Source of the DNA: a virus
Taxonomy: Duplodnaviria > Caudoviricetes
Direction: 5' to 3' (one strand)
Virus record (IMG/VR): IMGVR_UViG_3300047539_000043
Location: 6,301-70,300 of that record
DNA length: 64,000 nt
Part shown: positions 1 through 64,000 of the stretch, one piece after another
Layout of the letters: each line of letters begins with the position of its first letter
How positions within the stretch are numbered: the stretch's first letter is position 1
Translations under genes and position numbers: made by a program
The notes under the pieces: model-generated
The model's database searches: none
What the model was told of the DNA's origin: nothing
The model's input: the letters and a program-made list of their open reading frames with translations, nothing else

Positions 1-2
1 CA

Positions 3-1154
3 TCCAATTTCGATATAGATATCCCAGCGTTCGCAAAAACGGACCAGTTCATGTCTGATTTGCTTGAGCATGAGGATACACAGGTGCAGGCGTTAGCGGC
101 CGCGCGATTGGGGGTCAAGTCGACCATCGAAGAAACGCGGTCGCAGCGCTTGCTCGCCATTGCCGCCCTGCCTTGGATGGACTATTTAGGGCAGCATAAT
201 CTCATGCCCGTGCCGCTCCGTTATTGCGGGGCCCACACACATAGGTTGTCGGGCGACTGGCGCCTGAATATGCAAAACCTGCCGGCCGGCCGCGATGGCA
301 AGCCCACCAAGCTACGGCATTCATTGAGGGCGCCGCACGGCTACAAGGTTGTGGTTGGGGATTTAGGACAGATGCACGCTAGGATAACGTCATGGCTGTC
401 CGGGTCGCCACTGCTTGAGCAGTTCCGCAACAAACAGGACCCATACAATGCGCAAGCCAGTAACATCTTTGACCGGCCGATCAACCGCAAATTGCCGTCT
501 GACGCGATTGAGGGGCAGATTGGTAAGGCTGCGGTTCTGGGCCTTGGGTTTGGCGCGGCGGCTCCGAAGTTTTATGGCATGGTCATTCGAGCCGTTCGTG
601 CTGGTGGCGGCGACGTTGAAGCCCTCAAGAAAGTCTGGACCCTCGAACTCGCCGAGAAAGCCGTCAAAGCGTATCGCCGCTCGGAGCGCAAGACGGTAAG
701 CCTGTGGTACACGCTAGAGCAGGTCCTGGCGACGTCCTGGGTGGGCAAGAGCGGCCCCGTTCGCATTGGGCCGGTGGAGATAGGCTACGGCTACGTGCGC
801 GCGCCCAGCGGGCTGGAAATGCGCTATGTGCCATCCGACAATAAGAACGGCCGGGATAAATTCTACACCTACGGCAAGCGACCACACAAGATCTACGGCG
901 CAGCGTTCCTCGAAAACATCGTTCAATTCCTTGAGGTAGAAATCATGCAACATGCCGCGATCCGCCTAGCAAAGCGCGGCATCCGGTTCGCCCTGCAATC
1001 GCATGACGAGCTGGTGTTCGTCGTGCCTGATGAAGCTGTTGACACCGTCAAGGCAATTGTGGTACGAGAATTGACACGGCCCCCCTCATGGGGTATGGAT
1101 CTCCCATTAACAGCAAGCGTCAACCATGGACAGAGTTATGGCCAAGCTAAGTGA
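3..1154 (+). CDS. polA: DNA polymerase family A, C-terminal polymerase domain (5' partial)
   Basis: Frame is open from base 3 (SNFDIDIPAFAKTDQFM...). Motifs HTHRLSG..NMQNLP, motif A GDLGQMHAR, motif B GKAAVLGLGFG, ENIVQ, motif C QSHDELV. Confidence 0.93.
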   Translation, partial: SNFDIDIPAFAKTDQFMSDLLEHEDTQVQALAAARLGVKSTIEETRSQRLLAIAALPWMDYLGQHNLMPVPLRYCGAHTHRLSGDWRLNMQNLPAGRDGKPTKLRHSLRAPHGYKVVVGDLGQMHARITSWLSGSPLLEQFRNKQDPYNAQASNIFDRPINRKLPSDAIEGQIGKAAVLGLGFGAAAPKFYGMVIRAVRAGGGDVEALKKVWTLELAEKAVKAYRRSERKTVSLWYTLEQVLATSWVGKSGPVRIGPVEIGYGYVRAPSGLEMRYVPSDNKNGRDKFYTYGKRPHKIYGAAFLENIVQFLEVEIMQHAAIRLAKRGIRFALQSHDELVFVVPDEAVDTVKAIVVRELTRPPSWGMDLPLTASVNHGQSYGQAK

Positions 1155-1326
1155 GCAACATCCGATTGAAGCGGAACTAGCGAAGAGGCTACTCGAGCCG
1201 TATCGCGCCCTAGATCGCCAGATCCATTTATGGGAAGAGCGTGCTGACGAGCTCGAAATGAAAATCTGTGAGGCGCTTATGGAGGCTTATTATAAGGGCG
1301 CTGCTGATTTTGTGGAGGCTCCATGA
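1138..1326 (+). CDS. small hypothetical protein
   Basis: ORF overlapping the polA stop. Start uncertain (1126 or 1138). Confidence 0.55.
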   Translation: MAKLSEQHPIEAELAKRLLEPYRALDRQIHLWEERADELEMKICEALMEAYYKGAADFVEAP

Positions 1327-1403
1327 ACGCGCCGACGTTCTCGAAATGAAGATTTGCGAGGCGCTGGTGGATTGGGGCATTGAAACGCTGAAAGACTTCG
1401 GCA

Positions 1404-2171
1404 ATGCGAAATAACACCAGATTATATGGCGTTTGGGCGACAATGCTATCTCGCTGCCGCAATCCTAAAGTTGCGGCGTATAAAAATTATGGGGAACGGG
1501 GTATTCGCGTTTGTTTTGAGTGGGAAGACTATAAAACATTTGAGTCGTGGGCCTTGGCTAACGGATATAAGCGCGGCCGATATATAGAAATTGACCGTAT
1601 TAATGTGAATGGACATTATGAACCCTCTAATTGCCGATGGGTAAAACGGCTAAACAACAGAAACAAACGAAACAATTTATTGGTTGCGGCGTTTGGTGAG
1701 ACAAAAAGTCTTGTTGAGTGGAGTGAAGACGCGCGCTGTGTAGTAGCTTATCACACATTGAAAAAGCGCATCCATAATAATATGGACGCCGAAAAAGCTA
1801 TCCTTAATCCAGCACTAGAGCCAGGGAAATATCCTCGGTTTCATATGCCGCGTTGGTATTTGGCGGGCCCGATGCGCGGGTGTCTTGATAATAATTTCGC
1901 AAATTTTTCAAAGGCCGCAGCGAAACTGCGATCAGAAGGAAAAGAAGTTTTTTCGCCAGCAGAACGAGATTTAGCTGAATATGGCCCCACGCTAGATGGT
2001 TTTTCTATTCGGGGCGCCCTGCGCGCGGATACAAATTGGATATGTACTCGTGCAGATGCAGTTGCTCTTTTACCCGGATGGGAACGGTCATTAGGATCGC
2101 TCGCGGAACGTGCTCTCGCTAAAGCTATTGGCCTTCAAATAGTAGAACTAGGAGCAGACTATTGTGTCTGA
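1404..2171 (+). CDS. HNH homing-endonuclease domain fused to a DUF4406 (nucleoside deoxyribosyltransferase-like) domain
   Basis: N-half: RLYGVWATMLSRC...YGERGIRVC.EW...IDRINVNGHYEPSNCRW. C-half: WYLAGPMRG...NFANF..AA..LR...SPAE...DAVALLPGWERSLGS.AE..LA..IGL. Confidence 0.85.
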   Translation: MRNNTRLYGVWATMLSRCRNPKVAAYKNYGERGIRVCFEWEDYKTFESWALANGYKRGRYIEIDRINVNGHYEPSNCRWVKRLNNRNKRNNLLVAAFGETKSLVEWSEDARCVVAYHTLKKRIHNNMDAEKAILNPALEPGKYPRFHMPRWYLAGPMRGCLDNNFANFSKAAAKLRSEGKEVFSPAERDLAEYGPTLDGFSIRGALRADTNWICTRADAVALLPGWERSLGSLAERALAKAIGLQIVELGADYCV

Positions 2172-2206
2172 ACGGCTTCGGCAAACCACAGAGAAGGATA
2201 CGACCT

Positions 2207-2626
2207 ATGAACGAGCATGGATTTGGTCCGATAGCGGCGGCATGGCGGGGCGCTCAAGGAGCTACAGGCGACTGGCCACCACCGTCCCCGCCTCCGGCGC
2301 ATAACAAGCTCCCGCTCAACCCGGCCGGCCGCAAGGAATATCCGATCGCGTCAGGGCTGTTCGACTACTTCCCCGACGCGCTAACCGCCATAGCGCACGT
2401 TTCGTTCAATGGTAATCAACAGCATAACCCCGGTGAGCCACTTCACTGGGCCCGCGGCAAGAGCGACGATCATGCCGACACGATGCAGCGCCACTTTCTT
2501 GAGCGTGGGCAGCGTGACACCGACGGCCAGTGGCACGCCGCCAAGATGGCATGGCGCGCTCTCGCCATTCTTCAGCTGTTGATCGAGAAAGAGGAAGGCG
2601 CGCCGGCGCCACCCGGGGCAAAATGA
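2207..2626 (+). CDS. dATP/dGTP diphosphohydrolase-like protein (DUF5664 type)
   Basis: RKEYPIASGLFDYFPDAL..IAHVS..GNQQH.PGEPLHWARGKS.DH...RH...D.DG..H.AK.AWRALA. GAAGGA SD before ATG 2207. Confidence 0.82.
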   Translation: MNEHGFGPIAAAWRGAQGATGDWPPPSPPPAHNKLPLNPAGRKEYPIASGLFDYFPDALTAIAHVSFNGNQQHNPGEPLHWARGKSDDHADTMQRHFLERGQRDTDGQWHAAKMAWRALAILQLLIEKEEGAPAPPGAK

Positions 2627-3285
2627 GCTTCTCCTGGTCCTTCAGCAAGCTGACAGCATCCGAGACCTGCCCCTATCGGTACCAGCAGGTTGACGTGCTG
2701 CGGAACTACAAGGACGAAGACCGTACCAATCTGGACTGGGGAACCGAGGTCCACTCAGCGTTCGCCAAGTCTCTTATCAGTGACGACCCGTTGCCCACCA
2801 CGATGACGCCTTGGGAACATTGGATTACAGATTTTAAAGCGCTACCCGGCCAAATAATCGTTGAAGCAAAATGGGCTCTTGACCGACAATTCAACAAGTG
2901 CAATTGGTCCGCGCCGGTAGCATGGTATCGCGGTAAAGCCGACGCTACTCGTATTGACGGCCCGGTGGCGGACGGGACCGACTGGAAAACTGGAAAGATT
3001 AAGGAAGACGACACACAACTGCTGCTAATGGCCCAGCTGGTCTTTGCGTACTTCCCTGAGGTCAAGCGCTGCCGGCAACGGTTCGTTTGGCTTCAGCATG
3101 ATTGCGCTACGGAGAGGTTCTACAATCGTAAGGACATGGCCCAGGAGTGGCTCGGGATCCTACAGCGTGTAGACACGCTCGAGAAAATGACCGAGGCCAA
3201 TGTGTTCCCGCCGAAGCCGGGCCGGCTGTGTCGTTCGTGGTGTCCCGTGACCGGGTGTATTAACCACGGGAAAAGTTTCCACTAG
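2623..3285 (+). CDS. PD-(D/E)XK (RecB/Cas4-like) exonuclease
   Basis: WSFSKL...CPYRY, GTEVH, E.K, RGKAD, DWKTGK..D..QL, C-terminal LCRSWCP..C. ATGA overlap with the upstream stop. Confidence 0.88.
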   Translation: MSFSWSFSKLTASETCPYRYQQVDVLRNYKDEDRTNLDWGTEVHSAFAKSLISDDPLPTTMTPWEHWITDFKALPGQIIVEAKWALDRQFNKCNWSAPVAWYRGKADATRIDGPVADGTDWKTGKIKEDDTQLLLMAQLVFAYFPEVKRCRQRFVWLQHDCATERFYNRKDMAQEWLGILQRVDTLEKMTEANVFPPKPGRLCRSWCPVTGCINHGKSFH

Positions 3286-3311
3286 ACGGTAACACGGTCT
3301 CATGCTACACC
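3283..3311 (+). promoter_or_regulatory. putative sigma70-type promoter for the accessory secreted-protein gene
   Basis: TAGACG-N17-TACACC, with GCTACAC resembling the alphaproteobacterial -10. ATG of a 21-aa leader ORF at 3319. Confidence 0.45.
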
Positions 3312-3338
3312 GCCGGGCATGATAACAGATCGAACCGT

Positions 3339-3360
3339 GCTTATCCGGTTGACCCCCACA
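3339..3360 (+). repeat. left 22-bp inverted repeat
   Basis: GCTTATCCGGTTGACCCCCACA is the exact reverse complement of 4339-4360. Confidence 0.95.
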
Positions 3361-3380
3361 CAGCTAACGGAAGTCCCCAA

Positions 3381-4334
3381 ATGAAAAAGCTCCTAGCGGC
3401 TCTCGCAATCTCTGCCGCACTGATCGTTCCGGCGTCGGCTAATAACATTTGTGCTTCCGTAGAATATACATATCAACGATGTACGGCGGCTTGTGGAACC
3501 ATGGAACACCCTACTCCAACCGCAGCCTGCTTAAAGGTAAACCTAGCCCAATGTCGGGCTCCTAGGGACGCCTGTCATGCGTTGCACGGCATCGCGGACT
3601 GCGGATTGTTTTCGCATTTGGCCAAAACGGATGTCCAACTCGGCTGTGGGGTTCCACACACCACCGCGACAGTCGCGCCTGCTCCCGCTCAATCCCGACG
3701 GGAGAAAGCCGCGAAAGTCACTGCGCCCGCCCGAAAGCCGAAGGATACTTGCAACGGCGATCTTACTTCCAACGGTTGCGTGCCGACGCCTGCACCGCCA
3801 CCTCCGCCAGCTATCAATACCACTGTCGGCGACAATCAAGTGCCGCCTAACGCCAATCAAGCGGCACCGGCTAACACGTCGCCGCCAGCGCCCTCAGGCG
3901 GCTACGGTCCCCCGTCCGCCGATTGCAGTACAATCACCGGGCCGGGCATGAGCGGTGGAGGGCCACCGAATTGCGGCCCCACTGGCAATGCGCAGCCAGG
4001 ACAGTCGGGGCCTACGCCGCCGAACAAACAACCCGACTCCGCGCGTCAGCCGACTACGCAACAGTGGACGCCGGGGGCCGCCCCCGCACTCCCCACAGAC
4101 GCACTCCCCACATATGCGGACGGTACTCCTTATGACCCTTCCGATATATCCGCTCCATCCGATCCACACTCCAAGGAACGTTGCTTGGTGGCGTTACAGA
4201 AACTTGCGCCTCACTCAATCGGCCCGGACTGGCTTGAACATGAAATGGCACGCTCACACTGCTATGTGGACGGCACCCCGATGTCGAAAAAGGACCAACT
4301 CAAGTTTGAGCTACAGAAGCAAAGTGGTGAGTAA
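3381..4334 (+). CDS. secreted Cys-rich / Pro-rich protein of unknown function
   Basis: Signal peptide MKKLLAALAISAALIVPASA, Cys-rich N-terminal domain, Pro/Ala/Gly-rich linker. ATGA-coupled to the 3319-3384 mini-ORF. Confidence 0.8.
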   Translation: MKKLLAALAISAALIVPASANNICASVEYTYQRCTAACGTMEHPTPTAACLKVNLAQCRAPRDACHALHGIADCGLFSHLAKTDVQLGCGVPHTTATVAPAPAQSRREKAAKVTAPARKPKDTCNGDLTSNGCVPTPAPPPPPAINTTVGDNQVPPNANQAAPANTSPPAPSGGYGPPSADCSTITGPGMSGGGPPNCGPTGNAQPGQSGPTPPNKQPDSARQPTTQQWTPGAAPALPTDALPTYADGTPYDPSDISAPSDPHSKERCLVALQKLAPHSIGPDWLEHEMARSHCYVDGTPMSKKDQLKFELQKQSGE

Positions 4335-4338
4335 ACGC

Positions 4339-4360
4339 TGTGGGGGTCAACCGGATAAGC
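4339..4360 (-). repeat. right 22-bp inverted repeat
   Basis: TGTGGGGGTCAACCGGATAAGC is the reverse complement of 3339-3360. Confidence 0.95.
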
Positions 4361-4445
4361 GTGGATCGAACCAATCTCATTCTCTTCTCAGCGCTCGGTT
4401 GGATCATTGCCGGGGTGCTAGCTCTCTCACAAGGAATAGGCCACC

Positions 4446-4760
4446 ATGAACATCAGCACAGCCCTGGACCTAAAGAAGTCATTTGGCAATGCCAAGCAAG
4501 GGGACCGCATAGTCTACTTCACCGGAAACCTCATGTTTTCCCGGCAATTCAGCAAGACCGTGGACGAAAGCGACCGAGTGGACAGATTAGCAAACGCAGC
4601 CTGGAAGTTGTCGGGGGCCAAGTGGGATCCCAACGCGCGGCCGGCGGCCAAGAACGGCAACACAGGCCAATGGGTATTCACCGGGGAAAGGCGCGCCCTG
4701 CTCATGCAGCGAAAACTCGCGGAGCCATTCGGCACAGAATACATCATAGAAAAGCTGTAG
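4446..4760 (+). CDS. hypothetical protein
   Basis: AAGGA/AGG SD, 104 aa, fits the compact gene order. Confidence 0.7.
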   Translation: MNISTALDLKKSFGNAKQGDRIVYFTGNLMFSRQFSKTVDESDRVDRLANAAWKLSGAKWDPNARPAAKNGNTGQWVFTGERRALLMQRKLAEPFGTEYIIEKL

Positions 4761-4769
4761 GAGCGCATC

Positions 4770-4880
4770 ATGTTGTACGGCATCATCACCGGCTTATTCA
4801 TCGGCCTCGGGCTTGGGCTCCTGTACGCCATCTTACGCGAGTTGCAGGCCATCCACACCACACTGCCCATCAAAAGGTAA
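4770..4880 (+). CDS. small single-pass membrane protein (36 aa, not in ORF track)
   Basis: AGGAG SD. MLYGIITGLFIGLGLGLLYAILRELQAIHTTLPIKR. Confidence 0.65.
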   Translation: MLYGIITGLFIGLGLGLLYAILRELQAIHTTLPIKR

Positions 4881-4884
4881 AACG

Positions 4885-5154
4885 ATGTCCTCATCAAAAG
4901 TGTTTTGGGACGCACTACGCAAGAACGAAGCACAAGCCGCGGACGCACATGACGAGCGGTCGCTTGCAAACCCATACTACAGCGGATACGCTTGGTGGTG
5001 GTCAGACGCGATGGGCCACGAATATGGCCCATACGAGAACCAACGAGCCGCGCTGCATGCACTGCTCAAACATATGGCCCCACGAAAGGGGTGGTTCACC
5101 AGGTTCATCGAATGGATGGCCCCGCTGATGGATGACGAAGGGAGGTACTTGTGA
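4885..5154 (+). CDS. hypothetical protein
   Basis: MSSSKVFWDALRK... The stop overlaps the GTG of the next gene. Confidence 0.65.
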   Translation: MSSSKVFWDALRKNEAQAADAHDERSLANPYYSGYAWWWSDAMGHEYGPYENQRAALHALLKHMAPRKGWFTRFIEWMAPLMDDEGRYL

Positions 5155-5465
5155 GCACCCCGGAAGGCCGCACCAAAGCACTAATCAACCGCGCCCTCAA
5201 AACGCTGCCCCGGTGCTACAAGTTCATGCCGGTGCAGTCGGGTCTTGGGGCCAAAACACTAGACTACCTGCTCTGCTTCAACGGCCGCTTCGTGGCCATC
5301 GAGGCCAAGGCGCCGGGCAAGACATACACGCCCTTGCAGCAGGTCCACAAGAATGAGATTGTGGCGGCCGGCGGTTTGGTCTATCTGATTAACGACTCGC
5401 TATCGCTCGGCGCCGCCATGTGGTCATTGGAAAGCTTGGCCTACGATGTCCGTAATCGTCTCTAA
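5151..5465 (+). CDS. VRR-NUC domain nuclease (Holliday junction resolvase-like)
   Basis: TPEG..K, G..TLDYLLC..GRFVAIEAKAPGK..TPLQ......I..AGG. Confidence 0.9.
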   Translation: MSTPEGRTKALINRALKTLPRCYKFMPVQSGLGAKTLDYLLCFNGRFVAIEAKAPGKTYTPLQQVHKNEIVAAGGLVYLINDSLSLGAAMWSLESLAYDVRNRL

Positions 5466-6996
5466 GGCCAACCAGTCGCTGATCGTGCCGGCGTTTAGTA
5501 ACGATGGCATGTTCCCTGGCGCGGTGCGGCTGGACCTTGACCACTCGATCGTGCCACACGGCATGCGTGAGACGCTGCTGCTGCGTCACATGGGATACAA
5601 AGTCCCCAACCCAATGGGGCTCTACTATGACTGGCCGCACCCCGAAGACGAACCGCCCTTCAAAGTCCAAACGGTCACGTCGATCCTTCTCTCTGAAAAT
5701 CCCCGCGCATACGTACTTAATGACATGGGAACGGGGAAAACCCGTACAGTATACTGGACATGGGACTTTCTCTATCAACAGAGACTCGCAGGGAAAATGC
5801 TTGTTGTCTGTAAACTTTCCAATCTCCGGGATCCCTGGACTAATGAGGCATTTAAAATCCTCCCGGGCCGCAAGGTCAACATATTACACGGAAGTCGGAA
5901 AGATCGACTCCGACTCCTGGAAGACCCTGCTGACATATACGTGATAAATTATGACGGTCTGCGGGTGATCTATAAGGAGCTCCTGCTCCGCAAGGATATC
6001 ACTTGTCTGGTGTTGGATGAGCTGGCTATGTGCCGCAACAATTCAGATCGCACCAAGCTAGTAAAGAAGCTTGCAAAGGGGTTCGCCACTGTATGGGGGC
6101 TCTCGGGGAGTCCTATACCGAATGCGCCTACGGACGTTTACCACCAAGTAAAGATCGTCACGCCGTCTAGGGCACCTGACACGTTTAGAATGGCGCAAGA
6201 GCAACTAATGACCCGCGTCAGCCAATATGTATGGCGCCCCAAATTGAACGCGATAGAGGCAGCATATTCTTGGATGCAGCCGGCTGTTCGTTTTCCTCTT
6301 GACGCCGTGACTGAATTGCCCGATGCCATCACGCGCACGATAGAGATAGAACTTAGTAAGCAGCAAGAGACAGTCTATGCCGCGGTCAAAAAAGATCTTG
6401 TCGCTATGATACGTGAAAAACGCATTACCGCTTTAAACGCGGGCGCGGCCATGAATAAGCTCTTGCAGATTAGTCTTGGGTGGGTGTACAATGCTGCTCC
6501 AGAGTTTGTTAGGTTGGACGCGAGCCCACGTATTGGGGCGCTGATCGATTTAATTGAGAGCTCTGCCCATAAAGTAATTGTCATGGTGCCATATCGGCAC
6601 GCGATAGAAGGCATAAGCGGTATTTTTGACAGGTTGAAAGTTTCGTTCGATTGGTGTATGGTGCATGGTGATACGAAGAACCGCCATGAGCTATTCACTT
6701 TATTCCAAAATACGGATAAGTATCACGTAATGCTGGCACATCCAGAATGCATTTCGCATGGGCTGACGCTTACTGCGGCCGACACTGTAATTTGGACCGT
6801 TCCTACCACATCTTATGAGGTCTTTGAACAAGCTAACGCGCGGATTAGGCGGGTCGGACAGCGTCACAAACAGCAGTTCTTGCTGCTGCAAGCGACCCCA
6901 GTAGAACGACATATTTATCGTATGCTTGAACGAAAGGAACTGGTACAAGATAAATTGTTGGCACTGTTTGAAGAAGCATCCGAGGAATTGATATGA
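5446..6996 (+). CDS. SNF2-family helicase
   Basis: LNDMGTGKT, LVLDE, GLSGSPIPN, HGLTLTAA, EQANARIRRVGQ. Confidence 0.92.
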   Translation: MSVIVSKANQSLIVPAFSNDGMFPGAVRLDLDHSIVPHGMRETLLLRHMGYKVPNPMGLYYDWPHPEDEPPFKVQTVTSILLSENPRAYVLNDMGTGKTRTVYWTWDFLYQQRLAGKMLVVCKLSNLRDPWTNEAFKILPGRKVNILHGSRKDRLRLLEDPADIYVINYDGLRVIYKELLLRKDITCLVLDELAMCRNNSDRTKLVKKLAKGFATVWGLSGSPIPNAPTDVYHQVKIVTPSRAPDTFRMAQEQLMTRVSQYVWRPKLNAIEAAYSWMQPAVRFPLDAVTELPDAITRTIEIELSKQQETVYAAVKKDLVAMIREKRITALNAGAAMNKLLQISLGWVYNAAPEFVRLDASPRIGALIDLIESSAHKVIVMVPYRHAIEGISGIFDRLKVSFDWCMVHGDTKNRHELFTLFQNTDKYHVMLAHPECISHGLTLTAADTVIWTVPTTSYEVFEQANARIRRVGQRHKQQFLLLQATPVERHIYRMLERKELVQDKLLALFEEASEELI

Positions 6997-7418
6997 CCAT
7001 AACACATCGGCAGAGCGGCACCAAGCTCTATAAAACTTGGAAGAGTATGCGGGAACGATGTCTTAATCCGCACAATAAAGATTGGGAGCATTATGGCGGC
7101 CGGGGCATTGGCATTGATGATCCTCGTTGGAACGACTTCGCAGCGTTTGCGGACGATATGGGCCCACACCCTGGCAAAGGCTGGACGCTGGATCGCATAG
7201 ATAACAATAAGGGATATTCAAAGGATAATTGTCGGTGGGCGACTCAGACGACACAAATTCGCAACCGTAACCATACCAAACTTTCTCCCTTGCTCGCTGC
7301 GGAAATTCGTGCTAAATACATATACAGGACAAACGGTGGCACTGCTAAACTAGGTAAGGATTATGGTGTAGCCGCTAGCACCATCCATAGGATTGTTATA
7401 GGAAAGCTGTGGCAATGA
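6993..7418 (+). CDS. free-standing HNH homing endonuclease with C-terminal HTH
   Basis: KLYKTWKSMRERC.NP...YGGRGI...TLDRIDNNKGYSKDNCRWAT. C-terminal LGKDYGVAASTIHRI. ATGA overlaps at both ends. Confidence 0.88.
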   Translation: MTITHRQSGTKLYKTWKSMRERCLNPHNKDWEHYGGRGIGIDDPRWNDFAAFADDMGPHPGKGWTLDRIDNNKGYSKDNCRWATQTTQIRNRNHTKLSPLLAAEIRAKYIYRTNGGTAKLGKDYGVAASTIHRIVIGKLWQ

Positions 7419-7822
7419 GCAACCCGGAAAAATGGGTAGATCAGTACGTAGCTGTTCGCGATGCGAAGCGCGCATTTGAGGAACAGCATAAGACTGACCT
7501 CAAAAAATATACCGATATTTTGGATTTGTTGGAGGGGCATCTACAATCCTTTTTTAACGAAAACGGCTTAGAAAACGTAAAGACGGGCGCCGGCACGGCG
7601 TACCTCTCAACTATCTATCGGGCCTCCATCGCCGATAAACAAGCATTTACCAGCTTCGTGATCGAAAAGTCTCGGTGGGATTTGGTCGACTGGAAGGCCA
7701 ACGCACCTGCGACGAAAGGCTTTGTTAAGAAAGAGAAAACGCTCCCTCCTGGCGTTAATTTGACAGGTGTAACAAGAGTACGTATAACGCGGCCAGGACA
7801 ATCGGCCGATACAGAGGAATAA
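7415..7822 (+). CDS. conserved phage replication-module protein (function unknown)
   Basis: Coiled N-terminus, VKTGAGTAY, WDL, LPPGVN. Sits between helicase and SSB-like gene. Confidence 0.75.
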   Translation: MSNPEKWVDQYVAVRDAKRAFEEQHKTDLKKYTDILDLLEGHLQSFFNENGLENVKTGAGTAYLSTIYRASIADKQAFTSFVIEKSRWDLVDWKANAPATKGFVKKEKTLPPGVNLTGVTRVRITRPGQSADTEE

Positions 7823-7827
7823 CCCCC

Positions 7828-8919
7828 ATGTCTAACGATCTCGTAAATCTCGAAGCGTTCAAGGACGCACGCGCACCAGATCCTGACCTGCCCCTGGATG
7901 AAGGGCTGGCCGACGGCATTGGTACCAGCTATGGTATCATCGGCTACAAAGGCAAGACGTGGAGCCTGCACTACCGCGGCGAGACGCACTTCTTTAAGCC
8001 AATCATCATCAAACACCCCGACGGTACTATCGAGTCTATCGACGGGATCGAGGTGGTGTTTCTGGCGGCGGGTCCTGGTAAGTCTAGGTCGTATTATCCG
8101 GCCGGCAGCTACGAAGAGGGGTCCAAAGATCGTCCGAAATGTGCCTCGTTGAACGGCATCGTACCGGATGACGACGTAGAGGAACAACAGTCTGAAACTT
8201 GTGCTCTCTGCCCGCGTAGCAAACGAAAGACACAGCCGAACGGTCGCATGGGCGCGGAATGTACCGAGTATAAACGCCTCGCAGTCGCTCTTTTGCCACG
8301 GGATACCAAGCCGTGGCTCGGCGAGATCATGCTCGAACCGGTCTTTCTTCGCGTACCCCCGGCGTCTCTGAACAGCTTGGCGCTGTTGGACCAGAAGATG
8401 GGCAAGCACGGTATGGGCTTGCACTTCAGCTCCTACCTGACCCGCATCACGTTTTTGAAAGAAAAGCCGCATCCGCAGATGCACTTCTATGCGCCCCGCC
8501 CGCTGTCGGCGGCGGAGCTGGTGCCTATCAAGGAGCTCCGTAAGGATCCGCAATGCCAGCGTATCACTGGTGAGGCCGGTTCGGCTCGCGGCGGCGTACG
8601 GGTTATCGCGGCCCCGGACCCGAACGTCAATCTCGCGGCTTTCGCGGCTGCCAAGGCGCTGCCCAATCCCGCGCAGGCAAAGACGATCGAGGCGGTTGCG
8701 AACGTCCCTGCGGAAGAGGACACGGGATTGGGGTTCGCTCCTGCCCCCGTAGACACTTCTGCAGCTTCGGCCGACGATGCGGGGGGACACACTGCACCAC
8801 AGAACAGTCCCCCCGCAACGGCTGCCCCGAAGACCACCGTGGTCGACACGGGCGAACCTGAGGCTTCCGACGCCGAACTCGACGCACGCATTGCCGGAAT
8901 TTTGAATAAGGCAAAATAA
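7828..8919 (+). CDS. putative ssDNA-binding / annealing protein
   Basis: SRSYY..SY, PKCAS.NG..PD, CALCP, C..YKRLAV, FLRVPPASL, acidic low-complexity C-tail. Position next to the primase. Confidence 0.6.
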   Translation: MSNDLVNLEAFKDARAPDPDLPLDEGLADGIGTSYGIIGYKGKTWSLHYRGETHFFKPIIIKHPDGTIESIDGIEVVFLAAGPGKSRSYYPAGSYEEGSKDRPKCASLNGIVPDDDVEEQQSETCALCPRSKRKTQPNGRMGAECTEYKRLAVALLPRDTKPWLGEIMLEPVFLRVPPASLNSLALLDQKMGKHGMGLHFSSYLTRITFLKEKPHPQMHFYAPRPLSAAELVPIKELRKDPQCQRITGEAGSARGGVRVIAAPDPNVNLAAFAAAKALPNPAQAKTIEAVANVPAEEDTGLGFAPAPVDTSAASADDAGGHTAPQNSPPATAAPKTTVVDTGEPEASDAELDARIAGILNKAK

Positions 8920-11900
8920 TGCCCGACGTTTTAGACTTTATTACCCGCTGCCTTCCATTTGGCAGCGGGTATTGCAACTTGCATTGGAAAACGCCTGGTA
9001 AGCCAGGCATGCCAGGAAAGTCCTTCGCTAATCCGGAGGATCTAATTGCATATGCGGAAGCTCATAAGAACGTAGCCGATATCTACTTTTGCCTATCGAG
9101 CCAGTCCGTGGCTGGCGAGCGCCTGGGCAAGAACGTAGTCGCCCACAAAGCAATCTACCTGGACGTCGATGGCTACAAAGCGGAGAAGGGATATGGCACG
9201 CTTGGAGAAGCGCTTGATGCAGTTAAAGCGTTCGTTTCCGTGGCGGCATTACCTCTGCCATCAGCCGTGGTTTGCTCTGGTGGTGGCTGGCATGTCTACT
9301 GGATCTCCGATAAAACGCTCACGGAAGCGGAGTGGCGCCCGTACGCGGACGGGCTCTGGGCGCTCGCCCAAAAGCACGGGCTTACGGCGGACGCAGGTGT
9401 CACGACCGACAGTGTCCGTGTCCTCCGGGTCCCGGGATCCTTTAATCATAAAGAGGCCACACCGCGAGCGGTAGAGCTGGTAGAGCTACTGCCGACCGAC
9501 TATGACTTTGAAAGCGCCCTAGGGCACATACGGGTCGCTCCAACGTCTCTTAGGCGAGCCAAAACAGCCGATAATTGCGATATTGCCAAATTTACTGGGC
9601 AGCAAATATTGGAGCCGGCCGACGATCGCGGGTTAGGTCTCGGGTTTAATGACGCCCCCCTGGCCCTAGAGCCGCTCCTGGGTGAGGGTGGCTGCCCCCA
9701 TCTTGTGGATGCCTGCCGGACGCATGGGGCGCACTACGCGCAGCCGCTGTGGCACCTGGATGCCCTTCTGTCGAGCTTCCTCGAGAACGGCCGCGCGGTT
9801 TTCCACTACATATCGAAGGGGCATCCGTCCTACTATTGGGGCTCTGCTGATGCGATGTTCGACCGTAAGGTTAACGAGAAGGAAGAACGCGGCCTGGGGT
9901 GGCCCAGCTGCGCGGCGCTGGAGGCTGCCGGCTGTAAATCGTGTGCGGCCTGCCCGCACAAAGGCAAAATTCGGTCGCCGCTGAATTTGACGCGCACCCA
10001 AACCACCCCTTTGTTGTCTGACCCAAACGCCGGCGGGAGCACTCCCTTACGGGAATCTGGGCCGGCGGGGGCCGCGGATGTTGGTAGCTCCGCGGCCCCA
10101 CCATTCGATCCCAACCCGCTCGGGATCCCCCGCGAGTACAAGATCGTCAACGACCGCATCTGTAAACACGTAATGAAAACTTTACCAGATGGGAGTAGAC
10201 ATTACGAGGATATCCGGCTGATCTCCACCAGGCTGTGGGATGTCTACATGAGCGCTGATCCCGCGGGGCTCAATTTCACCTGTGCAACATCATTGAACGC
10301 GACCAAAGAATGTTTCATCCCTATGACTGCCCTGAATACCAAGCAGACGCTAAAGGCTGCTTTTCTCGAGAACGAAGTGTTCATCGTACATGGACGTGAG
10401 GAGGATACCGTGGAATTTGTACAATCATGGATGGAGAAGGTGCGCGAGGCGCACGAGGCTCACAAACACCACCCCTACGGTTGGGTCACCAAAGAGGGCG
10501 GCGAAATCGAAGGGTTCGTTTACGGTGGCACGATGTATCTCAAGGACGGTACGGTGCGCGCGGTGCGAACCGATCCGCGCCTGCTAGAGCGCTTCCGGCC
10601 GTACGGCAAGAAAGAGGTCTGGTTCGAAGCGCTCGACCTGATCACGAAGCAGCCGCGAGTCGAGCTCGAGATCCTGGTGGCGGCGTCTTTCGCCTCACCC
10701 TTGCTGCGGTTCACCGGCAAATACGGTGTACTGTTGGCGGCCACCAGCGACACTGGCAAGAACAAGTCGACCGCGATCGATATCGGCAACGCCGTGTGGG
10801 GCAACCCGAAGCGCGTAAAGGGCTCCAACCGGTCGTCGCTGAAAGCCATGATGAACCAATCGGCGAAGACCCAAAACCTGCCGCTTTATTGGGACGACGT
10901 CAAGAACAAGAAAATGATGACCGACGTCTGCGACTACGCCGACTCACAGTCGGAGGGCGTGCAGGGCCAAAAGATGACTTCCAAGCAAACCGAAGCGGAG
11001 ACCGGGGAGTGGGAGTCCATTCTGATCGTCGGTTCCAACGAGAGCGTGACCGACGCGATCCTTAAGCGTACGTCCACCAACGCCGCCTCGCTCGTTCGCG
11101 TATTCGAATTTGAAGTGCGAGAACCCAAGGATACGGACGCTGGGCGTATTTCGGATGCGATCGCGGATCCGCTAAAACACTCTCTGCAGTACAACTTCGG
11201 GCAGGTGGGCGCTGTCTATGCGCAATGGCTTGGCTCCGATCCAGAGGGAATCCGGAAGATCGTCGCCGGGTTCCACCAGCAGTTCATTGACACCGTGAAG
11301 CCGATGCACGAGGAGCGGTATTGGACGTCCCTGTGTGCTATCCTGTACGCTGGGGCCTACTGTGCGAACAAGATTGGCGCCAATTTCCACCTGGACCAGA
11401 TCTGGACTTTCCTGGTCACGCTCTACATGGAACGCCGCAACTTGCTCGAGAGCGAACATGTGGGCGGCGGCACCGCGGAGAACAGTGAGGCCTATCTCAC
11501 TGGGTTCTTCAAGACACAAAACGGTAACACCGCTGCCACCTATGACTACAATAGTGGCCGCGGTCCTGGGCGGCACCTGCGGCCGCTAGATCTCCCAGAC
11601 TTCCAGCGGTTCCCCAGCGCCACGGTCAACGTGCATTGGGTGGTTGACGCCAAATTACTGCGGATCTCGCGCCCAGCGTTCCGCGCGTATTTGGACGAAG
11701 CGAAGGCGTCTTCGACGATCGTCCTGAGCGGCTTGAAGAAGCATTTTGGGATGACACAACAGCGGCGCGTGGACCTGGCTTCCGGCATCGGGGGCAATAC
11801 GTCCGGCCCGGAGGATATCCTGGTGTTCCCGATCAAGCCGGGGTCCTGGCTCGAGAACCAGCTGCTAAAGAAGCTACCGGTTACTCAGCGGGATCAATCA

Positions 11901-11945
11901 GCGGCAGGTCCTGGTTCTGACGATACCGGTTTAGCACCGCAGTGA
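8919..11945 (+). CDS. primase (RepB/AEP-like) fused to a Cys cluster and DUF927 helicase-like domain
   Basis: YFCLSS, YLDVDG, SGGGWHVYW, RVLRVPGSFNHK; CAAL..AGCKSCAACPHKGKIRSPL; TGKNKST, LPLYWDD. Confidence 0.88.
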   Translation: MPDVLDFITRCLPFGSGYCNLHWKTPGKPGMPGKSFANPEDLIAYAEAHKNVADIYFCLSSQSVAGERLGKNVVAHKAIYLDVDGYKAEKGYGTLGEALDAVKAFVSVAALPLPSAVVCSGGGWHVYWISDKTLTEAEWRPYADGLWALAQKHGLTADAGVTTDSVRVLRVPGSFNHKEATPRAVELVELLPTDYDFESALGHIRVAPTSLRRAKTADNCDIAKFTGQQILEPADDRGLGLGFNDAPLALEPLLGEGGCPHLVDACRTHGAHYAQPLWHLDALLSSFLENGRAVFHYISKGHPSYYWGSADAMFDRKVNEKEERGLGWPSCAALEAAGCKSCAACPHKGKIRSPLNLTRTQTTPLLSDPNAGGSTPLRESGPAGAADVGSSAAPPFDPNPLGIPREYKIVNDRICKHVMKTLPDGSRHYEDIRLISTRLWDVYMSADPAGLNFTCATSLNATKECFIPMTALNTKQTLKAAFLENEVFIVHGREEDTVEFVQSWMEKVREAHEAHKHHPYGWVTKEGGEIEGFVYGGTMYLKDGTVRAVRTDPRLLERFRPYGKKEVWFEALDLITKQPRVELEILVAASFASPLLRFTGKYGVLLAATSDTGKNKSTAIDIGNAVWGNPKRVKGSNRSSLKAMMNQSAKTQNLPLYWDDVKNKKMMTDVCDYADSQSEGVQGQKMTSKQTEAETGEWESILIVGSNESVTDAILKRTSTNAASLVRVFEFEVREPKDTDAGRISDAIADPLKHSLQYNFGQVGAVYAQWLGSDPEGIRKIVAGFHQQFIDTVKPMHEERYWTSLCAILYAGAYCANKIGANFHLDQIWTFLVTLYMERRNLLESEHVGGGTAENSEAYLTGFFKTQNGNTAATYDYNSGRGPGRHLRPLDLPDFQRFPSATVNVHWVVDAKLLRISRPAFRAYLDEAKASSTIVLSGLKKHFGMTQQRRVDLASGIGGNTSGPEDILVFPIKPGSWLENQLLKKLPVTQRDQSAAGPGSDDTGLAPQ

Positions 11946-12063
11946 CGAAGTCGTTGTCGGTAAGATCGGCGTCATCCACGCGCGTACACCAATAGAGCAG
12001 TCGCCCGAGACGAATGCGAATGGCCAGCTGGGCCTTAGTTAGGTGACGAGGATGTTCGTTCAT
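11881..12063 (-). CDS. possible small hypothetical protein overlapping the primase 3' end
   Basis: ATG 6 nt after the upstream stop; weak SD. Confidence 0.3.
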   Translation of the reverse strand: MNEHPRHLTKAQLAIRIRLGRLLYWCTRVDDADLTDNDFVTAVLNRYRQNQDLPLIDPAE

Positions 12064-12069
12064 GGGGGC

Positions 12070-12339
12070 TCATTTGGCCGGCTTCACGATGACGACCCGT
12101 TGTACAATAGAGGCCTTAAGAATGTACTGCAAATTGCCGGTGGTGTGCTGATTATGGGTGTCACTGCCGTTGGGCGAATAATTCGCCACGAGTGTGATTG
12201 CTTCATCATCTTCCTTGTAGAGCCAGCCAACCGAATAGCATTCGGATGCTACATGAAATTTTTCTACGCTAGCCCAACCACCTTCTGCACAATGATCTTT
12301 CCACTTGACGATTAAGAGGGGGCGTTCTTGCTTGATCAT
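12070..12339 (-). CDS. conserved small phage protein
   Basis: LIVKWKDH...W...CYSVGWLYKEDDEAITL...YILKASIV pattern; ATGA coupling. Confidence 0.7.
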   Translation of the reverse strand: MIKQERPLLIVKWKDHCAEGGWASVEKFHVASECYSVGWLYKEDDEAITLVANYSPNGSDTHNQHTTGNLQYILKASIVQRVVIVKPAK

Positions 12340-12491
12340 CCGTTGGTCTCTACCCCGATATAATCGACGGCGTTATCTGGAAACGGGTCGAATTCGTTGT
12401 CCCATATGTTGGTGAACTCATCTTCAATGCCATATTCGCCAGTCCGACGCCGGTTGCGCTGACGTTTGGGATTTTGTTTTTTGACCCGCAT
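12336..12491 (-). CDS. 51-aa protein, basic N-half and acidic C-half (not in ORF track)
   Basis: Strong GGGAGG SD. MRVKKQNPKRQRNRRRTGEYGIEDEFTNIWDNEFDPFPDNAVDYIGVETNG. Stop overlaps the next ATG. Confidence 0.7.
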   Translation of the reverse strand: MRVKKQNPKRQRNRRRTGEYGIEDEFTNIWDNEFDPFPDNAVDYIGVETNG

Positions 12492-12516
12492 AAATTTTCC
12501 TCCCAGGCCAGGCAGA

Positions 12517-12545
12517 ACACATATGCGTGAGCGCGTGTATTGTCA
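12517..12545 (-). promoter_or_regulatory. putative sigma70 promoter
   Basis: TTGACA-N17-TATGTG on the minus strand, upstream of the 12491 ATG. Confidence 0.5.
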
Positions 12546-12914
12546 AGACTTCGGCACGATGGCTTTCAGCGACTTGTCTTTTCCCTTGGGATTGGCCTTG
12601 CTCTGGCCCTTGCCCCATACGTCTTCGGTCGGTTCTGGCTTCGGGTCCTTGTTCGGGCCCCCGTCACTGCGGAAGCGGTCGGCCGTCTTCAGGAAGTCGG
12701 TCGTGCGGCCGAGCACCGACCCGCCTTTGGCATAGGAGGCATCCTTCAAACCCTCTGATTTAGACATGTAATGGCCTCCATGTTTATCTTCGTTCCGCTT
12801 CTCACTCAGCATTATGGCGACGGCTTGCTTTTGGTTATGCACCGGGGGTCCGGACTTGGATCCAGAGTGCAAATCTCCACTTTTCCACTTACCCATGACC
12901 TCTGAACTGGGCAT
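12543..12914 (-). CDS. DUF6496-like small basic protein
   Basis: VMGKWKSGDLHSGSKSGPPVHNQKQAVAIMLSEKR; also contains YAKGG. Confidence 0.72.
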   Translation of the reverse strand: MPSSEVMGKWKSGDLHSGSKSGPPVHNQKQAVAIMLSEKRNEDKHGGHYMSKSEGLKDASYAKGGSVLGRTTDFLKTADRFRSDGGPNKDPKPEPTEDVWGKGQSKANPKGKDKSLKAIVPKS

Positions 12915-12923
12915 AGACCCACC

Positions 12924-15900
12924 CTATTGTGCAGGGGTTAACTTTCTATTAGCCCGCGATTTGGCCTCTTCTGGGTGGGTGATTTTCCAGTCCCGCTGGA
13001 TGAATTTGTCCTCGGCCACATTTCCGCCCGGGTTAATATAGCGCGGCGCTGGCCGTATGGCGAGCGCCCGACCCCCCAGGCCGATATTCGAATTCTGGTT
13101 TGCATTGTTGCCCAATAGCTGTTGGCCTACGATAGGGATGAAATTCTTGGCCGCATGGGTGGCCTTTTGCCCGAGGCGCGTGGGAAGCGAAGCCTGTGGG
13201 TTAGAGATCAGGCCGTATCGCGGTCCTTTGGAGGTTTGGGTCCACCCTTTATTGGTGGCGATTTCAAGCGCTGTCTTAGGGACCACCCCCAGTTTGTTCT
13301 GCGCTTCTCCTAGCGGGTCGTGCAGCCATCCATAGACGTCTTTTTGGAAGCCCGGCAGGATAGCACGCTCCGGTTGACCAGACGCAGTCTTACCGCCGGT
13401 ACGCCCGGCCAGGAGATCGTTGATATCTTTCGGCGGCTCCCCGGTCTTGAGGAACTGGTATGCACCGCTCATGGCTGCCACCGTCACGGCCAGCGCCAGC
13501 GTTGACCCGAGACGTGGATCGTAGTCCGGCGACTTCATGCTAAACCGCGTAGGGTGGAGGGCCCATTGAGCTACACCCCCGCCAACGTTGCGTCCAAAGC
13601 CCATCTGCCAGGAGTAGGATGTCAGCCCCAACTGCAGGCCCTCTTTCAATTTGTTGTTCCAGAAAATGTTGTCATGCGTCATCAATCCGAAGCGGTTGTC
13701 GATGTCATCTATGATGTTCATGGCGGCCTGAACTTGTTCCGCGTGGCCGGCCTGCGGGTTTTGGATCAACCACTCGCCCATATTTGATCGAAAGGCGCCG
13801 TTTTTCATCATCGGAATAACGTGACCAAATAGCGGCTTGGCTACCGTGTCCATGATCGCGCCAACAGTGCGGAGCGTAGACTTGCCAACGATCAATGGGG
13901 CCATGGCGGCAGCGGTAGCGTTTTCGCCGGGGGTTTTTGCATTGGCGAAGGACGCTTGGAGATCGTCCGCGGCGCCCTTCCACTCTTTTGTAACTGACTT
14001 CCAACCCTCTGGCAAGAACCGATAGGTTGGATCGCTATGCCCGATAGCGCGACCGTTGGCGTCTTCATACAGGTCCACGATCTTTGTTAGCTCTGGAACC
14101 AACCCGCGGTCGTTCCATTCTTTTGCTATGTCTATGCCGCCACGGTATATTTTGTAAGCGCCTCCAGGTGACGTCGCGAGAGTTTTAAGGGCTAGCGCGG
14201 GATCCCGCAGCCCTTGTTGTGCGGCGAGAGCCACGTCATTGACGAACCCCTCATTCAACATCGTGAATGGATGGAACGCCGACATGCCAAGAAGCACCCC
14301 GGTCCCCCAGTTCGTCGTTGGCTGCGCCAGGTCCATGAACTGCTTGCCCGCCGGGGTTGACCGCCAGCCCGGGCTGTAGGCGTTATTGAATACGGTAGCA
14401 TAGCCTTCTGGGGCGTACAGTTGGCGGTTGCCTAGCCCCCTGCCTAAGAGGGGGACGTTATCCGCCGTTTTCGTTGCGGTTACCATCTCTCTCTCTATAC
14501 CGGTTTCCAGGAGGTTGTTCATCATTAGATACTGATACATGCCATTACGCCGCTCACGAAATGCGGCAATAGGATTGTCATGTTTGAGCTCCATACCGTC
14601 GGCCAACCCGGTAGGTATATCAGGGTATTGTTTGGCTTTCAACCCGGCTCCGGACCCCTGCCGCGCCATATAGTTATCATAAAAAGCGTTCGCTTGGTCC
14701 GGGTTTTTCCACATCTGCGGGAAATACCATTTCTGGAACTGGTCCGGATCCAGCTTGCCATTTGCGCGAATGAAGGTTTCGTCTTTCTTGGCAGTCATCC
14801 GCATCGCACGAATTGCCGGCTCAAGCTCTGGGAAGCTGGCCAACCGCTCCATCGGGTTGGCCTCTTGCATAGCGATTTGAATTTCTCTTTGCTGATCTGC
14901 GGGCAATGCACCAATCAAATCCTCCATCGGCTTTCCCAGCGCGGCGTCAAAAGCGTCCTGAGTGCGCCGGATCGCGCCACGCCGCTCTCGAATATCAGCC
15001 TTGGCCACCTGCCCAGTTTTATCCATAGTCGTAGGAGAAAGAATTTTACCGAACCACGTATTGTTGAGATACGTTTCGGCGGCTCGACGTGCGCGGAACG
15101 GCGCACGCCCGTATTTAGCATTTTCAACATCCGCGGCTTGTTCGGCCCCGTGCGGGGGTGGATCCTGTCCGTTGGCCTTTTCCATGGCGGCTGCGGCGTC
15201 ATCGACCGCGCCGGCACCCAAGCTATGTGGGACGCCTTCTGGGCCTTCATCTTCCGGCTGGATGCGGTTCCACGGTTGATTGCGAATATCGTTAATGTCC
15301 CCGGGAATAGGCCCTTTTCCACTTTCCGGAGCGATTTCGGGCGCCGGTTCTGGCGCGATTTCAGAGAACGGAGTATTTTCCGCTTGCGGAACGGATGATT
15401 TTTCGATACTTTCCGCGGGCGCGACATCGCCCGGTTCCGGTTTAGCGGCCGCGCGCTCCTGCTCTGCTAGTTCGGGGGCGTCTATTCCCATCAATTTGGC
15501 CGCCAGGGTTTGTTCTTCTGTCGTCGGCTTCTCGGTCGGATGGGCGTTATCCTCTATGGGTTTCTCGAAAATGTCCGGAGCGACAGGACCCTTATTTTTT
15601 GCCGTAGTATTTTCCTGTCGATCCCAGAACGCTTCGGCCTCGTCAGCGAATGTATCGGGGTCCGCGCCTTGTTTTTCAGCTATAGACCGGTAGTACGCAT
15701 CCTCGGCCGGCTCGGCGAAATCCCAATGAGCGACCTTATAGGCCGCCTGCGGGTCCATACCGTTGGCTGTCAAAAACTGAAGCACCGGCTTCTCAATCTG
15801 TTCGTGGATTTGCAGCGGAGGCGCGGTGTCGAAGGTGCCGCTCGGGATGTAGGCCTTCACGGGCACGGACGAGTCAATGAGGGTCGTGACGTTGTCGGTA

Positions 15901-17198
15901 CTTGATCCGGCCATGGCCGGCACATGCATACTACGATCAACCGGCCCATTGATGGCGGCTTGTATTTCCGGTTGGTTCAGCCACATTGCGACATGTGGCG
16001 GCACTTGTAGATGGGCATCGTGGAGAACCACTTGACCTTCCAGGCCAGACGGTGTAGCCTCTCCTGGTTGAGGAGACGGTTGTTGTGGAACTTCGGCCCC
16101 CTCGAGGCCGGTCTCCGCAGGAGTAGGAGTAGGAGTAGCAGATGGCGATTGAACAGGCGGTTGGGGTGATGGGGCGGACAATTGAGCGCCTTGTGCTAAT
16201 GCAGGACCAGGTGCTTGCTCTCCTGGCGGAGGTACGGGCGCTGCGGGCGACGTTGGAGTTTGCTCGGGACCAAGTGCTTCTGCCACGTCCGACGGTACAT
16301 CCTTCACCGGTTCAAGCGGCACCGACTGTGCGCCAGGGATACCCCCCTGATCCGACTGACCCGGGCTGGTATCCTGTTTAGGCGCTTCAGTAGCAGACCC
16401 CTCCATGTTGATCGTGGCGCCACCGCGCGGGTCTGGGCTATCCCCTTCAGGTTTAATGCGAGCGCCTGGAGGCGGCGTATGAGACTCCGAGGTCCCCGCT
16501 GCGTTTGAGGCAACAGGATGAGATCCACCGGCCCACTCACGCGCCTTGGGCAGAATGGCGCCCGCGGCTGCCTGGGTCAACGCCTCGGTCGGGTCGATGT
16601 TGCCGAAGCCTTTTGTGATGCCCTGCTGCAGGACGTCTACGGCACCAAAAGCGCCGCCGCTGACCGCGCGCACGAGGGGGGTGATCAGGGCGTTGCCCGC
16701 CGCATCGACGGCCCCTATCCCCGTACCCATGCCAGCGGCGATCGGGGCAGCCCGGCCGATATTGTAAGCGATCGGGTTCTGTTGTTCGGCCGCTGCCTCG
16801 TATGGTTTACTCAGGGGCCCTGTGGAGGGCCCATACTGATCGCGCAACCAATCTTGGATTTTACCGACGACACCGCTGGCGACGAGGCCGACGCCTAGCC
16901 CTGCCGCAATACCCCATGGGCCAGGAATGGCCGCCATGGTCCGTGCCCCGGCGGCGATACCTGACAGGATTGGAGCGGCCGCGGGGGCAGCGCCGGCAAC
17001 GGCAGCACCGATGGGGCCTGTTTGAGGGGGTTGATCTTCTGGTGCCAAACCATATGCCGGGCCCCCCTTATCGAGCATGCTATCTGGATATGGTGCGCCT
17101 GAACCAGCCGGCTGCTCAGGCTGAATATCGTTGAACTGCATCGGTTGCTGTTCAACATCGCCGCCATCGTCAAATGATTGGATCTGATCGAAGCGCAT
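12924..17198 (-). CDS. large internal virion / DNA ejection protein (putative)
   Basis: 1424 aa, Pro/Glu-rich N-region and helical C-region; last of three large genes after the tail gene. Confidence 0.7.
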   Translation of the reverse strand: MRFDQIQSFDDGGDVEQQPMQFNDIQPEQPAGSGAPYPDSMLDKGGPAYGLAPEDQPPQTGPIGAAVAGAAPAAAPILSGIAAGARTMAAIPGPWGIAAGLGVGLVASGVVGKIQDWLRDQYGPSTGPLSKPYEAAAEQQNPIAYNIGRAAPIAAGMGTGIGAVDAAGNALITPLVRAVSGGAFGAVDVLQQGITKGFGNIDPTEALTQAAAGAILPKAREWAGGSHPVASNAAGTSESHTPPPGARIKPEGDSPDPRGGATINMEGSATEAPKQDTSPGQSDQGGIPGAQSVPLEPVKDVPSDVAEALGPEQTPTSPAAPVPPPGEQAPGPALAQGAQLSAPSPQPPVQSPSATPTPTPAETGLEGAEVPQQPSPQPGEATPSGLEGQVVLHDAHLQVPPHVAMWLNQPEIQAAINGPVDRSMHVPAMAGSSTDNVTTLIDSSVPVKAYIPSGTFDTAPPLQIHEQIEKPVLQFLTANGMDPQAAYKVAHWDFAEPAEDAYYRSIAEKQGADPDTFADEAEAFWDRQENTTAKNKGPVAPDIFEKPIEDNAHPTEKPTTEEQTLAAKLMGIDAPELAEQERAAAKPEPGDVAPAESIEKSSVPQAENTPFSEIAPEPAPEIAPESGKGPIPGDINDIRNQPWNRIQPEDEGPEGVPHSLGAGAVDDAAAAMEKANGQDPPPHGAEQAADVENAKYGRAPFRARRAAETYLNNTWFGKILSPTTMDKTGQVAKADIRERRGAIRRTQDAFDAALGKPMEDLIGALPADQQREIQIAMQEANPMERLASFPELEPAIRAMRMTAKKDETFIRANGKLDPDQFQKWYFPQMWKNPDQANAFYDNYMARQGSGAGLKAKQYPDIPTGLADGMELKHDNPIAAFRERRNGMYQYLMMNNLLETGIEREMVTATKTADNVPLLGRGLGNRQLYAPEGYATVFNNAYSPGWRSTPAGKQFMDLAQPTTNWGTGVLLGMSAFHPFTMLNEGFVNDVALAAQQGLRDPALALKTLATSPGGAYKIYRGGIDIAKEWNDRGLVPELTKIVDLYEDANGRAIGHSDPTYRFLPEGWKSVTKEWKGAADDLQASFANAKTPGENATAAAMAPLIVGKSTLRTVGAIMDTVAKPLFGHVIPMMKNGAFRSNMGEWLIQNPQAGHAEQVQAAMNIIDDIDNRFGLMTHDNIFWNNKLKEGLQLGLTSYSWQMGFGRNVGGGVAQWALHPTRFSMKSPDYDPRLGSTLALAVTVAAMSGAYQFLKTGEPPKDINDLLAGRTGGKTASGQPERAILPGFQKDVYGWLHDPLGEAQNKLGVVPKTALEIATNKGWTQTSKGPRYGLISNPQASLPTRLGQKATHAAKNFIPIVGQQLLGNNANQNSNIGLGGRALAIRPAPRYINPGGNVAEDKFIQRDWKITHPEEAKSRANRKLTPAQ
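12938..12952. promoter_or_regulatory. CtrA-type box (1 mismatch)
   Basis: TTAA-ctttcta-TTAG, upstream of the 12914 gene. Confidence 0.5.
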
Positions 17199-17201
17199 TG
17201 G

Positions 17202-19985
17202 TCACCCCGTTAGATTTTGGGGCCCAAGAAATTGTGCGCTGCCGTCTGCCATTTCCTGATATGTTCCTAGGCCGGCATGGCCCCTACCATATACGCGGCG
17301 CGGCGCGCGAGGCGCTTTTGGCGCTTTCGGGGCAGAAGCTGCGCGAGGCGCTTTTGGCGCTTTCGGGGCAGAAGCTGCGCGAGTTGGTTGACCGCGCTGG
17401 CCGCCCCCGCCGGTACGAGTGGGTTGCCCGCTACTGGTGCGACTTGCACGGCCAACACCTTGAGTGAGGGCATTGCCTGGATTTATACCTTGGTTCTTTA
17501 AGAAAACAGCATCACCTAAAGATTGAGCGTGCTCTGATGCTATCTGATCTTGTATATCTTCCGCTTCTTTTTGCGTTTCTGCCTTCGGATTGCCAAGAGC
17601 CGCCTCCGTAACGCGCTTTTGGCCATTTGGCAGCGTCTCAGTTTGTTGAGCTTCTCCTTGTGGGGCCGGAATATCCGGCGTGCCGCCTTGTTCATTCATC
17701 TTATCAATAGCCGCTTTTTCTTGTGGGTTAGCCGGTCGACCGGCCAATCCAGCCCTGCTTTGCATGGAATTTCCATAAGCACGATCATAATCGGCAACGG
17801 AGGGCTGACCCGGGGACCCTAATTGCTGCTGCGGATTGGCGGCGTTATAGGCCTGGGCGGCCGGGCTTACACCAGGCGCGTTCCCGGTAACTGGTTCTCC
17901 TTGATCGCCAGAACCGGAATTTATTGCACGGTCGGATCGAGCCCCCCAATTCTCTTTAGGGATTATATTATCCTCGTTCGGATTTCCGTTGCCACCAAAA
18001 CCGATTTCAGTTCCAGACGGAGTCATAGCATTTTTCATTTGCTGGCCAACAAGCTGGTTACCGGCGTTCGACAGGCTTTGTTTGATTTGTTGCCAACTTG
18101 ACAGGGCCTTCTGTGGATTTTGAATTAGTTGGTCGAACGGCTGACTGACTAAATTTTGCAGCTGGTCGGAAGTAATAGCGTGTTGTGCGCCGTCGATATC
18201 CATAGTGATCGGTGTTTGGGCATCAGAGGCCGGCGCTTGCGTGGGCGCCCCCGCGTCAGCCATTTGCTGAGTCGGATCGATTGCACTTGGGTCCTGCACA
18301 CCGCCGGCATCCTCAAACGATTGAATGCTGCCGCCGCGCGCGGCACTCTGGGCGGGCACCCCTTTGCCTTTCAGATGAAACTGCACATGTTGCGGTGTCG
18401 GCGCATACTCGAATTTCTTGTTGGCGAACGCCACCGCATGCGGCAGACTTGGCGGATGCTTGCCGGCGCCTTTCAGCGCAACCCGCGAATGAACGCCGGC
18501 CGTATCGGAAAGACGACGAAATGCCTGCAATGCGGCGTACTGCTGTGGCGGTCCGCCCGCAGATGCGATCGTATGGGCAGTGCGCGCATGCGGCGGTATC
18601 TTTGGGTCCATGCTCTTCTGGCGTTGAAGAACCCGCTTGACCGGAGCCGCGTCGGCGCCCGTCAGATACCGCATGATTTGCGGAGGCGCTCCGCCTACAC
18701 CACCAGGGCCGGGAGTAGGCGGGGGCCCCCCTTGCGGTTGGGGCGGCATGCCTCCCGGCGCAGGAGTCGGAGGAGGCGTTGGCGGCTGTGGGGCCATCGG
18801 GGGCATAACACCGCCCCCAGGCGCGAATGACGGAATGCTGCCGCCGCGTGCCGCCATCACTTGTTGGCCGGCATCGGAGGATTTGCTGCCGCCTGGCAGA
18901 TAATCGCGCGGGTTGAACTGTTTCGGCGTCGGCTGAAGGACACCCTGAGGCACTTGTCCCGGAGCGCCCGGTGCCGGTGGGATAGGTCTTGTATCAGCCT
19001 GCGCCACTTGCTGACCGCGGTCCTGGGGAGTACCAGGTTGGGTTTGGTCGCCGCCCGGTCCGGCCGGCGCCGTCGGTATATTGCCGGTAAGTTGTTGCAT
19101 GCCGTACTGGTAGGCCTGTTGAACGGCCTGTAGAGACGCACCGAGATCGCCGGCTTGGCCGGGATCACCTGTGGACGTATCCTGCATTTCGCTTGGGTCG
19201 CCCGGATCGGTAGGTATTGCTCCACCGGGATCTGGCACGCCGCCGCCATCATCGAACTTGTACGAGGAGTCACCGGGATGGTTCTTAGCTTTCCACTTGT
19301 TGCGATAGGGCTCTTCTTTTGGGGCCTCAATAGAGCCGCCACGCGCTGCCCCCATATAATCAGGAGGCGGCATCCCATGCAAAGAATATTCTGATGCGAG
19401 GCCAGCTCCTTGGTTGCCGCCGCCGGTTGTCATACCGTTTGAACCAACCGTATAGGTACCCGGCATAAAGGTGGCGCCAATAGCTGGTGCACTCGTGCTG
19501 CCGCCGGTCGACGGTGCCGAGGATGCGCCGTATGATGGGGATGTGGTAGGCGTTGTGCTGAATGGAGCCGCCGCGGCCGGCGCACTGTAGGTGCTAATGC
19601 CACCAGCCGGTGCCGTATAGGAACCGCCCGCGACTGCATTAGCCGCGTTGGCGCCGCCCCACGACCCCATCTGATTGGTCTCGGTAGCGCCGCCGGCCGC
19701 AAATCTTTGAACTCGTCCGCCACGGCTCATCATGCTGCTTCCTGTAGGCTCCATCCCCAGCGATGTTGGGGATGCGGAAGCACCTGGCGCGCTGGCCGTC
19801 GGGATAGAGCTCGCGCCGCTGGCCGACATGCCCGCACTGGCGCTCGCCGGCGGCTGCGTATTGGCACCGCTGGCCGAGAACTGGTTCGGCTTGCCCGGCG
19901 CTTGCTGTGGTTGAACGGTAGGACGCCTGGCCGATAAGAAGTCTTGCTGTGCGGCATTAGGTCGGACCGGTCCACGTTTGGCCAT
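17202..19985 (-). CDS. low-complexity Gly/Pro/Gln/Ala-rich internal virion protein (putative)
   Basis: 927 aa with repeated RGG[SR][IV]xxFxxGG motifs. Confidence 0.7.
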   Translation of the reverse strand: MAKRGPVRPNAAQQDFLSARRPTVQPQQAPGKPNQFSASGANTQPPASASAGMSASGASSIPTASAPGASASPTSLGMEPTGSSMMSRGGRVQRFAAGGATETNQMGSWGGANAANAVAGGSYTAPAGGISTYSAPAAAAPFSTTPTTSPSYGASSAPSTGGSTSAPAIGATFMPGTYTVGSNGMTTGGGNQGAGLASEYSLHGMPPPDYMGAARGGSIEAPKEEPYRNKWKAKNHPGDSSYKFDDGGGVPDPGGAIPTDPGDPSEMQDTSTGDPGQAGDLGASLQAVQQAYQYGMQQLTGNIPTAPAGPGGDQTQPGTPQDRGQQVAQADTRPIPPAPGAPGQVPQGVLQPTPKQFNPRDYLPGGSKSSDAGQQVMAARGGSIPSFAPGGGVMPPMAPQPPTPPPTPAPGGMPPQPQGGPPPTPGPGGVGGAPPQIMRYLTGADAAPVKRVLQRQKSMDPKIPPHARTAHTIASAGGPPQQYAALQAFRRLSDTAGVHSRVALKGAGKHPPSLPHAVAFANKKFEYAPTPQHVQFHLKGKGVPAQSAARGGSIQSFEDAGGVQDPSAIDPTQQMADAGAPTQAPASDAQTPITMDIDGAQHAITSDQLQNLVSQPFDQLIQNPQKALSSWQQIKQSLSNAGNQLVGQQMKNAMTPSGTEIGFGGNGNPNEDNIIPKENWGARSDRAINSGSGDQGEPVTGNAPGVSPAAQAYNAANPQQQLGSPGQPSVADYDRAYGNSMQSRAGLAGRPANPQEKAAIDKMNEQGGTPDIPAPQGEAQQTETLPNGQKRVTEAALGNPKAETQKEAEDIQDQIASEHAQSLGDAVFLKNQGINPGNALTQGVGRASRTSSGQPTRTGGGGQRGQPTRAASAPKAPKAPRAASAPKAPKAPRAPRRVYGRGHAGLGTYQEMADGSAQFLGPQNLTG
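17305..17383. repeat. 36-bp tandem repeat x2 (RAASAPKAPKAP)
   Basis: gcgcgaggcgcttttggcgctttcggggcagaagct occurs twice, plus a partial copy. Confidence 0.9.
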
Positions 19986-21754
19986 TATACCCTCCCACCG
20001 CGGTACATGAAGTCCTGAATTTGTTGGCCTGGAGGTATCCAGCCGCCGCCATTAACGCCGAAAGCCTGCCATTGATCGCCTGGAGCCGGCGGGGTTCCAT
20101 AATTTGCTGGGGTGCCGCCGCCCATGGGGACGCTACCAGGCGATGGGTTCCCGTAACCACGCGACGAATATGGTGCCTGGCTTGTAGGTGCCGGCGTTGT
20201 CGGTGTCGGTGACGAATATGGTGCCTGGCTTGTAGGCGCCGGCGTTGTCGTAGCAGAAGACGCGGTTGGTGATGCACTGGGCGGGTTATATCCGCCACCT
20301 GCTACACCACTCAGACCACTTTGATTAAGGCTCGAGCCCCACGATCCCATCGCGTCGGTGCTAGTAGCGCCGCCGGCGGCGAAGCGTTGTATACTGCCGC
20401 CGCGTCTAGCTTGTGGCTGCTGGGCCGACTGCGAGTCAAATGTCGGCTGCTGGCCAGGCGATTGCGCTGGCCCCGCGGTGGGCCCGACCGACTGTGCGGC
20501 GGTCACGCGCGCCTTACGCGACTGATCGATCATCTTGTGGAAGAACTCTTCACCTTTCCAGCGTGCTACGTCGCGCGGCACGACGAACTCTTCGGAGTTG
20601 AGATTGGCCGGCACATCGTCTACATTGATGCCGCCGCTCGGGCTGGCCTGCTGTGACACATGGCCACCCTGTGTTGCATCTCCACCGAAACTAAACGCGC
20701 CCGGTCTGTTGCCGACGTCGCCGCCCGTAGCATAGCCGCTGGCGCTGCTGCCGCCATAGCCGCCGCCCCCGACTTGTATTGGGGGGGCATTATCATAATA
20801 TCCTCCTCCGCTGCCCCCACCGCCACCGCCACCGCCCCCATAACCGCCGCCCCCGCCGGTAGTAGTCGGGTTGGTCGGGCTGGTACCGCCTGTGTTAGTG
20901 CCACCCGCGGTGCCCATTGAGCCAGACTGGTTGGCTACGGTCGGGATACTGGTATTCTGGTTGGTACTCTGTGACGTCGACGTTGACGCATTGCCAACAC
21001 CCGGCAGAGCGGCTTTTCCCTGAGCCAATAGAGAAGACGGCCCCGTATCGGTCAACGCTACACCCGTGTTGGCGTTGGCCAGCGCAGCATTTTGAGATCC
21101 CGTAATAGCCGCGGTGCCGGCGTTCGAAGCGTTGATGGCCTGACCCGGCAACTGCTGCCCCGTAGCGATCGACGAGGCAAGCAGTCCACGGCCAGTCGCC
21201 TCGGTAGCAAGCTCCGACTGTTGACCGGCACCGGCCGCGGCGGCTCCTGCCGCGGTTCGGTTTGCAGAGTTAAGCTCGGCATACTCGCCGCTAGACGGGT
21301 TGATGCCATAGGACTGCAGGTTCTGCTTGGCGGCCGCCATGGCAGCGTTGGTGCCTTGCATGGACTGCGACTCCGCGGCCCCCATGTTGACGCCAATGCG
21401 ACCAGCGCTCGCGTACTGAGCAGCCTCGTTTGCCTGCTGATTGATCTCCGGAACGGTTGTGTTTTCGTATTGGTTCGTGGTCTGGTTGGCCAGGTTCATG
21501 TCTTGCTGACTGGCCGCCAGATAATTATCGATCGAGTTATTGGTGACCGCGGACGTGGCGGCGTATTGGTTCTGGCCCCATTGCTCCTGGGAAGAGGCTA
21601 GCTGGGCCGCATAGGCGGCGATCTGCTGGTTCTGCAGGGCCTCCGAGGATTGCATAACCTCGGGGTTTGAAACGCTGGTTGAGGTGCTTTGCCCGGTTCC
21701 TTGCGACCCGGTTGTGGTTACGCCGGGGGCCGGTGTCGGTTCATTGACATTCAT
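19985..21754 (-). CDS. internal virion / ejection protein (putative)
   Basis: 589 aa. Gln/Ala-rich helical N-half, Gly-rich linker, DDVPANLNSEEFVVPRDVA..KG domain. Confidence 0.7.
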   Translation of the reverse strand: MNVNEPTPAPGVTTTGSQGTGQSTSTSVSNPEVMQSSEALQNQQIAAYAAQLASSQEQWGQNQYAATSAVTNNSIDNYLAASQQDMNLANQTTNQYENTTVPEINQQANEAAQYASAGRIGVNMGAAESQSMQGTNAAMAAAKQNLQSYGINPSSGEYAELNSANRTAAGAAAAGAGQQSELATEATGRGLLASSIATGQQLPGQAINASNAGTAAITGSQNAALANANTGVALTDTGPSSLLAQGKAALPGVGNASTSTSQSTNQNTSIPTVANQSGSMGTAGGTNTGGTSPTNPTTTGGGGGYGGGGGGGGGSGGGYYDNAPPIQVGGGGYGGSSASGYATGGDVGNRPGAFSFGGDATQGGHVSQQASPSGGINVDDVPANLNSEEFVVPRDVARWKGEEFFHKMIDQSRKARVTAAQSVGPTAGPAQSPGQQPTFDSQSAQQPQARRGGSIQRFAAGGATSTDAMGSWGSSLNQSGLSGVAGGGYNPPSASPTASSATTTPAPTSQAPYSSPTPTTPAPTSQAPYSSRGYGNPSPGSVPMGGGTPANYGTPPAPGDQWQAFGVNGGGWIPPGQQIQDFMYRGGRV

Positions 21755-21813
21755 TTACGCAATCCCTGATCAGGTCCGTCAAGGGTACATGGGACTGGTT
21801 TGTAAACGGTTAA

Positions 21814-22164
21814 CTAATTCTGCTGCCATTTCCAGCTCTGCCCCGCGCTATTGACGAGCTGCAGGCCGGTGATCTGTTCGACATCAACCCAGGTCTGGCC
21901 TGATGGGTCATTCTGGTCGTAGATCCGGATAACTTCTGTCGTTCGGGTGTTGGGCAGCTCGACGAAATCCCCCGGGCCCGTGGGGACGGGGATCAGGTTG
22001 TTCGACGGAACTTGGTTAAGAAGATTAAGAAGTGCCTGTCTAATAGCATTAACGGATGCGATTACCGACGCCAGATCGTTAGCGATCGGAATGGACGGCA
22101 GCGACGGCGCGCGCGACGACGGTGGCGGGGAAGCTGGATTGATATTACAGACCACGGCCCCCAT
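21814..22164 (-). CDS. hypothetical virion-module protein
   Basis: AGGAG SD; lies between the tail and ejection genes. Confidence 0.7.
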   Translation of the reverse strand: MGAVVCNINPASPPPSSRAPSLPSIPIANDLASVIASVNAIRQALLNLLNQVPSNNLIPVPTGPGDFVELPNTRTTEVIRIYDQNDPSGQTWVDVEQITGLQLVNSAGQSWKWQQN

Positions 22165-22194
22165 AGTTACTCCTTTTCAGTGCGGGTTATCGTT

Positions 22195-25067
22195 TTACAC
22201 ATTCCCCAATTCCTTGACGCTGGTAGCGATCTGGACGTTGCTGATGTTAATCACGCCGAGAATTTCGAATTGCCAGTTCTCGGCTTTCCAGCCACTTTCT
22301 ATGCGTAAAATTCCCCCCGATCGGGTGATTTCTCTACATGTTACTAGTTGCATATCGCCATCATAATCATCGTCCGCGGGATCCGCCCATACCTTTATAA
22401 TACCTCTTTGATTGACCTGCAGGGTGTCCCAGCTGGGGTCGGTCGCGCATGCCTCGTTCGGACAATCATTGACTGGCGGCGTGTTCGGTGGGCATGTGAA
22501 AAATACCCGCATGGCCGCATAACTCTTCTTCGTGTTCTGCTGGTAGATCTTCGACGTATAGTCGTACGGCATGATGGTCGGGGCCGGGTCTTCGAAATCG
22601 TAGTAGAGTACCTGCCCGTTCTGAATGACGAGGCCAAAGCCGGTCCACGGGTCTATCTCTAGGTTGACCATGTTCTGGTTGTTGGGCGCCGTCATGCTGT
22701 TGAAGCCCACCCGATGACCGCCGGGCTGGGGCCAGATGGTGAAGCTTGTACTGTCTGTGTTGAGCTCAATATTGAACCCCTGTTGCGCCACACTTGTATC
22801 GGCCCCGTTGACTGTACCATATGCAAAGTAACAGGAAACGAGTGGGATAGCACGAATGTTTTTCTGCGGTGTGAGGGCTGCCCACTTCTCTCGAGTGATC
22901 CATAGCTCCGTGACATTTGAAGATATTCCCGTGTTAGTGACCTGGATAAGTCCGTTGGGTGAAGCATAGAACACTCCCGCGTCGGTACCCACAATGCTAT
23001 CACGCGACAAGCATGGGTCGGGGGGAGCACATTTGATCATAGACATGCTGCCAGGTGCCGTACCGGTAGCAACGTAAGAGTTCGCCGCCGTGCAAGCCAC
23101 CACGGATCCGGACGTCAGGCCCAGGCCGACGATCGGGAAGTCGGTTGTGATGACGTAACCCGGGGGCCACGCATGCATGTAGTACGGTTCACAGAACCAG
23201 ATCTCATTGTTCTTGAACCCTGCCACCATGCCGTTGGGCATGTTGAGGATCCCCACCAGATTGGCGGGCGGCGGGAAATAGTTGGTGGACGGCATCTGGA
23301 TGTTGAGACCAATCACCGCATCGGTCTGCGTGTCCGTGTAGCTTGACGCCGGCGGCAGACAGGTGGTATCTTGCGCCACGAACGCGATCGCGTCCGGATC
23401 GGAGGACCCTAATGAAACATCCGCAACCCAAAAATATACCGTGGACCCACTGGTTCCGGGGACCGTCCGGTATAACCGCAGCACAGCTAAGTTCCTATTT
23501 ACTCCCATGTCTTCTGGATTTGGAAGCCACAAGCCGACGTTCCACGTACCATTTGACCATCCAGTTACAAGAGTGTACGGAGAAGGCGCCGACTCCTCGC
23601 CGTAAGCCGAAATCCACGTATAAACGTAAGCCCTTGCCTCCAATGGTGCTGATGTAGCCAAGTCGGCATACATGTATAGGTTGGGCGCTCCGTAAGTTGC
23701 GGCTGGAGCGTTCAAAGGTGGCCCGTTAACGAACGTGTTGGCGAAGGACACGGACCCGTTGCTGCCGTCGCCCTCTTGGATCTGCTCTGTCGTGTTCATC
23801 GATATGCCAATCCAGTAGGTCTGGTTGGCAAGCAATGCAGGTGGGTTGAGGAAAGAGCTGCCCGCAAGCGTGCCGGCAGTGATGCCTTGGTTGATCTCGC
23901 CCGCACCGTTCTCCACCAGCGTGCCTGGGCTCGTGGGCGTGTTCCCGTAGGTCGCATCCAGATAGATGACGGAAGAGAACAGTACCAGTGGGTCGGTGCT
24001 GGCCGGCATGAACGTGACATCGGACAGCTGCATGGCGCCGATGGGCGTGATGGGGATCAGATAGATGGTGTTGGCGCCAAGCTGGTCGACGTTACCATCC
24101 GAGAACGTCACGCCAAGTGTCGCGGATGCGCCACCACCGCTCACAGTCACCGTGGGCGCGCAGCCGGGGGGATTGATCCCAAGCAGGAACGGGTTCTTGC
24201 CGGCCGTGATCCGGTTCAACGTGTTGTACTGTGGCGGCTCCGACGGGCTCGCCCAGTAGTACCGCTGGTAAATGTCGTCGACTACTTGCGTTTTGATGAC
24301 GTTGGTGTCGGGGTCGAGGAATTCGAGCCATGTAGAAGATCCAGTGATTTGGCTATTGAAGCTAGGGTTCGTTCCACCTGTGAAAGTTCCGATCTCAGGC
24401 ACGAGAGCAGCGAGGTTTCCAAGCCATGTAAGTCTGGCAGCACTAGTACTTTCGGCGACCGCAGTTGCATTAAAAGCTGCTCCATATCCGGGAGAATAGA
24501 CTTGGAGATAAGTGTACGGATTTCCGCCAATTGTTGCCGAGCCGACGACATTGGTGACGTTGGCGGCGTTGTTTTGGGGGGTTGCGACGTCTCCGTTAAT
24601 GACCGTGCTGTTGCCATAGAGGACGCCTTCGTTGGCCCCCGTGCCATTGTCGAAGGTGACGGCAGCAAGAAGGTTCGTAGCTGTGACATTGATGGTTGCT
24701 CCTATCAGAACGTCATAAGGGTTGAGAACTGTGTTTGTGAAATTGTAGAGATCTTCGCCCACAAGGACGTTATCTCCTGGATTGGGGTTTGTCAAGAAGA
24801 TCAGGAACGTCGTCGCGCATGACTGGTTGATAACTGGGATGCGGTATACGTATTGGCTAGCCGAGTTCGTTAGGTTCCGAAGGAACTTCGGAAGCCTCCA
24901 TCCCTGGAGTGCTCCAGAGAAGAGATACGTGTTTGTAGAAGCCGCTGCCTGTCCTGGGGGAAGGAGGTGCGGCTCCCAACTAGGGAGCTGGCCACCAAAC
25001 TATTGTTTCCCGTCAATGACTTACGTCACTAACGGGATTTGACCTGCTCCAGCTTAATTGCTGGCGT
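22195..25067 (-). CDS. podophage tail (tubular B / stabilisation-like) protein with an interrupted 5' end
   Basis: Frame is open from 24999 (FGGQLPSWEPHLLP...) but the first ATG/GTG/TTG is at 24795. Body has EARAYVYTWISAYGEESAPSP, LRLYRT, MPNGMVAGF..NEIWFCEPYYMHAWP, PCLSRDSIV. The matching N-terminal peptide (T)PAIKLEQ lies at 25067-25044 in another frame. Confidence 0.8.
25000..25043 (-). other. 44-nt hairpin-containing intervening sequence
   Basis: GTCAAATCCCGTTAGTGACGTAAGTCATTGACGGGAAACAATAG: 13-bp stem with GTAA loop and stops in all three frames. Exact removal joins ...LEQ to FGG... in frame. Confidence 0.75.
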
Positions 25068-25580
25068 GGTCCTAATCCGTTCTTCCAGATACTTCGCGCC
25101 TTCTAAGAGCCAATCTGGATTGTCTCTTGCCTGCCCCAACATGACATTGCAGTGGGTACAGAGAATGCCGCGCACTTTCCCCGTTGCATGGTCATGGTCA
25201 GTATTCCAATGACCCCTCTTATTACCAGGATGTGCGCTTTTGCATATTGCGCAGCATTTACCCTGGGCATCGAATAATTCATTCCACTCTTCAACGGTTA
25301 AATTATAGTGCCTTTTAAGGTCTTGCTTTCGGTACATTTTTCTAAGCTTTAGTTTGTTGTGGGGGTCTTTGTGCCACCGATTAGTAGACTCCGTGTGCTT
25401 AGCTTTTCCTTCGCTGGTAGCGAGATAGATAGCCCGTGTTGTTTTTCGCTTTTCCCCTCGCGCATACTCACGTTGGTATTTACGAACGGCGTCGGGATCT
25501 AGAGTGGCTTTGTATTCTTTCTGCTGGGCTAAAATACGGTCCCGATTTTTAACATACCACGCGCTATGATCAAACATCAC
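25029..25580 (-). CDS. endonuclease VII-type HNH homing endonuclease
   Basis: YNLTVEEW..LFDAQGKCCAIC...TDHDHATGKVRGILCTHCN.MLG...DNP..L..AKYL; basic N-terminus; GGAGGGG SD. Confidence 0.9.
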   Translation of the reverse strand: MMFDHSAWYVKNRDRILAQQKEYKATLDPDAVRKYQREYARGEKRKTTRAIYLATSEGKAKHTESTNRWHKDPHNKLKLRKMYRKQDLKRHYNLTVEEWNELFDAQGKCCAICKSAHPGNKRGHWNTDHDHATGKVRGILCTHCNVMLGQARDNPDWLLEGAKYLEERIRTTPAIKLEQVKSR

Positions 25581-25792
25581 CCCCTCCGACGGATATGCGA
25601 GAACAGGTCCACCGCTTTCCCGATCGTCTCTGGCTTCCTGTCCTGGGAGCCCGCTCCGTCGACCGGCCGGAATACCCCCACGATGACGTGGTCGCCCTTC
25701 TCCGGATACCTGCGCGGCGCGGGGTGTGCCGCCGCATATTCGGAAACAGCCGCTCCTTGTCTCATTTCACGTATGGTGCGCGCAGATATCAT
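25577..25792 (-). CDS. small hypothetical protein
   Basis: Stop/start overlaps at both ends. Confidence 0.55.
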   Translation of the reverse strand: MISARTIREMRQGAAVSEYAAAHPAPRRYPEKGDHVIVGVFRPVDGAGSQDRKPETIGKAVDLFSHIRRRG

Positions 25793-26370
25793 CTTTGCAC
25801 CGGCATGATCGTGGCTCCTTTAGCCCGTGCGTACTCTGCCGATCGCTTTTGTCCCGCCTCCATTTCGAGCCGGGTCTGTTCGGAGATCTGCGCATGCACA
25901 GGCTGCGCCCGGTGGACCGTAGTCTCGGGCTGACGAGCCCGCAGGACCCGATCGCGGAACTCTTCCTTCTTGGTCTGGTTTTCCTCGTGCTCGTCGAGCT
26001 CCTTCTGGTGCCGCCGCATGCGCGCGGCTTCCTGTCGCTTCGCCACTACCTCTTCCCAGGATGGCAGAACCTCCTGTTCATTATCCGAAATCTTAAACGG
26101 AGAAGCAGCGCGCGCCTCCTGGGCAGCTTTCTCCTCGCGCTGCGCCTGATCCATCAGTGACATCTGAGGCGGCTCCGGGACACGTTTGCCGGCAGCGCGC
26201 TGCTCTGCTTCGATGCGGGCGGACTCCTCGCGGATGACCGCCATGCGGGCCTGACGATCCGCTAAGAGCGGGTCGATGGGCGCAGCCTCAACGGCTTGCG
26301 CGGGGACCACGAGGCCCGCTAGGCCGCTCTCGTCCTCGACTTCCGGGGAGTTTTGCTGGATCTCTTGCAT
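25789..26370 (-). CDS. hypothetical charged/coiled-coil protein
   Basis: AGGAG SD, 193 aa, Glu/Arg/Ala-rich. Confidence 0.75.
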   Translation of the reverse strand: MQEIQQNSPEVEDESGLAGLVVPAQAVEAAPIDPLLADRQARMAVIREESARIEAEQRAAGKRVPEPPQMSLMDQAQREEKAAQEARAASPFKISDNEQEVLPSWEEVVAKRQEAARMRRHQKELDEHEENQTKKEEFRDRVLRARQPETTVHRAQPVHAQISEQTRLEMEAGQKRSAEYARAKGATIMPVQR

Positions 26371-26484
26371 TGGTGGCTCCTGAGTTTGGGGGTACGGTAG
26401 CTTGCGCGGATCCTGAATTGGTTAAAGAACGCTGCCGGGTCGGCTTTTGGCCAAGCGCGCTCTGTATACTATAATAGGCGGAAG

Positions 26485-26500
26485 TTAGCTTATTCTTAAC
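26485..26500. promoter_or_regulatory. CtrA-type box (1 mismatch)
   Basis: TTAG-cttattc-TTAAC, upstream of the 26370 gene. Confidence 0.5.
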
Positions 26501-26681
26501 GCCCGCCATACTTAGCGCCTATCTTGGCCAAGTTGGCCTGGCGCTTGGTCTTGGTTGACGCCCCCTTGCCGGGGTTCTTGGCCATAGCGGCGGTCGACTT
26601 GCCGGCGGCCTTGGCTTTCGCTTTGAATTGACCGTGCGAGTTGGCAAACGCCTTCTCCATCCACCTTGAATCACTAGCCAT
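26496..26681 (-). CDS. small Lys/Ala-rich basic protein
   Basis: MASDSRWMEKAFANSHGQFKAKAKAAGKSTAAMAK...; AGGAG SD. Confidence 0.7.
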   Translation of the reverse strand: MASDSRWMEKAFANSHGQFKAKAKAAGKSTAAMAKNPGKGASTKTKRQANLAKIGAKYGGR

Positions 26682-26889
26682 TGGGGGTCTCCTTTGGTAG
26701 GCAACGCAGTAGACGGTTAATTTCCCACTGGGCCATACCAACGCTGACCATGGTGGACTCGACCCGGGCGTGGGAGTAGTTCCGGACCCAGTATGGCACG
26801 TCCTGGCAGGACCACTTGTGGGCCGCTGGCGCGGGTGTGGTCAGGGCCCCGTAGATTACTACTGCCCAGAGAAGGTTGTTAGCGCCCAT
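26674..26889 (-). CDS. small exported hypothetical protein
   Basis: Hydrophobic N-terminus ending PAAH. Confidence 0.55.
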   Translation of the reverse strand: MGANNLLWAVVIYGALTTPAPAAHKWSCQDVPYWVRNYSHARVESTMVSVGMAQWEINRLLRCLPKETPNG

Positions 26890-27130
26890 GTCGCACCTTG
26901 TAGAGCGGACATTTCAGCGCTTGCCCAATCTGGTTGCGGACCTTGAAATCCAGGGCCAAGATATGTCCGGAGTAACGACCGGACTTCGGATCGTAGGTGT
27001 TGTAGCGGATCGGTCCCACCAGAGCATTGCAGATTGTCTGTCGCTGGACTGCCGTCAGATCCTCGGGTGTACAGCCCGCTACCGTAAAGGCACAGAAAAT
27101 AATACAAAACGTAATTGATTTATACCGCAT
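26879..27130 (-). CDS. o-spanin-like lipoprotein (Rz1-like)
   Basis: Lipobox FTVAGC; follows the Rz-like gene and endolysin. Confidence 0.7.
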   Translation of the reverse strand: MRYKSITFCIIFCAFTVAGCTPEDLTAVQRQTICNALVGPIRYNTYDPKSGRYSGHILALDFKVRNQIGQALKCPLYKVRHGR

Positions 27131-27144
27131 ATCCGACACCTTTA

Positions 27145-27465
27145 TCAATTATCTTTTGTATCCCACGGGTCAACCGCCTTACGGGCCTTCTTTGTCTTGG
27201 TGTGCGTGACGGCCTTGTCCACCACCGCATTGATGTGCCGGGTAGCAACGATGTTTTTCGCGTCACAGCGATGTGATTCGTCGGCAATGCCAACGCCATA
27301 GGCCACCAGGACCAGGGCGACAGCGGCCGCGGCCCAGAGCGCGTAGGACTTGTACAGAGGGCTGAAATAGGCGAAGATGAGGCATAGGATGATGATCGCC
27401 ACACCAGCGCCCCAGTGAAAAATTAGCGACCACGCGCCCGCAGAAAGCTCTTGAATTAGGTACAT
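27145..27465 (-). CDS. i-spanin-like membrane protein (Rz-like)
   Basis: TM segments then a charged periplasmic tail ending DPWDTKDN; directly after the endolysin. Confidence 0.7.
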   Translation of the reverse strand: MYLIQELSAGAWSLIFHWGAGVAIIILCLIFAYFSPLYKSYALWAAAAVALVLVAYGVGIADESHRCDAKNIVATRHINAVVDKAVTHTKTKKARKAVDPWDTKDN

Positions 27466-27951
27466 CTAATCATCCCTCAAACACAGCTTCATCTCCGCGT
27501 GTCGTCGTCTTGTAAGGCCCGCAAGTGTTTTTCCAGCAGCGTGGTTAAACTGGAGCATAGCTCGGCATCCCGCTCGGATGTTACCTGCGTTGATATAACG
27601 CGCAACTGAGCTATGGCAGAGCGCACGCTGGCCGACGTTATACTCGAAAGAGACAAGAGCAGCTTCCCTATTTGGCGGCAACGGAACCTTTATGCATTTG
27701 TGGACCATTTTGTCGTACTTGTCAAGGTCCTCCCCCAGTGCACTAAGGCATGCGTCCTTGGTGAACACCATAGTCATGGGGGGCTCGGGGCTGTCCGCAG
27801 ACGTACGTCCATAACACCAGGTCGTCGGGCGTCCGGTGCCTATGGTGTCCACATACGGCCGTGCCGCAAACCCCTCGTACCCAGCAACGAAGACCGCGGC
27901 GATGGCTATCCAGGCGGCGGCGGTACCGCCTCTCGCCGGCATCGTTGCCAT
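27466..27951 (-). CDS. endolysin, GH24 phage lysozyme with SAR-like N-terminus
   Basis: Ala/Gly-rich weak TM AAAWIAIAAVFVAG, then YEG...PYVD...TWCYGRT; AALVSFEYNVG; GLTRRRHAE..LC. Confidence 0.92.
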   Translation of the reverse strand: MATMPARGGTAAAWIAIAAVFVAGYEGFAARPYVDTIGTGRPTTWCYGRTSADSPEPPMTMVFTKDACLSALGEDLDKYDKMVHKCIKVPLPPNREAALVSFEYNVGQRALCHSSVARYINAGNIRAGCRAMLQFNHAAGKTLAGLTRRRHAEMKLCLRDD

Positions 27952-28299
27952 TTAAATTAAAGGTAGCCCGGGCTGGTTCGTCAGCCGGGCAAAGAGGATG
28001 GCGAGGCTGAACCCCACGCAGACGCAAGCGAAGGGAACCGGATGCAACCAGGTTTGAAAAGCAGGAAGACTGACCCATAGGCCGCCTATGATCGCCCACA
28101 GCACGGACAGCTGAACGCTCCACATGTGGTGCGCCAACCGCCAGTCAGGCGCGGCTATCTTATCGAGGACGTCGGCGACCTTGTCGGCCTTCGTCTCAGA
28201 CTTTTGCGGGTCCTGTGGCACCAGTAACTCCTGCTGGCCCGGTCGGTCCCGGGGGCTCCGCGGCAATGCCTTTTTCGAAGACTTTCCGGAGCTCGGCAA
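27952..28299 (-). CDS. putative holin
   Basis: WRLAHHMWSVQL followed by two TM segments and ARL..QPGL; directly upstream of the endolysin. Confidence 0.65.
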   Translation of the reverse strand: MPSSGKSSKKALPRSPRDRPGQQELLVPQDPQKSETKADKVADVLDKIAAPDWRLAHHMWSVQLSVLWAIIGGLWVSLPAFQTWLHPVPFACVCVGFSLAILFARLTNQPGLPLI

Positions 28300-28381
28300 C
28301 GAGACGGGCCCACTCGGACTCGAGGGTGGAAATTACAGACATAGGGAACTCCTTTTGATGCGCTAGGATGACCTATGGACG

Positions 28382-28392
28382 TTAATCTACCG

Positions 28393-28396
<4 letters not shown>
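28382..28396. promoter_or_regulatory. CtrA-type box (perfect)
   Basis: TTAA-tctaccg-TTAA (TTAA-N7-TTAAC on minus), upstream of the lysis cassette. Confidence 0.7.
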
Positions 28397-33507
<5,111 letters not shown>

Positions 33508-33516
33508 GCTAAGATC

Positions 33517-34179
33517 CTACCAAATGCCCAGCCCATTGCAGCTGATATTGCCCCGTGTAAACGGTGCAGCGCACGCGACCCAATTTGAGGATACACTAAA
33601 TGAAGGATCGTAAGTAACCGCTGCCGTTGACGAAACAATATCATAAGATAGGAATAAGTAGGCCGCGTTGCCGCTCGTATTTGCCGCCATGCCTACATTA
33701 TTGAAGTTTGCACTTTCCGTATAAACGGGTTCGGCGCTTTGACCACAAGACGCAATGGCAAAAACTATCTCGCTAGCTTGTGAGAGTGTTCCAGTTGTAA
33801 CGCTGGGCAAAAAAGAAATGCCAGAAGTTGGATTGGTGCCTCCCGCACCAGTCGAATCGAATGGTGTAGTTGTCGCAATGCCGGACACCTGAGCCATGAC
33901 AGCCGCCATAGCGCGGCCGCCCGAAGGGGAAATTGTAACCGTAGCCCCAGAAGCAACAGCTTGTGCATTCGCACAATACCACAATGACCCATAACGACTG
34001 TTGGCGGCCAGTCCTAAAGCCGCGGTGTATGTATTGGTGCCATCCGAAATACTTGTAGGCGTCTGGATATAAAAGCTAACTCCTATTACAACAAGATTGC
34101 CGGAAACGATCGCGGCAGATGTAGTAAGCGAGCCACTCAAAATCGAGGTGCCAACTAAAGTCGGGGTACCAATGGCCAT
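33517..34179 (-). CDS. Ser/Thr/Ala-rich beta-strand virion protein (fibre-associated, putative)
   Basis: 220 aa, lower GC, between two fibre genes. Confidence 0.7.
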   Translation of the reverse strand: MAIGTPTLVGTSILSGSLTTSAAIVSGNLVVIGVSFYIQTPTSISDGTNTYTAALGLAANSRYGSLWYCANAQAVASGATVTISPSGGRAMAAVMAQVSGIATTTPFDSTGAGGTNPTSGISFLPSVTTGTLSQASEIVFAIASCGQSAEPVYTESANFNNVGMAANTSGNAAYLFLSYDIVSSTAAVTYDPSFSVSSNWVACAAPFTRGNISCNGLGIW

Positions 34180-34180
34180 T

Positions 34181-35470
34181 TTAGGTCCCCGTCCGTGAGA
34201 GCTCCAACGAGATCCCTAGCTGCATAACACCAGTAGGTCCAGCAGCACCGGATGGGCCCCGAACATTAAAGCAAAAGACGTTCCCAGCAGTCACACCGAC
34301 ATTCCAGCCGGTTAGGGTTGTATCTGAATAAACCACACCGTTACTAACTGTAGGTAAATCGGTACCGGTTATGCTGTCCCCAACCGCCGGATGAGTAGGG
34401 GGACTAAACACGCTTTCTAGACAAGACCAGATATCCACGGAGAACCCGCCGGTCGGGCTGGCAAACATTCGCACGCGCTCTATGGTGGCATTAAACGGGC
34501 AGTCAACAAATCCGTACGTACCCCCAGAAATCACCGAGCCGCCGCCGTTGATAACAAATTGCACGGCTGCAGTCATTCCGGCGCTATTAGGAGAACCCGT
34601 ATAGCCTGTAGGTCCTACTGCTCCAGTAGAGCCAGCACCAGCTGTGCCAGTGTATCCTGTAGGTCCCGTGACTGTGCTAGCTGCACCAGCAGAGCCCGCA
34701 CTGCCAGTAGGTCCAGTCGCGCCTACGCCTCCAGCGCCGCCAGCTATTCCTGTTGGTCCGGTCGCGCCCGCGCCGCCAGCTATTCCTGTTGGTCCCGTAA
34801 CTGTGCTAGCCGCACCCGCGGTGCCGGAAGGACCTGGGGCGCCTGTGGCGCCGACAGAGCCTGCAACACCTGTAGGACCTGTAACTGTACTCGCTGCACC
34901 GACGGCACCCGTGCTACCGGTAGGTCCCGTCAACCCCTGTGATCCGGTGTAGCCTGTCGGCCCCGTAACCGTGCTGGCCGGCCCTTGCAGACCGGTGTAG
35001 CCGGTGTAGCCAGTAGGTCCGCTAGGACCCCCGCTACCAGTAGGGCCGCCCGCGGGACCCGTAGATCCCGACGTACCCGCTACGCCAGGGGCGCCCGTAG
35101 GACCAACAATAGACAACAAGTTGGTTGCGATGATACCCGGCACCTGCACGAGCCCGCCGTTCGCCACCATGATCACCTGGATATGGTCGAACCGGCTCTG
35201 TCCGATCGATGTATTGGCATTGGCAATGACGTTGAACTGGGTGCCGAGAGTGCCGCCACTCAGAAAGAAATAGACGTGTCGCTCGTCCGGATCATACGTG
35301 ACATTAGTAACGGTCGCATTGCCGGCATCAACAACAAACGAAACAGAAGATAACACCTCGCCCTTGCGCAGCCACCCCCTATAGTCAATAGAGTACTGCA
35401 AGGAACTCGAGACTTCCTGTACGATGGAGCCTATGATCCCTGGTTGCTGGCCGGCGAAGAATTCTTGCAT
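34181..35470 (-). CDS. second collagen-like fibre with the same N-terminal adaptor domain
   Basis: [16 protein letters not shown]...[19 protein letters not shown] shared with the 1704-aa fibre; GPT repeats; globular C-domain. Confidence 0.85.
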
Positions 35471-35471
35471 G

Positions 35472-36266
35472 TTAGTGTCCTATCGCATGCCAATACATGA
35501 CATTGCCGCCGGACGCCGTGCATAAGAAGGTCACGCCTGTAGTGGAGATACTGTTGATCTGGGTGGTCGACGCATTGCCAGACATCTGACAAAACGCCGC
35601 ATCACAGGCATTCGGGAACGCTACAGGAAACACCACTACGAACGTTCCAGTGTTGGCCGATGGAGTGATCCCCCATTGCATAAATAGGCCTGTAGGTCCA
35701 TGCGGACCCGTTATGTCGATGTACCCGGTTACGCCTTGAGCACCCGTCCCGCTAAGATTGCCTGCGCCCGCCGCCGTACCGGTTGCCCCTGTTGGTCCAG
35801 TCAATGTTCCAGTTGCGCCAGTCGCCCCGGTTGGTCCCGTACCAATCGGACCAGACGGCCCTGTTGGTCCGGCCGCCCCAGTATTTGATGCAGTACCGGC
35901 AGGTCCTGTGTAACCAGTAGAACCGGAGTAACCCGTTGGTCCCGTAACAGTACTGGCGGCACCTGCAGGGCCCGCGGTACCTGTTGGTCCTGTGAACGCA
36001 CCGGCACCCTGCAGACCAGTAGGGCCTGTCACCGTGTTGCCGGGAGGGCCAATAGAGCCTAAAGGACCCGTAAGGCCCCGGGGGCCCGTAACACCTGTGG
36101 GACCTATAGGGCCAGTTCCTAAAGGGCCTGTTGCTCCAGTAGGACCAGTCAACGATCCAGTAGCGCCTGTTGGGCCTGTTCCAGGGCCCTGGGGACCCGT
36201 AGGACCGAGCCCCCCAACCACGACGGGGAACGCTGCTACCTGTGCTGGGCTGTTGTTGATGATCAT
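35472..36266 (-). CDS. short collagen-like fibre with C-terminal gp53-like domain
   Basis: GPT repeats then GYI...GLFMQWG...[11 protein letters not shown]. Confidence 0.85.
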
Positions 36267-36267
36267 A

Positions 36268-36705
36268 TTAGACCCCGTGTCTCAATCGGAACCGGCCGTG
36301 CATGAGCTCGATCGTATTCGGCGACTGCACCATCCTGGTTGCGTAGACGTAATTCCCCGGCACAAGCCCCGGGCCTGTCGCTCCTGTCGCGCTCGCGCCA
36401 AGCAACACCGCCGGTTGCACGTTGAAGTGCATGATGAGATTGACGGGGTCGTCGACTACCATCAGCGATCCGGTCCCCCCGGTTGACGCCAACGAAATAG
36501 ATGGGCCCGTCGGCCCCCAATTCCTGTCGCCGCGAATGTCGGTCTGGAACGTCCCAGTCAGCATCCAATTAGGCCCAGTCGGACCCGTGCATCCGCAAGG
36601 GCCAGTCAGGCCGCGGAACATTACAGCATCGAGCCACGTAACCGAATCTGACGTTTCAAAGTCGATGTGGGCGCTGCTGCTAGGTCCATACGGTTCGTAC
36701 ATCAA
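36268..36705 (-). CDS. fibre-attachment-like protein carrying short GPTG islands
   Basis: HIDF..SD...W, globular beta-type sequence, GNYVY...[13 protein letters not shown]. Confidence 0.65.
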
Positions 36706-37349
36706 AATCCTCTATCGGTCGGGAACGGTGTGCTCACGCCGCCTCGTTGTGAATTAGACCGGAACGAATTCGGGTATCGCCAGGCCTGCCCGCCGTAAAC
36801 ATTTGCCCGCTCCGTAGCTACGCGCGCCTGCATGATCCCGTCCCGGAACCTACGCAGATGATACGTCGACAACGTTTCGTTTGAGTAACTTTTCGTCGAC
36901 TGTCCCATCATCTTGCCAAGGAGCCCATCCAGTATGACGCGCTCGTACATCGGCAACAGCGACCTAGGCGCCACCGGGATATCGTGCTCTCTCTGATAGA
37001 CCTGTTTGATCACCACGACACGCGCAGTCTGGTTGACGTTCTGCGGATGCATCAGGTGCATAATGGCGTTAGGCGGCTCGATCTCAGCAATAAGAGCTGG
37101 CAGTACAATGAAGTTGGTGTCCCACACAGAGACGAGCCGCAGCACCATACCGCCGCGCTGCGGGATCAGCGTATAGTCCTGGACGTTCGCCAGGATCGGC
37201 ACTTGCAGGTGCTCAACCCACGCATTGCTGTCTGCGAAGAATTCATGGCAGACGTCGTACAGCTGGGCCTTCATGCCCCCATCCGACGCTCCGACCAACT
37301 CGGTACGGGCCAGGTTCAATAAATGATCTAGATCGCGTTCGTCAATCAT
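36702..37349 (-). CDS. tail tubular A / adaptor-like protein
   Basis: Position after head completion gene; EFF..SNAW, ILDG.LGKMM...KSYSN..L..YH.RRF..GI..AR. Confidence 0.65.
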   Translation of the reverse strand: MIDERDLDHLLNLARTELVGASDGGMKAQLYDVCHEFFADSNAWVEHLQVPILANVQDYTLIPQRGGMVLRLVSVWDTNFIVLPALIAEIEPPNAIMHLMHPQNVNQTARVVVIKQVYQREHDIPVAPRSLLPMYERVILDGLLGKMMGQSTKSYSNETLSTYHLRRFRDGIMQARVATERANVYGGQAWRYPNSFRSNSQRGGVSTPFPTDRGF

Positions 37350-37762
37350 GCTTGTGGGTTCCCCGGTCCCTTCGTACCGCCCTGCAGCGGTTGTGGCTTG
37401 ATACCGATCAGGATGTCATAGAACATCCCGGCGAATGCATTGGCGCGCATATCCTGGACGTCTTCATCGTCACGCATGAGGACATGTCCCGTGATACCGT
37501 AGACGAGGGCCAGCCGGAATTGGGGCTCGAGGGGGATGGTCTCGCCAGAAATGCTCGTGAAATAAGGGACCCGCCCATGATGGTGGTAGACAAACAGGTC
37601 CGCGCGGATCCGGCGGGCCTCCGCCAGGGACGTGTTGAGGGCCGTCAGGATCTCGGAGTCCGAGTAGCGATATGGTTTACGCCGATCCAATAACAACGTT
37701 CTTACTTCCCGCACGTAGCTTTCCACGCTGTCAAGTCTCTCGTCTTCCGGATTATAGGACAT
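37346..37762 (-). CDS. head-tail adaptor-like protein (DUF6682-like)
   Basis: VREVRTLLLD....RYSDSEIL..LN....E.RRIRADLF. Confidence 0.65.
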   Translation of the reverse strand: MSYNPEDERLDSVESYVREVRTLLLDRRKPYRYSDSEILTALNTSLAEARRIRADLFVYHHHGRVPYFTSISGETIPLEPQFRLALVYGITGHVLMRDDEDVQDMRANAFAGMFYDILIGIKPQPLQGGTKGPGNPQA

Positions 37763-37806
37763 TAGGCCAGGCCCTTTTGGTCAGGGTCTAGCCTAGGGTC
37801 TTGGCG

Positions 37807-37821
37807 TTAAGAATTTATTAG
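37807..37821. promoter_or_regulatory. CtrA-type box (1 mismatch)
   Basis: TTAA-gaattta-TTAG; on minus followed by N13-GCTAG; upstream of the adaptor/fibre operon. Confidence 0.55.
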
Positions 37822-38598
37822 GCCCGTTACACAGATAACGCCGCACTCAATGTCGGCTTCGTTTTCATAGCGCCCGGCAGTCGGCGGCAGTTCGTCAAGG
37901 AAAACCCGCTGGCGTTTGCCTTTGACGTATTTTTTATTGATGGCCGCGTTCAAATCACGCTCAACCTTTGCCATTTTATTGAACATTTCAGGGAAATCAC
38001 GCCTGATCTTATTCCAGTAGCCACTTTGGCCTTTCACGCATCCAATGCAGTTATTGTTTTTGTAGCCAAGTCGATACATGGCGGGCAGTTCGATACCCGC
38101 ATCGCGCATCCGTTGACGGCAGTCGGACTTGGCTATTTTGGCTTCAATCAAAGGAAATTCAGCGAACAGGTCAGGGCTGTTTTCGTGGAACCTTTCGGCG
38201 CGCTTTTTCTCGTCGGCAGTAAAGCCAAAAATATGAGTATCGTCAGGCCGCTGGTATGCGCGCCGGACATTCTTTTTCAGTTCCGTAGTGCATCGCGCGC
38301 CGCCGACACCGACAAGCCAACGGGTCTTTTCAAACACGTCATAAATATCTCGATAATCTTGCGAATGGAGGACTTTAATTGGAGTTCCAATCCATTTTTC
38401 AACATCATTAAAGAAGCGCCGATTATCGGGGTGTTCAAACGCGAAAGTGTCGCAATAGAGAACCTCACAGCGGGAGCCGTATTTTTCAACGGCCAGCTTG
38501 GCGGCAACAGCACTAGCGTCACCGCACGAAAACCATGCCAATACCCGACCCGACTCTGGCGCTTTCCCAAACAGCGGGCTGAAAGCGGGCATCGTCAT
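37807..38598 (-). CDS. PAPS-reductase-like (adenine nucleotide alpha hydrolase) protein
   Basis: WFSCGDASAVA, EHPDN.RF, CTTELKK, GFTADE..R..RF, FPLI, YRLGYKNNNCIGCVKG..GYW..IR.DFPE.F. Confidence 0.85.
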   Translation of the reverse strand: MTMPAFSPLFGKAPESGRVLAWFSCGDASAVAAKLAVEKYGSRCEVLYCDTFAFEHPDNRRFFNDVEKWIGTPIKVLHSQDYRDIYDVFEKTRWLVGVGGARCTTELKKNVRRAYQRPDDTHIFGFTADEKKRAERFHENSPDLFAEFPLIEAKIAKSDCRQRMRDAGIELPAMYRLGYKNNNCIGCVKGQSGYWNKIRRDFPEMFNKMAKVERDLNAAINKKYVKGKRQRVFLDELPPTAGRYENEADIECGVICVTGLINS

Positions 38599-38627
38599 TT
38601 CACTCCCCTAAGGTTGGATCATGAAAG

Positions 38628-38658
38628 ACTACATAACACCTTTACCTATGGATGTCAA
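38628..38658 (-). promoter_or_regulatory. putative sigma70 promoter of the PAPS-reductase-like gene
   Basis: TTGACA-N17-TATGTA with TGn extension, minus strand. Confidence 0.5.
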
Positions 38659-38667
38659 GTTGCCAGT

Positions 38668-38701
38668 ATAAAAAGATACCGGGGCCAATTGGCCCCGGTA
38701 T
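38668..38701 (-). terminator. rho-independent terminator after the major capsid gene
   Basis: Perfect palindrome ATACCGGGGCC-AATT-GGCCCCGGTAT followed by CTTTTTAT on minus. Confidence 0.85.
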
Positions 38702-38728
38702 ACCGTTCTACCAAGTTATTGAAATCAC

Positions 38729-39739
38729 TTACGAAGCGGGCGTGACCTGAGCTTGGCAAAGCGCGCGACCGTCGATCACGGAATATCCGTAAACCTGCAA
38801 ACCGCGTAAAATTTGGCCAAACGTCAGCTCGGAACGCAACGTCTCGACCTTACTAATTTGCGAGGCAAACGTAAGTGAATGCGCATGGCCCGCAAATAGT
38901 GGGTACTCTCCTGCATTAAACTGCGCGCTGTCCGAACTGTTGTTCGGCAGCAAGTTGCTGATGTAGATAGTGAAACGGTCGATCATTCCGAGGCGGCCGT
39001 TCCGGAGCATCGACACGCTGTCGCCGCTCAGGTATGCCTGACGGAGTTCCGACTGCTTGATCTGACGGCCAGCCCACGCCGGCATGACGACCCATCGGCC
39101 GACTTCCGGGATGTTCTGCTCGTCAAGGACCTGGCCCATACGCATGAGCACGTCCAGGAGTTCCACCTGACCCGAACCCGCGTTACGGCCCACAACGGCC
39201 AGGGCAGAACCCTGGACGCCAAGGTTAAGCGAGCCAGTGATCACGCCAGCGGCGGTCCCCTGGTTCGCAGCAGCCATCTGGCCAACGATGCCGGACAGTA
39301 CATCCGTGTCCACGGCAATCTTCAGCTGTTGGGCCGCATCGTCCGACCACATGCTCAGGATGTTCAGATCGCTCTGGACTTCCATGACGTCATCGAGGAT
39401 CACGGAGAAGTACTTGCCGTTCCCGATGTAGAGCTCCACGGTGCCGCCTGTCGGGCGATCGAGCCCAAGCAAGCCGTCGGCATCGTAGTTGTGGATGGTG
39501 ATCGTCGGCTTCGTGCGGATCTTCACACGATCGCCTTTATTCTTGATCTCGCCTTCGTAGTCGGTGTTGCTAATGGCAGCGAGCACCGTTGAGGCGTAGA
39601 ACTTCTCTACCAGCTTGCCCGACCAGATCTCGGGAATGAACCCTGTGGCCTGCAACTGGTTGCCCGAAGAACCCGTCGGGTAAATCGCGGGAGTGGTGGC
39701 GGAAGTTGCGCCAGGAAATGCACCGGTAGGAATGCCCAT
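38729..39739 (-). CDS. major capsid protein
   Basis: FIPEIWSGKLVEKFY..TVL..ISNTDYEGEIKN.GDRVKIRT.P, LRNGRLGMIDRFTIY.SNLL, RGLQVYG..V; follows the scaffold and precedes a terminator. Confidence 0.93.
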   Translation of the reverse strand: MGIPTGAFPGATSATTPAIYPTGSSGNQLQATGFIPEIWSGKLVEKFYASTVLAAISNTDYEGEIKNKGDRVKIRTKPTITIHNYDADGLLGLDRPTGGTVELYIGNGKYFSVILDDVMEVQSDLNILSMWSDDAAQQLKIAVDTDVLSGIVGQMAAANQGTAAGVITGSLNLGVQGSALAVVGRNAGSGQVELLDVLMRMGQVLDEQNIPEVGRWVVMPAWAGRQIKQSELRQAYLSGDSVSMLRNGRLGMIDRFTIYISNLLPNNSSDSAQFNAGEYPLFAGHAHSLTFASQISKVETLRSELTFGQILRGLQVYGYSVIDGRALCQAQVTPAS

Positions 39740-39779
39740 TTGAGCCCCCATTTGCGGGGGCTATGGTTAAACCCCCTGG

Positions 39780-40874
39780 TTAACGAACTCGCCCTTCTCT
39801 CTGGGCGGCGAAGATATCTGCCTCGATACGTGCCTTGTCTGCATCGCGCCCGGCGAAATAGTTCGTCCGAACAGCGTTGTAGAAGTTTTTGATCTCGGCG
39901 TGGGACCAGATTGGCTTTGCGTCGGGCGCCTGCGTGTTACCGGGTGCCGGATTTAGCCTGCCAGGGGATGCCAATGATGCCAGTGGGATCGCCGCGACCC
40001 GAGGCTCTGATTGAGGCTGCGGAGGCTGCGAGACTGACGTTTGGCCCGTGGCCGCTTCCTCGTCTTGGAAGCGCTTGAAGAACGCTAGGACACGAGGGGC
40101 ATCGGCCGCTCGCATCGCCATGTTCAACTGTTCCTGTCTTACAGGACTAGAGTTAAAATCTCGTAAACGCAGCCACTGGCGCCAGCGCGGGTCCTCGTTA
40201 ACCTGCCGCCAGTCTGGCATGCTCTCGTCGAGCCGCTCATAGATGCCCTGCGTTCGTTGCTGGCTAACCTGTTGATTAAGCCGCTGATTTTCCTGCTGCA
40301 GGGCAGTCAACGTTGGCGCGACGGCCTCTAGTGCGGCCCGCTTGGTGACATCGATCAGGTCGGCACCGTAGTTCTTGACATCCTCGTCCGTGATGTACGC
40401 CGGCTTGATATCTGGCGACAAACTTGGATTACGGTTAATATTCGGGTTCGTGAGCACCTGCTGCACCCGCATGAGCTCGTCGCCCATCTGCGACATCTGC
40501 TCCTGCAGCGAACCGATCGTCCGCTGGGAGGCGTCGTACCGCCCCTTCATGGAGTTGTACTGGTGCTCGAAATTGGGCGGCTCCTGGGGTGCCGGCGCCT
40601 GGGTAGGCGGCGGGGGCGGGGCTTGAGTAGGCGGCGGGGGCGGGGCTTGAGTAGGCGGCGGGGGCGGGGCCTGCGTCTGTACCTGAACGGGTACCTGAGC
40701 GGGATTAATTGCCGGTTCCGGTGCCGGTTGTTCCCGAGCGGGAACAACAGGTTGCGCAGGATCTGCCGGCGGATTTGCCGCATAGAAGCTCTCGGCCTTC
40801 GCGGCGGCGCGGCGGACTGCTTCGGGGACTTTGATGTCAGGATCAACGGGGAGGGATAATTGGGAGGTAGCCAT
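39780..40874 (-). CDS. capsid scaffolding protein
   Basis: Pro-rich N-terminus, FEHQYNSMKGRY, coiled coil, W..VNEDP.W.QWL, C-terminal IFAAQREGRVR; directly upstream of the MCP. Confidence 0.8.
   Translation of the reverse strand: MATSQLSLPVDPDIKVPEAVRRAAAKAESFYAANPPADPAQPVVPAREQPAPEPAINPAQVPVQVQTQAPPPPPTQAPPPPPTQAPPPPPTQAPAPQEPPNFEHQYNSMKGRYDASQRTIGSLQEQMSQMGDELMRVQQVLTNPNINRNPSLSPDIKPAYITDEDVKNYGADLIDVTKRAALEAVAPTLTALQQENQRLNQQVSQQRTQGIYERLDESMPDWRQVNEDPRWRQWLRLRDFNSSPVRQEQLNMAMRAADAPRVLAFFKRFQDEEAATGQTSVSQPPQPQSEPRVAAIPLASLASPGRLNPAPGNTQAPDAKPIWSHAEIKNFYNAVRTNYFAGRDADKARIEADIFAAQREGRVR
40604..40675. repeat. 24-bp tandem repeat x3 (TQAPPPPP)
   Basis: gtaggcggcgggggcgggg(c) unit repeated three times. 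Confidence 0.85.
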
Positions 40875-40892
40875 GTTGCACTCCTAGAGCGC

Positions 40893-41138
40893 TTACGGGT
40901 TCCTCACCGGTAAGGGCTCATTCTTTTTGGCAGTGCATTCTTTAAAGATTCTTAATAGGGCGAACGCGGCTTGTGCGCGCCCCTGCGCGACCATGACTTC
41001 TTCAGGGGGCGCCTGCACCACTTTAAAGGTTAATTCCTCGTAATATTCGGCTAGTCGCACAAGAAATGTGTCAAAAGCTTCCGGATTACCGTTCCGAAGC
41101 AAGAGCGCGCATTGAGGCAAAGTTGGATCTGCAGCCAT
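40893..41138 (-). CDS. conserved small head-module protein
   Basis: FL.RL..YYEE...KVVQA....VMVAQGRAQA pattern, upstream of the scaffold. Confidence 0.7.
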   Translation of the reverse strand: MAADPTLPQCALLLRNGNPEAFDTFLVRLAEYYEELTFKVVQAPPEEVMVAQGRAQAAFALLRIFKECTAKKNEPLPVRNP

Positions 41139-41356
41139 TACTGCCCGATCCCAGGCCAGTTTCCGGACCCGAGACCGTCAGTGCCGCCACCAGTAGAAGT
41201 GGCATCGGGCGTGGGGTTCGCCATCGGAGTAGCCTTGCTGTAGTCATTGATTGATTGGCCGCTAGGCATCTGTCCTACCTGCGAGCCCTTGCCCGCATGC
41301 TTGGTGATCGTGCCGCCTTTAGTCAGAGGTGTTAGATGCTTTTTGAAGACCGCCAT
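41138..41356 (-). CDS. small Gly/Lys-rich protein
   Basis: MAVFKKHLTPLTKGGTITKHAGKGSQ...; TAATG overlaps. Confidence 0.7.
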   Translation of the reverse strand: MAVFKKHLTPLTKGGTITKHAGKGSQVGQMPSGQSINDYSKATPMANPTPDATSTGGGTDGLGSGNWPGIGQ

Positions 41357-41580
41357 TAACCACCTATCGGGTTCATTCCGTACGTCGAAGTGTTGCCGGG
41401 CCCGGCGCCGGCCGGGTTTGGCGTTATTGGCTTGCCGTAGTCAGTCGTGCTCGCCGCAGCAGGCTTAATGCGCGGAACGGGCGCGGCCCGCAGAGTTCCC
41501 GGCCGCGAGCCGAGGACCCACGAAGGAGCCTTAGCGCCCGCAGGAACCGATTTGGATCCTTTGATGGAGACTCCCGGCAT
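41356..41580 (-). CDS. small Pro/Gly/Lys-rich protein
   Basis: AGGAG SD; coupled to the next gene. Confidence 0.7.
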   Translation of the reverse strand: MPGVSIKGSKSVPAGAKAPSWVLGSRPGTLRAAPVPRIKPAAASTTDYGKPITPNPAGAGPGNTSTYGMNPIGG

Positions 41581-41589
41581 GGAAGCTCC

Positions 41590-41841
41590 TTATCGAGCGC
41601 TGGTAATGCCCGAACGGGCCGGCAGCGAACCTTGATAACCAAACATTTTTCCGGAGCCGCCCTTGGCAAACTTCTCGCCAGGAGCAGAATCTTGCGTCTT
41701 CCCGGTTTCGGCCGGGGTCTGTTCGCCCGCGGCCTGCTCTCCGAACATGTGGTTTGAATGGCCACCCTTAGCAAATTCGACGTCATGCGAGCGTTCTGTG
41801 GCCTCGGCGCCAGAGTCCCCGCCCTTAAAACCTTTAGCCAT
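41590..41841 (-). CDS. small protein with two FAKGG motifs
   Basis: GAGGG SD before ATG 41841 (MAKGFKGG...). Confidence 0.75.
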   Translation of the reverse strand: MAKGFKGGDSGAEATERSHDVEFAKGGHSNHMFGEQAAGEQTPAETGKTQDSAPGEKFAKGGSGKMFGYQGSLPARSGITSAR

Positions 41842-41884
41842 AGTTCCCTCCATAAGGATTATGGGGGATCCTAGCATGCAAGGG

Positions 41885-41899
41885 TTAACCGCCTCTTAA
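41885..41899. promoter_or_regulatory. CtrA-type box (perfect)
   Basis: TTAA-ccgcctc-TTAA (TTAA-N7-TTAAC on minus), in the intergenic gap upstream of the head operon. Confidence 0.72.
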
Positions 41900-41934
41900 G
41901 ATAGGCTATTGCCGCCATAAGGATATTCGGATCG

Positions 41935-42600
41935 TCATGCAAATTCCCCAGCCCTAACGTATGTTGATCCGCAAACCAAACCATTATCCACGATGAGATC
42001 TATCCCGGTACAAAACCGGGACGCATCTGACGCCAAAAACATGACCGCGTCAACAACGACGTCCAGTCCCGCTGTCAAATGGCCTGGAGAAACAGAATTA
42101 ATGCGAACACCAAAGCGGTTTAGCTCGGGAGCCAAACTATACGTCAAAGCAATCAGGGCGGCTTTAGATACAGCATATGGCACACGACCATCACCGAAAC
42201 CTCGATAGGCGGCAACGGAAGCAATATTTATGATACTGCCACTAGGTGACATCCTAGGAAGCACATGACGAATATTGGTTACCGCGGCGACGACATGAAG
42301 ATTGAATTGGTGCATGAACGCAAATGGGTCTGTAGTCAGTATACCGTCGTAGCGGCCGGCCAATCCCGCGTTGTTAACAAGAACGTCGATATATCCAGGA
42401 GCTCGCTTAATAGTTCGAGCAATATCATCTGGGACCGTCACATCGGCTTGAACATAAGTTGCCCCAGTGTCGGCCGCAATCTTATCGCCAAGATCCTGTC
42501 GTCGACCATTGAATATAACGCAAGCGCCTTCAGCTGCGAGCCTTCTGACCAGGGCCTCGCCAATACCACTGGTTCCCCCAGTTACGAGTGCGGTTTTCAT
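41935..42600 (-). CDS. short-chain dehydrogenase/reductase (SDR)
   Basis: TGGTSGIG, DVLVNNAG, IINIAS, YAVSK, INSVSPG; the substrate-binding loop looks shortened. Confidence 0.92.
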   Translation of the reverse strand: MKTALVTGGTSGIGEALVRRLAAEGACVIFNGRRQDLGDKIAADTGATYVQADVTVPDDIARTIKRAPGYIDVLVNNAGLAGRYDGILTTDPFAFMHQFNLHVVAAVTNIRHVLPRMSPSGSIINIASVAAYRGFGDGRVPYAVSKAALIALTYSLAPELNRFGVRINSVSPGHLTAGLDVVVDAVMFLASDASRFCTGIDLIVDNGLVCGSTYVRAGEFA

Positions 42601-42743
42601 GGTTTTCTCATTTCTTCGTTCAGCCTATGCCTGTTGCGCTTCTTCCAGCGGCTGCATGCCGCGGCATGCCGGACGGCATAGCCCGGCCGTCGCGTGTAAC
42701 TCTTAAGATACGCTCGTTGCTTCGCGGGGTCTTTATAGGGCAT
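42597..42743 (-). CDS. 48-aa Arg-rich ORF resembling an HNH N-terminus (not in ORF track)
   Basis: MPYKDPAKQRAYLKSY...RWKKRNRHRLNEEMRKP; TGATG and ATGA coupling at both ends. Confidence 0.55.
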   Translation of the reverse strand: MPYKDPAKQRAYLKSYTRRPGYAVRHAAACSRWKKRNRHRLNEEMRKP

Positions 42744-43438
42744 CACAAGTCCTTGTAGTCGCGGGCGCCGCGATCAAGGACCAACACGTTGTGCAGGTTG
42801 CCCTGATACGTTGTGTGGCCCCATTCGTCCGGAGCAATGACACGATCTTTCTCGACGACAAAAACCTTGTGACCTGCCCGCAAGGTCTGCTGCGTGAGAT
42901 TGTTAGGGCCATGCTCAAAATTAAGCGCCCCGGCTCTGGATGGGTCTATCCAGTCGAATTGGCTTGCAATCGTAGCGTAACGTACACGATCAATCAGGAA
43001 CGCCGTATCTCGTATGTGAGGGGTCGCCTCACGAGAGCCGGTGCAGCCAACCAGCTCAACTCTGAACCAACCGAATACATCATGCAGCTTTTTCAGCCAC
43101 ATGTCATGCATTATCTCGCTGGACGAGTTGAGCGGACATATGATGTCTTCATTGACGTCGTCACAAATATCGGTACACCCGGCAGTAGTTTTCGAATCCA
43201 GATGCTTTAAAAGTTCAACCGGCTTCAATGGCGCAAATTGATCGCGCGCCCAGTCCAAATCTTCCGGGGTCGCAAACTCCTTGTAGAAAATATAAAGCTT
43301 GTGGGCAATCCCGGGCGAATATTTTCGATAGGACTCGACAAACCTGGGGAACCGCGCCCGCCAATTTGGGGGCCCAGAGCCAACGTCGCTGCCACGCGCA
43401 GTATAGACGACACCAATGTCAGATTGGGCGAGCGGCAT
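42743..43438 (-). CDS. putative glycosyltransferase-like protein
   Basis: IGVVYTAR...F..SY..Y..G..HKL, LNSSSEI, LVG.TGS...PHIR.TAFLI; context within the glyco island. Confidence 0.5.
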   Translation of the reverse strand: MPLAQSDIGVVYTARGSDVGSGPPNWRARFPRFVESYRKYSPGIAHKLYIFYKEFATPEDLDWARDQFAPLKPVELLKHLDSKTTAGCTDICDDVNEDIICPLNSSSEIMHDMWLKKLHDVFGWFRVELVGCTGSREATPHIRDTAFLIDRVRYATIASQFDWIDPSRAGALNFEHGPNNLTQQTLRAGHKVFVVEKDRVIAPDEWGHTTYQGNLHNVLVLDRGARDYKDL

Positions 43439-44024
43439 GGTGGGCCCCCATCCAGTAGGGGTCGTAAACGCCAGTCGCTTTACTCAGATGCATCGTGATC
43501 CAGTCTTGCCGATACGGTTGCTCAATACTCTGATACCGGGAGTCGTGGACCGGGGTCACGCCGGCTGCGCGCAATACACTGCCAACCCATCGATCTTCAT
43601 AATCGAGAACAGGTTTTGCGTCAGCAACAATCTCCATGGCGGGCTTGCTCAACCAATACCCGGATCCGCCGCCAATATGACCCTCATCTGCCTGAAAACC
43701 GGTGTAATCCAATTTCTCATAGCCGGAAGCAAGCAGCCGCGGCACGAGGATGTAGCAGTCGGTAGGCATATTAAACACATGATCATAGCCATGCTCCAGG
43801 GCCCACTGAACGCCCAGATGTGTCTTAAACACACACTCCATAAAGCCCGTGGGAGCGTCAACGATGATCTCGTCCGGCGCGCATGCGTCTTTATAGTCTC
43901 GGTCGTAGACAAACATATGCGGGATCAAATGGCCCCACTCCTTGAGATAGGTTACGCGGCAGACATCCTGGTCCCCGCGGGCCTTATAGCCCTGATATGC
44001 TGCAAGCAGAATGATCGGGTTCAT
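43419..44024 (-). CDS. GT31/Fringe-like glycosyltransferase (putative)
   Basis: KT...VQWAL..GYDHVF..PTDCYI, GGGSGYWLS..AM, YEDRWVG. Confidence 0.7.
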   Translation of the reverse strand: MNPIILLAAYQGYKARGDQDVCRVTYLKEWGHLIPHMFVYDRDYKDACAPDEIIVDAPTGFMECVFKTHLGVQWALEHGYDHVFNMPTDCYILVPRLLASGYEKLDYTGFQADEGHIGGGSGYWLSKPAMEIVADAKPVLDYEDRWVGSVLRAAGVTPVHDSRYQSIEQPYRQDWITMHLSKATGVYDPYWMGAHHAARPI

Positions 44025-44749
44025 TTGGCATCCCAACATCGCAATAACGGGACCTCTACCACACTTAACTTGGATGCGTCAAGCCACAAGGAAAACATGC
44101 GCTCAGATATGTACGCCATAGGCCGCGCAATATACGCCGCATCATGCGCGTCAAGAGACATTATACACGGCCGCATGGCTTCGGCATGAGTCCACCACCA
44201 CTCCATGTAGCGCCGAAAGACAGGCGCGCGCGTCACGAAATGCATGGGGCGAATGAACGGCGTCTGGGGGTGAAAGACGCCGGCTTCCTTCATAACGTCT
44301 TCAAAAACTTCCCAGTCCATCGGTGAACGAGACCGTTGAAAATCTACCCCCATGTCAATGTTGTAGGAGCAATCAAATGGGGGCGCCACGATCATATCGC
44401 ATTCTGCCATGAGCTCCTGAATGCTCTGGCCGTCATATTGGGACAGCCACGTTTGATATTCGCGAAACTCTTTTAGTGGTGTATCATGCCATTCTGGCTT
44501 TTCATACAAAAGCGGCCGGCGCAAATCGAGGAATTTGCGGTATCCATGGAACCCGATGATGTCCAGGTCGTCGCGGTTCTTCCAGATCCAATACGGCGCT
44601 CGCATATCGGCGTACGTTGTCAAGTCCGGAATACCGTCCCCAATGCGATCGTGCAGCCCGCAGACAAACTCTTTAGATATTCCGCCGAACGGTGCCTTCT
44701 GAAGTCCGACATGATTATAGTTGATGGAATAAATCTCGATCTTACGCAT
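44021..44749 (-). CDS. DUF4422-like glycosyltransferase
   Basis: YWIWKN.DDLDIIGFHGYRKFL, HFVTRA.VF..Y..WW, R.MAYISERMFSLWL. Confidence 0.72.
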   Translation of the reverse strand: MRKIEIYSINYNHVGLQKAPFGGISKEFVCGLHDRIGDGIPDLTTYADMRAPYWIWKNRDDLDIIGFHGYRKFLDLRRPLLYEKPEWHDTPLKEFREYQTWLSQYDGQSIQELMAECDMIVAPPFDCSYNIDMGVDFQRSRSPMDWEVFEDVMKEAGVFHPQTPFIRPMHFVTRAPVFRRYMEWWWTHAEAMRPCIMSLDAHDAAYIARPMAYISERMFSLWLDASKLSVVEVPLLRCWDAK

Positions 44750-45422
44750 AATTTCCAAACTGGCTAGCGTTATGATCCGCCTGATACCAACGGAACGGCG
44801 TCTTTCGCAAATATGGCTCAACGCGCGCCATGGTGTTAACTTCAAAAGTCACACGTTTCATTAACCGAATGTATAGACGTGCCGTTGCTTGTACACACTC
44901 TACCAGCTGCCGCATGTTATCCCGGGGCACGATCATCAATGACCCCAAAAACCGCCAGCTTGGATACTCGTCTATCGGTTCCGAATTGGGCGCCCAGCAT
45001 CCTGGAAAAGCAAAATCTCCTTTCCGAATGCGGCTGAGAAAACCGCGAATGACCTCCGCACTCATTCCTGGCTGAGAAAATATCCCGTAGTCTATCCAGA
45101 TAAACGTGTCCGATTCACTATCCTTAGCAGCAGCGCGCGCGAGCCACGTAAACTTTTCATATTGCACGCAATGAAACTCTAAGGAATTTTTGCGTGGGTT
45201 ATCACCTTTGCTCCAAGTCAATGGCGGCTCCATAGGAGGGAGCGTTTCAAGAAATTGTGTCAACCACAATTCTGGTATCTTGGAATAATAAACAGCCAGC
45301 GGGTGGTCACCCAGCGCATCACTTAGCTTATACCCCAGCTTGCCATAGGTCTCCGCGGATCGAGGGTGGTCTGGCAAGGGAACATAGCCGGTAACAACGC
45401 GGGTTTTAGCTAATTTACTCAT
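44742..45422 (-). CDS. HtrL/WlaTC-like glycosyltransferase (putative)
   Basis: VVTGY, VQYEKF.WL..AA.....DTFIWIDYGIF, WRFLGS..IVP, TFEVN. Confidence 0.65.
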   Translation of the reverse strand: MSKLAKTRVVTGYVPLPDHPRSAETYGKLGYKLSDALGDHPLAVYYSKIPELWLTQFLETLPPMEPPLTWSKGDNPRKNSLEFHCVQYEKFTWLARAAAKDSESDTFIWIDYGIFSQPGMSAEVIRGFLSRIRKGDFAFPGCWAPNSEPIDEYPSWRFLGSLMIVPRDNMRQLVECVQATARLYIRLMKRVTFEVNTMARVEPYLRKTPFRWYQADHNASQFGNYA

Positions 45423-45970
45423 CGATCCACCGAATCACTTCCTCCGAATCTACGGTCGCCAGGCGCGCCTCGCAGTCCTTGAAGCCATAGGAAATAATCA
45501 AGCGCTTGCCGTCCGGATGCCAGCACAACCCCATCGCATACTCGATGGTCTTTTCGTGGAACCCAAAAGGCTTGCTAATCTTGACGATGTTAAAAGCTGC
45601 GTCCCATGACACGAACCTGTGCAATAATAGTCGCGGGTTGAGCCCCAGGAATCTGCCTCGCCTCGTGGACGATCGCAAGATACCCTTGATGAAATGGGAT
45701 CACTTGGCGAACCGCCACCAAGAGCACCTATATCCCGTGGGCACTCAAATTTCAAATTAGACCATGGCCATCCGTTATTCGTCATTACATCTATACATCC
45801 AAGCGATGCGAATGATCAAGGATCGGCATCCAATTCTTCTCACAAGCACGCGGCTCATGCACCAAACGCTTCATGTTTTCCAGATACCATTAGCGGTCGA
45901 TCATCAACACAGACTTGCTCCGGCAAGCCGTCCTGCCGCAGCTGGCGCACAGTCGCAGAAGCAAAAAGAA
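45415..45970 (-). pseudogene. multiply frameshifted C-terminal beta-propeller (glycoside hydrolase-like) region of the GT2-TPR gene
   Basis: Consecutive homologous-looking blocks SATVRQLRQDGLPEQV / EPRACEKNWMPI / WMYRC / FECP..IGALGGGSP / VIPFHQGYLAIVHEA / HRFVSWD..EYAMGL lie in alternating frames. Could be sequencing error. Confidence 0.6.
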
Positions 45971-47428
45971 TATGCCGACATGGAACAAACGCATATCCTC
46001 CAGCCCGACAACGAGCGGATACGCCGGGGGATCTGGCATCACGTCTTCATGGTCCAATTCCTGCAAATGCGGATTATTAAAATCAACGTCAGCATCTAGA
46101 TCCTCTCCGAAACGATAAAGGAAATTGCGTGTATTGATCGGGTTCGTGTTGTTGACCGACCCGTCCGCGAGCCCACGGATCAGATAGCGGCCATATTCAT
46201 CAATTCGATAGTTAACCGTACGGATGATCGCCAAGAGTTCGCCGTCGCGATTGATGATCGATGGGTTGAGCGGGATCCAGTTCTCTTCCGGCGTAAAATC
46301 GATCTTCTTCCACTCGAACGACGGGCAGACCTCTTTCAGCATCGGATAATAGTGGAAGATGTTTGTGCGGTTGAGCTCGCGAGAGAACCCATACGGGCCC
46401 TTCTTCAACGTGAGCTCGTTACAAATGTCAAAACCCTTAGCACGCTTATCCGGTACATAGAACGCTGCTATTGCAAACTCGTCTTTGCTGCCACAGTCAT
46501 AGGCATAGTCGTTCACAAAGAGAGCGTCTTTGGTGTGCGGGATATCCATGGCACGCTCGGCATAGAGTACAGCGAGAGGGTTCTGGCCTTTCTCGCGATA
46601 AAATTTGGCAAGTTCCCAAAGCGGTTCGACACGGTGCGGGCGCATGTTATACGCGGCTTGCATGTTGTACAGATACCCGGCATGGTCTCCCATCATGCCA
46701 AGACACTGGGCGTAGGACAATTGCGCGTGCCACACTTCCTCGTCCCATCCGCCTGCCTCGACCCGGCGCTTGTACCACTTGGCGGCCTTCTCTGGCTTAC
46801 CGGCATCGCGAAGAGACTGAGCAAGATAGTACATATAACGTTCATTCGGCTTCTTCTTTGCCTTCTTATCTGCCTCCATTGCGTCCTTAAGCAACTTGAT
46901 GTCGCGCTTGAATTTCTCGGGCCGGTTCGAACCGTCCGCATGATCTACGAAGAACGCCTTCTCAGGTGAGATACAGCCGCCGGTCGGTAGGTTACAGTAT
47001 TCATGAGTAACCCCCATGTATTGCCCTGTTGTTCCGGCTTTAACAAGCCGGCGGTTCTGATACTTGAGCGTCCCCGCAACCTGGTACATGTCGTAGGATT
47101 CCCCGGTCACACCATCAAGCCACGTTGGATCGAGCACCTTCAATTCCATATCCGCATCGATCAACAACTGGTAATCATAAGGAATAGGGGCGTGTCGACC
47201 GGCCTCCAGGGCGACGTTACGCGCCTGGGACCAGTCATGAAACGGGGCCTTCCCGATCAAACCTGGGATCTTCAGGTTGTCAAAGAACCGCGTAATTTTA
47301 TCAATCGTATCGTCGGTCGAGCCAGTATCGACAATTACCCATGAGCTTATGTGCGGCGCAACGCTTTCCAACATTCGTAGAATGCGCGCGGACTCATTCT
47401 TCACAATGCAATTGAGCTGCAGCTTCAT
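45890..47428 (-). CDS. GT2 glycosyltransferase with TPR repeats and start of a beta-propeller domain
   Basis: LNCIVKNES..I.RMLES, IVDTGSTD.T, F.DWSQARN.AL, LLIDADMEL, GVTHEY, RY.YYLAQS.RD, LNPSI, GLEDMRLF. Confidence 0.9.
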   Translation of the reverse strand: MKLQLNCIVKNESARILRMLESVAPHISSWVIVDTGSTDDTIDKITRFFDNLKIPGLIGKAPFHDWSQARNVALEAGRHAPIPYDYQLLIDADMELKVLDPTWLDGVTGESYDMYQVAGTLKYQNRRLVKAGTTGQYMGVTHEYCNLPTGGCISPEKAFFVDHADGSNRPEKFKRDIKLLKDAMEADKKAKKKPNERYMYYLAQSLRDAGKPEKAAKWYKRRVEAGGWDEEVWHAQLSYAQCLGMMGDHAGYLYNMQAAYNMRPHRVEPLWELAKFYREKGQNPLAVLYAERAMDIPHTKDALFVNDYAYDCGSKDEFAIAAFYVPDKRAKGFDICNELTLKKGPYGFSRELNRTNIFHYYPMLKEVCPSFEWKKIDFTPEENWIPLNPSIINRDGELLAIIRTVNYRIDEYGRYLIRGLADGSVNNTNPINTRNFLYRFGEDLDADVDFNNPHLQELDHEDVMPDPPAYPLVVGLEDMRLFHVGIFFLLLRLCASCGRTACRSKSVLMIDR

Positions 47429-48654
47429 CAGAAAATCTCCAAATCTGGAATAACCACCACGAAGCGCCCGCCCCACTCCCGGACGCGATCCCCAATCCGG
47501 CCGGCGATTTCTTCCTTCAAATTCCACGGGAACAGCAACACATAATCCGGCTTATCAATAAACAGGTGGTCCTCGTGGAAAATCGGTATCTGAACGCCCG
47601 GGATATATTTGCCCTGCTTGTACGGCGTCGTGTCCACCACGTACGGCAGCATATCCGTTCCAACGCCACAATAGTTCAGCAACGTCGTCGCCTTAGCGGG
47701 GGCACCATATCCCCCCACTGTGGAACCGGCACGATGCGCGTCTATCAAAAAGTCCAGCAGATCGCACTTAGTTTCGGTTACCCGTCTCGAAAAACCGGCA
47801 TATGTGCGGTCCTTGTCAAATCCAAAAAGTACTTCTTCCTTCAAGATCTCATATCCGCTACCGTCAGACTCACGAGGATCCCCAAAATGTGCAACAACCA
47901 GCCGTAGAGAACCGCCCAGGTTCGGCAACTTTTCAACTCGGACTACCTTGATGGCGTGTTGCCCGAGGATATCCATCGCCGTGTGCAGCCAGTAATACGA
48001 AAAATGTTCATGATAGATCGTGTCGAACTGCCGGTCCTTGATCAGGTTCAACAGATGCGGGAACTCGATCGTCGCGGTGCCGTTCTTCTTCAACAGGATC
48101 CTTATGCCTTCCACGAAGTCGTGAACGTCGGGCACATGAGCAAATACGTTATTGGCAATGATGAGATCCGCGCCGTCGCTTTGCGCTATAAACGTGGCCG
48201 TCTTCACACTAAAGAATTCGACAAGGGTAGAAACGCCTTTATTCTGGGCGATGAGAGCGACATTCGCAGAGGGCTCTACCCCCAGCACCTTGATGCCGCG
48301 CTTCTGGAAATACTGCAGAAGATAGCCGTCGTTGCTGGCTATTTCCACTACAAATGGATCTTTGCAAAACGCCAGCTCTGCGAACATGCTCTCAGCGTAG
48401 TGCCCGCATTGCGCCAAAAATCCCTTCGAGTTCGAAGAGAAATAGGCATAATGCTCGTTGAAAATCTCTTTCGGCGTAACAATCGCCGGCAGCTGCACGA
48501 GCCAGCATTTCTCACACACGTAGGCGTGCAAGGGATAAATCGCCTCGCCTTGGTCGACCTGATTCTCATCCAAGAGCGCGTTGGAGAGCGGCGAGCGGCC
48601 GAGATCGGCAAAGGTCAAGGATAGGGGAGAACTACAGTTGCGGCACAAATGCAT
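47428..48654 (-). CDS. NDP-sugar C-methyltransferase (class I SAM)
   Basis: CRNC...DLG.SPLSN, YPL..YVC..C.LVQL, VVEIASNDGYLL, FDTIYHEHFSY, GYGAPAKATTLLNYCG. Confidence 0.92.
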   Translation of the reverse strand: MHLCRNCSSPLSLTFADLGRSPLSNALLDENQVDQGEAIYPLHAYVCEKCWLVQLPAIVTPKEIFNEHYAYFSSNSKGFLAQCGHYAESMFAELAFCKDPFVVEIASNDGYLLQYFQKRGIKVLGVEPSANVALIAQNKGVSTLVEFFSVKTATFIAQSDGADLIIANNVFAHVPDVHDFVEGIRILLKKNGTATIEFPHLLNLIKDRQFDTIYHEHFSYYWLHTAMDILGQHAIKVVRVEKLPNLGGSLRLVVAHFGDPRESDGSGYEILKEEVLFGFDKDRTYAGFSRRVTETKCDLLDFLIDAHRAGSTVGGYGAPAKATTLLNYCGVGTDMLPYVVDTTPYKQGKYIPGVQIPIFHEDHLFIDKPDYVLLFPWNLKEEIAGRIGDRVREWGGRFVVVIPDLEIF

Positions 48655-48702
48655 AGGGGGACCTCATCGATCCCCCCTGCATACCACCCGGCCTTCCAAG
48701 TG

Positions 48703-48951
48703 TCAAGCTGGTCCGGTATACCCAGAAATATATACCGTCTCAAAGCCGGGACTAAAGGGGCCGGCCCCGGTCGCGGCTGCGATAACTGTTGGGTACTCGT
48801 TGTGAAGGGGATTAGCCGCAGGACCAGTGGCCTGCAGCATAGTCTTCCATTGGTGCTGCGGATGTGGGGCAGTAGAAATGTTAACCGTCTTGCACCGCGT
48901 GGCGCGATCGACCGACGAGTTAGCGATAACCCGCACCATTTTGTTAGACAT
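48703..48951 (-). CDS. small protein with TGP motifs
   Basis: [12 protein letters not shown]...ATGP...YTGPA; TAATG overlap. Confidence 0.6.
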   Translation of the reverse strand: MSNKMVRVIANSSVDRATRCKTVNISTAPHPQHQWKTMLQATGPAANPLHNEYPTVIAAATGAGPFSPGFETVYISGYTGPA

Positions 48952-49784
48952 TATCCAGCGCCCGGGAACCCTGGCGATACGAAGATCGCTGTGTTTCCAC
49001 CAGACGGTTGCCACCACACGGCTCCCGGTACCTGCGGGTCAACCGTCGGCGGGAAGAAGACCGTGTTGGCGACCGGACCCATCGGGCCATCCGGACCACC
49101 CTTTTGCGGGATCGCTGCTAGAGCATAGCCGCTGAGACCGGTCTGTCCGGTATAGCCAGAGTATCCGAAGCCAGGCGCGAGGCCCGCGGCCCCCCAATAT
49201 TGACCGTACGGCCCTGTTACGCCAGTGCCGGCGCCGGTGGCATACCAATTGTATTCAAGCGTACCGGTGAGGCCAGTAGGCCCCGTAGGACCGGTCATAT
49301 TGCTAGCCCCTTGCGGTCCAGTCACGCCAGTCACGCCCGTAACACCCGTAGGCCCAGTTCCTGCGCCATACGTAGGCCCGGTCGGACCCGGCGAATTGGC
49401 GGGGCCTTGAGGTCCCGTAACACCAGTAGCGCCCGTATTACCCGTCGCGCCGGTTGGGCCCAGCGGACCAACAGGACCGCTAATGCCCGGATAACCGGCA
49501 GGGCCAGTGACGCCCATGCTGCCAGGTCCTTGCGGACCAGTCGGGCCAAGATAACCAATGACGGCCCCCACCAACGTGCCGCCAGATATCAATCGCACAT
49601 ACAAGCCGCCGGTCGGACCAGTCGGACCAGTAGAAGTGGCAGCGCCAGTCAAGCCCGTAGAGCCGGCTGGGCCAGTCACCTGGCCGGTGTTGATAGCATG
49701 CGCAACCTGCAGCATGACGGCTGACAATTGATTGTCATCGTAGCTGTCAGGCGCTTCATTCGGCAGTTCGATATACGTCGCCAT
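48951..49784 (-). CDS. GPT collagen-like protein, paralogue 3 (putative head fibre)
   Basis: [20 protein letters not shown] repeats, [16 protein letters not shown]. Confidence 0.85.
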
Positions 49785-49786
49785 GT

Positions 49787-50398
49787 TTATGTCCCCGGCC
49801 CAAGCGAGATCACTAGCGTGGTGCCAGTAGCCCACATTTGCCCAGTCACACCCGGGCTAGTTGTTGGAGGATTGAAAATCGAAAAACTGCGACCCGTCGG
49901 ACCAGCGTTCCCCGTAACACCCGTCGGACCCATAACACCTTGCGGACCAGGCGGCCCTGTTAGGCCAATCAAGCCGGTCGCGCCAGTTGGACCAGTATTC
50001 CCGACATACGTACCGGGAGGACCTTTAGGACCTGTGACACCAGTCTGGCCCGTAAAGCCTGTCAAGCCCGCGGGACCAGTAGGACCTTGCGGACCAGCAG
50101 GACCAGGCAAACCATTAGGACCAATGCCACCCGAGAAACCTTGAGCGCCCGTTATGCCAGTTACGCCGCGCGGCCCTGCCGGCGGACCCGGAGGGCCAGC
50201 GGGGCCTGTCAGCGAGCCTCCTGTGGGCCCTGTAGGCCCGGTTACATTAGCAACGCCAGTTGGACCAGTGATACCCGTAGGACCACCAATGCCGCCCGCG
50301 TTAACGGCGGCAACAAGCTGGCCAAGAACCGCGCTGATCTGTTGCTGGTCCAGATTACGGATCTCAGGAATTGGGCCCAACGGAAACGGATTTGCCAT
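49787..50398 (-). CDS. GPT collagen-like protein, paralogue 2
   Basis: [22 protein letters not shown] repeats, [15 protein letters not shown]. Confidence 0.85.
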
Positions 50399-50399
50399 C

Positions 50400-51089
50400 T
50401 TATGTCCCCGGTCCCTTCGATACCATCAACAAACCCGGCGATTGCGTAGATCCGGTCCCATATGGTGAAACTGGACTAAACCAAACCAGACCCGTATTGC
50501 CCGGGCTCGAGGTCGGCGGAATGAAAAGTTGTGCTGTCGCGCCCGCGTATCCGGCCGCGGCCGGTAACCCTGACATCGAGAATGTTGGTAAACTGATGCC
50601 CGTAGGCCCAGTAGAACCCGTCGGACCAACGAACCCAATGTACCCGCGGGGGCCGGTCAATCCGGTATATCCGGTGGTTCCTGTTGGGCCTGTGAGCCCT
50701 TGCGGACCAGCAGGACCAGACGCGGTACCTGTGACGCCTGTCGGGCCTGTATTGCCGCCGCCGGGGCCCGTTACGCCCGCGATACCCGCCGGGCTTCCGC
50801 CCGTGTTACCGGTGTATCCTGTCTGGCCAGTAGAACCCTGGGGACCCTGATAACCTAAAGGGCCAGCCGCGCCGGTTGATGTCCCGCCCGGGTTCGGTCC
50901 CGTGGGACCGGTAACGCCGGACGATATCGGACCAGCCGGACCTGTCGGTCCTGTACCGGGCCCAGTGAAGCCTGTCGGGCCTGTATTACCGCCCGGAACG
51001 CCGCTGAGAAGCGCCGAGACTACTTGCGCAAGAATCAAACCCCGTTGCGAATGGTCATATTGGAAAGATTGTGTTATGCCAGCGGCCAT
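50400..51089 (-). CDS. GPT collagen-like protein, paralogue 1
   Basis: [22 protein letters not shown] repeats, [15 protein letters not shown]. Confidence 0.85.
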
Positions 51090-51133
51090 TGAAAAAACCC
51101 TTGCAAGGTCTAGATCACGTTATCGGCAGCAAG

Positions 51134-51148
51134 TTACTAATTACTTAA
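51134..51148. promoter_or_regulatory. CtrA-type box (1 mismatch)
   Basis: TTAC-taattac-TTAA, upstream of the collagen/glyco operon. Confidence 0.5.
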
Positions 51149-51921
51149 GACCAGAACGCGGCCGGAAGATTGTTGAAAATGTCGGGCGGCAAAATGGAGG
51201 TCCGCGGCTCGAATACGACCTTCTTTTTCAGGGAATGTAAACCCGGGGTACCTAAGGCCTCGTCGAACACGGCAGCGCCAGGGATGTCCTCGATAGCCTC
51301 AAAGTCGTACTCAAACTCCGGCAGTTCCAGTTTTTCGTGAATCTGTTCAAGTGTAAGCATAGGATCTCGAGCTAGATCGTCGTATTTAACCATAATCAAA
51401 CGCTTGCCATGGAGCCCGTAATAGGCCTCCTTGGTGGCGTTTAGGGAATAGCCGACCACACCGGTTGCGGGGGCCATTAGCATATCGACCCGCCGATATA
51501 CCGTTGCACCTTGCTCAAGCCCAATAATGGTGCTCAATCGCGTGGGGTGCTTCTGCAGGAGGCGCTCAATGCTGTCCACTACGGCGACCGGATCGCGCAC
51601 GCAGCAGAGGACATAGGCGTCAGGGAAAAGTTCAAGAAGGAGAGATATTTGTCCGCACCACAACCGGTTGGAGTCGAATATGACGTCGGCTTCAATGTCC
51701 GCATAAAATGCAGTGAATAGCCCCCGTAACATACGCACGCGCTGATCGTCGTCAATGAACCAGTGCGATTCGTTATCGCCGGCCATGTTCTTTCGCAGGT
51801 TGACAACGCATTGCCCTAATGGGCTTTGAATACTAGCATGGAAGCGAGAGTTCTGGCGAAGGATCGCCGCCAGCAGCGTCGAACCAGCACGAGGCATCCC
51901 AGAAATAAAATGATAATCCAT
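51145..51921 (-). CDS. sulfotransferase family protein
   Basis: 5'-PSB motif FISGMPRAGSTLL..IL.QN; 3'-PB motif CVRDP..VVDSIE; VKYDDL..DP. Confidence 0.9.
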   Translation of the reverse strand: MDYHFISGMPRAGSTLLAAILRQNSRFHASIQSPLGQCVVNLRKNMAGDNESHWFIDDDQRVRMLRGLFTAFYADIEADVIFDSNRLWCGQISLLLELFPDAYVLCCVRDPVAVVDSIERLLQKHPTRLSTIIGLEQGATVYRRVDMLMAPATGVVGYSLNATKEAYYGLHGKRLIMVKYDDLARDPMLTLEQIHEKLELPEFEYDFEAIEDIPGAAVFDEALGTPGLHSLKKKVVFEPRTSILPPDIFNNLPAAFWS

Positions 51922-51958
51922 AAAAGCATCGTAATTATAAGGTTACTCAATCCCCGGC

Positions 51959-54334
51959 TCATTCAACCCCCGGCGATATGGGGAGTGCATTGGGGCCCTT
52001 TGAAGTTACTACGTTCGTGCGGGGCGCGAGCCCTTGAGGGCCTTGTCCGCCTCCGGTTAAGGTTTTTGGCTGCGTGCCAGATGCCACCCTAGCAGCGTTC
52101 TGCATGTTTGGCAAGCCCCCCGAACGCGGAGGGCCTGGTATCGGAGGGCCCCCAGGACCTGCTGGGCCTGCTGGGCCGCCGCCCTGAGGCGGTATGCCCA
52201 TTCCCGGCTGAGCCGCTGGCGTACCAATGTGCGTGGGGGCCCCTTCGGGCATGCCAGCTCTAGTAGCTAACACTCCCGCTGTAAGCTCCGAAGCAATCTT
52301 CTGTACGCCTGCCTGGACTCCTTGCTGAACTCCTTGCTCCACCTTTTGCTGTAGGGCTTGCTGCTGCGGATTTTGTTGCTGAGCCCGCTGGGCGGCGTCC
52401 ATCTGCGCCAACGTTTCGTCGTTTGGTACAATCTCATCGCCAGACAACCCAAGTCCTTGAGCCACTTCCCGAAGGACCATACCGCGACCCTTGATACCGA
52501 TAATATGAGCGTCCATCGGGTTCGCGGTAGCTTGCAGAAATTCCACCTGGCGCTGTCGTTGCGTTTCTTTTTGAATGGCAACCTGAACTCCATCGACGCT
52601 AACCTTCTCTTCCCCAGTGAGCAGCCCGGTCGTATCTGTGAGCATGATCAGATCGACAAGCTGCAGGAGCGCAGGCTCCATGATGTCGTTATCGATGTTA
52701 GCTGAGACAGTTTGAAGGATTTTAGAACTGTTACCCATCAACATCGCCAAGCCACTCGCGGTGCGCCCAGCCCCACCAGCGCCAGCTTGTCCGCCGACAT
52801 ATTTCGGGATCGCCGACACGTCGTCCGCTATAGAGACAAATTCCTGATACGCGCTCACCAACGCCTGGGTATTGCTCGTCGGCATGAAGAAATCGATCGG
52901 CGGCCGGGCGTTGTTCCCCACCGGGTCGTTCCGGGTGTGCCAGCGCTTCCATGGGTACAAATCCTCTCCGGTCTCGTCGGGGCTCAGTCGGTCATCGTTA
53001 ACCACGACTTGAGGTCCCGAGGATATACTGAGGTTATTAACCAAACCCCGAAGTGTCGCGTTCGACACAATTTGTAGATCATCAAGCATATCTGTAAGTC
53101 CATTACCAATGGGCGTACCCGGGACCTTCTCAAAGCTAGTAATATAGTACGGAGGCCGTTGCCGAGGACTAGGGGACAGCTGGCATTTAATAACGTGCGA
53201 ACCAATGAGCCATGCCTGTACATGGTAATCACGCAACTCGTCGGGTACAGCGAGACCATAATCCTGAAGCATTCGTCCTTGGATGTTGCCATTGAACGCC
53301 ATGCACGCTATTAGCTTGGATCGGTTCCAGGCGGGGTTTTCTTTGTTCTCAAGAACAGCTCGCTCGGCATCAGTAGTATCCCAAAAATCATATAACCCAC
53401 CACGACCATATTCGTCAAGAACAGCTCGGAGCTCGTCTTGATTATAGCCTGGGAGATCGAGGAGATCGTTGAGTTCTGCTCGGGTGAACTTGATTTTTTC
53501 GATGATGTCAGCATTGGCGAAACTCGATACCCCCGGCGTCCACCAAATATCGAACGGTGCCACTCGGCGCCATACGAGCTTTGGCTTCTGCACAATGGTT
53601 GGCTGACCGCCGGCTGGCGGCCAGACGACTTCTGGAATGATCTTGACTTCCGGTCCACAGATAACACCAAACGGGAAGGTTGGCAAGTCGACAAGAAACT
53701 CCGCGAACGCATGATAGAACATGCCCTCGCGCAGGATGTCCTCGATCTTGTTGTCCGAGTCCTTGGCCTGCTGCCCGGCTTTCTTCTTGGCAGCGTCAAG
53801 AGCACTCTCGATCAGTGCCGTGCGCCGCGCCTGCTCGTCTTCCGGATCCGGCGGCTTGCCCTGCGTTTGGGTCACCTGCTGGTTCTCCAGTTGCAGCAGG
53901 GCGTCTATGTTTTGCTGGACCGAGTCCGGGATCTTCGGCGAAGACGGGGGCTTGATGCCCCACGGTCGGGTGTCTCCAAGGTAAATATCTCGAAGCAGCG
54001 AGCTGGCCGCTCGACACTTCTGGGCGATAATGCGTGCGTAGACCTCAGAACCTCCGAAACGTCTAATTTCTCGTAGCTGATTAGCATCATATTGGCCATT
54101 AAAAGTCCTCAAAGCTACCAGCAGGCGTTCGGACCAGCCCGCCGCCGTGTTGCGGTGGTTGCGAAAAATCTCCCATAATCCGCGTATATATCCGGCTAAT
54201 TCCTGTGGAGATTGGGCCGTTTGGGCCTGATTTGCCTGCGCCGTCTGGTTTGCGCGGTCGGCTTCTTGCTGCTGCAGAACGTCTTCAGGGATAACTTGTA
54301 GTACGCCTTGAGTTCCTAACGCCTGATCACTCAC
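51959..54334 (-). CDS. portal protein
   Basis: GGAG SD before GTG 54334. SEVYARII.QKCR.A, PWGIKP, PY.ITSFEKVPG...GNGL.D, NNLSISSGPQVVVN, RTASGLAMLM. Confidence 0.88.
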   Translation of the reverse strand: MSDQALGTQGVLQVIPEDVLQQQEADRANQTAQANQAQTAQSPQELAGYIRGLWEIFRNHRNTAAGWSERLLVALRTFNGQYDANQLREIRRFGGSEVYARIIAQKCRAASSLLRDIYLGDTRPWGIKPPSSPKIPDSVQQNIDALLQLENQQVTQTQGKPPDPEDEQARRTALIESALDAAKKKAGQQAKDSDNKIEDILREGMFYHAFAEFLVDLPTFPFGVICGPEVKIIPEVVWPPAGGQPTIVQKPKLVWRRVAPFDIWWTPGVSSFANADIIEKIKFTRAELNDLLDLPGYNQDELRAVLDEYGRGGLYDFWDTTDAERAVLENKENPAWNRSKLIACMAFNGNIQGRMLQDYGLAVPDELRDYHVQAWLIGSHVIKCQLSPSPRQRPPYYITSFEKVPGTPIGNGLTDMLDDLQIVSNATLRGLVNNLSISSGPQVVVNDDRLSPDETGEDLYPWKRWHTRNDPVGNNARPPIDFFMPTSNTQALVSAYQEFVSIADDVSAIPKYVGGQAGAGGAGRTASGLAMLMGNSSKILQTVSANIDNDIMEPALLQLVDLIMLTDTTGLLTGEEKVSVDGVQVAIQKETQRQRQVEFLQATANPMDAHIIGIKGRGMVLREVAQGLGLSGDEIVPNDETLAQMDAAQRAQQQNPQQQALQQKVEQGVQQGVQAGVQKIASELTAGVLATRAGMPEGAPTHIGTPAAQPGMGIPPQGGGPAGPAGPGGPPIPGPPRSGGLPNMQNAARVASGTQPKTLTGGGQGPQGLAPRTNVVTSKGPNALPISPGVE

Positions 54335-54441
54335 GGTGCTTCTCCACCTCAGCAAGCAGCCGCAAACGGATCGAAATACCTCTTTATCTTTGCTGGGCAC
54401 GAAGACCTCCAAAAGACGTGACCTAGCATATCGATCCCCCC

Positions 54442-54456
54442 TTAGCAAACCGTTAA
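54442..54456. promoter_or_regulatory. CtrA-type box (1 mismatch) in the divergent portal/terS promoter region
   Basis: TTAG-caaaccg-TTAA; on minus followed by N13-GCTAG. Confidence 0.55.
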
Positions 54457-54504
54457 GGGATTAAGCACTTGCGCCCGCTATAATGTCGTGCTAGAGGTAC
54501 CCCA

Positions 54505-54987
54505 ATGGACGAACCCACAGATCCCCATTTAGACTCCCAGAAACTAGCCACGCTGGCAGGAGAACTCGCCAAGGGCACCTTCAACCCGGTCGAGGTCTTG
54601 AAATCCTTCGGCTTGACAGTGGGACAACTAGAGCGCTATATCGCCCCCAATCCGTTCTTTAAACAGGCTTACGATGCCGCGCTCGTTGAATGGAACTCGT
54701 CGACCAGCACTGTCAAGCGCATTAAAACGCGAAGCGCAGCAATTCTGGAAGATAGCCTTCCGGCACTTAGTGCTCGACTTACGGACCATCGGGAAAATCT
54801 CCCTGCTGTTGTCGAGACCGCGAAGCTATTCGCGAAGCTCGCGGGCGCGGGCGAGGAAAAGTCCGTGGCTGGTCCAAGTGATCGCTTCACGATCTCCATC
54901 AACATCGGCTCGAAAAAGATCGAGCAAGTCGTCGAGCCGACGATCGACATAACCCCGCAGCGAGCACTGGAAAGCCCGAATGATTAA
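54505..54987 (+). CDS. putative terminase small subunit
   Basis: GAGG SD; helical 160-aa protein ending FTISINIG; upstream of terL. Confidence 0.65.
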   Translation: MDEPTDPHLDSQKLATLAGELAKGTFNPVEVLKSFGLTVGQLERYIAPNPFFKQAYDAALVEWNSSTSTVKRIKTRSAAILEDSLPALSARLTDHRENLPAVVETAKLFAKLAGAGEEKSVAGPSDRFTISINIGSKKIEQVVEPTIDITPQRALESPND

Positions 54988-55732
54988 ATCGCCCCGCGTG
55001 TTACTGGTTGACATAGAAACGGCGCCAACACTCGGATACTTCTGGGGGAAGCTCTACGACACGAACATTATCGAGATCAAAGACGCATGGTATATGCTCA
55101 GTTACGCTTGGAAATGGCAGGGAGAGAAAAAAACCCATGTGCGCGCACTCAGCGACTATCCGGAATACGATGCCAACCTAGACAACGACTTCTTCCTCGT
55201 CAAAGATCTCCGCAACCTGTTCGACGAAGCAGACGTTCTGATAGCGCACAACGGTGACCGTTTTGATATTCGCAAAGCGCAGGCCAGGATGATCCGCTAC
55301 AAAATGGCGCCGCCGTCGCGCTTCCAGACGATTGACACGCTCAAAGCCGCCCGTAAATATTTTCAATTTGATAGCAACCGACTGGATGCGCTCGGTCAAT
55401 ATTTGAAACTGGGCAGGAAGCTGCCGACAACTGGGTTCGATTTATGGAAACGTACCATGCGCGGAGACCGCAAAGCCTGGGCCATAATGAAGCGCTACAA
55501 TAAGCATGATATAGAGTTGCTGGAAAAAGTGTACGAAGAACTTCGACCGTGGATGACAACACATCCCAATCTCGAACTCTTCCATAGGCCGCATGTGGGC
55601 GCTCTCTGTCCAAATTGCCAATCTTCTCACACAAAACGACGAGGTACTTGGTACAACAAAGCACGCAAGTACGTGCAGCACAGCTGCCAGGATTGCGGGC
55701 ACTGGTTTAAAGGACAGTTAATCAAAACTTAA
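54980..55732 (+). CDS. RNase H-like / DnaQ-type 3'-5' exonuclease with C-terminal Zn ribbon
   Basis: VDIETAP, IAHNGDRFD, IDTL, SNRLD, YNKHDI, CPNC...C.DCG. Confidence 0.85.
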   Translation: MIKSPRVLLVDIETAPTLGYFWGKLYDTNIIEIKDAWYMLSYAWKWQGEKKTHVRALSDYPEYDANLDNDFFLVKDLRNLFDEADVLIAHNGDRFDIRKAQARMIRYKMAPPSRFQTIDTLKAARKYFQFDSNRLDALGQYLKLGRKLPTTGFDLWKRTMRGDRKAWAIMKRYNKHDIELLEKVYEELRPWMTTHPNLELFHRPHVGALCPNCQSSHTKRRGTWYNKARKYVQHSCQDCGHWFKGQLIKT

Positions 55733-55733
55733 C
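55718..55733. promoter_or_regulatory. CtrA-type box (perfect)
   Basis: TTAA-tcaaaac-TTAAC, directly upstream of terL. Confidence 0.7.
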
Positions 55734-55756
55734 GCCGGCCGAACATTTTAGGAGGT

Positions 55757-57232
55757 ATGGGTGACATCAACTTCTCGGCCCCCGACGGAAGTGTCCTCGC
55801 CAAATTCATGGCGTCGGACTCATATGGACGCCTCATTGCTGGCCCGGTTGGAAGCGGCAAGACTACTGCGTGCATTATGGAACTCCTTAGGCGTGCTATT
55901 GAGCAAGAGCCCGCAGAAGACGGAGTGCGATATACTCGTTTTGCGGTTATTAGACAAACTTTCAAGCAGCTCAAAGACACCATCCTCAAAGAGTGTGAAA
56001 ACTGGCTCTCGAGCGACGGCGGTCCGGGCCTCTGGAAAGTCTCAGAAGGCACGTTCCACGTAAAATTCAACGATGTGGTGTCGGAATGGATCTTCATCCC
56101 CCTGGAAGACGCTCAGGATCAAGCACGACTATTGTCGATGCAGCTAACGGCGGCGTGGCTGTCCGAGTGTATCGAAATGAATTTGGACGTTGTGGGGCCG
56201 ATATCTGGCCGATTAGGGCGTTATCCGGCCGGCCGACGTGGAGCGCCAACGTGGCATGGGATGATCGCGGATACGAACATGCCGGCGGAACTAACACCGT
56301 GGCACAAGTTTATGGAAGACTTGCCGTCAAACTGGCAAAAATTCATTCAGCCGTCAGGGCTATCGCCGAACGCGGAGAACCTAAACTATCTTCTGCAGAC
56401 AAAGGAAACGATCAAGCTGCCGCTCGACCACCCCGTAAGACTCGCGCAAGGAAGAACGTATTATGAACAAGCGGTTATACAACATGGTGGCGAAGATCAC
56501 CCTTGGGTCAATCGCTATGTCAAAGCCCAGTACGGAGACGACCCATCCGGGATGGCGGTTTTCAAGGCGTCTTTTCGGCCGAGTTTTCACATTGTCCCTG
56601 ACACGCAACTCATTCCCGGCTATCCTCTCATCATCGGCCAGGATTTCGGTCGCAATCCATGGAGCCTCATCTGCCAGCCAGACCATATGGGGCGTCTCCT
56701 GGTCCATCAGGAAGTCCCAGCGACCAACATCGGTCTAGAGAAACATGTCACCCAGAACCTCAAGCCTCTCCTCCTATCCAACCGGTACATCCAGTTTAAA
56801 GTGGCTGTTGTGGGCGATCCGGCCGGTGTCGCGAAAGACTCGCATTCGGAGGAAACATCTTTCGAGCTCATTAAACGACTTGGCCTGCCGGCTTTCCCTG
56901 CGCCCACGAATGAAATCGACTCGCGGCTACGCGCTGTTGAAGCTCTGCTTGGACGTCAAACAAATGGTGGACCTACGCTACTTATCAACGGCCCAGGGTG
57001 CCCTATGCTATGCCGCGCTATGTCAGGCGGCTATCGCTTTGCAAAGGCGAAGCAGGGCGGCCTCAAGCCGAAGCCGGAAAAGCTCGACGAAGAAGGCTAC
57101 TCGCACGTAGCCGACACGCTGCAATACGTGGCGCTGATCGTCCACGGCAACATGGTCAACTACTACGTCCAGCGCCTCTACGAGAAGAAGCGGACGCCGG
57201 GGCAGCCCGTGTCGTCGCTAGGTTGGACCTAG
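55757..57232 (+). CDS. terL: terminase large subunit
   Basis: AGGAGG SD. Walker A GPVGSGKTT, RFAVIR.T..QL.DT, WLSE, DTN.P, IGQDFG, HVAD.LQY. Confidence 0.93.
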   Translation: MGDINFSAPDGSVLAKFMASDSYGRLIAGPVGSGKTTACIMELLRRAIEQEPAEDGVRYTRFAVIRQTFKQLKDTILKECENWLSSDGGPGLWKVSEGTFHVKFNDVVSEWIFIPLEDAQDQARLLSMQLTAAWLSECIEMNLDVVGPISGRLGRYPAGRRGAPTWHGMIADTNMPAELTPWHKFMEDLPSNWQKFIQPSGLSPNAENLNYLLQTKETIKLPLDHPVRLAQGRTYYEQAVIQHGGEDHPWVNRYVKAQYGDDPSGMAVFKASFRPSFHIVPDTQLIPGYPLIIGQDFGRNPWSLICQPDHMGRLLVHQEVPATNIGLEKHVTQNLKPLLLSNRYIQFKVAVVGDPAGVAKDSHSEETSFELIKRLGLPAFPAPTNEIDSRLRAVEALLGRQTNGGPTLLINGPGCPMLCRAMSGGYRFAKAKQGGLKPKPEKLDEEGYSHVADTLQYVALIVHGNMVNYYVQRLYEKKRTPGQPVSSLGWT

Positions 57233-57522
57233 ATGTGAGCCTTGATCTCATCTTCGAGATGCTGCAGGAACGACTCGCCGGTCGCACCAGTCGGACTGAC
57301 CGGTGGTGTAGGCGCATGGGTGGGCGCTGACACGGCTGGCGCGGTCGAAGCGGGTGTCCCATCAGCATATACCGCGGGACCAACTGCTGGCGCGGGCGCG
57401 TGTGTCACAGCGGCCGGCGCAGTCGCGACGGTCTCTGGAACAGGTTTCGGATCATATTGCGTGCCTACGCCTGGCTGATTAGCCGGGAACACTTGGCCGC
57501 CACGATTAAAAGGTTCACCCAT
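57229..57522 (-). CDS. hypothetical Pro/Ala-rich protein
   Basis: GGGGG SD; converges on terL. Confidence 0.6.
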   Translation of the reverse strand: MGEPFNRGGQVFPANQPGVGTQYDPKPVPETVATAPAAVTHAPAPAVGPAVYADGTPASTAPAVSAPTHAPTPPVSPTGATGESFLQHLEDEIKAHI

Positions 57523-57523
57523 T

Positions 57524-57655
57524 TTACCCCCCTATTGGAGCTGGCCAGAACCAGCCGGTCCAGTATGTCAAAGCGATCGCGACAAGAACTATCAGCACAA
57601 GTGTGCCCGCGATCCGCCGGCGCTCCGCGTACGAAAATCGCCGGCGCTGTTTCAC
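57524..57655 (-). CDS. 43-aa single-pass membrane protein
   Basis: GTG start overlapping the upstream TGA; MKQRRRFSYAERRRIAGTLVLIVLVAIALTYW... Confidence 0.6.
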   Translation of the reverse strand: MKQRRRFSYAERRRIAGTLVLIVLVAIALTYWTGWFWPAPIGG

Positions 57656-57822
57656 CGGTGAACGACAGGTCCGAAGACTTGCCATCCGAGTAACCCAAAC
57701 AGCACGGCATAGAGCAGCGTGCCGCCGATCGCCCACTCGTGGCCCACGTAGCCACCGCCTACAGCAACGCTGAAGACGAGCCACACAACCCACAAAACCC
57801 AGAACAAAAGACCTAAGCTCAT
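57652..57822 (-). CDS. 56-aa two-TM membrane protein (not in ORF track)
   Basis: MSLGLLFWVLWVVWLVFS...GGTLLYAVLFGLLGWQVFGPVVHR; TGATG coupling. Confidence 0.75.
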   Translation of the reverse strand: MSLGLLFWVLWVVWLVFSVAVGGGYVGHEWAIGGTLLYAVLFGLLGWQVFGPVVHR

Positions 57823-57965
57823 CAGATTACTCCCAGTAGGAACAGAATGAGAAGGATGATCAGGATCGTGCCCAAACCAATGCCGGCGCCGCCAGGGCCA
57901 CCAACAAAATGGCCACCGCCGCCGAACAGGATCAGAAGGACGATAATCAAAAGGATGAGGCCCAT
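57822..57965 (-). CDS. DUF3309-like small membrane protein (not in ORF track)
   Basis: AGGAG SD; MGLILLIIVLLILFGGGGHF...GIGLGTILIILLILFLLGVI. Confidence 0.8.
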   Translation of the reverse strand: MGLILLIIVLLILFGGGGHFVGGPGGAGIGLGTILIILLILFLLGVI

Positions 57966-57979
57966 GGGGTTCTCCTATA

Positions 57980-58423
57980 TCACGTTGGGGGGGCGCGTGT
58001 CAAGTCCGCTGCAACAGAGGCGGCAGTGGCACGAGCATCGGCGACGACTGTTTTAGCCTTAGCCCGACCGGCTTCCTCTTTTTCCATTAAGTCCTGGGTT
58101 ACGGCCGCGGCCTCTTTTTCCGCAGCAAGATGTACTTTATTGGCCCCGGCGAGCCCGATCAAGTCCTTATTACGCTGTTGCAAATAGAGCTCATATCGAA
58201 CAGCGTTGGCACGCATTTTAACTAATTTCCGCAGGCGCCAGCGCCGCATCCACACTTGAACCGTAAGACTCTCGCGAATTTGAATGAGATACCAAAATAT
58301 GGCGATAACCGCGGCAAACGGCGGCAACCAACCAGCCAGAGCCGCAGCTATGGTTCCAACGGCCCCTATATCTCCGACAGCCCACAAAATGATTCCAGGT
58401 TTTCCGCCCATTCTATGTGCCAT
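57980..58423 (-). CDS. putative holin-like membrane protein
   Basis: TM segments, AGWLPPFAA.IAIFWYLIQIRESLTVQVW, then a basic/coiled tail. Start uncertain. Confidence 0.55.
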   Translation of the reverse strand: MAHRMGGKPGIILWAVGDIGAVGTIAAALAGWLPPFAAVIAIFWYLIQIRESLTVQVWMRRWRLRKLVKMRANAVRYELYLQQRNKDLIGLAGANKVHLAAEKEAAAVTQDLMEKEEAGRAKAKTVVADARATAASVAADLTRAPPT

Positions 58424-58527
58424 CGTATACATGAGCAATTACCATATGGTAAACGAACCCGCCCCCCTGCCTCTACCCCTACTTGTCTCGAGGGGCAGCT
58501 CAACCGCCTAGATATAGCACAAAAAGG

Positions 58528-58893
58528 TTAATGCTTCGTGTCTTCATCGTCCGGGCATTGTATCAGCAAAGCCATGGCATGGATGAGGTTTTTGCGGCAG
58601 GTCTCGGCATGACCCGTGATAATACCCATCGACTCGTCCAGCTTCGTGTCGGTCAAGGTGCCGGCGGCCAGAGAGGCCCGAACGCCCGATACACTTTCTA
58701 ATCTACCGCACATTTCCGAAAGTTGCAAGGCGGCTTTGGCGGTTTCGAAAAAGGTGTCACGCACGACCTTGCGATCGTACGAGTCCATGAGGACCAGGAG
58801 GGCAGATGTGCGGAGTGTGTTGCCCTCGGCAGCTGATGGGGTAGTCCCCAACATGGAGCAGACGAGGTCCTCGTTAAGAAGCGGCGATGTCAT
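58528..58893 (-). CDS. hypothetical protein
   Basis: Overlaps the end of the wHTH gene; start uncertain. Confidence 0.6.
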   Translation of the reverse strand: MTSPLLNEDLVCSMLGTTPSAAEGNTLRTSALLVLMDSYDRKVVRDTFFETAKAALQLSEMCGRLESVSGVRASLAAGTLTDTKLDESMGIITGHAETCRKNLIHAMALLIQCPDDEDTKH

Positions 58894-59464
58894 GGGGGGC
58901 ACTCTGGACGGCCGCGTGAACTTTGTCAAGTGCGACGTCGCGGTCGACCTTCTCCATGTAGTAGCCGTGGCCCCATAATGTCTTAATAACCTCGTGGCCT
59001 GGCGGCCAGAACGGGCGCAGCTTCTTGCGCAGATTACAAATTATCACATCGACCATCTTCGGGTCCACCGACTCAGGGTTGTCCGGCTGATTTCTACGTA
59101 TCGCACGTTGTGATTCAATCACATTGTGCAGCGTATCCTTGTCGGCCTCTTCTCGCTTGAGCAGGACCACAAGGAAATTCGCCTGGAGCCCGGTGACGTC
59201 GAACGCGCGCCGGCAGGCGATCAGCAGGTCCTTCTCCTGCTCCTTGGACAGCTGTGACGGCAGGTGGTCGGCGCGGCGGGCAGTGGGCGGCCAGTCGGCG
59301 CGAGGCATCTCGGTAACGACGCCACAGTTTATGGCATCCTGAATTACGTTACGAATGGACCCAGACTCGGCGTCCAAGCCGCGGGCAATAACTGCAACCG
59401 GAATACCCTCGTTAGCAAGGCGGGCGATTGACGCTAGAATATCGAATGCTTTATGGTCGCTCAT
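58874..59464 (-). CDS. winged-helix regulator with CtrA-like DNA-binding domain and no receiver domain
   Basis: DPKMVDVIICNLRKKL...IKTLWGHGY, versus the CtrA/OmpR pattern KIIDVFICKLRKKL...IETVWGRGY (recalled, not aligned by software). Confidence 0.8.
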   Translation of the reverse strand: MSDHKAFDILASIARLANEGIPVAVIARGLDAESGSIRNVIQDAINCGVVTEMPRADWPPTARRADHLPSQLSKEQEKDLLIACRRAFDVTGLQANFLVVLLKREEADKDTLHNVIESQRAIRRNQPDNPESVDPKMVDVIICNLRKKLRPFWPPGHEVIKTLWGHGYYMEKVDRDVALDKVHAAVQSAPHDIAAS

Positions 59465-59476
59465 AATTAATCTTTG

Positions 59477-59502
59477 TTATAAAAAGGTTAAGAAAAGGTA
59501 AA
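59477..59502. promoter_or_regulatory. tandem CtrA-type boxes upstream of the wHTH gene
   Basis: TTAT-aaaaagg-TTAA-gaaaagg-TAAA, i.e. TTTA-N7-TTAAC on minus. Confidence 0.55.
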
Positions 59503-59600
59503 CAGACCCGGGGAACCAGTACCCCCATTTGAGCCGCCGGTTTTAAATCGGCGCCCCTACCGGCTCAACCCGGGCCCGCCATAATTCAAGCACGAGATAG

Positions 59601-60752
59601 TTAAGATTGGTTGAGCGTAAACTTCATGGTCGCCGGCAATACACTGATCGTTACCGTCTCCGCGGGCGGGTTAGGGCCACCTGAATTCACCGATCCAACT
59701 TGTACCTGCCCAGTGGCGCCCGGCGTAAACACGCCGTGTGAGCTCACCTTAAAGGTCTTCGCACCGCGCCAGGAGCTCACCCGCAAATTCCAGCTGCAAG
59801 CCGCGGTCCCGGGCGGCGGCGACGGGCTGGTCATCCAAGGGAATACCCCTATGGCCGCCGACCCATTAACGATTGGGCGAGATGGCGGCCAACCAACACC
59901 CGAAGGATAAGGCGGCGGCCCAACGCTCCCATCGTTTGACGACATATAGTCGACCCAGGCCTGGGCTTCGCCCTGAGTGGTAAACCCGTTTGGATAAGCC
60001 GTAGGCATCCCAGGATAACCCTCGAATATCCCGACGTAGCTGTACATACAACAAATTTGGTCCAATCTAGTGCCGTAATCTGCCACTGCAAAGGGGTTTG
60101 CCGCGGCAACGCGATCGGTAATATAATAGCCCCCGCCAGACAGGTTCTCAGTGATATCCAGGAACGACTGCGTGTTGAAATCTTCTGTCGGGTTTATCGT
60201 GGCGGCTTCCACAAGACTGAAATTATATGGATCGTAGTACCAGAACCAGGTCGGTGTAGGACTCGGTGGCGTACTGGATCCATGTGACGACGTCTTGACC
60301 GTGACCACAAACGGTCCGGAGGGCCCCGTTGTGCCGGATGGACCCAAGGCAGTGTTGAGGTTGCCTATATCAAAAACCGCTACCGTGGCCGCAGCGCTAC
60401 TGGTGGTTTGAATATTTAGATATGCGGGGTTCGGGACTTCCCATACAAATGCTCGGTTCTGCAGGTCCTGGCTCATGGGCATGGGTGGCCCAACGGGCCC
60501 GGTCAGTCCCACCGGTGGGGTCGCAGGAGGCGTACGGAATGCGGCAATCGGGCCTGGCACCAGAGCGCCGGCAGCGGGGCCCCCGGGCGCCGGCCACGAC
60601 ACCGAAAATGCCTCGCCCTCGTACGAGTAATTCTGCGAGCCACACTGCACCGAGGCTTCAACCACAAGGATATTCAGACCAACTGGCCCGGTTGGACCCG
60701 GTTGGACCTTTATGGAAGAAATGGATATCCTTGACCGATGATGTGAAGCCAA
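59601..60752 (-). CDS. hypothetical Pro/Ser/Thr-rich protein, possibly virion-associated
   Basis: 383 aa with GPTGP, LTGPVGP and GTTGPSGP islands. Confidence 0.7.
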   Translation of the reverse strand: MASHHRSRISISSIKVQPGPTGPVGLNILVVEASVQCGSQNYSYEGEAFSVSWPAPGGPAAGALVPGPIAAFRTPPATPPVGLTGPVGPPMPMSQDLQNRAFVWEVPNPAYLNIQTTSSAAATVAVFDIGNLNTALGPSGTTGPSGPFVVTVKTSSHGSSTPPSPTPTWFWYYDPYNFSLVEAATINPTEDFNTQSFLDITENLSGGGYYITDRVAAANPFAVADYGTRLDQICCMYSYVGIFEGYPGMPTAYPNGFTTQGEAQAWVDYMSSNDGSVGPPPYPSGVGWPPSRPIVNGSAAIGVFPWMTSPSPPPGTAACSWNLRVSSWRGAKTFKVSSHGVFTPGATGQVQVGSVNSGGPNPPAETVTISVLPATMKFTLNQS

Positions 60753-60767
60753 ACAGATACGGAGCGG

Positions 60768-61079
60768 TCACGACTTTATCACTTCAAGCCACTCTTCGAA
60801 CGCTGCCGCCTCGTCATCCGACTTGAAACCTTTTTGGTACCAAATTATGCACTCGCGATCTTTATCGTACATGACTACTGTACAGGCGGTAGGATTGATG
60901 AGCCCTTTCTGGATGTCCTTACGAACGTTCCATAGAACCTCATCCACCGTATCAAAATCAACCTCGACGAAGTGGTCCGGTGTCGGCGCCGGTATAGGCC
61001 GTTTCACCACCGGGAATGCGATCACAGTTGCAGGTGGGGGTCTATCAAACCTAGCACGGTCGCCAAATGGCCACTTCAT
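60768..61079 (-). CDS. hypothetical protein
   Basis: 103-aa ORF in the gene run. Confidence 0.65.
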   Translation of the reverse strand: MKWPFGDRARFDRPPPATVIAFPVVKRPIPAPTPDHFVEVDFDTVDEVLWNVRKDIQKGLINPTACTVVMYDKDRECIIWYQKGFKSDDEAAAFEEWLEVIKS

Positions 61080-61219
61080 GCGATACCTGTGGTTGGGGCC
61101 GGCACGTGCTACGTCTTACGGGAGGCGTGCCGGCCCCAGTTCTTCCCGTGACGGCGAGTCAACGTACGCCACGAGAGGTAGACGCCAAATCACTTTGGTA
61201 CTAATGCCTTAACCAATCG

Positions 61220-61363
61220 TCAAATCTTCTCTCCAGTCGGCGGGCCATACAATAGCGCCCGTAGCGCCATCTCTTCCTTCGCCGGATACGTATTAAAGTA
61301 CGCATGCAGTGCGGCGCGCAACTTATTGAGTTCGAGCTGGTGATCTGGTTTAGGTTTACTCAT
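61220..61363 (-). CDS. 47-aa hypothetical protein (not in ORF track)
   Basis: GAGGG SD; MSKPKPDHQLELNKLRAALHAYFNTYP... Confidence 0.55.
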   Translation of the reverse strand: MSKPKPDHQLELNKLRAALHAYFNTYPAKEEMALRALLYGPPTGEKI

Positions 61364-61394
61364 GGAATATCTCTACCCTCTTTTTTGGACGGTG

Positions 61395-61622
61395 TCAATT
61401 CGGATACTCCCAGGTGTTAGGCTCTGTACCGCGCAGATGCCGTACGACCTGGTTGACGTCCTCCCGCACGATGCAGGAGCCACCGCCCGTGTTGATGATC
61501 GTACCGGTCGGATAACCTAGTTGTCCGGCACCCTGTACCAGTGTCACTGCTCCGGGGACAATCCAGCAAGCATGACCATCGAGCCTGGTGAACATGACGA
61601 GGGCGATCAGTAGGACCATCAT
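61395..61622 (-). CDS. FlbD-like small protein
   Basis: FTRLDG..CWI.P.AVTLV....GTIINT.GG..IVREDVNQVV resembles the FlbD pattern LTRLNG...LN...I..I....DTVI...NG...VV.ES.EEV. Confidence 0.55.
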   Translation of the reverse strand: MMVLLIALVMFTRLDGHACWIVPGAVTLVQGAGQLGYPTGTIINTGGGSCIVREDVNQVVRHLRGTEPNTWEYPN

Positions 61623-61624
61623 GG

Positions 61625-61822
61625 TTAAATCCCGAACTTGTCGCGGCGGTTGCCAAGAATAACCCGGAACCGCGGCGTGATGACGTCCCACATCAGGTGG
61701 ATGGCGCGTCCCGTGAACGGTATAGGGAACCGCCAGTGAGCGTACTGAAGTCGCTTGGTCCCGGCGTATAGGAACGGTATGTGCATAGGTGACACGGTAT
61801 ACCCAGGCAGAGAGAAAGTCAA
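61625..61822 (-). CDS. hypothetical protein
   Basis: 65-aa ORF downstream of a strong promoter. Confidence 0.45.
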   Translation of the reverse strand: MTFSLPGYTVSPMHIPFLYAGTKRLQYAHWRFPIPFTGRAIHLMWDVITPRFRVILGNRRDKFGI

Positions 61823-61961
61823 GCGCCGGCCCCGTTTCGGATGTTACTCGTCTGTGGGACAGCCGGCGCTCAGAGCCGACCCATCGTGCGCGCACGAAGA
61901 CAGGCTCCTGTTCCCGACCTATATCTGAGCCTTGTGGCTCTATTGTCCGGGACATAACCAA

Positions 61962-61990
61962 AGCGTACCTCAGGTACGGGAAAATGTCAA
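61962..61990 (-). promoter_or_regulatory. sigma70 promoter with a palindromic operator in the spacer
   Basis: TTGACA-N17-TACGCT; CGTACC-TCA-GGTACG inverted repeat overlaps the spacer and -10. Confidence 0.65.
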
Positions 61991-62316
61991 GAGCCGTCCC
62001 CATCTGCACCTGACGCTGCTCGTCTTCGGCACAAGTCGTGGGGCAAGCCGGGGAAGCAGCAGAAACCCGGCGCCGGCGGGAAGAGGTTAGATCTAATTAC
62101 CTTAACACCGTGTTACCAGAAAGTCAAGAAGGTCTTAAGAGCCGATTTTCTAGGATCGCTGTGTCAGGGACAGTATTATTCTTTGGTGAGGTACCTGGCC
62201 TGTCCAGCATGGTGGTAGGGTCGAACCCTCTCAAGGTAAGATGGTTGTCCAATGGTTAATCGGAATCCCGGTCTAGGAGTTTAATCGGTTTTAACACATT
62301 GAATGTTACAGAGCAG

Positions 62317-62622
62317 TAACACCCCCTAATTGTTCGCACCCTGTACCGGTCTGTAACATTGGTCATCGTTCGCCAATCCTCGCGGCTCAAATAGATTGCT
62401 GTATAGCATATAACACCCCCTGCGACAAATTGTTCGCACCCTGTACCGGTCTGTAACATTGTCATTCGCCAATCATTCGCCAAAATCGCCATTCGCCAAT
62501 CCATTCGCCAATCCATTCGCCAAATCGCGCCCATTCGCCAAAGGCCGGGAGCAACAAGTCTGGCGAATTCTAAGCCTTTGACCGTGTTACCGTAATTACC
62601 GCGTTAACCATTGATTCGCCAA
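62317..62622. repeat. non-coding repeat array: two 34-bp direct repeats and nine (A/G)TTCGCCA units
   Basis: aattgttcgcaccctgtaccggtctgtaacattg at 62328 and 62428. cattcgccaa at 62463, 62474, 62490, 62502, 62514, 62532; variants at 62368 and 62614; one inverted copy at 62561. Confidence 0.9.
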
Positions 62623-62782
62623 GGGTGAAACAGGACACCCCCCCTATACGGCCCGGGACATATACATAGTATAATTTTGGCCTATACCGCGAGATATTCG
62701 GGAGGCGGCGGACCGGCTCTATGCCAAGGTATTCAAGGAACACTCAGACGATATAGAAGCCGAGATAGCCGCTACCATCGCC

Positions 62783-63109
62783 ATGAAGCGACTATTTAAC
62801 GCTCGTATGGCCTCTACGCAGGCAAAAGAAGCAAGGGCAGAAAGCGCCGCCGCCTTTCGCGCTCATGCTATGACCATAGCGGCACCCGCGGCGAAAGATA
62901 AGGTTGCCGACGCCGCGCGCCTAAAAGTAATCGAAGAACGGCGCCTCAAAGGCATTTCGCAAACCGACCTAGCCTTAGGGATAGGTGTCACGGTAGGAAT
63001 GGTTTCGCATTGGGAGACCGGTCACCGCGCGATCCCAATAGAGCGGATAGAGCAAATCGCCGCGCTATTCCAAAAGCCTGTGGCTTATTTTACCGGTACC
63101 ACGGTGTAA
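62783..63109 (+). CDS. XRE-family HTH transcriptional regulator
   Basis: RRLKGISQTDLA..IGVT.GMVSHWETG.R.IP.ERIEQIA..F. Confidence 0.85.
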   Translation: MKRLFNARMASTQAKEARAESAAAFRAHAMTIAAPAAKDKVADAARLKVIEERRLKGISQTDLALGIGVTVGMVSHWETGHRAIPIERIEQIAALFQKPVAYFTGTTV

Positions 63110-63257
63110 CCTAATCGGGGACAATAATGTCCCTGATTACAACCTTATTGTTTAGCGCCTTTTAACCCTCCCAACGTTTAATCCTGGACACATAAACCCG
63201 GCAAGAGTAGAGAAAAGCCACGGCCGGGCAATCCCTGCCCGCCAATAGGAGCACAAA

Positions 63258-63395
63258 ATGGCCCAAAAATTCATTCCCTCGGCCCACTGGTATGAGCCAC
63301 AACAAGGGTTTGAAGTGCGCCTGACCGCGTTAGACCTTGCCACTGATCAGGACCGCGTTATTCGTGATCTCATATGGTTTGTCCTTCGCGTTTGA
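63258..63395 (+). CDS. 45-aa hypothetical early protein (not in ORF track)
   Basis: AGGAG SD; MAQKFIPSAHWYEPQQGFEVRL... Confidence 0.6.
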   Translation: MAQKFIPSAHWYEPQQGFEVRLTALDLATDQDRVIRDLIWFVLRV

Positions 63396-63460
63396 ATTGG
63401 CGACGGTGCGCCCTACATGGGCGCACTATCGGCAATCATGCCACCGACTAGGAGACTAAA

Positions 63461-64000
63461 ATGGCACATGAACTCTCGGCCGTTTCCACTGGCAGTGGAG
63501 CGACTATCGTCTGCATCGGCGATGCATGGCATGGCCTCCAGAATCCTTTCACGGGCGATGAAAAGCAGGATCTGGCGCAAGCCGGTCTCGACTTCGAATG
63601 CATCAAGCTTCCCATCTATGCCTTGCGCCCGGGCGCGGAAGTCGGCAAAATCGCCATCGCGGCCGATGATCTGATCCGCGTTGAAGGCCGCTGGTCAAAC
63701 GCCCGGTCCGATACGCTCGCCTCCCTTGGGATCGCGGCGGACGGTTACAAGGTGCATCAGCCGAGCGACCTGCATGCGATGGTCAAAAAGTACTTTGCCA
63801 GCCTTGAATTGTCGTCGATGGGCAGTTTGAAGGGTGGCAAGGAGATCTGGGTCGCCGCGCGATACCCCGACGCCACGGTCGGAGGCATGAAACATCATCA
63901 ATATGCCCTCCTCACAACGTCGTTTGACACGACCCAAGCTAGCCGCTTGCAGCCGACCAGCACAAACGTTGTCTGCAACAATACCATGCGCGCCGCATGG
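63461..64000 (+). CDS. DUF932/DUF945-family protein (3' partial, not in ORF track)
   Basis: AGGAG SD. MAHEL...AWHGL...AGLDF...YKVHQP...GSLKGGKEIW..A...YALL.TSFD.T.A....PTS..VVCNNT. Confidence 0.85.
   Translation, partial: MAHELSAVSTGSGATIVCIGDAWHGLQNPFTGDEKQDLAQAGLDFECIKLPIYALRPGAEVGKIAIAADDLIRVEGRWSNARSDTLASLGIAADGYKVHQPSDLHAMVKKYFASLELSSMGSLKGGKEIWVAARYPDATVGGMKHHQYALLTTSFDTTQASRLQPTSTNVVCNNTMRAAW

Follow-up and report, generated by a model that had tools for sequence, protein, structure and literature searches.

The locus analyzed here raises the question of why a single gene in a phage genome is bracketed by perfect inverted repeats. The repeats lie in a 64,000-nucleotide stretch (the window) of the 70.3-kb record of a Caudoviricetes phage (IMG/VR record IMGVR_UViG_3300047539_000043). 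In the original prediction, which was made without database searches, the bracketed segment was proposed as an ON/OFF inversion switch, with a non-autonomous repeat-bounded element and long-range mRNA pairing as alternatives. Our analysis leads with high confidence to an element of the second type. We interpret positions 3336-4363 as a mobile insertion cassette (MIC), a non-autonomous derivative of ISAcr1-like elements (IS1595 family) with one passenger gene placed between two 25-bp inverted repeats (IRs) of the IRL type.

Terminal repeats and boundaries of the element

The sequences at 3339-3360 (GCTTATCCGGTTGACCCCCACA) and 4339-4360 are exact reverse complements over 22 bp, in agreement with the original prediction. 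A 22-bp inverted match was obtained in none of 100 dinucleotide shuffles, and even with up to three mismatches allowed the window contains just these two copies of the repeat, as does the 70.3-kb phage genome as a whole. The complete terminal IRs are 25 bp long. The gene-proximal IR, which is of the IRL type, occupies 3336-3360 on the plus strand (CGTGCTTATCCGGTTGACCCCCACA), and the gene-distal IR occupies 4339-4363 on the minus strand (CACGCTTATCCGGTTGACCCCCACA), starting 4 nt past the stop codon of the passenger gene. The core of the terminal IR is CCGGTTGAC. The tips of the two arms are CGTG and CACG, respectively, with 1 of 4 tip bases matching and 23 of 25 matching over the full arms; the 'GT' flanks and '2-nt indel' described around the predicted 22-bp match belong to these tips. 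Both phage tips deviate from the commonest tip, CATG, and the same variants are present on relatives with intact target duplications (loci L047, L050, L066, L068 and L070). Between the gene-proximal arm and the commonest arm sequence, CATGCTTATCCGGTTGACGCCCACA, there are 2 differences in 25 positions; the latter sequence adjoins IS1595-family transposase genes in L028 and L062.

The direct repeat that had been noted outside both arms, GATCGAACC, occurs at 3328 and at 4364. It marks a target-site duplication of 8 bp, GATCGAAC, with the left copy at 3328-3335 and the right copy at 4364-4371. The repeat-bounded element of the original prediction is retained with a duplication of 8 bp in place of the proposed 2 bp. 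Since ARAGORN finds no tRNA gene in the window, there is no support for reading GATCGAACC as part of a tRNA or as an attachment site. The whole cassette, oriented on the plus strand, is 1028 bp long, and its G+C content of 59.5% exceeds that of the flanks (54-55%) by 4-5 points. A composite transposon was ruled out, as the ends are just 25 bp long, with a 20-nt leader and a 4-nt trailer around the ORF, and two complete IS copies are lacking.

Filled and empty alleles in the phage population

The search for empty sites in related phages, suggested along with the original prediction, was conducted by look-ups with the exact neighboring proteins. It revealed a precise empty site with a single copy of GATCGAAC in nine metagenome contigs that represent the same phage, are independent of each other and come from different samples; they show 99.2-100% identity to the window over the kilobases adjoining the site. 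The BLAST alignments of these contigs with the window break exactly at 3336 and 4364, with the duplicated bases shared. Two phage genes flank the element on the plus strand and lie outside it. The upstream gene (2530-3285) encodes a PD-(D/E)XK (Cas4-like) nuclease (PF12705, E = 2.8e-9), and the downstream gene (4446-4760) encodes a 104-aa protein. The nuclease is identical in filled and empty contigs, and the nine empty-site contigs also encode the identical 104-aa protein. In the empty allele, the two genes are separated by a spacer of 124 bp, which consists of the left flank of the window, one GATCGAAC and the right flank. A mosaic boundary is located at 2536-2614, 0.8 kb upstream of the cassette.

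In collection scans that exclude the phage's own records, no match was found for the predicted empty-site junction in viral contigs or for the exact 22-mer in IMG/VR viral contigs. When the 4 kb surrounding the site were compared by blastn with GenBank phages, one short, distant match was returned and nothing else. The cassette is 100% identical in the five filled assemblies, all of them independent, and has the same orientation in each, although assemblies display the majority state alone. Samples with filled contigs include 3300036903, SRR11570166, 3300050192 and SRR35931278, and empty contigs were obtained from, for example, SRR8693972, SRR35570663 and SRR35912776. The five copies represent one insertion event, which is recent and still polymorphic in the phage population. 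Near-identical phages keep the untouched site, which makes the locus a jumping gene rather than a switch that works by inversion.

The gene could also have come from a bacterial locus flanked by IS remnants, through an exchange by illegitimate or homologous recombination. Phage genomes are mosaic, and the boundary upstream of the cassette provides a nearby example. However, the new DNA starts and stops exactly at the IR tips, and a perfect 8-bp duplication that is single in the empty allele is a signature of DDE transposition, which is unexpected from recombination. This signature of IR tips and duplication is repeated at more than 14 other elements with the same IRs, and we regard such an exchange as very unlikely.

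Autonomous relatives and related cassettes

As a check, the original prediction had suggested a search for the 22-mer near invertases or transposases in host genomes. The same IRs bracket IS1595-family transposases (PF12762 with PF12760; NF033547) in L028, L029, L062, L066 and ISAcr1. Each autonomous copy is flanked by its own, different perfect 8-bp duplication, namely CTTCATAC in L028, CCTTCAAC in L029, GAACCAAC in L062, GAATGCTT in L066 and ATATATTG in ISAcr1 from plasmid pACRY02 of Acidiphilium cryptum. Target duplications of 8 bp are described for the IS1595 family (PMC8101967; PMC12561309). The phage element shares with this family the length of its duplication (GATCGAAC) and IRs like those of autonomous members, and lacks the third family feature, a DDE_Tnp_IS1595 transposase with an N-terminal zinc ribbon. 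PF12762 is absent across the 70.3-kb genome, in line with the earlier failure to recognize a transposase in the window. Because its sole long ORF matches no Pfam family and PF12762 was not found, the element is classified as a non-autonomous derivative rather than an IS proper.

ISAcr1 and its relatives reside on plasmids of A. cryptum and A. multivorum, where they are annotated as 'IS1595-like element ISAcr1 family transposase'. The IRL of ISAcr1 (CTTGCCTATCCGGTTGACTCCCATA) belongs to the same terminal IR family as a more distant variant, in which 19 of 25 bases match the phage arm and 21 match the commonest arm. The autonomous elements in L028, L062 and L066 are nearer, with 23-24 of 25 IR bases shared with the phage arm. 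Like the phage element, the ISAcr1-type ISs have an 8-bp duplication and a coding sequence that begins ∼35-50 nt inside the IRL. In contrast to them, the phage element has a 317-aa passenger in place of the transposase gene, and both of its ends are of the IRL type, whereas the autonomous copies carry a distinct IRR (GGTT[T/A]TCACCCATG). No copy of the exact IR variant of the phage (CCCCC) was found adjoining a transposase, and matches to this variant in L025 and L027 are single-copy and unpaired.

About ten other transposase-less elements, 316-1090 bp in length, are bounded by the same IRs, and a matching 8-bp duplication is present on every pair except the second pair in L053. Those of gene-holding size carry unrelated passenger ORFs, including a C5 DNA-methylase-like one, and TnpB, an RNA-guided nuclease, is the passenger in three loci with the same IRs. 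In the L021/L074 cassette, the gene between the same IRs is a homologue of the phage passenger (58% identity); this cassette lies in an unrelated context and is flanked by a duplication of its own, TATGTTAT. By sequence comparison, the cassette appears to travel as a unit.

The IRs may instead be considered as an RNA device, in which the 5' leader and the 3' end of the mRNA would pair over 22 bp, circularize the message and control its stability or translation. Both arms would be present in one transcript if the segment is transcribed through, and the arms co-vary between cassettes, with C in both arms in the phage and G in both in L021. However, a need for both arms to suit one transposase, or copying of one arm from the other, would account for this co-variation just as well, and the same sequence ends autonomous ISs, where the second arm differs (IRR type). 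Moreover, conservation reaches the tips and the target-duplication junction, as predicted for a transposase binding site. An RNA role is highly improbable, and any RNA pairing would be a by-product.

According to the mobile insertion cassette model, the passenger gene would have replaced the transposase gene between two IRL-type ends. A transposase acting in trans, presumably from an IS of the ISAcr1-like group in the host bacterium, would recognize both ends. Judging from the scars, the 1028-bp unit would have entered the 124-bp spacer that separates the Cas4-like nuclease gene from its downstream neighbor, and this insertion would have duplicated the 8 bp of target sequence.

Leader frame and expression of the passenger

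The cassette is co-oriented with the surrounding phage genes and no convincing terminator is present; thus, transcription of the passenger by read-through is most likely. A simple consensus scan of 2900-4800 detected no promoter-like site, including no sigma-70-like match at 3283-3311, where a promoter had been proposed, and the terminator-like sites in this region occur at chance level only.

The predicted 21-codon leader ORF (3319-3384) is real, and its ATGA overlap with the start of the enclosed ORF was also found. The part of this frame that lies within the element is a short upstream frame through the IR (VLIRLTPT.., 3337-3384, plus strand), whose tip codon is GTG here and ATG in most relatives. 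The TGA of the short frame overlaps the passenger ATG, and in the phage the frame is open further upstream to the ATG at 3319. The same leader arrangement recurs in related cassettes (L074, L057, L052, L070, L051, L068, L053 and L071). Of 30 distinct leaders, 11 have the tip frame ending on the start codon, as compared to 3 of 30 for the other open frame. A Shine-Dalgarno-like site, GGAAG, was read from the sequence at 3369-3373 on the plus strand, inside the element and at a distance of 7 nt from the passenger ATG that follows; the cassette of L021/L074 has this site as well (aaGGAAGtcccccATG). The passenger is probably translated from this site of its own, and the IR-crossing leader frame that ends on its start codon may help translation.

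In an invertible switch, a recombinase would flip the 1-kb segment and uncouple the gene from an outside promoter and leader, resulting in phase variation. In favor of a switch, one gene is indeed bracketed by perfect 22-bp IRs, and the short leader has its ATG outside the left repeat. The probability of this reading is nevertheless close to nil, given that the repeats are transposon ends of the IS1595 type, that an 8-bp duplication and empty sites are present, that the orientation is the same in all five assemblies, that the Shine-Dalgarno-like site lies inside the segment, that the proposed promoter position is without a promoter-like site, and that neither resolvase/invertase (PF00239) nor tyrosine recombinase (PF00589) was found in the whole phage record by searches whose controls were positive in 13 of 14 and 14 of 14 genomes, respectively. 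The Hin/Gin/Cin- and Fim-type switches resemble the phage locus in having IRs around a ∼1-kb segment that contains or controls a gene, but no recombinase gene and just one orientation were found for the phage locus, and its repeats are transposon ends with a target duplication and an empty site.

Comparison with known mobile elements

MICs consist of IS-type IRs around passenger coding sequences without a transposase and are ∼0.7-3 kb in size (PMC6199540; PMC4337579). Known examples are MIC231 of Bacillus cereus with IS231 ends (Chen et al. 1999, as cited in PMC6199540) and the TnXax1-end MICs of Xanthomonas (PMC4337579). The phage element agrees with this description, being 1028 bp long and having one passenger between its IRs, no transposase and, like known MICs, target duplications. 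Its movement as a unit is reflected both in the filled and empty phage alleles and in the homologous cassette with TATGTTAT at another locus. Known MICs are mobilized in trans by a cognate transposase, which is putative for the phage element. The conserved stretch by the left IR that MICs share with their parent IS (PMC6199540) has a counterpart in the short leader behind the phage IRL. Compared with MIC231 and the TnXax1 MICs, the phage element belongs to the IS1595 family, not to IS4/IS231 or Tn3, has an 8-bp duplication, and is located in a phage genome showing no integrase.

The phage cassette is therefore a known kind of element in an unusual place. Other small non-autonomous IR-bounded elements in phage genomes include the MPME elements of mycobacteriophages. 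Phage genomes seldom contain ISs or elements derived from them (PMC11602168). The MITEs of viral genomes (vMITEs), which are likewise small, non-autonomous, IR-bounded and rare in phage genomes, were recognized by comparison of filled and empty sites and are common to host bacteria (PMC11602168). MITEs are non-coding and usually shorter, whereas the phage element is 1028 bp long and almost all of it is one expressed-looking ORF. A MITE was ruled out, since this ORF accounts for 954 of 1028 bp and conserved protein motifs are present in its homologues.

It can be speculated, tentatively, that the ISAcr1-like IS1595 group is a general single-gene shuttle with tip-frame-driven passengers that delivers accessory genes into phages. 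If so, unrelated passengers (a secreted protein, a C5 DNA methylase and TnpB) would be placed exactly where the transposase gene would start, and a frame from the element tip (C-ATG, MLIRLTPT..) would end on the passenger start codon, switching the passenger on. Passenger expression would in that case require transcription and translation to come in from the flanking DNA, and the phage copy would show delivery during infection into phages showing no integrase. The family of cassettes with the same IRs, some with TnpB, may interest researchers of mobile DNA, and the IR can serve as a sequence tag tying the phage to bacteria with ISAcr1-like elements.

The passenger gene and its homologues

The passenger gene (P0001; 3381-4334, plus strand) is the sole long ORF of the element and encodes 317 aa. 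The N-terminus of the protein resembles a signal peptide (MKKLLAALAISAALIVPASA). Behind it come a variable part rich in Cys and then a Pro-rich middle, in which the motif DCSTITGPGM.GGGPPNCGPTGN is invariant. The C-terminal domain, ∼60 aa in length, is conserved and contains two cysteines. Based on these features, the passenger looks like an exported, disulfide-bonded protein. It has no match in Pfam, PHROGs or NCBIfam. Four homologues with 50-66% identity were found in non-phage (bacterial) contexts, one of them inside the same IRs, and a profile search of 1.8 billion representatives gave just five close relatives and the shared C-terminal domain.

The exact donor cassette was not found in bacteria, where the nearest relatives have 72-80% DNA identity. 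A search of 401 sampled genomes from the alphaproteobacterial order that contains the Xanthobacteraceae MAG G001 gave no match to P0001, and bacterial genomes with an IR match have a single copy each. The passenger is in effect a 'moron', an accessory gene dispensable for phage growth, gained by transposition. How phages acquire such genes is usually just a matter of inference; in this case the event was caught in progress, as the same phage exists in a filled and an empty form. The locus provides a clean natural case of gene gain by transposition into a phage showing no integrase, with textbook scars and an identified parent IS family, and the matched filled and empty alleles can be used for probing the role of the secreted passenger.

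The ESM Atlas contains no usable passenger match, and the whole-protein model there is poor. For the modeled C-terminal domain, Foldseek gave no match in the PDB and VIA-align gave non-specific matches only (best Z 3.8). This domain recurs in other proteins without any Pfam match, and its AlphaFold model consists of three helices with a pLDDT of ∼90.

Structure of the cassette

The inverted repeats at 3339-3360 and 4339-4360 are exact reverse complements that bracket an ORF for a 317-aa protein (the passenger, 3381-4334). They are the only copies of this 22-bp sequence at ≤3 mismatches, both in the window (bases 6301-70300) and in the whole source record (IMG/VR virus, 70.3 kb, rated complete), and such a pair was seen in none of 100 shuffles. 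The direct repeat GATCGAACC reported outside both arms is likewise real (3328 and 4364). Because the commonest related arm, CATGCTTATCCGGTTGACGCCCACA, has variable tips (CATG, CGTG or CACG), we define the phage arms as 25 bp, namely 3336-3360 with the tip CGTG and 4339-4363 with the tip CACG; both of these tips also occur in relatives whose duplications are intact. An 8-bp duplication, GATCGAAC, borders the arms. The architecture is highly compact: 20 nt separate the proximal repeat from the ATG, and 4 nt separate the stop codon from the distal repeat. The G+C content is 59.5%, compared with 54-55% in the flanks.

All genes around the cassette are on the plus strand. Among their products are a DUF4406 protein, a family A DNA polymerase, an SNF2 helicase, a PD-(D/E)XK (Cas4-like) nuclease (gene ending at 3285) and a 104-aa protein (gene starting at 4446). 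As the original prediction held for recombinases and transposases, the resolvase/invertase (PF00239), tyrosine recombinase (PF00589) and IS1595 transposase (PF12762) domains have no match in the entire record; the same profiles gave matches in control genomes.

Empty and filled alleles

Searches with the exact sequences of the two neighbouring proteins, the nuclease and the 104-aa protein, matched many contigs of other samples, nine of which have the two genes 124 bp apart. In these nine the spacer equals window positions 3286-3335 followed by 4364-4445 with one GATCGAAC only, a precise empty site of the kind that was to be sought in related phages; a tenth contig has equal spacing, as judged from the gene table alone. 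Over the kilobases adjoining the site, the empty-site contigs match the window at 99.2-100% identity (97.5% in one that reaches about 3.3 kb upstream), and their alignments break at 3336 and 4364. The cassette is present in four other assemblies, 100% identical and in one orientation throughout. In two of these, a mosaic boundary (2536-2614) and one or two isolated substitutions are the only differences from the window. The filled/empty polymorphism is a population-level one, which makes the function of the passenger directly testable.

Relationship to IS1595-family elements

The 19-nt core of the repeat was scanned against one genome per prokaryotic species (six loci) and against metagenome contigs (35 loci). 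The matches in the species genomes are mainly from Alphaproteobacteria (Xanthobacteraceae, Rhodospirillales and a Rhizobiales-like isolate), which points to a possible phage host there. At four loci (L028, L029, L062 and L066) the repeats enclose genes that encode the Zn_ribbon_IS1595 (PF12760) and DDE_Tnp_IS1595 (PF12762) domains (NF033547), and each of these autonomous copies has its own perfect 8-bp duplication (CTTCATAC, CCTTCAAC, GAACCAAC and GAATGCTT, respectively). Such duplications and these two domains are traits of the IS1595 family (PMC8101967; PMC12561309). Among named elements the closest is ISAcr1 of Acidiphilium, with 66% identity between its transposase and the one in L062; its copy on pACRY02 has ends of the same kind and the duplication ATATATTG. 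Both cassette arms are of the IRL type, the gene-proximal arm of these elements; the autonomous copies have a distinct IRR.

The original prediction favoured an invertible ON/OFF switch. This reading is rejected in view of the lack of recombinase matches in the record, the IS1595-family ends, the empty sites and the single orientation in the five filled assemblies. Its alternative of a mini mobile cassette is upheld by the same ends and empty sites, and the 8-bp duplications make it precise. Mobile insertion cassettes have IS-type inverted repeats, one or more passenger genes, no transposase and flanking duplications, and are mobilised in trans (PMC4337579; PMC6199540). The phage cassette fits this definition; what is unusual for an element of this known kind is its location in a phage. 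A host-encoded transposase of the ISAcr1 group would mobilise it during infection.

The duplicated 8-mers of elements with these repeats are alike (GATCGAAC, TATCGAAC, GAATGAAC, GAACCAAC, GAACAGAC, GAGCAAAC and CCTTCAAC), which points to a loosely preferred target, approximately GAAyGAAC.

Related cassettes lacking a transposase

About ten further transposase-less elements with these repeats were found in the scans, among them those at loci L047, L050, L053, L056, L057, L061, L068 and L070, with a matching 8-bp duplication at every pair except the second one in L053. Their ORFs are mutually unrelated; one resembles a C5 DNA methylase (PF00145), and most have no known family. In most cases the ORF starts 34-50 nt from the tip of an IRL-type arm, one exception being L056 (135 nt). 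The same 605-bp element occupies two sites (L047:688-1292 and L050:1511-2115), with repeats matching over 37 bp and different duplications (GATCGGTC and GAATGAAC, respectively); it is a second active-looking non-autonomous family member.

TnpB is an RNA-guided nuclease usually found in IS200/IS605 or IS607 elements. In three unrelated loci (L026:3494-4632, L071:16-819 and L080:27-1096) a TnpB gene (NF040570, PF07282, PF01385) lies directly behind an ISAcr1-type IRL arm, and in L026 there is an arm on both sides. TnpB therefore appears to be a passenger of IS1595-type cassettes outside its usual setting.

Leader frame and expression

A frame from the tip ATG (element position 2) reads MLIRLTPT.. 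through the repeat and in many cassettes terminates on the start codon of the passenger, with the overlap ATGA in the window, L074, L057, L052, L070 and L051, TGATG in L068 and L053, and ATGtTGA in L071. Of 30 distinct leaders, 11 have a tip frame that stops no more than a few bases from the start codon, compared with 3 for the other open frame; the comparison is no more than suggestive, as some of the ORFs are doubtful and some of the leaders related. The phage element has GTG as its tip codon, and its frame extends without a stop back to an ATG in phage sequence at 3319. The resulting frame of 21 codons (3319-3384) overlaps the passenger start as ATGA; the leader ORF and its ATGA overlap are present as originally described. 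The leader frame may be a device for translational coupling that came from the parent IS.

Since the promoter and terminator scan found no promoter-like site and terminator-like sites at chance level only, the passenger is probably transcribed by read-through from the phage operon. Translation would start from an internal GGAAG site, possibly coupled to the leader frame.

The passenger protein and its homologs

The 317-aa protein has no family match in Pfam, PHROGs or NCBIfam. Four homologs with 50-66% identity were found in non-phage contexts, adjoining DsbA-like, GST and TonB genes. At L021/L022 a 58%-identical homolog lies inside the same repeat, with two mismatches per arm; the flanks beyond the arms are unrelated to the phage, and the direct repeat in L021 is TATGTTAT rather than the GATCGAAC of the window. 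Another homolog locus, L023, has neither arm. The bacterial copies in L020 (1440-1530) and L024 keep a good distal repeat, the proximal one being decayed in L020 and absent from L024, and look like immobilised cassettes.

The passenger N-terminus is signal-peptide-like by eye, ending in ASA. When the five relatives are aligned, the N-terminal part is variable and rich in Cys, the middle is rich in Pro and contains an invariant motif with a Cys, and the C-terminal domain is conserved, with C268, W284, C294 and G298 invariant. We take the passenger to be an exported, disulfide-bonded protein. The C-terminal domain, confidently predicted as three helices, has no convincing structural relative. 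It is also present at the C-terminal end of about 15 further proteins, ten of which were scanned against Pfam without a family match.

Sequence variation around the insertion site

A frame that starts at the ATG at 3319 in the empty allele (3319-3335 and 4372-5128 joined) begins with MITDRTNLILFSALGWIIAGVLAL, resembling a membrane helix, and continues across the 104-aa gene in a different reading frame. After six codons it is split by the insertion, but in the filled allele (4340-5128) it remains open through the right repeat, with a GTG at 4361. This frame is absent from the tabulated gene-finder calls for these contigs and may be spurious.

Positions 2536-2614 form a sharp mosaic boundary, where two filled contigs (L016 and L017) diverge and have a different gene upstream of the nuclease; their cassette and remaining sequence are almost identical to the window. 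The cassette has therefore spread across, or persisted through, recombination between phage variants. A 58-kb phage contig from sample 3300056587 (L036:1-82) starts with ATCGAACCAATC, and this end falls one base into the duplicated 8-mer. A break in the assembly at a polymorphic site, with filled and empty alleles coexisting in the sample, would give such an end.

Follow-up and report, generated by a model that had tools for sequence, protein, structure and literature searches.

What is known of long-range ribosomal bypassing in bacteria and phages rests essentially on gene 60 of phage T4 and its homologues, and in phages it has been proven only there. In T4 the endonuclease MobA and a 50-nt gap form a unit, in which the gap protects against MobA and can outlast the loss of the endonuclease (Manning & Atkins preprint; Atkins et al. 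2016, PMC5009743). Gene 60 cassettes carry a mini-Shine-Dalgarno (mini-SD) sequence 5–6 nt upstream of the landing codon together with an AU-rich 3′ part of the gap, and the latest survey still calls the T4 cassette unique (Manning & Atkins preprint). Two further systems bear comparison. In E. coli, synthetic ‘stop-hops’ and shifty stops go back to Weiss et al. 1987, on the account of Atkins et al. 2016 (PMC5009743); such designs gave hopping and +1, +2 and +6 shifts in constructs, while in-frame stop-hops are said not to be known from nature (Atkins et al. 2016, PMC5009743). The mitochondrial ‘byp’ inserts of Magnusiomyces capitatus, finally, are bypassed in translation (as cited in Atkins et al. 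2016, PMC5009743; Manning & Atkins preprint).

The locus described here, whose sequence suggests that ribosomes skip inserted RNA in a second, independent system, lies in a 64,000-nt stretch of a caudoviricete genome (positions 6,301 to 70,300 of IMG/VR record IMGVR_UViG_3300047539_000043), hereafter the window. A tail-nozzle gene is split there by a short gap, directly downstream of an HNH gene. The features are the following.

25029..25577, minus strand: HNH homing-endonuclease-type gene of the Endonuclease_7 family (Pfam PF02945, E 4.6e-24; PHROG endonuclease VII families)
25044..25067, minus strand: first coding piece of the nozzle gene, with ACG at the Met position and codons for PAIKLEQ
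25049..25064, minus strand: small 5-bp stem-loop (CCAGC, loop AAUUAA, GCUGG), found in the minimum-free-energy and centroid folds of both the window and the diverged relative L110
25046-25044, minus strand: proposed take-off codon CAG, the last codon of the first nozzle piece
25000..25043, minus strand: non-coding gap of 44 nt, each of its three frames closed by stops, not present in HNH-free relatives
25008..25037, minus strand: hairpin of 13 bp and GUAA loop that begins 6 nt past CAG and holds the HNH stop TAG in its 5′ arm
25000..25011, minus strand: 3′ end of the gap, with GGGA (25011-25008), five A-rich nucleotides and UAG (25002-25000), the proposed landing triplet
22195..24999, minus strand: second coding piece of the nozzle gene, 934 codons, from FGGQLPSWEPHLLPPGQ to ...SVKELGNV and a stop

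The layout can be read directly from the DNA. The minus strand runs ACG CCA GCA ATT AAG CTG GAG CAG (25067-25044), is interrupted by the 44 nt at 25043-25000 and resumes with TTT GGT GGC CAG from 24999, exactly as the initial annotation had it; that the 44 nt carry stops in all three frames was likewise confirmed by reading. Downstream of the gap lies an open frame of 934 codons (24999-22195), and a frame scan bears out that 68 of these pass without any ATG, GTG or TTG before the earliest such codon at 24795. Deletion of 25043-25000 yields PAIKLEQ-FGGQLP, which is the N-terminus of the family without gaps and is identical to that of P0007, the closest full-length homologue (start MPAIKLEQFGGQLPAWEPHLLPPGQAAASTNTYLF); the same deletion brings the invariant family residues G11, P14, W16, L20, P22 and Q25 into register. 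The resemblance to podophage tail proteins, which the annotation had offered, is real and stronger than was claimed. Close homologues of the protein begin MPAIKLEQFGGQLP, a Rhizobium phage homologue starts MAAIKLPIFAGMVPS...HLLADPNAA, and homologues are 82% identical to the second piece over 100% of its length. Moreover, alignment with HNH-free relatives reveals the contiguous ATG-PAIKLEQFGG allele (L004; P0007) that had been predicted. Gene callers systematically shorten these nozzle genes, the call in the window (866 aa) missing 76 codons.

The identity of the split gene follows from a match to phrog_511 and from structure prediction. The AlphaFold2 model of P0007 (pLDDT 89.7) retrieves in Foldseek the GP4 portal-tail complex (8jov_A, E 2.4e-23) and then the SU10, T7 gp12 and P22 gp10 nozzles. 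On this predicted fold the gene encodes a podophage tail nozzle of the T7 gp12/GP4 type, and fold and place in the tail gene module together satisfy the test for such a nozzle. The N-terminal part that is missing from the second piece contains the residues that the family conserves most strongly; in the P0007 model the N-terminus forms two strands (residues 4-6 and 10-12, pLDDT 83). On the reading proposed below, the nozzle protein needs this conserved N-terminus, so that ribosomes would have to join both coding pieces. The ACG at the Met position is less odd than it first seemed, because uninterrupted relatives use ACG and ATT/ATC at this position behind good Shine-Dalgarno sequences, L003 for example having ACG behind AGGAGG plus 8 nt. 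The nozzle is hexameric in the solved tail complexes matched by Foldseek. With so few copies required, and with weak starts (ATT, ATC, ACG) in use among relatives, even inefficient recoding may suffice.

The upstream gene is, as had been proposed, of the endonuclease VII type, as its Pfam match bears out, and it is the single Endonuclease_7 gene in the whole virus record. The start codon is either ATG 25577, which overlaps the stop (TGA) of an upstream 71-aa ORF, or GTG 25580. In both the window and L110 the gene has lost its own earlier stop and is open through the nozzle start, so that the first nozzle piece and the HNH ORF share one reading frame; in the window it runs through eight nozzle codons (T-PAIKLEQ) to a TAG (25031-25029) inside the hairpin. 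Its G+C content is 0.43-0.49, against 0.56-0.63 in the flanks. Like free-standing phage HNH homing endonucleases (the T4 Mob proteins; Endonuclease_7), it has the HNH catalytic motifs and low G+C, occurs patchily at one intergenic site (an adjacent gene or remnant in 15 of about 65 lineages) and decays to remnants. Unlike them, it lacks a stop of its own in the window and reads in frame into its target gene, both cleavage and target being inferred. The protein has been placed only by Pfam Endonuclease_7 and was not compared with MobA.

The gap itself combines a strong fold with a short A/U-rich tail. The hairpin has a predicted free energy of −21.6 kcal/mol (z −7.6), and none of 200 shuffles folds as well. 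The 13-bp stem and GUAA loop of the initial annotation are upheld; its three G-U pairs are not, only two being counted. No second copy of the gap exists in the window at up to 3 mismatches, nor are any 11-mers shared. The 3′ flank of the gap is A/U at 7 of 9 positions, and the spacing of GGGA, 5 nt and resume triplet is common to the window and L110. By analogy, GGGA fits what gene 60 cassettes show in the way of a mini-SD and an AU-rich 3′ gap, its function being inferred. CAG is followed by GUC, the most frequent Val codon here (20 per 1000) and neither a stop nor a hungry codon; no stop or rare codon stands immediately 3′ of the take-off codon, and an in-frame UAG follows four codons past it. 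CAG and UAG agree at two of three positions, and a first-position G-U pair is possible. The small stem-loop at 25049..25064 lies within the first nozzle piece, separated from CAG by 2 nt, and may be analogous to the 5′ stem-loop of gene 60; its sequence is the same in L110 and hence gives no covariation information.

Because of its G-U pairs, the hairpin is taken to act in the sense-strand RNA. This would also suit a reading in which it mainly serves the HNH gene, as a 3′ stabiliser, processing site, stop provider or translational attenuator, the split N-terminus being an incidental cost repaired without bypass. The window does have the HNH stop within the hairpin, L110 has it in the hairpin loop, and in both the HNH ORF is open through the nozzle start. 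A point mutation would nevertheless be a far cheaper route to a stop, there is no U-tract for termination, and neither nozzle synthesis nor the inserts next to self-stopping HNH genes (L044, L056) is explained. We hold such a role, taken alone, to be doubtful; it is in any case compatible with bypassing and no true alternative to it.

That the gap is a real and maintained element can be judged from two further genomes. The contig L109, from another sample, has the same HNH gene and 44-nt allele, with 10 differences over 4344 nt, none of them in the gap or the HNH gene; in the nozzle gene it differs from the window by 6 synonymous and 2 non-synonymous codons. Records on 7 contigs give the identical HNH protein, down to the ...TPAIKLEQVKSR end with which it reads into the gap. 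L110, though its assembly is noisy, contains a homologous gap of 45 nt, which is in frame, at the same codon. All 13 of its hairpin pairs are kept across 5 substitutions, among them one compensatory change from G-C to A-U and three one-sided, wobble-compatible changes, while about half of the positions in the unpaired flanks differ by eye. A stable 5′ stem-loop conserved by covariation, as judged from these two sequences only, is thus present, the stem standing 6 nt past the take-off codon and not including it. In L110 the corresponding triplets are CAA and CUA, which disagree at the second base. An assembly or sequencing artefact might be suspected in a metagenome-derived contig for which there is no read-level evidence; given an independently assembled contig with 10 single-nucleotide differences elsewhere, seven contigs in which the HNH protein reads into the gap and a diverged homologous gap, it is scarcely credible.

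The interruption in the window is one of a series. Nine lineages, the window and eight others, are interrupted within nozzle codons 4-19, in the following ways.

Window: 44 nt
L110: 45 nt plus 6 nt, the latter of the type CCG UAG CCA
L015/L016: 2 nt, AUA UAA AG, with putative +2 re-pairing on AUA
L034 and L042: 1 nt, UUU C, with putative +1 shift onto UUC
L044: 6 nt, UUG UAG UUG
L056: 6 nt, CCG UAG CCA
L005/L010/L011: 6 nt, CAU UAG CUC
L017: 8 nt, CCG UAG...UCG

An HNH gene or its remnant adjoins every interrupted nozzle gene: interruptions occur in 9 of 15 lineages with such a neighbour and in none of 50 without (Fisher p 1.6e-7), and 11 additional HNH-free lineages are all uninterrupted. Six HNH-bearing lineages have no interruption, which counts against the reading favoured below. 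In the inserts of at least 6 nt, the take-off codon matches the triplet before the resume point at two or more of three positions in five of six cases (chance 0.16 each), and a stop is found at the junction, again in five of six, directly after the take-off codon in four and as the pre-resume triplet in the window; the 45-nt gap of L110 is the exception. A stop stands immediately 3′ of the take-off codon in L044, L056, L010, L017 and L015, and the short-insert relatives have perfect or synonymous take-off/landing pairs. Codon match and junction stop are, as sequence patterns, hallmarks of tRNA re-pairing at ‘shifty stops’. Indeed, as in the synthetic stop-hops, matched or synonymous codons flank a stop (UUG UAG UUG in L044; CCG UAG CCA in L056 and L110), and, as in synthetic shifty stops, overlapping re-pairing sites lie by a stop or before CGG (AUA UAA AG; UUU CGG). 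Unlike those engineered constructs, these alleles are natural and sit in an essential virion gene, the hopping being inferred.

It could be argued that the inserts simply truncate or inactivate the 5′ end of the gene, leaving either an unconventional downstream start without at least the first 8 residues or a dead gene in a phage that is defective or reliant on co-infecting relatives. Nothing yet shows directly a joining of the two pieces, the nozzle family tolerates non-canonical starts (ATT, ATC, ACG), and several short-insert alleles have a usable start past the insert, ATG at M12 in L015 and L034 and UUG in L044 and L010. In the window no ATG, GTG or TTG is available for 68 codons and the sole GGAGG-like stretch in the frame read (24898-24894) has no usable start after it; L056, L042 and L110 likewise lack a nearby start. 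The segment lost would hold the most conserved residues and both modelled strands. Moreover, the interrupted alleles recur in several samples, and their ORFs are otherwise intact in eight of the nine lineages (the exception being the noisy L110), at 884-1146 codons in every allele that comes from short-read assemblies, with mostly synonymous change and with every lesion confined to codons 4-19 of about 940. On this pattern of change the nozzle gene is alive, its frame kept intact by purifying selection, and we consider truncation unlikely, though not to be dismissed.

Removal of the 44 nt from the RNA, by a mini-intron or by hairpin-centred processing and ligation, followed by ordinary translation, had been the other route suggested. 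Precise excision would restore the frame, and the conserved hairpin could serve as the recognition element of an endonuclease. The catalytic core of a group I or group II intron cannot, however, fit into 44 nt; an Rfam search of 20000-30000 at E up to 1 gave no match and no recognisable catalytic RNA core, and neither RtcB nor an RNA ligase was found in the virus record. The inserts of 1, 2, 6 and 8 nt, furthermore, cannot be introns, yet they share the HNH linkage and the pattern of matched codons. We know of no bacterial system that excises a short mRNA hairpin and re-joins the ends. This route is therefore left unsupported and is very unlikely.

The reading that we favour, at a rough probability of 0.6, is that the inserts protect the target site of the HNH endonuclease and that ribosomes have to get past them by bypassing or frameshifting. 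A free-standing Endonuclease_7-type HNH gene would have settled immediately upstream of the nozzle gene of a roughly 70-kb podophage, its target probably within the first ~20 nozzle codons. By separating codons 8 and 9, the 44-nt hairpin insert would break this target and so protect the carrier genome, after which HNH gene and insert would be kept together, like the T4 mobA/gene 60 cassette. In translation, initiated either on the ACG that replaces the Met codon or on the in-frame start codon of the HNH gene, the ribosome would stall against the 13-bp hairpin 6 nt downstream, and peptidyl-tRNA-Gln would leave CAG. The folded hairpin would then be passed, aided by GGGA, which lies five nucleotides ahead of the resume point. 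With a G-U pair at the first codon position, the tRNA would pair anew with UAG, and decoding would restart at UUU to give ...PAIKLEQ-FGGQLP.... The chain at take-off comprises 8 residues if the ACG is used, or about 170 of HNH if the in-frame HNH ORF is. Several observations speak against bypassing in this form: in the resumed frame UAG is preceded directly by a cognate CAA, and landing there meets the stop; CAG and UAG do not match fully, so that re-pairing depends on the first-position G-U; the common GUC follows CAG, the hairpin excludes the take-off codon and the L110 triplets mismatch; and with an ACG start the nascent chain has only 8 residues.

Set beside T4, the locus is an analogue of mobA/gene 60 and not a homologue. 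In both, a short non-coding gap, of 44-45 nt at this locus and 50 nt in T4, interrupts a conserved coding sequence immediately downstream of an HNH-family gene; both also have a stable tetraloop hairpin in the 5′ part of the gap and an A/U-rich 3′ part, a G-rich mini-SD-like element 5 nt before the resume point and a stop soon after take-off; as with MobA elements, relatives retain inserts after decay of the endonuclease (Manning & Atkins preprint). There is no sequence homology, and a podophage nozzle is interrupted at codon 8 in place of a myovirus topoisomerase at codon 46; the MobA/gene 60 element inserts in the topoisomerase large subunit, so that membership of that group is not met. In gene 60 the hairpin contains the take-off codon, whereas here it begins 6 nt past it, a common sense codon follows take-off and the triplets are only near-matched (CAG, UAG). 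The long nascent peptide essential to gene 60 is replaced by one of 8 residues, unless translation comes from the HNH ORF. The byp elements resemble the locus in being coding inserts of tens of nucleotides with imperfect take-off/landing pairs and AU-rich 3′ parts; in contrast to these multi-copy, mobile mitochondrial elements without an endonuclease partner, the insert is present once per genome and tied to an HNH gene. The cassette proposed in the initial annotation holds as far as sequence comparison goes, by virtue of the uninterrupted HNH-free allele, the gap and hairpin of L110 and the recurrent HNH-linked inserts, with bypassing remaining an inference.

The wider picture, to which we give an even chance, is that HNH endonucleases have repeatedly struck the opening 20 codons of the nozzle gene, leaving a natural recoding series of +1 and +2 shifts, 6-nt stop-hops, an 8-nt hop and a 44/45-nt hairpin bypass. 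Within it, the nozzle of the window may be made as an HNH-nozzle fusion, which is conceivable given the common frame of the two ORFs and the loss of the ATG; the junction peptide expected across the gap is ...LEQFGGQLPSWEPH.... The locus offers a non-homologous cassette of different architecture, with its hairpin past the take-off codon, near-matched codons and a split at codon 8, and the graded 1- to 8-nt inserts of close relatives are a ready-made mutant series on what ribosome hopping needs. Should this picture hold, the locus would be a bypass cassette with no relation to T4 gene 60, the first of its kind, and the series would provide the first natural stop-hops; recoding would be linked to the arms race that homing endonucleases wage with the genes they target. 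An immunity insert plus ribosomal bypass would then be a general outcome of the conflict between a homing endonuclease and an essential gene.

The tail nozzle gene (T7 gp12/GP4-like) is split at its 5' end: PAIKLEQ is encoded upstream of 44 nt, and a 934-codon frame with no ATG, GTG or TTG before 24795 follows them, an observation of the initial annotation that the sequence confirms. The features concerned are these.

25579-25577, minus strand: TGA of a 71-aa ORF, overlapping the ATG of the HNH gene
25577-25029, minus strand: HNH ORF (Pfam Endonuclease_7, E 4.6e-24; PHROG endonuclease VII families)
25046-25044, minus strand: CAG, the last codon before the gap
25043-25000, minus strand: 44-nt gap with stops in all three frames
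24999-22195, minus strand: downstream nozzle frame, 934 codons, first ATG/GTG/TTG at 24795

A search of a large protein collection returned more than 400 homologues of the nozzle protein. The closest full-length homologue, P0007, begins MPAIKLEQFGGQLPAWEPHLLPPGQAAASTNTYLF, other full-length close relatives begin likewise or with near variants, and a Rhizobium phage protein of 35% identity still starts MAAIKLPIFAGMVPS; in the window, PAIKLEQ is encoded 5' and FGGQLPSWEPHLLPPGQAAASTNTYLF 3' of the 44 nt. The expectation that HNH-free relatives carry a contiguous ATG-PAIK... allele is met at the protein level by P0007 and in DNA by locus L004, which has no HNH gene and reads ATG CCA GCA ATC AAA ATT GAA CAA TTT GGT GGG without a break. 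Many invariant positions of the family lie within the N-terminal 45 residues, and the AlphaFold model of P0007 (pLDDT 89.7) has strands at residues 4-6 and 10-12. The best Foldseek match of this model is the phage GP4 portal-tail complex (8jov_A, E 2.4e-23), followed by the SU10, T7 gp12 and P22 gp10 nozzles. A scan of genome contigs for nozzle relatives gave only distant ones (at most 39% identity), and no cultured host is known; one homologous protein, P0026, has no relative in IMG/VR.

The HNH gene has a G+C content of 0.43-0.49, against 0.56-0.63 in both flanks, and is the only Endonuclease_7-family gene of the virus record (70.3 kb; 100% complete by CheckV). Its ORF ends T-PAIKLEQ-VKSR-stop, such that the endonuclease frame reads into the nozzle start; the exact protein, including this read-in tail, is recorded on seven contigs. 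An assembly artefact is excluded, since independent contigs carry the allele. Scanning IMG/VR with the HNH sequence gave 80 loci, of which just the two already known adjoin a nozzle gene. Elsewhere in the window, a 255-aa ORF (1404-2171, plus strand) has a different nuclease-like module at its N-terminus, fused to a domain beginning at an internal MPRWYLAGPM; this genome would then have two examples of an endonuclease frame that continues into the adjacent gene. In another close relative, at the locus of nozzle homologue P0015, a 119-aa Endonuclease_7 gene follows immediately after the nozzle gene and overlaps its end; both ends of the nozzle gene may therefore be targets in this group of phages.

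As originally proposed, the 44-nt gap forms a 13-bp hairpin capped by a GUAA loop (dG -21.6 kcal/mol, z -7.6), save that the stem contains two G-U pairs and not three. In a contig from another sample, L109, the HNH gene and the 44 nt are identical to those of the window, with 10 substitutions elsewhere; eight nozzle codons differ, six of them synonymously. In a relative, locus L110, the HNH protein is 64% identical to that of the window over the aligned half. Here an ATG and the same seven codons, except for GAG CAA in place of GAG CAG, are followed by a 45-nt gap at the same position and then by TTC GGC GGC CAG, the exact gap length being uncertain because the contig is a noisy long-read assembly. 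Its 13-bp hairpin differs from that of the window at five stem positions with every pair retained (one compensatory G-C to A-U change and three one-sided changes via G-U), whereas about half of the positions in the unpaired flanks differ, as judged by eye. Both gaps share GGGA, five nt and the triplet before resumption, and both HNH ORFs cross the nozzle start in frame and terminate within the hairpin. The hairpin may also serve as an element of the HNH mRNA, although the coding pieces would still need joining. A scan gave no terminator-like or promoter-like site at 25000-25043, and these roles were rejected, as was that of a repeated mobile element, the gap being single copy in the window; a pattern scan of IMG/VR for the hairpin found no additional copy. 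L110 has two interruptions in one gene (1655-1740): the hairpin gap follows codon 8, and a CCG UAG CCA insert follows codon 18. Single-base frameshifts further downstream in this contig are typical of long-read assembly.

Nozzle 5' ends were fetched from some 75 lineages, and each was scored for whether an HNH gene adjoins it and whether its N-terminus is continuous. Interruptions occur in eight lineages in addition to the window, in every case within codons 4-19.

Short inserts in nozzle genes of relatives (loci; insert; sequence; upstream HNH gene)
L015/L016; 2 nt; AUA UAA AG, where +2 re-pairing on AUA would restore MPAIKLEQ; full gene
L034, L042; 1 nt; UUU C GGC, +1 onto UUC; full gene
L044; 6 nt; UUG UAG UUG; full gene
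L056 (again in L110); 6 nt; CCG UAG CCA; full gene
L005/L010/L011/L014; 6 nt; CAU UAG CUC, identical in three samples; remnant
L017; 8 nt; CCG UAG CUU CG; remnant

An HNH gene, full or remnant, lies directly upstream in every interrupted lineage. Interruption is found in nine of the 15 lineages with such a gene or remnant, against none of 50 without (Fisher p 1.6e-7), and 11 additional HNH-free lineages are all intact at the N-terminus. Single-nucleotide inserts in long-read contigs (L108, parts of L110) were left out as evidence, these assemblies having other homopolymer frameshifts. In the short-read contigs the interrupted ORFs are otherwise intact (884-1146 codons, family C-terminus present), and two strains with a common 2-nt allele differ at 58 codons synonymously and at 24 non-synonymously. 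The interrupted alleles are therefore working genes with a lesion limited to one short stretch; the simplest reading of this stretch is that the adjacent endonucleases recognise it. The initial interpretation of HNH gene and gap as a cassette, akin to T4 gene 60 (with its 50-nt bypass gap) and the adjoining HNH gene mobA, thus gains comparative support, its translational mechanism remaining an inference.

Several further features of these loci may be recorded. L015 and L016 are identical across the HNH gene, the insert and nozzle codons 1-221, diverge by 22-30% over a central-domain patch at codons 222-400 and are then near-identical again, a mosaic produced by recombination in the nozzle's variable part. 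In L069/L084, an HNH-bearing, uninterrupted lineage, GGG replaces the almost invariant FGG (DKGGGMLP, ~2500-2530), and L003 has YGG alongside an ACG start; these may be alleles that escape through substitutions at the site that is interrupted elsewhere. In L108 (1290-1500) a 57-aa Cys/His-rich ORF (CxxC...CxxC), not detectably HNH, occupies the HNH position of other relatives, ahead of the nozzle gene and behind its upstream neighbour; it adjoins a one-T insertion in the nozzle gene (UUU U GG), possibly an error in a homopolymer.

The sequence of the inserts is not random. A stop stands at a junction in five of the six events of at least 6 nt, the exception being the 45-nt gap of L110; in four it directly follows the last homologous codon, and in the window it occupies the three nt ahead of the resume point. 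In five of six cases the triplet preceding resumption agrees with the last homologous codon at two or more of three positions (chance 0.16 each), and the 1- and 2-nt inserts generate overlapping cognate codons. Judged from sequence alone, this pattern appears to follow the rules by which a P-site tRNA re-pairs when the A site is slow, a process established in synthetic constructs and known naturally from gene 60 and from the byps, bypassed short inserts in mitochondrial genes of Magnusiomyces capitatus (Atkins et al. 2016, PMC5009743; Manning and Atkins, bioRxiv 2022).

Restart downstream of the insert, yielding a truncated nozzle, is possible in some alleles and not in the window, L110, L056 or L042, and it would also lose invariant residues. 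Termination-reinitiation at the short inserts is compatible with L044 and L010, in which the stop is followed by UUG, and not with L056, L017, L042, L110 or the window. Reassignment of TAG was rejected, as nine of 49 long ORFs end in TAG and the inserts of 44, 8 and 2 nt are out of frame; a scan of the window returned no tRNA and therefore no suppressor. Excision of the 44 nt from the RNA, followed by ordinary translation, lacks any known machinery here (an Rfam scan of 20000-30000 was empty at E up to 1, and the virus record is without RNA ligase or RtcB), and it would leave the short inserts unexplained.

In the bypass proposed for the window, CAG in the P site would put the base of the hairpin at the mRNA entrance, some 10 nt further on, where a stall is plausible. 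A tRNA-Gln (anticodon CUG) could then re-pair on UAG via a first-position G-U pair, the same kind of pair that the L017 hop would need (CCG to UCG), and the GGGA five nt upstream could act as a gene 60-like mini-Shine-Dalgarno (Manning and Atkins, bioRxiv 2022). The predicted junction peptide is ...IKLEQFGGQLPSWEPH.... Against this mechanism, CAG is followed by a common sense codon, the take-off codon lies outside the hairpin, a cognate CAA stands just before the UAG, the L110 triplets (CAA and CUA) have a central mismatch, and the nascent chain is short unless ribosomes arrive from the in-frame HNH ORF. Bypass in the window is an inference without read or RNA evidence, with a probability of roughly 0.6.

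Translation could start in the window at ACG, at AUU at codon 4 or as an HNH-nozzle fusion. ATT, ATC or ACG at the Met position occurs in uninterrupted nozzle genes (L012:2790-2800; L107:1368-1376; L030, L049 and L050 at ~2500; L003:2968-2970) with no canonical in-frame start nearby and, in five of these six loci, a good Shine-Dalgarno sequence 6-8 nt upstream (weaker in L049). Such starts, in about seven of 65 lineages, far exceed the usual rate, and gene callers therefore begin these genes at least 12 codons late. The ACG of L003 has AGGAGG 8 nt upstream; that of the window has only AGGA at 2 nt or GGA at 8 nt. The solved tail complexes matched by the window protein have a hexameric nozzle; given this and the ATT, ATC and ACG starts often used by uninterrupted relatives, a low yield may be enough.

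The literature searched gave no description of this locus or of HNH-linked recoding in tail genes. Gene 60-type cassettes are reported only from myovirus topoisomerase genes, the cassette being called unique (Manning and Atkins, bioRxiv 2022), and natural in-frame stop-hops are stated as not known (Atkins et al. 2016, PMC5009743). If confirmed at the bench, the nozzle genes would constitute a second bypass system, independent of gene 60, that brings its own allelic series.

Follow-up and report, generated by a model that had tools for sequence, protein, structure and literature searches.

The question raised by this locus is what a phage does with a block of sugar-adding, sugar-methylating and sulfate-adding enzymes encoded between its portal gene and its head genes. 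The window, a 64,000-nt stretch of DNA, comes from an uncultured phage whose whole genome is 70.3 kb. Because genes for these soluble enzymes lie together with genes for collagen-like proteins, the phage most likely coats its own fibres with unusual sugars. We assign a probability of about 0.6 to a phage-encoded system that modifies its own collagen-like fibres post-translationally. The features of the locus are listed in Table 1.

Table 1. Features of the module and its boundaries (positions in the window)
Feature	Position	Strand	Basis
Perfect TTAA-N7-TTAA (CtrA-type) box, island/head-operon boundary	41885..41899		motif scan
Short classical SDR (221 aa)	41935..42600	-	PF13561, PF00106
48-aa basic ORF, coupled on both sides	42597..42743	-	sequence and translation
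231-aa protein, phage-restricted family	42743..43438	-	67 homologues
Putative GT31/Fringe-like protein (201 aa)	43419..44024	-	ESM Atlas clusters
DUF4422/GT111-like glycosyltransferase (242 aa)	44021..44749	-	PF14393, E 3.5e-16
Small soluble GT-A glycosyltransferase (226 aa)	44742..45422	-	AF2 pLDDT 94
Disrupted rest of GH130-like domain	45415..45994	-	three-frame translation, tblastn with intact L005 protein, DNA alignment
GT2+TPR ORF, lead glycosyltransferase	45890-47428	-	Pfam GT2 and TPR
Intact part: GT2 (GT-A, D-A-D motif), TPR, first third of GH130-like beta-propeller	45995..47428	-	
NDP-hexose 3-C-methyltransferase (408 aa)	47428..48654	-	PF08421, PF13489, PF08484
Putative promoter-like element: TTGACA, ~17 nt, TAnnnA, then G-rich/C-rich hairpin	48655..48705	-	alignment
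82-aa protein, start overlapping stop of collagen-like protein 3 (TAATG)	48703..48951	-	DNA alignment
Collagen-like protein 3 (277 aa, ATG at 49784)	48951..49784	-	PF01391
Collagen-like protein 2 (203 aa)	49787..50398	-	PF01391, E 6e-14
Collagen-like protein 1 (229 aa), Gly-x-Thr-rich, almost uncharged	50400..51089	-	PF01391
PAPS-type sulfotransferase (258 aa), 5'-PSB-like motif G-M-P-R-A-G-S-T	51145..51921	-	PF13469, E 2.5e-19; PHROG 27463
Portal (829 aa), upstream module boundary, Q/G/P-rich C-terminal extension	51959..54448	-	weak Pfam SU10_portal match

The module consists of 13 co-oriented, mostly overlapping minus-strand genes between the portal gene and the head operon with its CtrA-type box. 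All genes named in the original prediction were found on this strand. From the portal to the SDR gene, 8 of the 13 junctions overlap or leave a gap of at most 2 nt, which bears out the coupling described earlier; the count becomes 9 of 13 with the ancestral reading frame of the lead glycosyltransferase. The portal is 55% identical to that of Rhizobium phage RHph_TM27A. The claim that the enzymes lack transmembrane segments also holds: a Kyte-Doolittle scan of their real frames gave no 19-residue window at or above 1.6. These data support a set of soluble, co-oriented enzymes encoded within the structural region. The 48-aa ORF may be the remnant of a mobile endonuclease gene; Endonuclease VII genes sit inside the island of relatives.

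The three collagen-like paralogues have common N- and C-terminal motifs in an alignment with paralogues and orthologues, and the genes for proteins 1 and 2 are 1 nt apart. Protein 3 carries a Tyr-rich insert ahead of the shared C-terminal motif, with six Tyr in one 40-aa window. Six Gly-x-x repeat proteins were counted in the window, in agreement with the predicted minimum of six. For the module itself three or four GPT-repeat proteins had been proposed. Three are present, and the fourth candidate (48703-48951) was rejected because its 82-aa product has no collagen repeats; the coding stretch is conserved in the related loci L004, L005 and L006, and the protein has no Pfam match. By description, the collagen-like proteins resemble SPP1 gp12, a capsid decoration protein of a phage that is likewise short and collagen-like and forms trimers (PMC7602432); glycosylation is not known for gp12. 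The position of their genes suggests decoration of the head or neck.

Evidence for glycosylation of these proteins comes from the lead enzyme. An AF2 model of an intact orthologue (pLDDT 93) was searched with Foldseek; its N-terminal half matches SunS/ThuS (E 4e-15) and its C-terminal domain matches GH130 phosphorylases (E 1e-10). The glycocin S-glycosyltransferases SunS/ThuS (PDB 7msp, 7msn, 7msk), the best structural match to the GT2 and TPR half, are likewise peptide-modifying GT-A enzymes with helical repeats. However, SunS targets Cys of a small bacteriocin, and the phage enzyme scores 26 bits against the NCBIfam SunS equivalog cut-off of 350, so it is not a SunS equivalog member. The C-terminal domain has the fold of beta-mannoside phosphorylases and mannoside synthases, and the family keeps the conserved G-x-E-D-x-R motif of GH130; in contrast to those enzymes, the domain is fused to a putative protein glycosyltransferase and is disrupted in the window. 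In architecture and neighbourhood the lead enzyme is like Clostridioides difficile SgtA, a soluble GT2-type GT-A enzyme followed by TPR whose gene adjoins a Gly-Pro-Thr collagen-like gene. SgtA, encoded next to bclA3, adds beta-O-GlcNAc to Thr (and Ser) of GPT repeats in vitro, but it has 358 aa and no GH130-like domain, and its target is a spore exosporium protein rather than a virus protein (PMC7157674).

Collagen-like ORFs lie directly upstream of the lead enzyme in 25 of 26 phage loci. Among 80 bacterial homologue loci from many phyla, a strong Gly-x-Thr collagen-like ORF lies no more than 2 kb away in 40, and farther off in only 9 despite 2.4 times more DNA. Together with the fold and architecture of the enzyme, this leaves fibre glycosylation well supported by context, but unproven. 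None of the isolated phages in the phage collection has the full lead enzyme.

Several further glycosyltransferase-type genes follow. The start of the 226-aa protein overlaps the stop of the lead enzyme's ancestral frame, and a small GT-A is retained at this place in 17 relatives. The protein had been called HtrL-like; it has a GT-A fold, and HtrL is not detectable by Pfam. Its best PDB match is PBCV-1 A64R (Foldseek E 2e-5; VIA Z 13.1, rmsd 3.2 Å over 165 residues), also a small soluble GT-A from a virus, whose deposited name is that of a capsid-protein glycosyltransferase. The two share 13% sequence identity, however, and A64R is one domain of a larger protein from a eukaryotic virus. The DUF4422 protein matches the N-terminal GT111 domain of WbbM (6u4b, E 2e-7), and DUF4422 corresponds to GT111, a UDP-Galf transferase family (PMC12269835). 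For the 201-aa protein, the nearest ESM Atlas clusters score 0.98 and contain PF01762 in 26-87% of their members, but the Pfam match of the protein itself has an E of only 0.18; GT31/Fringe-like is a lead here and not a firm assignment. There are weak hints that the 231-aa protein may be a glycosyltransferase: 2 of 22 family members match Glyco_tranf_2_5 at E 0.001, and the ESM Atlas gives a lead. None of the 67 homologues has a Pfam domain, and no PDB relative was found. The SDR is a generic FabG-like enzyme and a candidate sugar ketoreductase; in the close relative G001 its position is taken by an extended-SDR protein of the NDP-sugar epimerase/dehydratase family.

Assignment of an NDP-sugar C-methyltransferase proved solid. 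The protein has the four-Cys zinc, SAM and C-terminal domains, and its best PDB matches are D-mycarose 3-C-methyltransferase (E 1e-76), 'Sugar 3-C-methyl transferase' 5t64 (E 1e-71) and TcaB9 (E 3e-66). It matches NDP-hexose 3-C-methyltransferases of the TylC3, TcaB9 and KijD1 type at full length and in all three domains. Known members of this type work in antibiotic deoxysugar pathways. The phage enzyme, in contrast, has neither a 2,3-dehydratase nor an aminotransferase beside it, and its substrate is therefore probably a simpler NDP-4-keto-6-deoxyhexose. The pathway had been thought self-contained, but the whole 70.3-kb phage has no nucleotidyltransferase for sugar activation, no NDP-sugar 4,6-dehydratase and no APS kinase; a dehydratase is present in G001.

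From the observed gene content, domain folds and conserved gene neighbourhoods, we infer what is modified, in which order the reactions run, which sugars take part and where on the virion the fibres are located. The substrates would be the three Gly-x-Thr collagen-like proteins, which are short and probably form trimeric fibres at the surface of the virion. The GT2+TPR enzyme would initiate O-glycosylation at Thr (or Ser) within the repeats, like SgtA on BclA3. The glycan could then be extended by the GH130-like domain (intact in relatives, broken here) and by the A64R-like GT-A, GT111-like and GT31-like enzymes. The 3-C-methyltransferase and the SDR, acting as ketoreductase, may convert a host-made NDP-4-keto-6-deoxyhexose to a C-branched 6-deoxyhexose donor, and the sulfotransferase would use host PAPS to place sulfate on the glycan or on the Tyr-rich part of collagen-like protein 3. 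Mycobacteriophage glycosyltransferases reportedly (Freeman et al. 2023) modify the phage's own structural proteins, namely capsid and tail-tube subunits of actinobacteriophages, much as we propose here; that system differs in that collagen-like substrates, a TPR enzyme, sulfation and C-methyl sugars are not known from it.

A different target for the whole module would be the host surface (LPS, EPS or capsule), remodelled during infection, which could block superinfection or aid release, with the collagen-like genes as mere neighbours. GT111 (WbbM) and the 3-C-methyltransferase family do have known roles in making polysaccharides and natural-product sugars, the enzymes depend on nucleotide sugars of the host in any case, and more distant sulfotransferase homologues in other phages do not adjoin collagen-like genes. 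However, the module has no membrane segments, lipid-carrier transferase, flippase or polymerase; the lead-enzyme family tracks collagen-like genes in phages and bacteria alike; and the enzyme genes are translationally coupled to collagen-like genes in the structural region. We regard host remodelling as very unlikely and prefer modification of the phage's own fibres. In the lead enzyme of the present phage, the GT2-TPR part described earlier is confirmed and the propeller end is broken. About nine indels with in-frame stops are packed into ~370 nt of the GH130-like domain, from roughly 45630 to 46000; the final 87 codons are open again in a different frame. Either a genuine defect or an error in the local assembly may be the cause, and with the domain disrupted, the pathway may be partly dead in this phage. 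It is unlikely, in our estimate, that the module as such is decaying, with the truncated lead glycosyltransferase in an island of partly or wholly non-functional cargo. The concentration of damage, the intactness of all 20 complete orthologues (at least about 650 aa) and the comparison with G001, in which no other gene of the window is broken, are in line with decay; by contrast, the GT2 and TPR regions of the lead enzyme and the other 12 genes are all intact and still coupled. The out-of-frame pieces keep ~75% amino acid identity to L005 (an estimate from the alignment) versus 68% for the first in-frame alignment, a poor fit to long neutral decay and a sign that the event was very recent or that the local assembly is in error.

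The fibre reading also leaves two possible acceptors for sulfate. The predicted sulfotransferase is confirmed, and in about 20 further phage loci its gene keeps its place immediately upstream of a set of three collagen-like genes; the glycan is only one option for its target, since the nearest solved relatives are protein-tyrosine sulfotransferases. The family profile matches TPST1 (E 1e-11) and TPST2 (E 4e-9) ahead of other matching sulfotransferases, and phages with the sulfotransferase possess a third collagen paralogue, often rich in Tyr. The highest Tyr count per 40-aa window has a median of about 3.5 with the sulfotransferase and 1 without it (Mann-Whitney p 4e-4, overstated as the loci are related). 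Sulfation of fibre Tyr instead of sugar, especially in the insert of collagen-like protein 3, still seems rather unlikely to us. PF13469 is a broad family, and the G-E-E-T stretch of TPST1, where the catalytic Glu of TPST lies, aligns in the phage family to residues that are not acidic. Acidic neighbours are present at known TPST and RaxST sites, and the collagen-like Tyr residues are almost without them.

Dozens of IMG/VR relatives share one gene order (portal, collagen-like gene(s), GT2-TPR-GH130, small GT-A, head genes), although conservation inside one phage clade reflects shared ancestry and not independent events. Comparison of these loci indicates that the core (collagens, GT2-TPR-GH130 and small GT-A) goes back to the ancestor of a large uncultured clade and that only accessory genes vary. 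The idea of an inserted island thus applies to the accessory genes and not to the core, which is no recent insertion. In the same slot, relatives carry sugar O-methyltransferases, NDP-sugar dehydratases and epimerases. Other relatives have an Ig-domain or lectin-domain protein at the portal-head junction, both typical virion-surface decorations. The glycan-coat reading as first put forward is partly supported: the soluble, co-oriented enzymes in the structural region and the C-methyltransferase are retained; self-containment, insertion of the whole island and the box at 51134 are not.

Four perfect TTAA-N7-TTAA boxes occur in the window versus 0.45 expected, and the one at 41885 has a counterpart between island and head operon in 8 of 17 relatives. 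The perfect box is absent from inside the islands. At 51134 the box carries one mismatch (15 such sites in the window, 9.3 expected) and shows no conservation among the relatives compared. The element ahead of the C-methyltransferase gene appears promoter-like from the alignment: TTGACA and the columns on either side of it do not vary among 5 aligned relatives, and the hairpin contains the ribosome-binding site of that gene.

The genes originally predicted in the island (41935-51921) between the portal gene and the head operon are all present and lie on the minus strand, as found by Pfam, NCBIfam, PHROGs and PDB searches. Two further coupled ORFs, absent from the first reading, were identified. 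Neighboring genes overlap or are separated by no more than 2 nt at 8 of 13 junctions (9 of 13 with the ancestral glycosyltransferase frame). The enzymes were expected to lack transmembrane segments, and none of them has a hydrophobic stretch of membrane-segment strength. The expected Thr-rich GPT-repeat proteins, at least six in number, are matched by six Gly-x-x repeat proteins counted in the window.

Genes of the island with positions in the window
Feature	Position	Strand	Assignment
Sulfotransferase	51145-51921	-	PF13469
Collagen-like paralogue 1	50400-51089	-	
Collagen-like paralogue 2	49787-50398	-	
Collagen-like paralogue 3	48951-49784	-	
Conserved 82-aa protein	48703-48951	-	coupled ORF absent from first reading
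Sugar C-methyltransferase	47428-48654	-	TylC3/TcaB9/KijD1 three-domain build
GT2+TPR protein (lead enzyme)	gene starts 47428	-	
226-aa protein	44742-45422	-	without Pfam match
DUF4422 protein	44021-44749	-	matches WbbM GT111 domain
201-aa protein		-	nearest Atlas clusters GT31/Fringe-like
231-aa protein		-	member of phage-only family
Basic 48-aa ORF	42597-42743	-	coupled ORF absent from first reading
Short classical SDR	41935-42600	-	

The lead enzyme shows a three-part build. The N-terminal catalytic domain is of GT-A (GT2) type; it matches PF00535 and its fold matches GT-A enzymes. Across 36 homologues the D-A-D (DxD-type) motif is invariant, as are many other residues, and the window copy has the motif as well. 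The TPR region follows directly, with Pfam TPR_14 and other TPR matches, and its helical repeats cover model residues 174-362. The AlphaFold model of the intact orthologue L005 is confident (pLDDT 93). Its GT2+TPR half is nearest to the peptide S-glycosyltransferases SunS and ThuS (Foldseek, E 4e-15), and its C-terminal half is a five-bladed GH130-type β-propeller, similar to β-1,2-mannobiose phosphorylases over the whole domain (Foldseek, E 1e-10). The enzyme falls outside the SunS family TIGR04195, scoring 26 bits against an equivalog cut-off of 350, so that the fold alone is held in common.

The three collagen-like proteins are proposed as substrates. They share an N-terminal segment of about 30 aa and a C-terminal P-P-T-x-x-P...G-x-x-W motif, contain 13–15% Thr and are almost uncharged. 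In alignment each has its own counterpart among three L005 orthologues, suggesting three distinct chains. Their PHROG 'tail fibre' matches merely mirror the repeats. SPP1 gp12, a short collagen-like capsid decoration protein, provides a precedent (PMC7602432). The start of the 82-aa gene overlaps the stop of collagen-like gene 3 (TAATG). Its product, found in L004, L005 and L006 and absent in L007, all related loci, may help to assemble or anchor the fibres.

Collagen-like ORFs lie directly upstream of the lead-enzyme gene in 25 of 26 related phage loci. In the window, all three precede it in the same gene string, with the 82-aa gene and the C-methyltransferase gene intervening. The same neighborhood is observed in bacteria. 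Among 80 bacterial loci (Mesorhizobium, Bradyrhizobium, Bacillus, Niallia, Acidovorax, Sphingomonas, Streptomyces, Chlamydiae and others), a strong Gly-x-Thr collagen-like ORF occurs within 2 kb of the homologue in 40, while such an ORF is found only beyond 2 kb in 9, in 2.4 times more DNA. This neighborhood test strongly suggests an association of the lead-enzyme family with collagen-like genes. The Firmicute homologues beside collagen-like genes (L105, L107, L108 and L109) show 33–36% identity over about 330–360 residues. The bacterial loci were also considered as prophages of this phage type, and this was rejected, as they hold no homologues of the portal or capsid of this phage. Four loci from Mesorhizobium and Bradyrhizobium (L084-L087) encode a full-length GT2-TPR-GH130 homologue with 39–42% identity, placed 1–1.5 kb from giant collagen-like genes in divergent orientation. 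The open frames of the latter run to 1044–1661 codons with up to 393 Gly-x-Thr triplets, and the loci are putative, unstudied bacterial counterparts of the phage module. The closest cellular homologues come from these two genera, and the hosts of the phage clade are likely Alphaproteobacteria. The jumbo Tunturiibacter phage Tunturi_5 (PP885688.1, 33-38 kb), with an acidobacterial host, carries a GT2-TPR homologue of 41% identity next to four paralogous Ser/Thr-rich proteins of about 285 aa and a large tail-fibre gene. None of these is collagen-like, and the family may also serve non-collagen fibres.

The closest known system is SgtA of C. difficile, which comprises a GT-A domain (aa 1–260) and four TPR (aa 262–358); sgtA adjoins bclA3, and SgtA adds β-O-GlcNAc to Thr of the GPT repeats in vitro (PMC7157674). 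By published description, SgtA/BclA3 and the phage lead enzyme have in common both the GT-A plus TPR build and the adjacency to a collagen gene. Virion glycosylation in mycobacteriophages and capsid glycosylation in chloroviruses show a looser likeness to the module. We found no paper in the searched literature linking SgtA-like enzymes, collagen-like proteins and phages. The best explanation is that the phage enzymes modify the phage's own putative collagen-like fibres, a reading to which we assign a probability of about 0.6. What sets the window apart is its conserved sulfotransferase, its 3-C-methyltransferase with the added GT111-like and GT31-like enzymes, and the disruption of its GH130-like domain. 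Work on phage protein glycosylation rests mainly on mycobacteriophages. If the reading is true, glycosylated collagen-like fibres, known so far from bacterial spores and giant viruses, would also be common in ordinary soil and freshwater phages, with sulfate and a branched sugar as further additions here. A coat of this kind could influence how particles adsorb to host surfaces, how stable they are, whether they aggregate and whether grazers or immune systems recognize them. The module offers a compact candidate enzyme-substrate pair, directly testable in E. coli, and the GT2-TPR-GH130 fusion and the phage sulfotransferase are candidate glycoengineering tools for collagen-like materials.

The C-methyltransferase holds the zinc-binding (PF08421, E 2e-22), SAM (PF13489) and C-terminal (PF08484, E 2e-52) domains in one chain, with four Cys at positions 4, 7, 47 and 50. 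In the PDB it matches 3-C-methyltransferases best (E down to 1e-76, covering residues 3–407), and its domains are those of an NDP-hexose 3-C-methyltransferase of the TylC3/TcaB9/KijD1 type. [quoted passage not shown] The 226-aa protein, predicted as HtrL-like, matches no Pfam family at E up to 5, and its profile finds nothing significant in the PDB (E 0.27–0.42). Its predicted model shows a GT-A fold (pLDDT 94) and, among solved structures, resembles PBCV-1 A64R most (Foldseek E 2e-5; VIA Z 13.1, rmsd 3.2 Å over 165 residues), a viral enzyme whose PDB entry calls it a capsid-protein glycosyltransferase. The 231-aa protein gave no significant PDB match by profile. The 48-aa ORF is very basic, begins with M-P-Y-K-D-P-A-K-Q-R-A-Y and overlaps both neighbors, at the stop of the previous gene and at the SDR start. 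As the islands of two relatives (L022 and L027) carry Endonuclease VII genes, the ORF may be what is left of a mobile nuclease.

The original prediction described a self-contained pathway acting on the fibres. The collagen-gene neighborhoods favor fibre modification by phage enzymes, and that part is retained. The pathway is not self-contained: in the whole 70.3-kb phage there is no nucleotidyltransferase (PF00483), no homologue of the 4,6-dehydratase of the closest genome, G001, and no APS kinase. The host must therefore supply nucleotide sugars, PAPS and the 4-keto-6-deoxyhexose used by the C-methyltransferase.

The GH130-like domain is broken in the window copy. Compared with the intact gene of L005, about 9 indels fall within about 370 nt (around 45630-46000), in the series -1, +2, -1, +1, +2, -1, +1, +2, -1. 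They introduce in-frame stops, and the reading frame reopens, shifted, for the final 87 codons. None of the 20 complete orthologues (at least about 650 aa long) is interrupted, and no other window gene is broken relative to G001. The shifted pieces keep about 75% amino-acid identity to L005, as estimated from the alignment, which does not fit slow decay and is odd for a pseudogene. It points to a local fault in the assembly or to a very recent event, such as a burst of indels. Exact-pattern scans of viral and metagenome contigs found no near-identical contig. P0035 and P0108 were considered as independent copies of the broken gene and rejected, being contig-end fragments with about 78% identity. 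The GT2 and TPR parts of the window copy are intact under either reading.

The sulfotransferase is well above the PF13469 cut-off (70.8 bits against 27), and the 5'-phosphosulfate-binding loop G-x-P-R-x-G-S-T does not vary among 23 homologues. The enzyme has relatives in phages and bacteria, hundreds in all, annotated plainly as sulfotransferase, 367 viral ones were retrieved in a viral search, and the literature mentions phage sulfotransferases only as incidental annotations. About 20 further loci of the same clade show, in this order, the portal, the sulfotransferase, three collagen-like genes, GT2-TPR and the small GT-A protein, and more distant homologues occur in unrelated contexts. Two loci of other phages (L219 and L220) hold homologues with 36% identity, 1.6 kb from a C-methyltransferase-like gene (27% identity) and with no collagen-like genes nearby, and the pairing of the two enzymes may recur independently.

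The target of the sulfotransferase could be a glycan or tyrosine. With the family profile, the human protein-tyrosine sulfotransferases TPST1/2 are the best PDB match (E 1e-11), ahead of other matching sulfotransferases. In that alignment the G-E-E-T stretch of TPST1 stands opposite non-acidic residues of the phage family. Phages with the sulfotransferase have three collagen-like genes versus one or two otherwise (window 48951-49784; loci L169-L201), and the third paralogue tends to carry a Tyr-rich insert in these phages, with 6 Tyr in 40 residues in the window. These loci are related to each other, however, and the fibre Tyr has no acidic neighbors (the fibres are almost without acidic residues), so that both targets are kept as candidates. 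A rather doubtful extension is that sulfated virion fibres occur across a widespread, uncultured clade of alphaproteobacterial-type phages, built by means of this conserved enzyme. The sulfotransferase, encoded between the portal and the collagen-like genes, would then make the nearly uncharged fibres negative, through sulfotyrosine or through a sulfated glycan with C-methyl sugars. If true, the virion would be the first bacteriophage particle to carry sulfate, and tyrosine sulfation of a viral protein by a virus-encoded enzyme might also be a first.

The window covers 64 kb of a 70.3-kb IMG/VR virus record, which CheckV rates as complete. Among isolated phages, the Rhizobium phages of the RHph_TM27A group come nearest, with a portal identity of 55%. 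RHph_TM27A itself has three small genes, a protein of about 340 aa and the capsid gene directly after the portal, with no island between. A portal search gave 80 related IMG/VR loci, onto which the proteins of the window were mapped. Relatives with a portal identity of at least about 60% show a common core order: portal, 1–3 collagen-like genes, a GT2-TPR-propeller protein of about 665 aa, the 226-aa protein and the head genes. The start of the 226-aa gene overlaps the stop of the lead enzyme in these relatives, and a small methyltransferase usually lies between the 226-aa protein and the head genes. In more distant relatives, including the isolated Rhizobium phages, the portal-to-head distance is 0.2–2 kb. 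Because the same order is kept across the relatives above the 60% level, we take the core to be long established in a large uncultured clade and not a new insertion. The idea of an inserted island thus holds for the accessory genes alone, which vary among relatives: the sulfotransferase, C-methyltransferase, DUF4422 protein, NDP-sugar dehydratases and epimerases, and O-methyltransferases. G001, with a 96% identical capsid, shows the same gene order as the window; it carries in addition a gene like dTDP-glucose-4,6-dehydratase, and an extended-SDR gene takes the position of the classical SDR. The G+C content of the enzyme part is 0.51–0.53, compared with mostly 0.55–0.62 in most of the remaining window. 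Megablast found no match to the island among isolated phages.

In other relatives, the same junction holds different cargo: a 5.6-kb gene set including an Ig-like (He_PIG/PKD) domain protein (L061, 8352-13929) or a 662-aa lectin-type (Laminin_G_3) protein (L035, 6915-8903), suggesting that it is a general slot for virion-surface accessory genes. The portal ends in a low-complexity extension of about 150 residues rich in Q, G and P (window 51959-52400). In the more distant relatives, which have no island, the portal match stops at about residue 680, so they may lack this extension.

The window contains 4 perfect TTAA-N7-TTAA (CtrA-type) boxes against 0.45 expected, and 15 one-mismatch sites against 9.3 expected. 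Two such boxes had been proposed for the island. The one at 41885 is perfect and conserved at the boundary, where 8 of 17 relatives also have a perfect box; the head operon downstream of the island has its own conserved CtrA-type box. The one at 51134 has one mismatch, is not conserved in relatives and was dropped. A CtrA promoter ahead of the collagen genes was rejected, since the relatives have no perfect box inside their islands. Scans for promoter and terminator consensus gave hits at chance level, and no Rfam match was found in 41-55 kb of the window. Directly before the C-methyltransferase gene, at 48655-48705, an invariant TTGACA is followed about 17 nt later by TAnnnA and then by a G6/C5 hairpin that encloses the ribosome-binding site of this gene. 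The arrangement is kept in four relatives and is a possible internal promoter and translational control element.

Follow-up and report, generated by a model that had tools for sequence, protein, structure and literature searches.

In alphaproteobacteria the cell cycle is centrally switched by CtrA, a response regulator of the OmpR/PhoB family, and phages that respond to it by way of CtrA boxes are already known. At promoters activated by CtrA, the box lies at -35 (PMC11264516). CtrA boxes in alphaproteobacterial phages have been published under the term “lytic deferment” (Mascolo et al., 2022; PMC9437464). Receiver-less CtrA homologues have been published for roseophages: an RDJLphi1 ORF lies between homologues of gafA and rcc01866, and RDJLphi2 encodes a “Transcriptional regulator CtrA” (PMC6363796; PMC5026251).

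We analyzed a 64,000-nt stretch (“the window”) of the Caudoviricetes record IMGVR_UViG_3300047539_000043, an uncultured phage from peat soil. The window encodes a receiver-less protein with a CtrA-like DNA-binding head and carries CtrA-type boxes in front of late operons. Both parts of this interpretation, which had been put forward in an original prediction, hold: the first by NCBIfam ranking, BLASTP and hhalign, the second by spacing, gene-boundary and conservation analyses. Its novelty does not, given that truncated CtrA proteins in roseophages and CtrA boxes in phages are already in print, and the idea is thus less new than implied.

The 196-aa regulator consists, in order, of an N-terminal HTH, a conserved P-x-x-DWPP linker, a CtrA-like winged helix of the OmpR type and a C-terminal helix (Table 1). 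Pfam reports the winged helix alone (Trans_reg_C, PF00486, at aa 128-169 only; score 30.8 bits, cut-off 26.2). No Pfam match to the PF00072 receiver was found in the regulator, which bears out the proposed lack of a receiver; the receiver and phospho-accepting Asp that characterize CtrA are replaced by the HTH and the DWPP linker. More than 154 full-length homologues exist, and PF00486 is precomputed for most of the regulator's homologues. In the AF2 model of the whole protein (pLDDT 85), residues 1-76 form the HTH and linker. When the N-terminal HTH was modelled alone (pLDDT 87.5), every one of its top fold matches was a small DNA-binding HTH (2lvs with Z 5.9, DosR/NarL/SorC/DeoR types, sigma region 4), and its profile matched 2lvs_A in the PDB (E 1.6e-4). 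This region had been described as a novel domain; it is instead a generic three-helix HTH. Fold matches of the winged helix (VIA) are the DNA-binding domains of ArlR, BaeR, VanR, DrrB and PmrA (Z 8.2-8.9, rmsd 2.4-3.2 over 72-89 residues). The model contains helix 1, helix 2, the recognition helix and the beta-hairpin wing of the OmpR/PhoB fold, and the N-terminal four-stranded sheet typical of such domains is absent from it.

Within the winged helix, the CtrA-type helix and wing noted originally are present as KMVDVIICNLRKKL at aa 136-149 and IKTLWGHGY at aa 160-168. The recognition helix (aa 137-152) shares the hallmark DVxIC.LRKKL with CtrA, and the wing shares T.WG.GY. A ranking of response regulators with the phage wHTH profile listed 150 matches, all of them proteins of the phage family; CtrA could not be ranked in this way because the listed matches were all of that family, so NCBIfam models were used instead. 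Among NCBIfam models, the CtrA equivalog NF045991 ranked first both for the regulator and in all 44 family members; the best E-value in the family was 1.5e-8 versus ~3e-5 for the next-ranked NCBIfam families. The regulator itself scores 25.4 bits over model positions 187-221 only, compared with the curated whole-protein cut-off of 350 bits. BLASTP aligned it with CtrA P0272 at 47% identity over 43 aa (aa 128-170; E 2e-8), and the profile-profile comparison with CtrA gave a probability of 98% (hhalign). The three approaches agree that the head is specifically CtrA-like. The Cys of helix 3 and the wing Trp do not vary among 12 CtrAs and are nearly invariant across the phage family. The base-contacting residue after this Cys is invariantly K in CtrA, whereas the regulator has N and the family as a whole has N, K or H. 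Covariation of this residue with the bases flanking the box is suggestive in a loose set of sites, and strict criteria leave too few sites. Short receiver-less “CtrA” proteins were rejected because their gene calls are truncated and begin at an internal MTKPFH.

Like the regulator, the roseophage proteins are phage-encoded and have kept a CtrA-like DNA-binding domain while losing the receiver. The RDJL3 counterpart, a “CzcR-like” protein with CtrA as its top NCBIfam model, nevertheless differs in architecture (~95 unassigned residues, the wHTH and a C-terminal sigma-r4-like HTH), and its ~37% identity to the regulator is confined to the wHTH (aa 86-168), short of orthology. The roseophage proteins belong to siphovirus or GTA-related genomes and have no described cis-element, and RDJL3 shows no enrichment of TTAA-N7-TTAA despite its CtrA-like receiver-less protein.

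The window holds four perfect TTAA-N7-TTAA boxes versus 0.37 expected, a count reached in 0 of 100 shuffles. Those at 28382, 41885 and 55718 had been predicted, as had a list of one-mismatch boxes, every one of which was found; with the additional perfect box, at 55707, terL is preceded by three TTAA in 11-bp phase. Boxes with at most one mismatch number 19, and 3 of 100 shuffles reach this value; the expectation is 12.2 rather than the ~5 first estimated, so the raw count is weak when taken alone. Across 1.13 Mb of DNA from related phages, the spacing of TTAA pairs has its sole peak at 11 (69 versus ~7), and the same peak appears in intergenic DNA alone (57 versus ~4). Six whole genomes that carry the regulator have 9-16 boxes at gene boundaries, compared with control-pattern means of 3.3-5.8; with spacings N4-N10 and five tetramers of the same composition as controls, the enrichment is specific to N7. 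These pooled statistics rest on crude ORF calls, and the pooled sites are not independent because the genomes are related. Perfect boxes are few in whole genomes of relatives (3, 1, 0, 0 and 1); the box signal there resides in boxes with at most one mismatch at gene boundaries. A PWM trained without the window's genome, the scan originally suggested as a check, found 12 sites of at least 14 bits versus 1.4 in local shuffles. The top hits are all oriented along the downstream gene, and none falls in the 18-kb replication module.

Judged by their sequence and geometry, the boxes are promoter elements at a fixed position before late genes, and they are positionally conserved (Table 1). The layout is TTAA-N7-TTAAC, 10 nt and TAnnnT; the box overlaps the predicted -35 position, and a -35 hexamer is absent. 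In the logo of 73 sites, C follows the second half-site in 46, and TAnnnT lies 11 nt downstream of the second TTAA. A -10 behind the box had been proposed and a hexamer is indeed seen there, but the motif is TAnnnT, and the “CTAG” first read is a C plus the TAG of this hexamer. Distances from box to start codon are sharply bimodal, at 23-24 nt (leaderless-like) and at 41-50 nt. PHROG matches agree with the lysis, head and terL labels given earlier (holin and endolysin, 27466-28299; major head protein, 38729-39751; terL, 55757-57232). Spacing peak, boundary enrichment, logo and conservation together identify the boxes as clade-wide elements heading late operons. An element resembling the sigma-70-type promoter at 62095..62138, TTAACCTTTTGTTAAGGT, occurs 37 times in relatives; 29 of these copies are upstream of the regulator and share its strand.

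Table 1. Features of the regulator gene and of the boxes in the window. Spacings are given between box and -10 hexamer; start-codon distances are measured from the box.
Feature	Position	Strand	Elements or evidence	PWM (bits)	Downstream start	Compared genomes
Regulator gene	58874..59464	-	196 aa; ORF, Pfam, AF2, homologues			
N-terminal three-helix HTH (aa 9-47)	59324..59440	-	AF2, fold matches, PDB profile			
OmpR/PhoB-type winged helix (aa 77-170)	58955..59236	-	Fold, NCBIfam, BLASTP, hhalign			
Regulator's own promoter	59477..59502	-	Three half-sites in 11-bp phase, TTTA-N7-TTAA-N7-ATAA	15.3-15.7	ATG 23 nt past upstream box, leaderless-type	Boxes likewise upstream of regulator in G001, G002, G004
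Box in divergent portal/g54505 region	54442..54456	-	TTAACGGTTTGCTAA, 11 nt, TATGCT	17.2	GVG-type start (GTG) with SD, 45 nt	Same place in G002, G003, G004
Box before g50400..51089 (glycosylation/GPT-protein block)	51134..51148	-	TTAAGTAATTAGTAA, 11 nt, TAACGT	23.4 (top of genome)	ATG, 44 nt	
Perfect box before head operon (small head protein, scaffold, major capsid protein)	41885..41899	-	TTAAGAGGCGGTTAAC, 10 nt, TAGGAT	19.5	ATG, 43 nt	1-mismatch box, same place in G001
Box before g37346..37762	37807..37821	-	CTAATAAATTCTTAAC, 10 nt, TAGGCT	20.9	ATG, 44 nt	Upstream of orthologue in G001, G003, G004 (at most 1 mismatch) despite diverged flanks
Perfect box between tail-fibre stop codon and lysis cassette	28382..28396	-	TTAACGGTAGATTAAC	18.9	ATG with SD, 39 nt (28342)	
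Box before g25789..26370	26485..26499	-	TTAAGAATAAGCTAAC, 10 nt, TATAGT	13.4		Perfect box, same place in G001
Candidate degenerate box	21799..21813	-	TTAACCGTTTACAAA, 11 nt, TACCCT	15.0 (PWM trained on relatives only)	589-aa virion protein gene, 44 nt	
Box before g12543..12914	12938..12952	-	CTAATAGAAAGTTAAC, 10 nt, TAGGGT	13.0	ATG, 23 nt, leaderless-type	Conserved in G001
Three TTAA in 11-bp phase	55707..55732	+	Overlap exonuclease gene stop codon		terL ATG 24 nt past second box, leaderless-type	Kept in G001 while flanking bases differ
Sigma-70-type promoter, head of right-end operon with regulator	62095..62138	-	TTGACT, 17 nt, TAAGGT plus TG extension; 1-mismatch box covers spacer and -10			

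The best explanation of this arrangement, to which we assign a probability of about 0.6, is that the protein acts as a phosphorylation-independent late activator, with a winged helix that would have descended from, or tightly converged on, the DNA-binding domain of CtrA. With the receiver replaced by the HTH and linker, the regulator would not need the CckA-ChpT phosphorelay, and the fixed promoter position of the CtrA-type boxes before late genes suggests that the late program is probably independent of this host signal, which may, as first proposed, uncouple lysis from the host cell cycle. Host RNA polymerase would transcribe the regulator as part of the right-end operon, using the putative sigma-70-type promoters found there and in relatives; a scan of 54-64 kb for sigma-70 promoters and terminators yielded no excess over shuffles. 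Like CtrA, it is predicted to target TTAA-N7-TTAAC, in which two TTAA half-sites stand in tandem at a spacing of 11 bp, placed over the -35 of the promoters that it activates. At ~8-10 late promoters the box would stand in for the -35, spanning ~-38 to -24, with the TAnnnT -10 starting 11 nt past it. The bound regulator could then recruit RNA polymerase, as CtrA and PhoB do, and would switch on portal, head, tail, virion-protein, lysis and terL genes, with several transcripts predicted to be leaderless and to start at the ATG. Feedback may operate through the boxes over the regulator's own promoter, a feature shared with CtrA, and through the box at the operon-head promoter (62095..62138), a possible shut-off site because it covers the spacer and -10. 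We infer that the phage regulator is the binder and that binding activates, and we likewise infer the timing. The regulator gene is covered by peat metatranscriptome contigs from three studies; these attest only that the region is present in peat RNA libraries, as strand and transcript starts are unreadable and DNA carry-over is possible.

This scheme resembles PhoB at pho-box promoters, where a tandem winged-helix activator on direct repeats 11 bp apart replaces a missing -35. PhoB differs in the sequence of its half-sites and in being phosphorylation-dependent and not phage-encoded. CtrA is likewise encoded by cells, whereas the regulator is encoded by lytic phages.

The boxes alone do not demand a phage factor because host CtrA~P recognizes the same consensus and binds phage boxes (PMC9437464). 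Host CtrA~P might thus serve the boxes itself, with late expression gated by the state of the host cell as in lytic deferment; the phage protein would then only modulate this, whether by competing for the boxes, by repressing from them or by shutting off the host CtrA regulon. We consider this unlikely. The box consensus, including TTAAC, is the host CtrA motif, and promoters of unrelated phages are bound and regulated by CtrA (PMC9437464; PMC10589892). The overlap of boxes with the -10 of the operon-head and regulator promoters is a repressor-like position, and one contig (G006, 87% complete) has boxes while no regulator was detected in it. The phages of the lytic deferment study share TTAA-N7-TTAA in promoter regions with the window phage, which may also infect alphaproteobacteria. 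However, their sites are packed in dense clusters in one early/DTR region and read by host CtrA (PMC9437464), whereas here they are dispersed from 12.9 to 62.1 kb, as single boxes in activator geometry at the heads of most late operons, and the phage brings its own reading head. Lacking -35 hexamers, the box promoters would need an activator late in infection, when the supply of host CtrA is uncertain. Furthermore, among the genomes compared, boxes are enriched only where the regulator family is present. Rhizobium phage RHph_TM3_14A, which is syntenic with the window phage and has a CtrA-bearing host, has no closer counterpart than a distant wHTH whose helix differs and is not CtrA-like, and shows no enrichment of boundary boxes (2 versus 2.5 in controls).

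It is less probable still that the regulator targets another sequence, through its N-terminal HTH or its altered helix, while a different phage or host factor reads the boxes and the likeness to CtrA is one of family level. The match to CtrA spans just ~40-60 residues, the protein has a second HTH, and AAGGTGA-type repeats adjoin the strongest boxes in relatives. Such a target would leave the rank of CtrA as top model in all 44 members and in RDJL3 unaccounted for, together with the hallmark Cys and Trp common to regulator and CtrA, and would make the enrichment of a CtrA-type box in exactly these genomes a coincidence. A chance origin of the boxes from AT-rich intergenic DNA and stop codons, to which the modest excess of boxes with at most one mismatch and the overlap of several boxes with TAA stop codons might point, is contradicted by the N7 specificity, the intergenic peak, the constant distances to -10 hexamers and start codons and the conserved positions before orthologues, and has a negligible probability.

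If the late-activator reading is true, the DNA-binding domain of a master regulator has been captured as an always-on phage timing device, with boxes before nearly every late operon. This reading defines a testable regulon of ~10 promoters with set geometry and predicted leaderless transcripts. The regulator would also offer a natural phosphorylation-independent CtrA-type protein, predicted to bind CtrA sites, for studying their recognition and activation. More tentatively, and at somewhat less than even odds, we suggest that regulators of lytic phages, in a very large family with at least 385 clusters at 50% identity, arose from the CtrA DNA-binding domain together with a dedicated promoter class, in which a CtrA-type box replaces the -35 and late mRNAs are often leaderless; this would give a CtrA-style program free of the host phosphorelay. 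Since these sites are also read by host CtrA, the phage protein might in addition rewire the cell-cycle, pilus and flagellum regulon of the host during infection.

The terL clade of the phage includes 489 relatives in IMG/VR. No tRNA genes were found in the phage, and its IS-like cassette had no match in a plasmid BLAST. A scan of bacterial genomes gave a single hit, on a stray 5.4-kb contig in a Hydrogenedentes MAG, and neither prophages nor a clue to the host. Members of the regulator family occur widely in viromes from peat and soil.

The ORF at 58874..59464 (-) encodes a 196-aa regulator in which the only Pfam match above cut-off is the C-terminal half of Trans_reg_C (aa 128-169). In an AlphaFold model built with 44 homologues (pLDDT 85), the chain forms a three-helix bundle (aa 9-47), passes through a linker bearing an invariant D-W-P motif into a winged helix (aa 77-170), and continues into a C-terminal helix (aa 172-187). 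Superposition matched the winged helix to DNA-binding domains of the OmpR/PhoB family (ArlR, Z 8.9; BaeR, 8.6; VanR, 8.4; DrrB, 8.4; PmrA, 8.2). Folded alone (pLDDT 87.5), the N-terminal part matched, with modest scores, only small helix-turn-helix (HTH) DNA-binding domains, including 2lvs (Z 5.9), DosR/NarL/RcsB types, SorC/DeoR N-termini, resolvase and sigma region 4. No receiver domain was found by Pfam or in the model. In combination with the fold matches, these results indicate that the regulator lacks a receiver and begins with a generic HTH. The original prediction was thus correct that the phospho-receiver is missing, but the N-terminal domain that it called novel is not a new fold.

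Among 18,950 NCBIfam models, the best match to the regulator was the CtrA equivalog NF045991 (25.4 bits, E 1e-5), followed by RpaB, VirG, PhoP, TorR, PhoB and CpxR. The CtrA model also matched more family members than any other model, all 44 homologues scanned, and was the best for each of them (best E 1.5e-8, whereas the next families reached 2e-5 to 6e-5). Real CtrA sequences were retrieved using a short approximate bait, which was 95-97% identical to database CtrAs. BLASTP aligned aa 128-170 with CtrA P0272 at 20 of 43 identical residues (E 2e-8), and profile-profile comparison of the phage winged-helix (wHTH) family with 12 CtrAs gave a probability of 98% (E 3e-13, 60 columns). The 12 CtrAs have invariant K-I-I-D-V-F-I-C-K-L-R-K-K-L and T-V-W-G-R-G-Y motifs, of which the phage family retains K-M-V-D-V-x-I-C-x-L-R-K-K-L and T-x-W-G-x-G-Y. 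The recognition-helix Cys occurs in at least 90% of family members and the wing Trp is invariant, whereas in alignments other solved OmpR-family domains have R, S, A or K in place of the Cys and mostly R in place of the Trp (DrrB has Trp too). Directly after the Cys, CtrA has K and the phage family has N (window phage), K or H. The regulator is not a CtrA, because it lacks the receiver and scores 25 bits against a 350-bit cut-off. Judged from its sequence, however, it carries a CtrA-type reading head, in line with the recognition helix and wing noted originally.

Four perfect TTAA-N7-TTAA boxes, the CtrA-type recognition site, occur in the window (28382, 41885, 55707 and 55718), against 0.37 expected, and none of 100 shuffles reached four. 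Three of these had been reported before, without that at 55707, and the chance figures then given (~0.2 perfect, ~5 one-mismatch) are replaced by computed values of 0.37 and 12.2. With one mismatch allowed there are 19 boxes versus the 12.2 expected, an excess that is weak alone. In the DNA surrounding the regulator in 80 related loci (1.13 Mb in all), TTAA pairs peak at one spacing only, 11 (69 versus about 7; 57 versus about 4 in intergenic DNA only). In six complete regulator-bearing genomes (G000-G005), 9-16 boxes with at most one mismatch lie at gene boundaries, whereas eleven control patterns (TTAA at N4-N10; AATT, TATA, ATAT, TAAT and ATTA at N7) gave means of 3.3-5.8 and maxima of 6-10; the pooled numbers overstate independence, because ORF calling was crude (longest ORF) and the genomes are phylogenetically related. 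Boxes in these genomes are enriched at gene boundaries, in keeping with the gene-start position stressed in the original prediction. Enrichment was not detected in the Rhizobium phage RHph_TM3_14A, which is syntenic with the window (2 versus 2.5), or in the genome of Roseobacter phage RDJL3 (0 versus 2.1).

Several boxes are conserved in position. The box before gene g37346 also precedes its orthologue in G001, G003 and G004, those before g12543, g25789 and terL recur in G001, that in the divergent portal/g54505 region recurs in G002, G003 and G004, and the regulator is likewise preceded by boxes in G001, G002 and G004. The flanking intergenic sequence has diverged at every one of them.

Read toward the downstream gene, the window sites have the form TTAA-N7-TTAAC, followed by TAnnnT beginning 11 nt after the second TTAA. 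A logo of 73 sites located 40-49 nt before a start codon with a preceding Shine-Dalgarno sequence has C after the second half-site in 46 sites, T-A at positions 26-27 and T at 31 (first T of the box = 0), which indicates a -10 hexamer that begins 11 nt downstream of the box. G is frequent two bases before this -10, and the logo contains no -35 hexamer. We built a PWM from the relatives' sites only and applied it to the window phage genome. At ≥14 bits it had 12 matches, versus 1.4 (maximum 4) in composition-preserving local shuffles, and at 18 bits it had 4 versus 0.07, so the scan against shuffled sequence proposed at the outset favors the boxes. The top matches (see table) are all oriented toward the downstream gene. 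Up to window 12.9 kb, the module for replication has no match except at genome position 426, near the left end; this match (15.4 bits) sits in the 424-nt inserted segment of the left end copy.

The distance from box end to the first ATG of the ORF downstream falls into a 23-24 nt class (38 sites versus about 2 per position in controls), a broad 41-50 nt class (about 117 versus about 22) and a 12-13 nt class, which represents the third half-site of triple arrays. Starts of the first class (window 12914, 55757 and 59464; 38 sites in relatives) lie 6-7 nt after the predicted -10 and lack a Shine-Dalgarno sequence. An 11-nt spacer, a 6-nt -10 and 6-7 further nucleotides would give a transcript that starts at its own ATG, placing the box at about -38 to -24. 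From this geometry, terL, the regulator and one virion-module gene are predicted to have leaderless mRNAs.

We found >154 full-length regulator homologues by word-indexed search and 385 clusters at 50% identity (E ≤ 1e-10) by exhaustive search. The family is present in 95 IMG/VR loci, many on contigs of 60-69 kb. In 58 of 80 terL-centred loci the regulator lies about 1.5-2 kb beyond terL, and in most others the flank is too short. One terL-clade sub-lineage (loci L128, L134, L147, L151, L173 and L184) has the order terL, g57980 homologue, portal, with the terL block in the opposite orientation to that of the window, and within reach of terL these loci showed no regulator. Contig G006 (57 kb, 87% complete), in which no regulator was detected, still has five boundary boxes.

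A CtrA homologue without a receiver was already noted in roseophage RDJLphi1 (Hynes et al., 2016, PMC5026251; Fogg, 2019, PMC6363796), and BFVD holds a 151-aa "Transcriptional regulator CtrA" entry from RDJLphi2. The 279-aa "CzcR-like" response regulator of RDJL3 (L084:3662-4498, OK283305.1) also lacks a receiver and has NF045991 as its best model (54 bits); about 95 unassigned residues precede its CtrA-like wHTH, and a sigma-70-r4-like HTH forms the C-terminus. In the literature searched there was no functional study of these three proteins. RHph_TM3_14A encodes a 119-aa winged-helix protein (L087:1288-1647), a distant relative without the N-terminal HTH, whose recognition helix differs from the family's (MKVVIFRTREKM). 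Both truncated CtrAs and CtrA boxes have been published for phages before. The pairing of a receiver-less CtrA with boxes, the HTH-wHTH architecture, the family size and the promoter geometry with predicted leaderless starts appear to be new.

We consider the most likely reading (roughly 60%) to be that the regulator activates late genes as a CtrA-type protein, independently of phosphorylation, and has a promoter class of its own. In the main rival reading, the boxes are used by host CtrA and the phage protein acts as a modulator; in other phages, sites of this kind are bound by host CtrA~P (PMC9437464). The regulator gene is covered by assembled contigs from peat RNA libraries, but contigs cannot prove transcription or map ends. 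Overall, the gene and boxes of the original prediction are confirmed, and its reading of them as a CtrA mimic driving late operons is supported in part.

In many relatives the regulator is preceded by a standard TTGAC-N17-TAnnnT promoter, which means that it can be expressed early by host polymerase. Three half-sites cover the regulator promoter in the window phage. CtrA boxes at the -10 are repressive at ctrA P1 and hemE Ps (PMC11264516), which makes an early-off, late-on switch plausible, operating through boxes over the regulator's own promoter and the operon-head -10.

Many distant relatives carry a conserved element of about 60 bp on the regulator strand, 0.4-4.9 kb upstream of the regulator, composed of AATAT.TAGG, an A-rich stretch, TTAACCTTTTGTTAAGGT and then (A/G).CAAGGTGA.ATTCCCC. 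TTAACCTTTTGTTAAGGT, which is related to the operon-head promoter of the window, occurs 37 times in relatives, 29 of them upstream of the regulator and on its strand. The 60-bp element may be an early promoter of the extended -10 type, together with an operator, or it may mark a landmark of the genome. AAGGTGA repeats are found next to the box.

Modules, promoters and sites of the phage genome (window coordinates unless stated)
Feature	Position	Strand	Remarks
Replication module	up to about 12 kb	+	PHROG matches, synteny
Long late module	portal (about 54.4 kb) down to 12.5 kb	-	PHROG matches, synteny; order: portal, glycosylation island, scaffold, major capsid protein, tail genes, 1704-aa fibre, holin and endolysin, internal virion proteins
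Short block		+	PHROG 36773 gene (function unassigned), exonuclease gene, terL; PHROG matches, synteny
Right-end operon	62.0 to 57.2 kb	-	contains regulator; PHROG matches, synteny
Right-end operon head promoter	62138..62095	-	TTGACT-17-TAAGGT; one-mismatch box across spacer and -10
About 60-bp element	L037:8640-8700; L047:7200-7260; L057:8195-8260		examples in related loci; window counterpart 62095-62138
Top PWM matches	51134, 37807, 41885, 28382, 54442, 59477/59488, 21799, 55718
Leaderless-type sites	12938; 55718 (terL); 59488 (regulator's own)
End repeat	62411-64000 and genome bases 1-1994 (upstream of window)		424-nt insertion in left copy

The window covers bases 6301-70300 of a 70.3-kb IMG/VR record that is rated 100% complete and labeled "linear." The record carries nearly the same sequence at both ends (1565 of 1569 aligned bases identical, with a 424-nt indel in the left copy), which brings the true genome length to about 68.7 kb. 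This may be a direct terminal repeat with a variant, or else two populations may have been joined in the assembly. PHROG matches and synteny reveal a podovirus-like gene layout. The nearest cultured relatives are the Rhizobium phages RHph_TM3_14A and TM27A, with TerL 48% identical and portal/terL/right-end synteny shared with the window. Near-identical DNA is present in peat, permafrost and freshwater metagenomes of many studies. No tRNA genes were found in the phage genome and no prophage copies in the bacterial genomes searched.

The ORF at 58528..58929 (-), whose start is probably near 58896, overlaps the 3′ end of the regulator gene (58874-58929). It is kept in the same place in G001 and G004, and thus the two are probably co-transcribed. 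Past the lysis box, a Shine-Dalgarno-preceded ATG at 28342 opens a 48-aa ORF (28196-28342) whose start, MSVI.TLESEW.RLVA, is kept in G003. This ORF overlaps the holin-match ORF (27952-28299) out of frame, and the pair may represent two overlapping genes or a frameshift.
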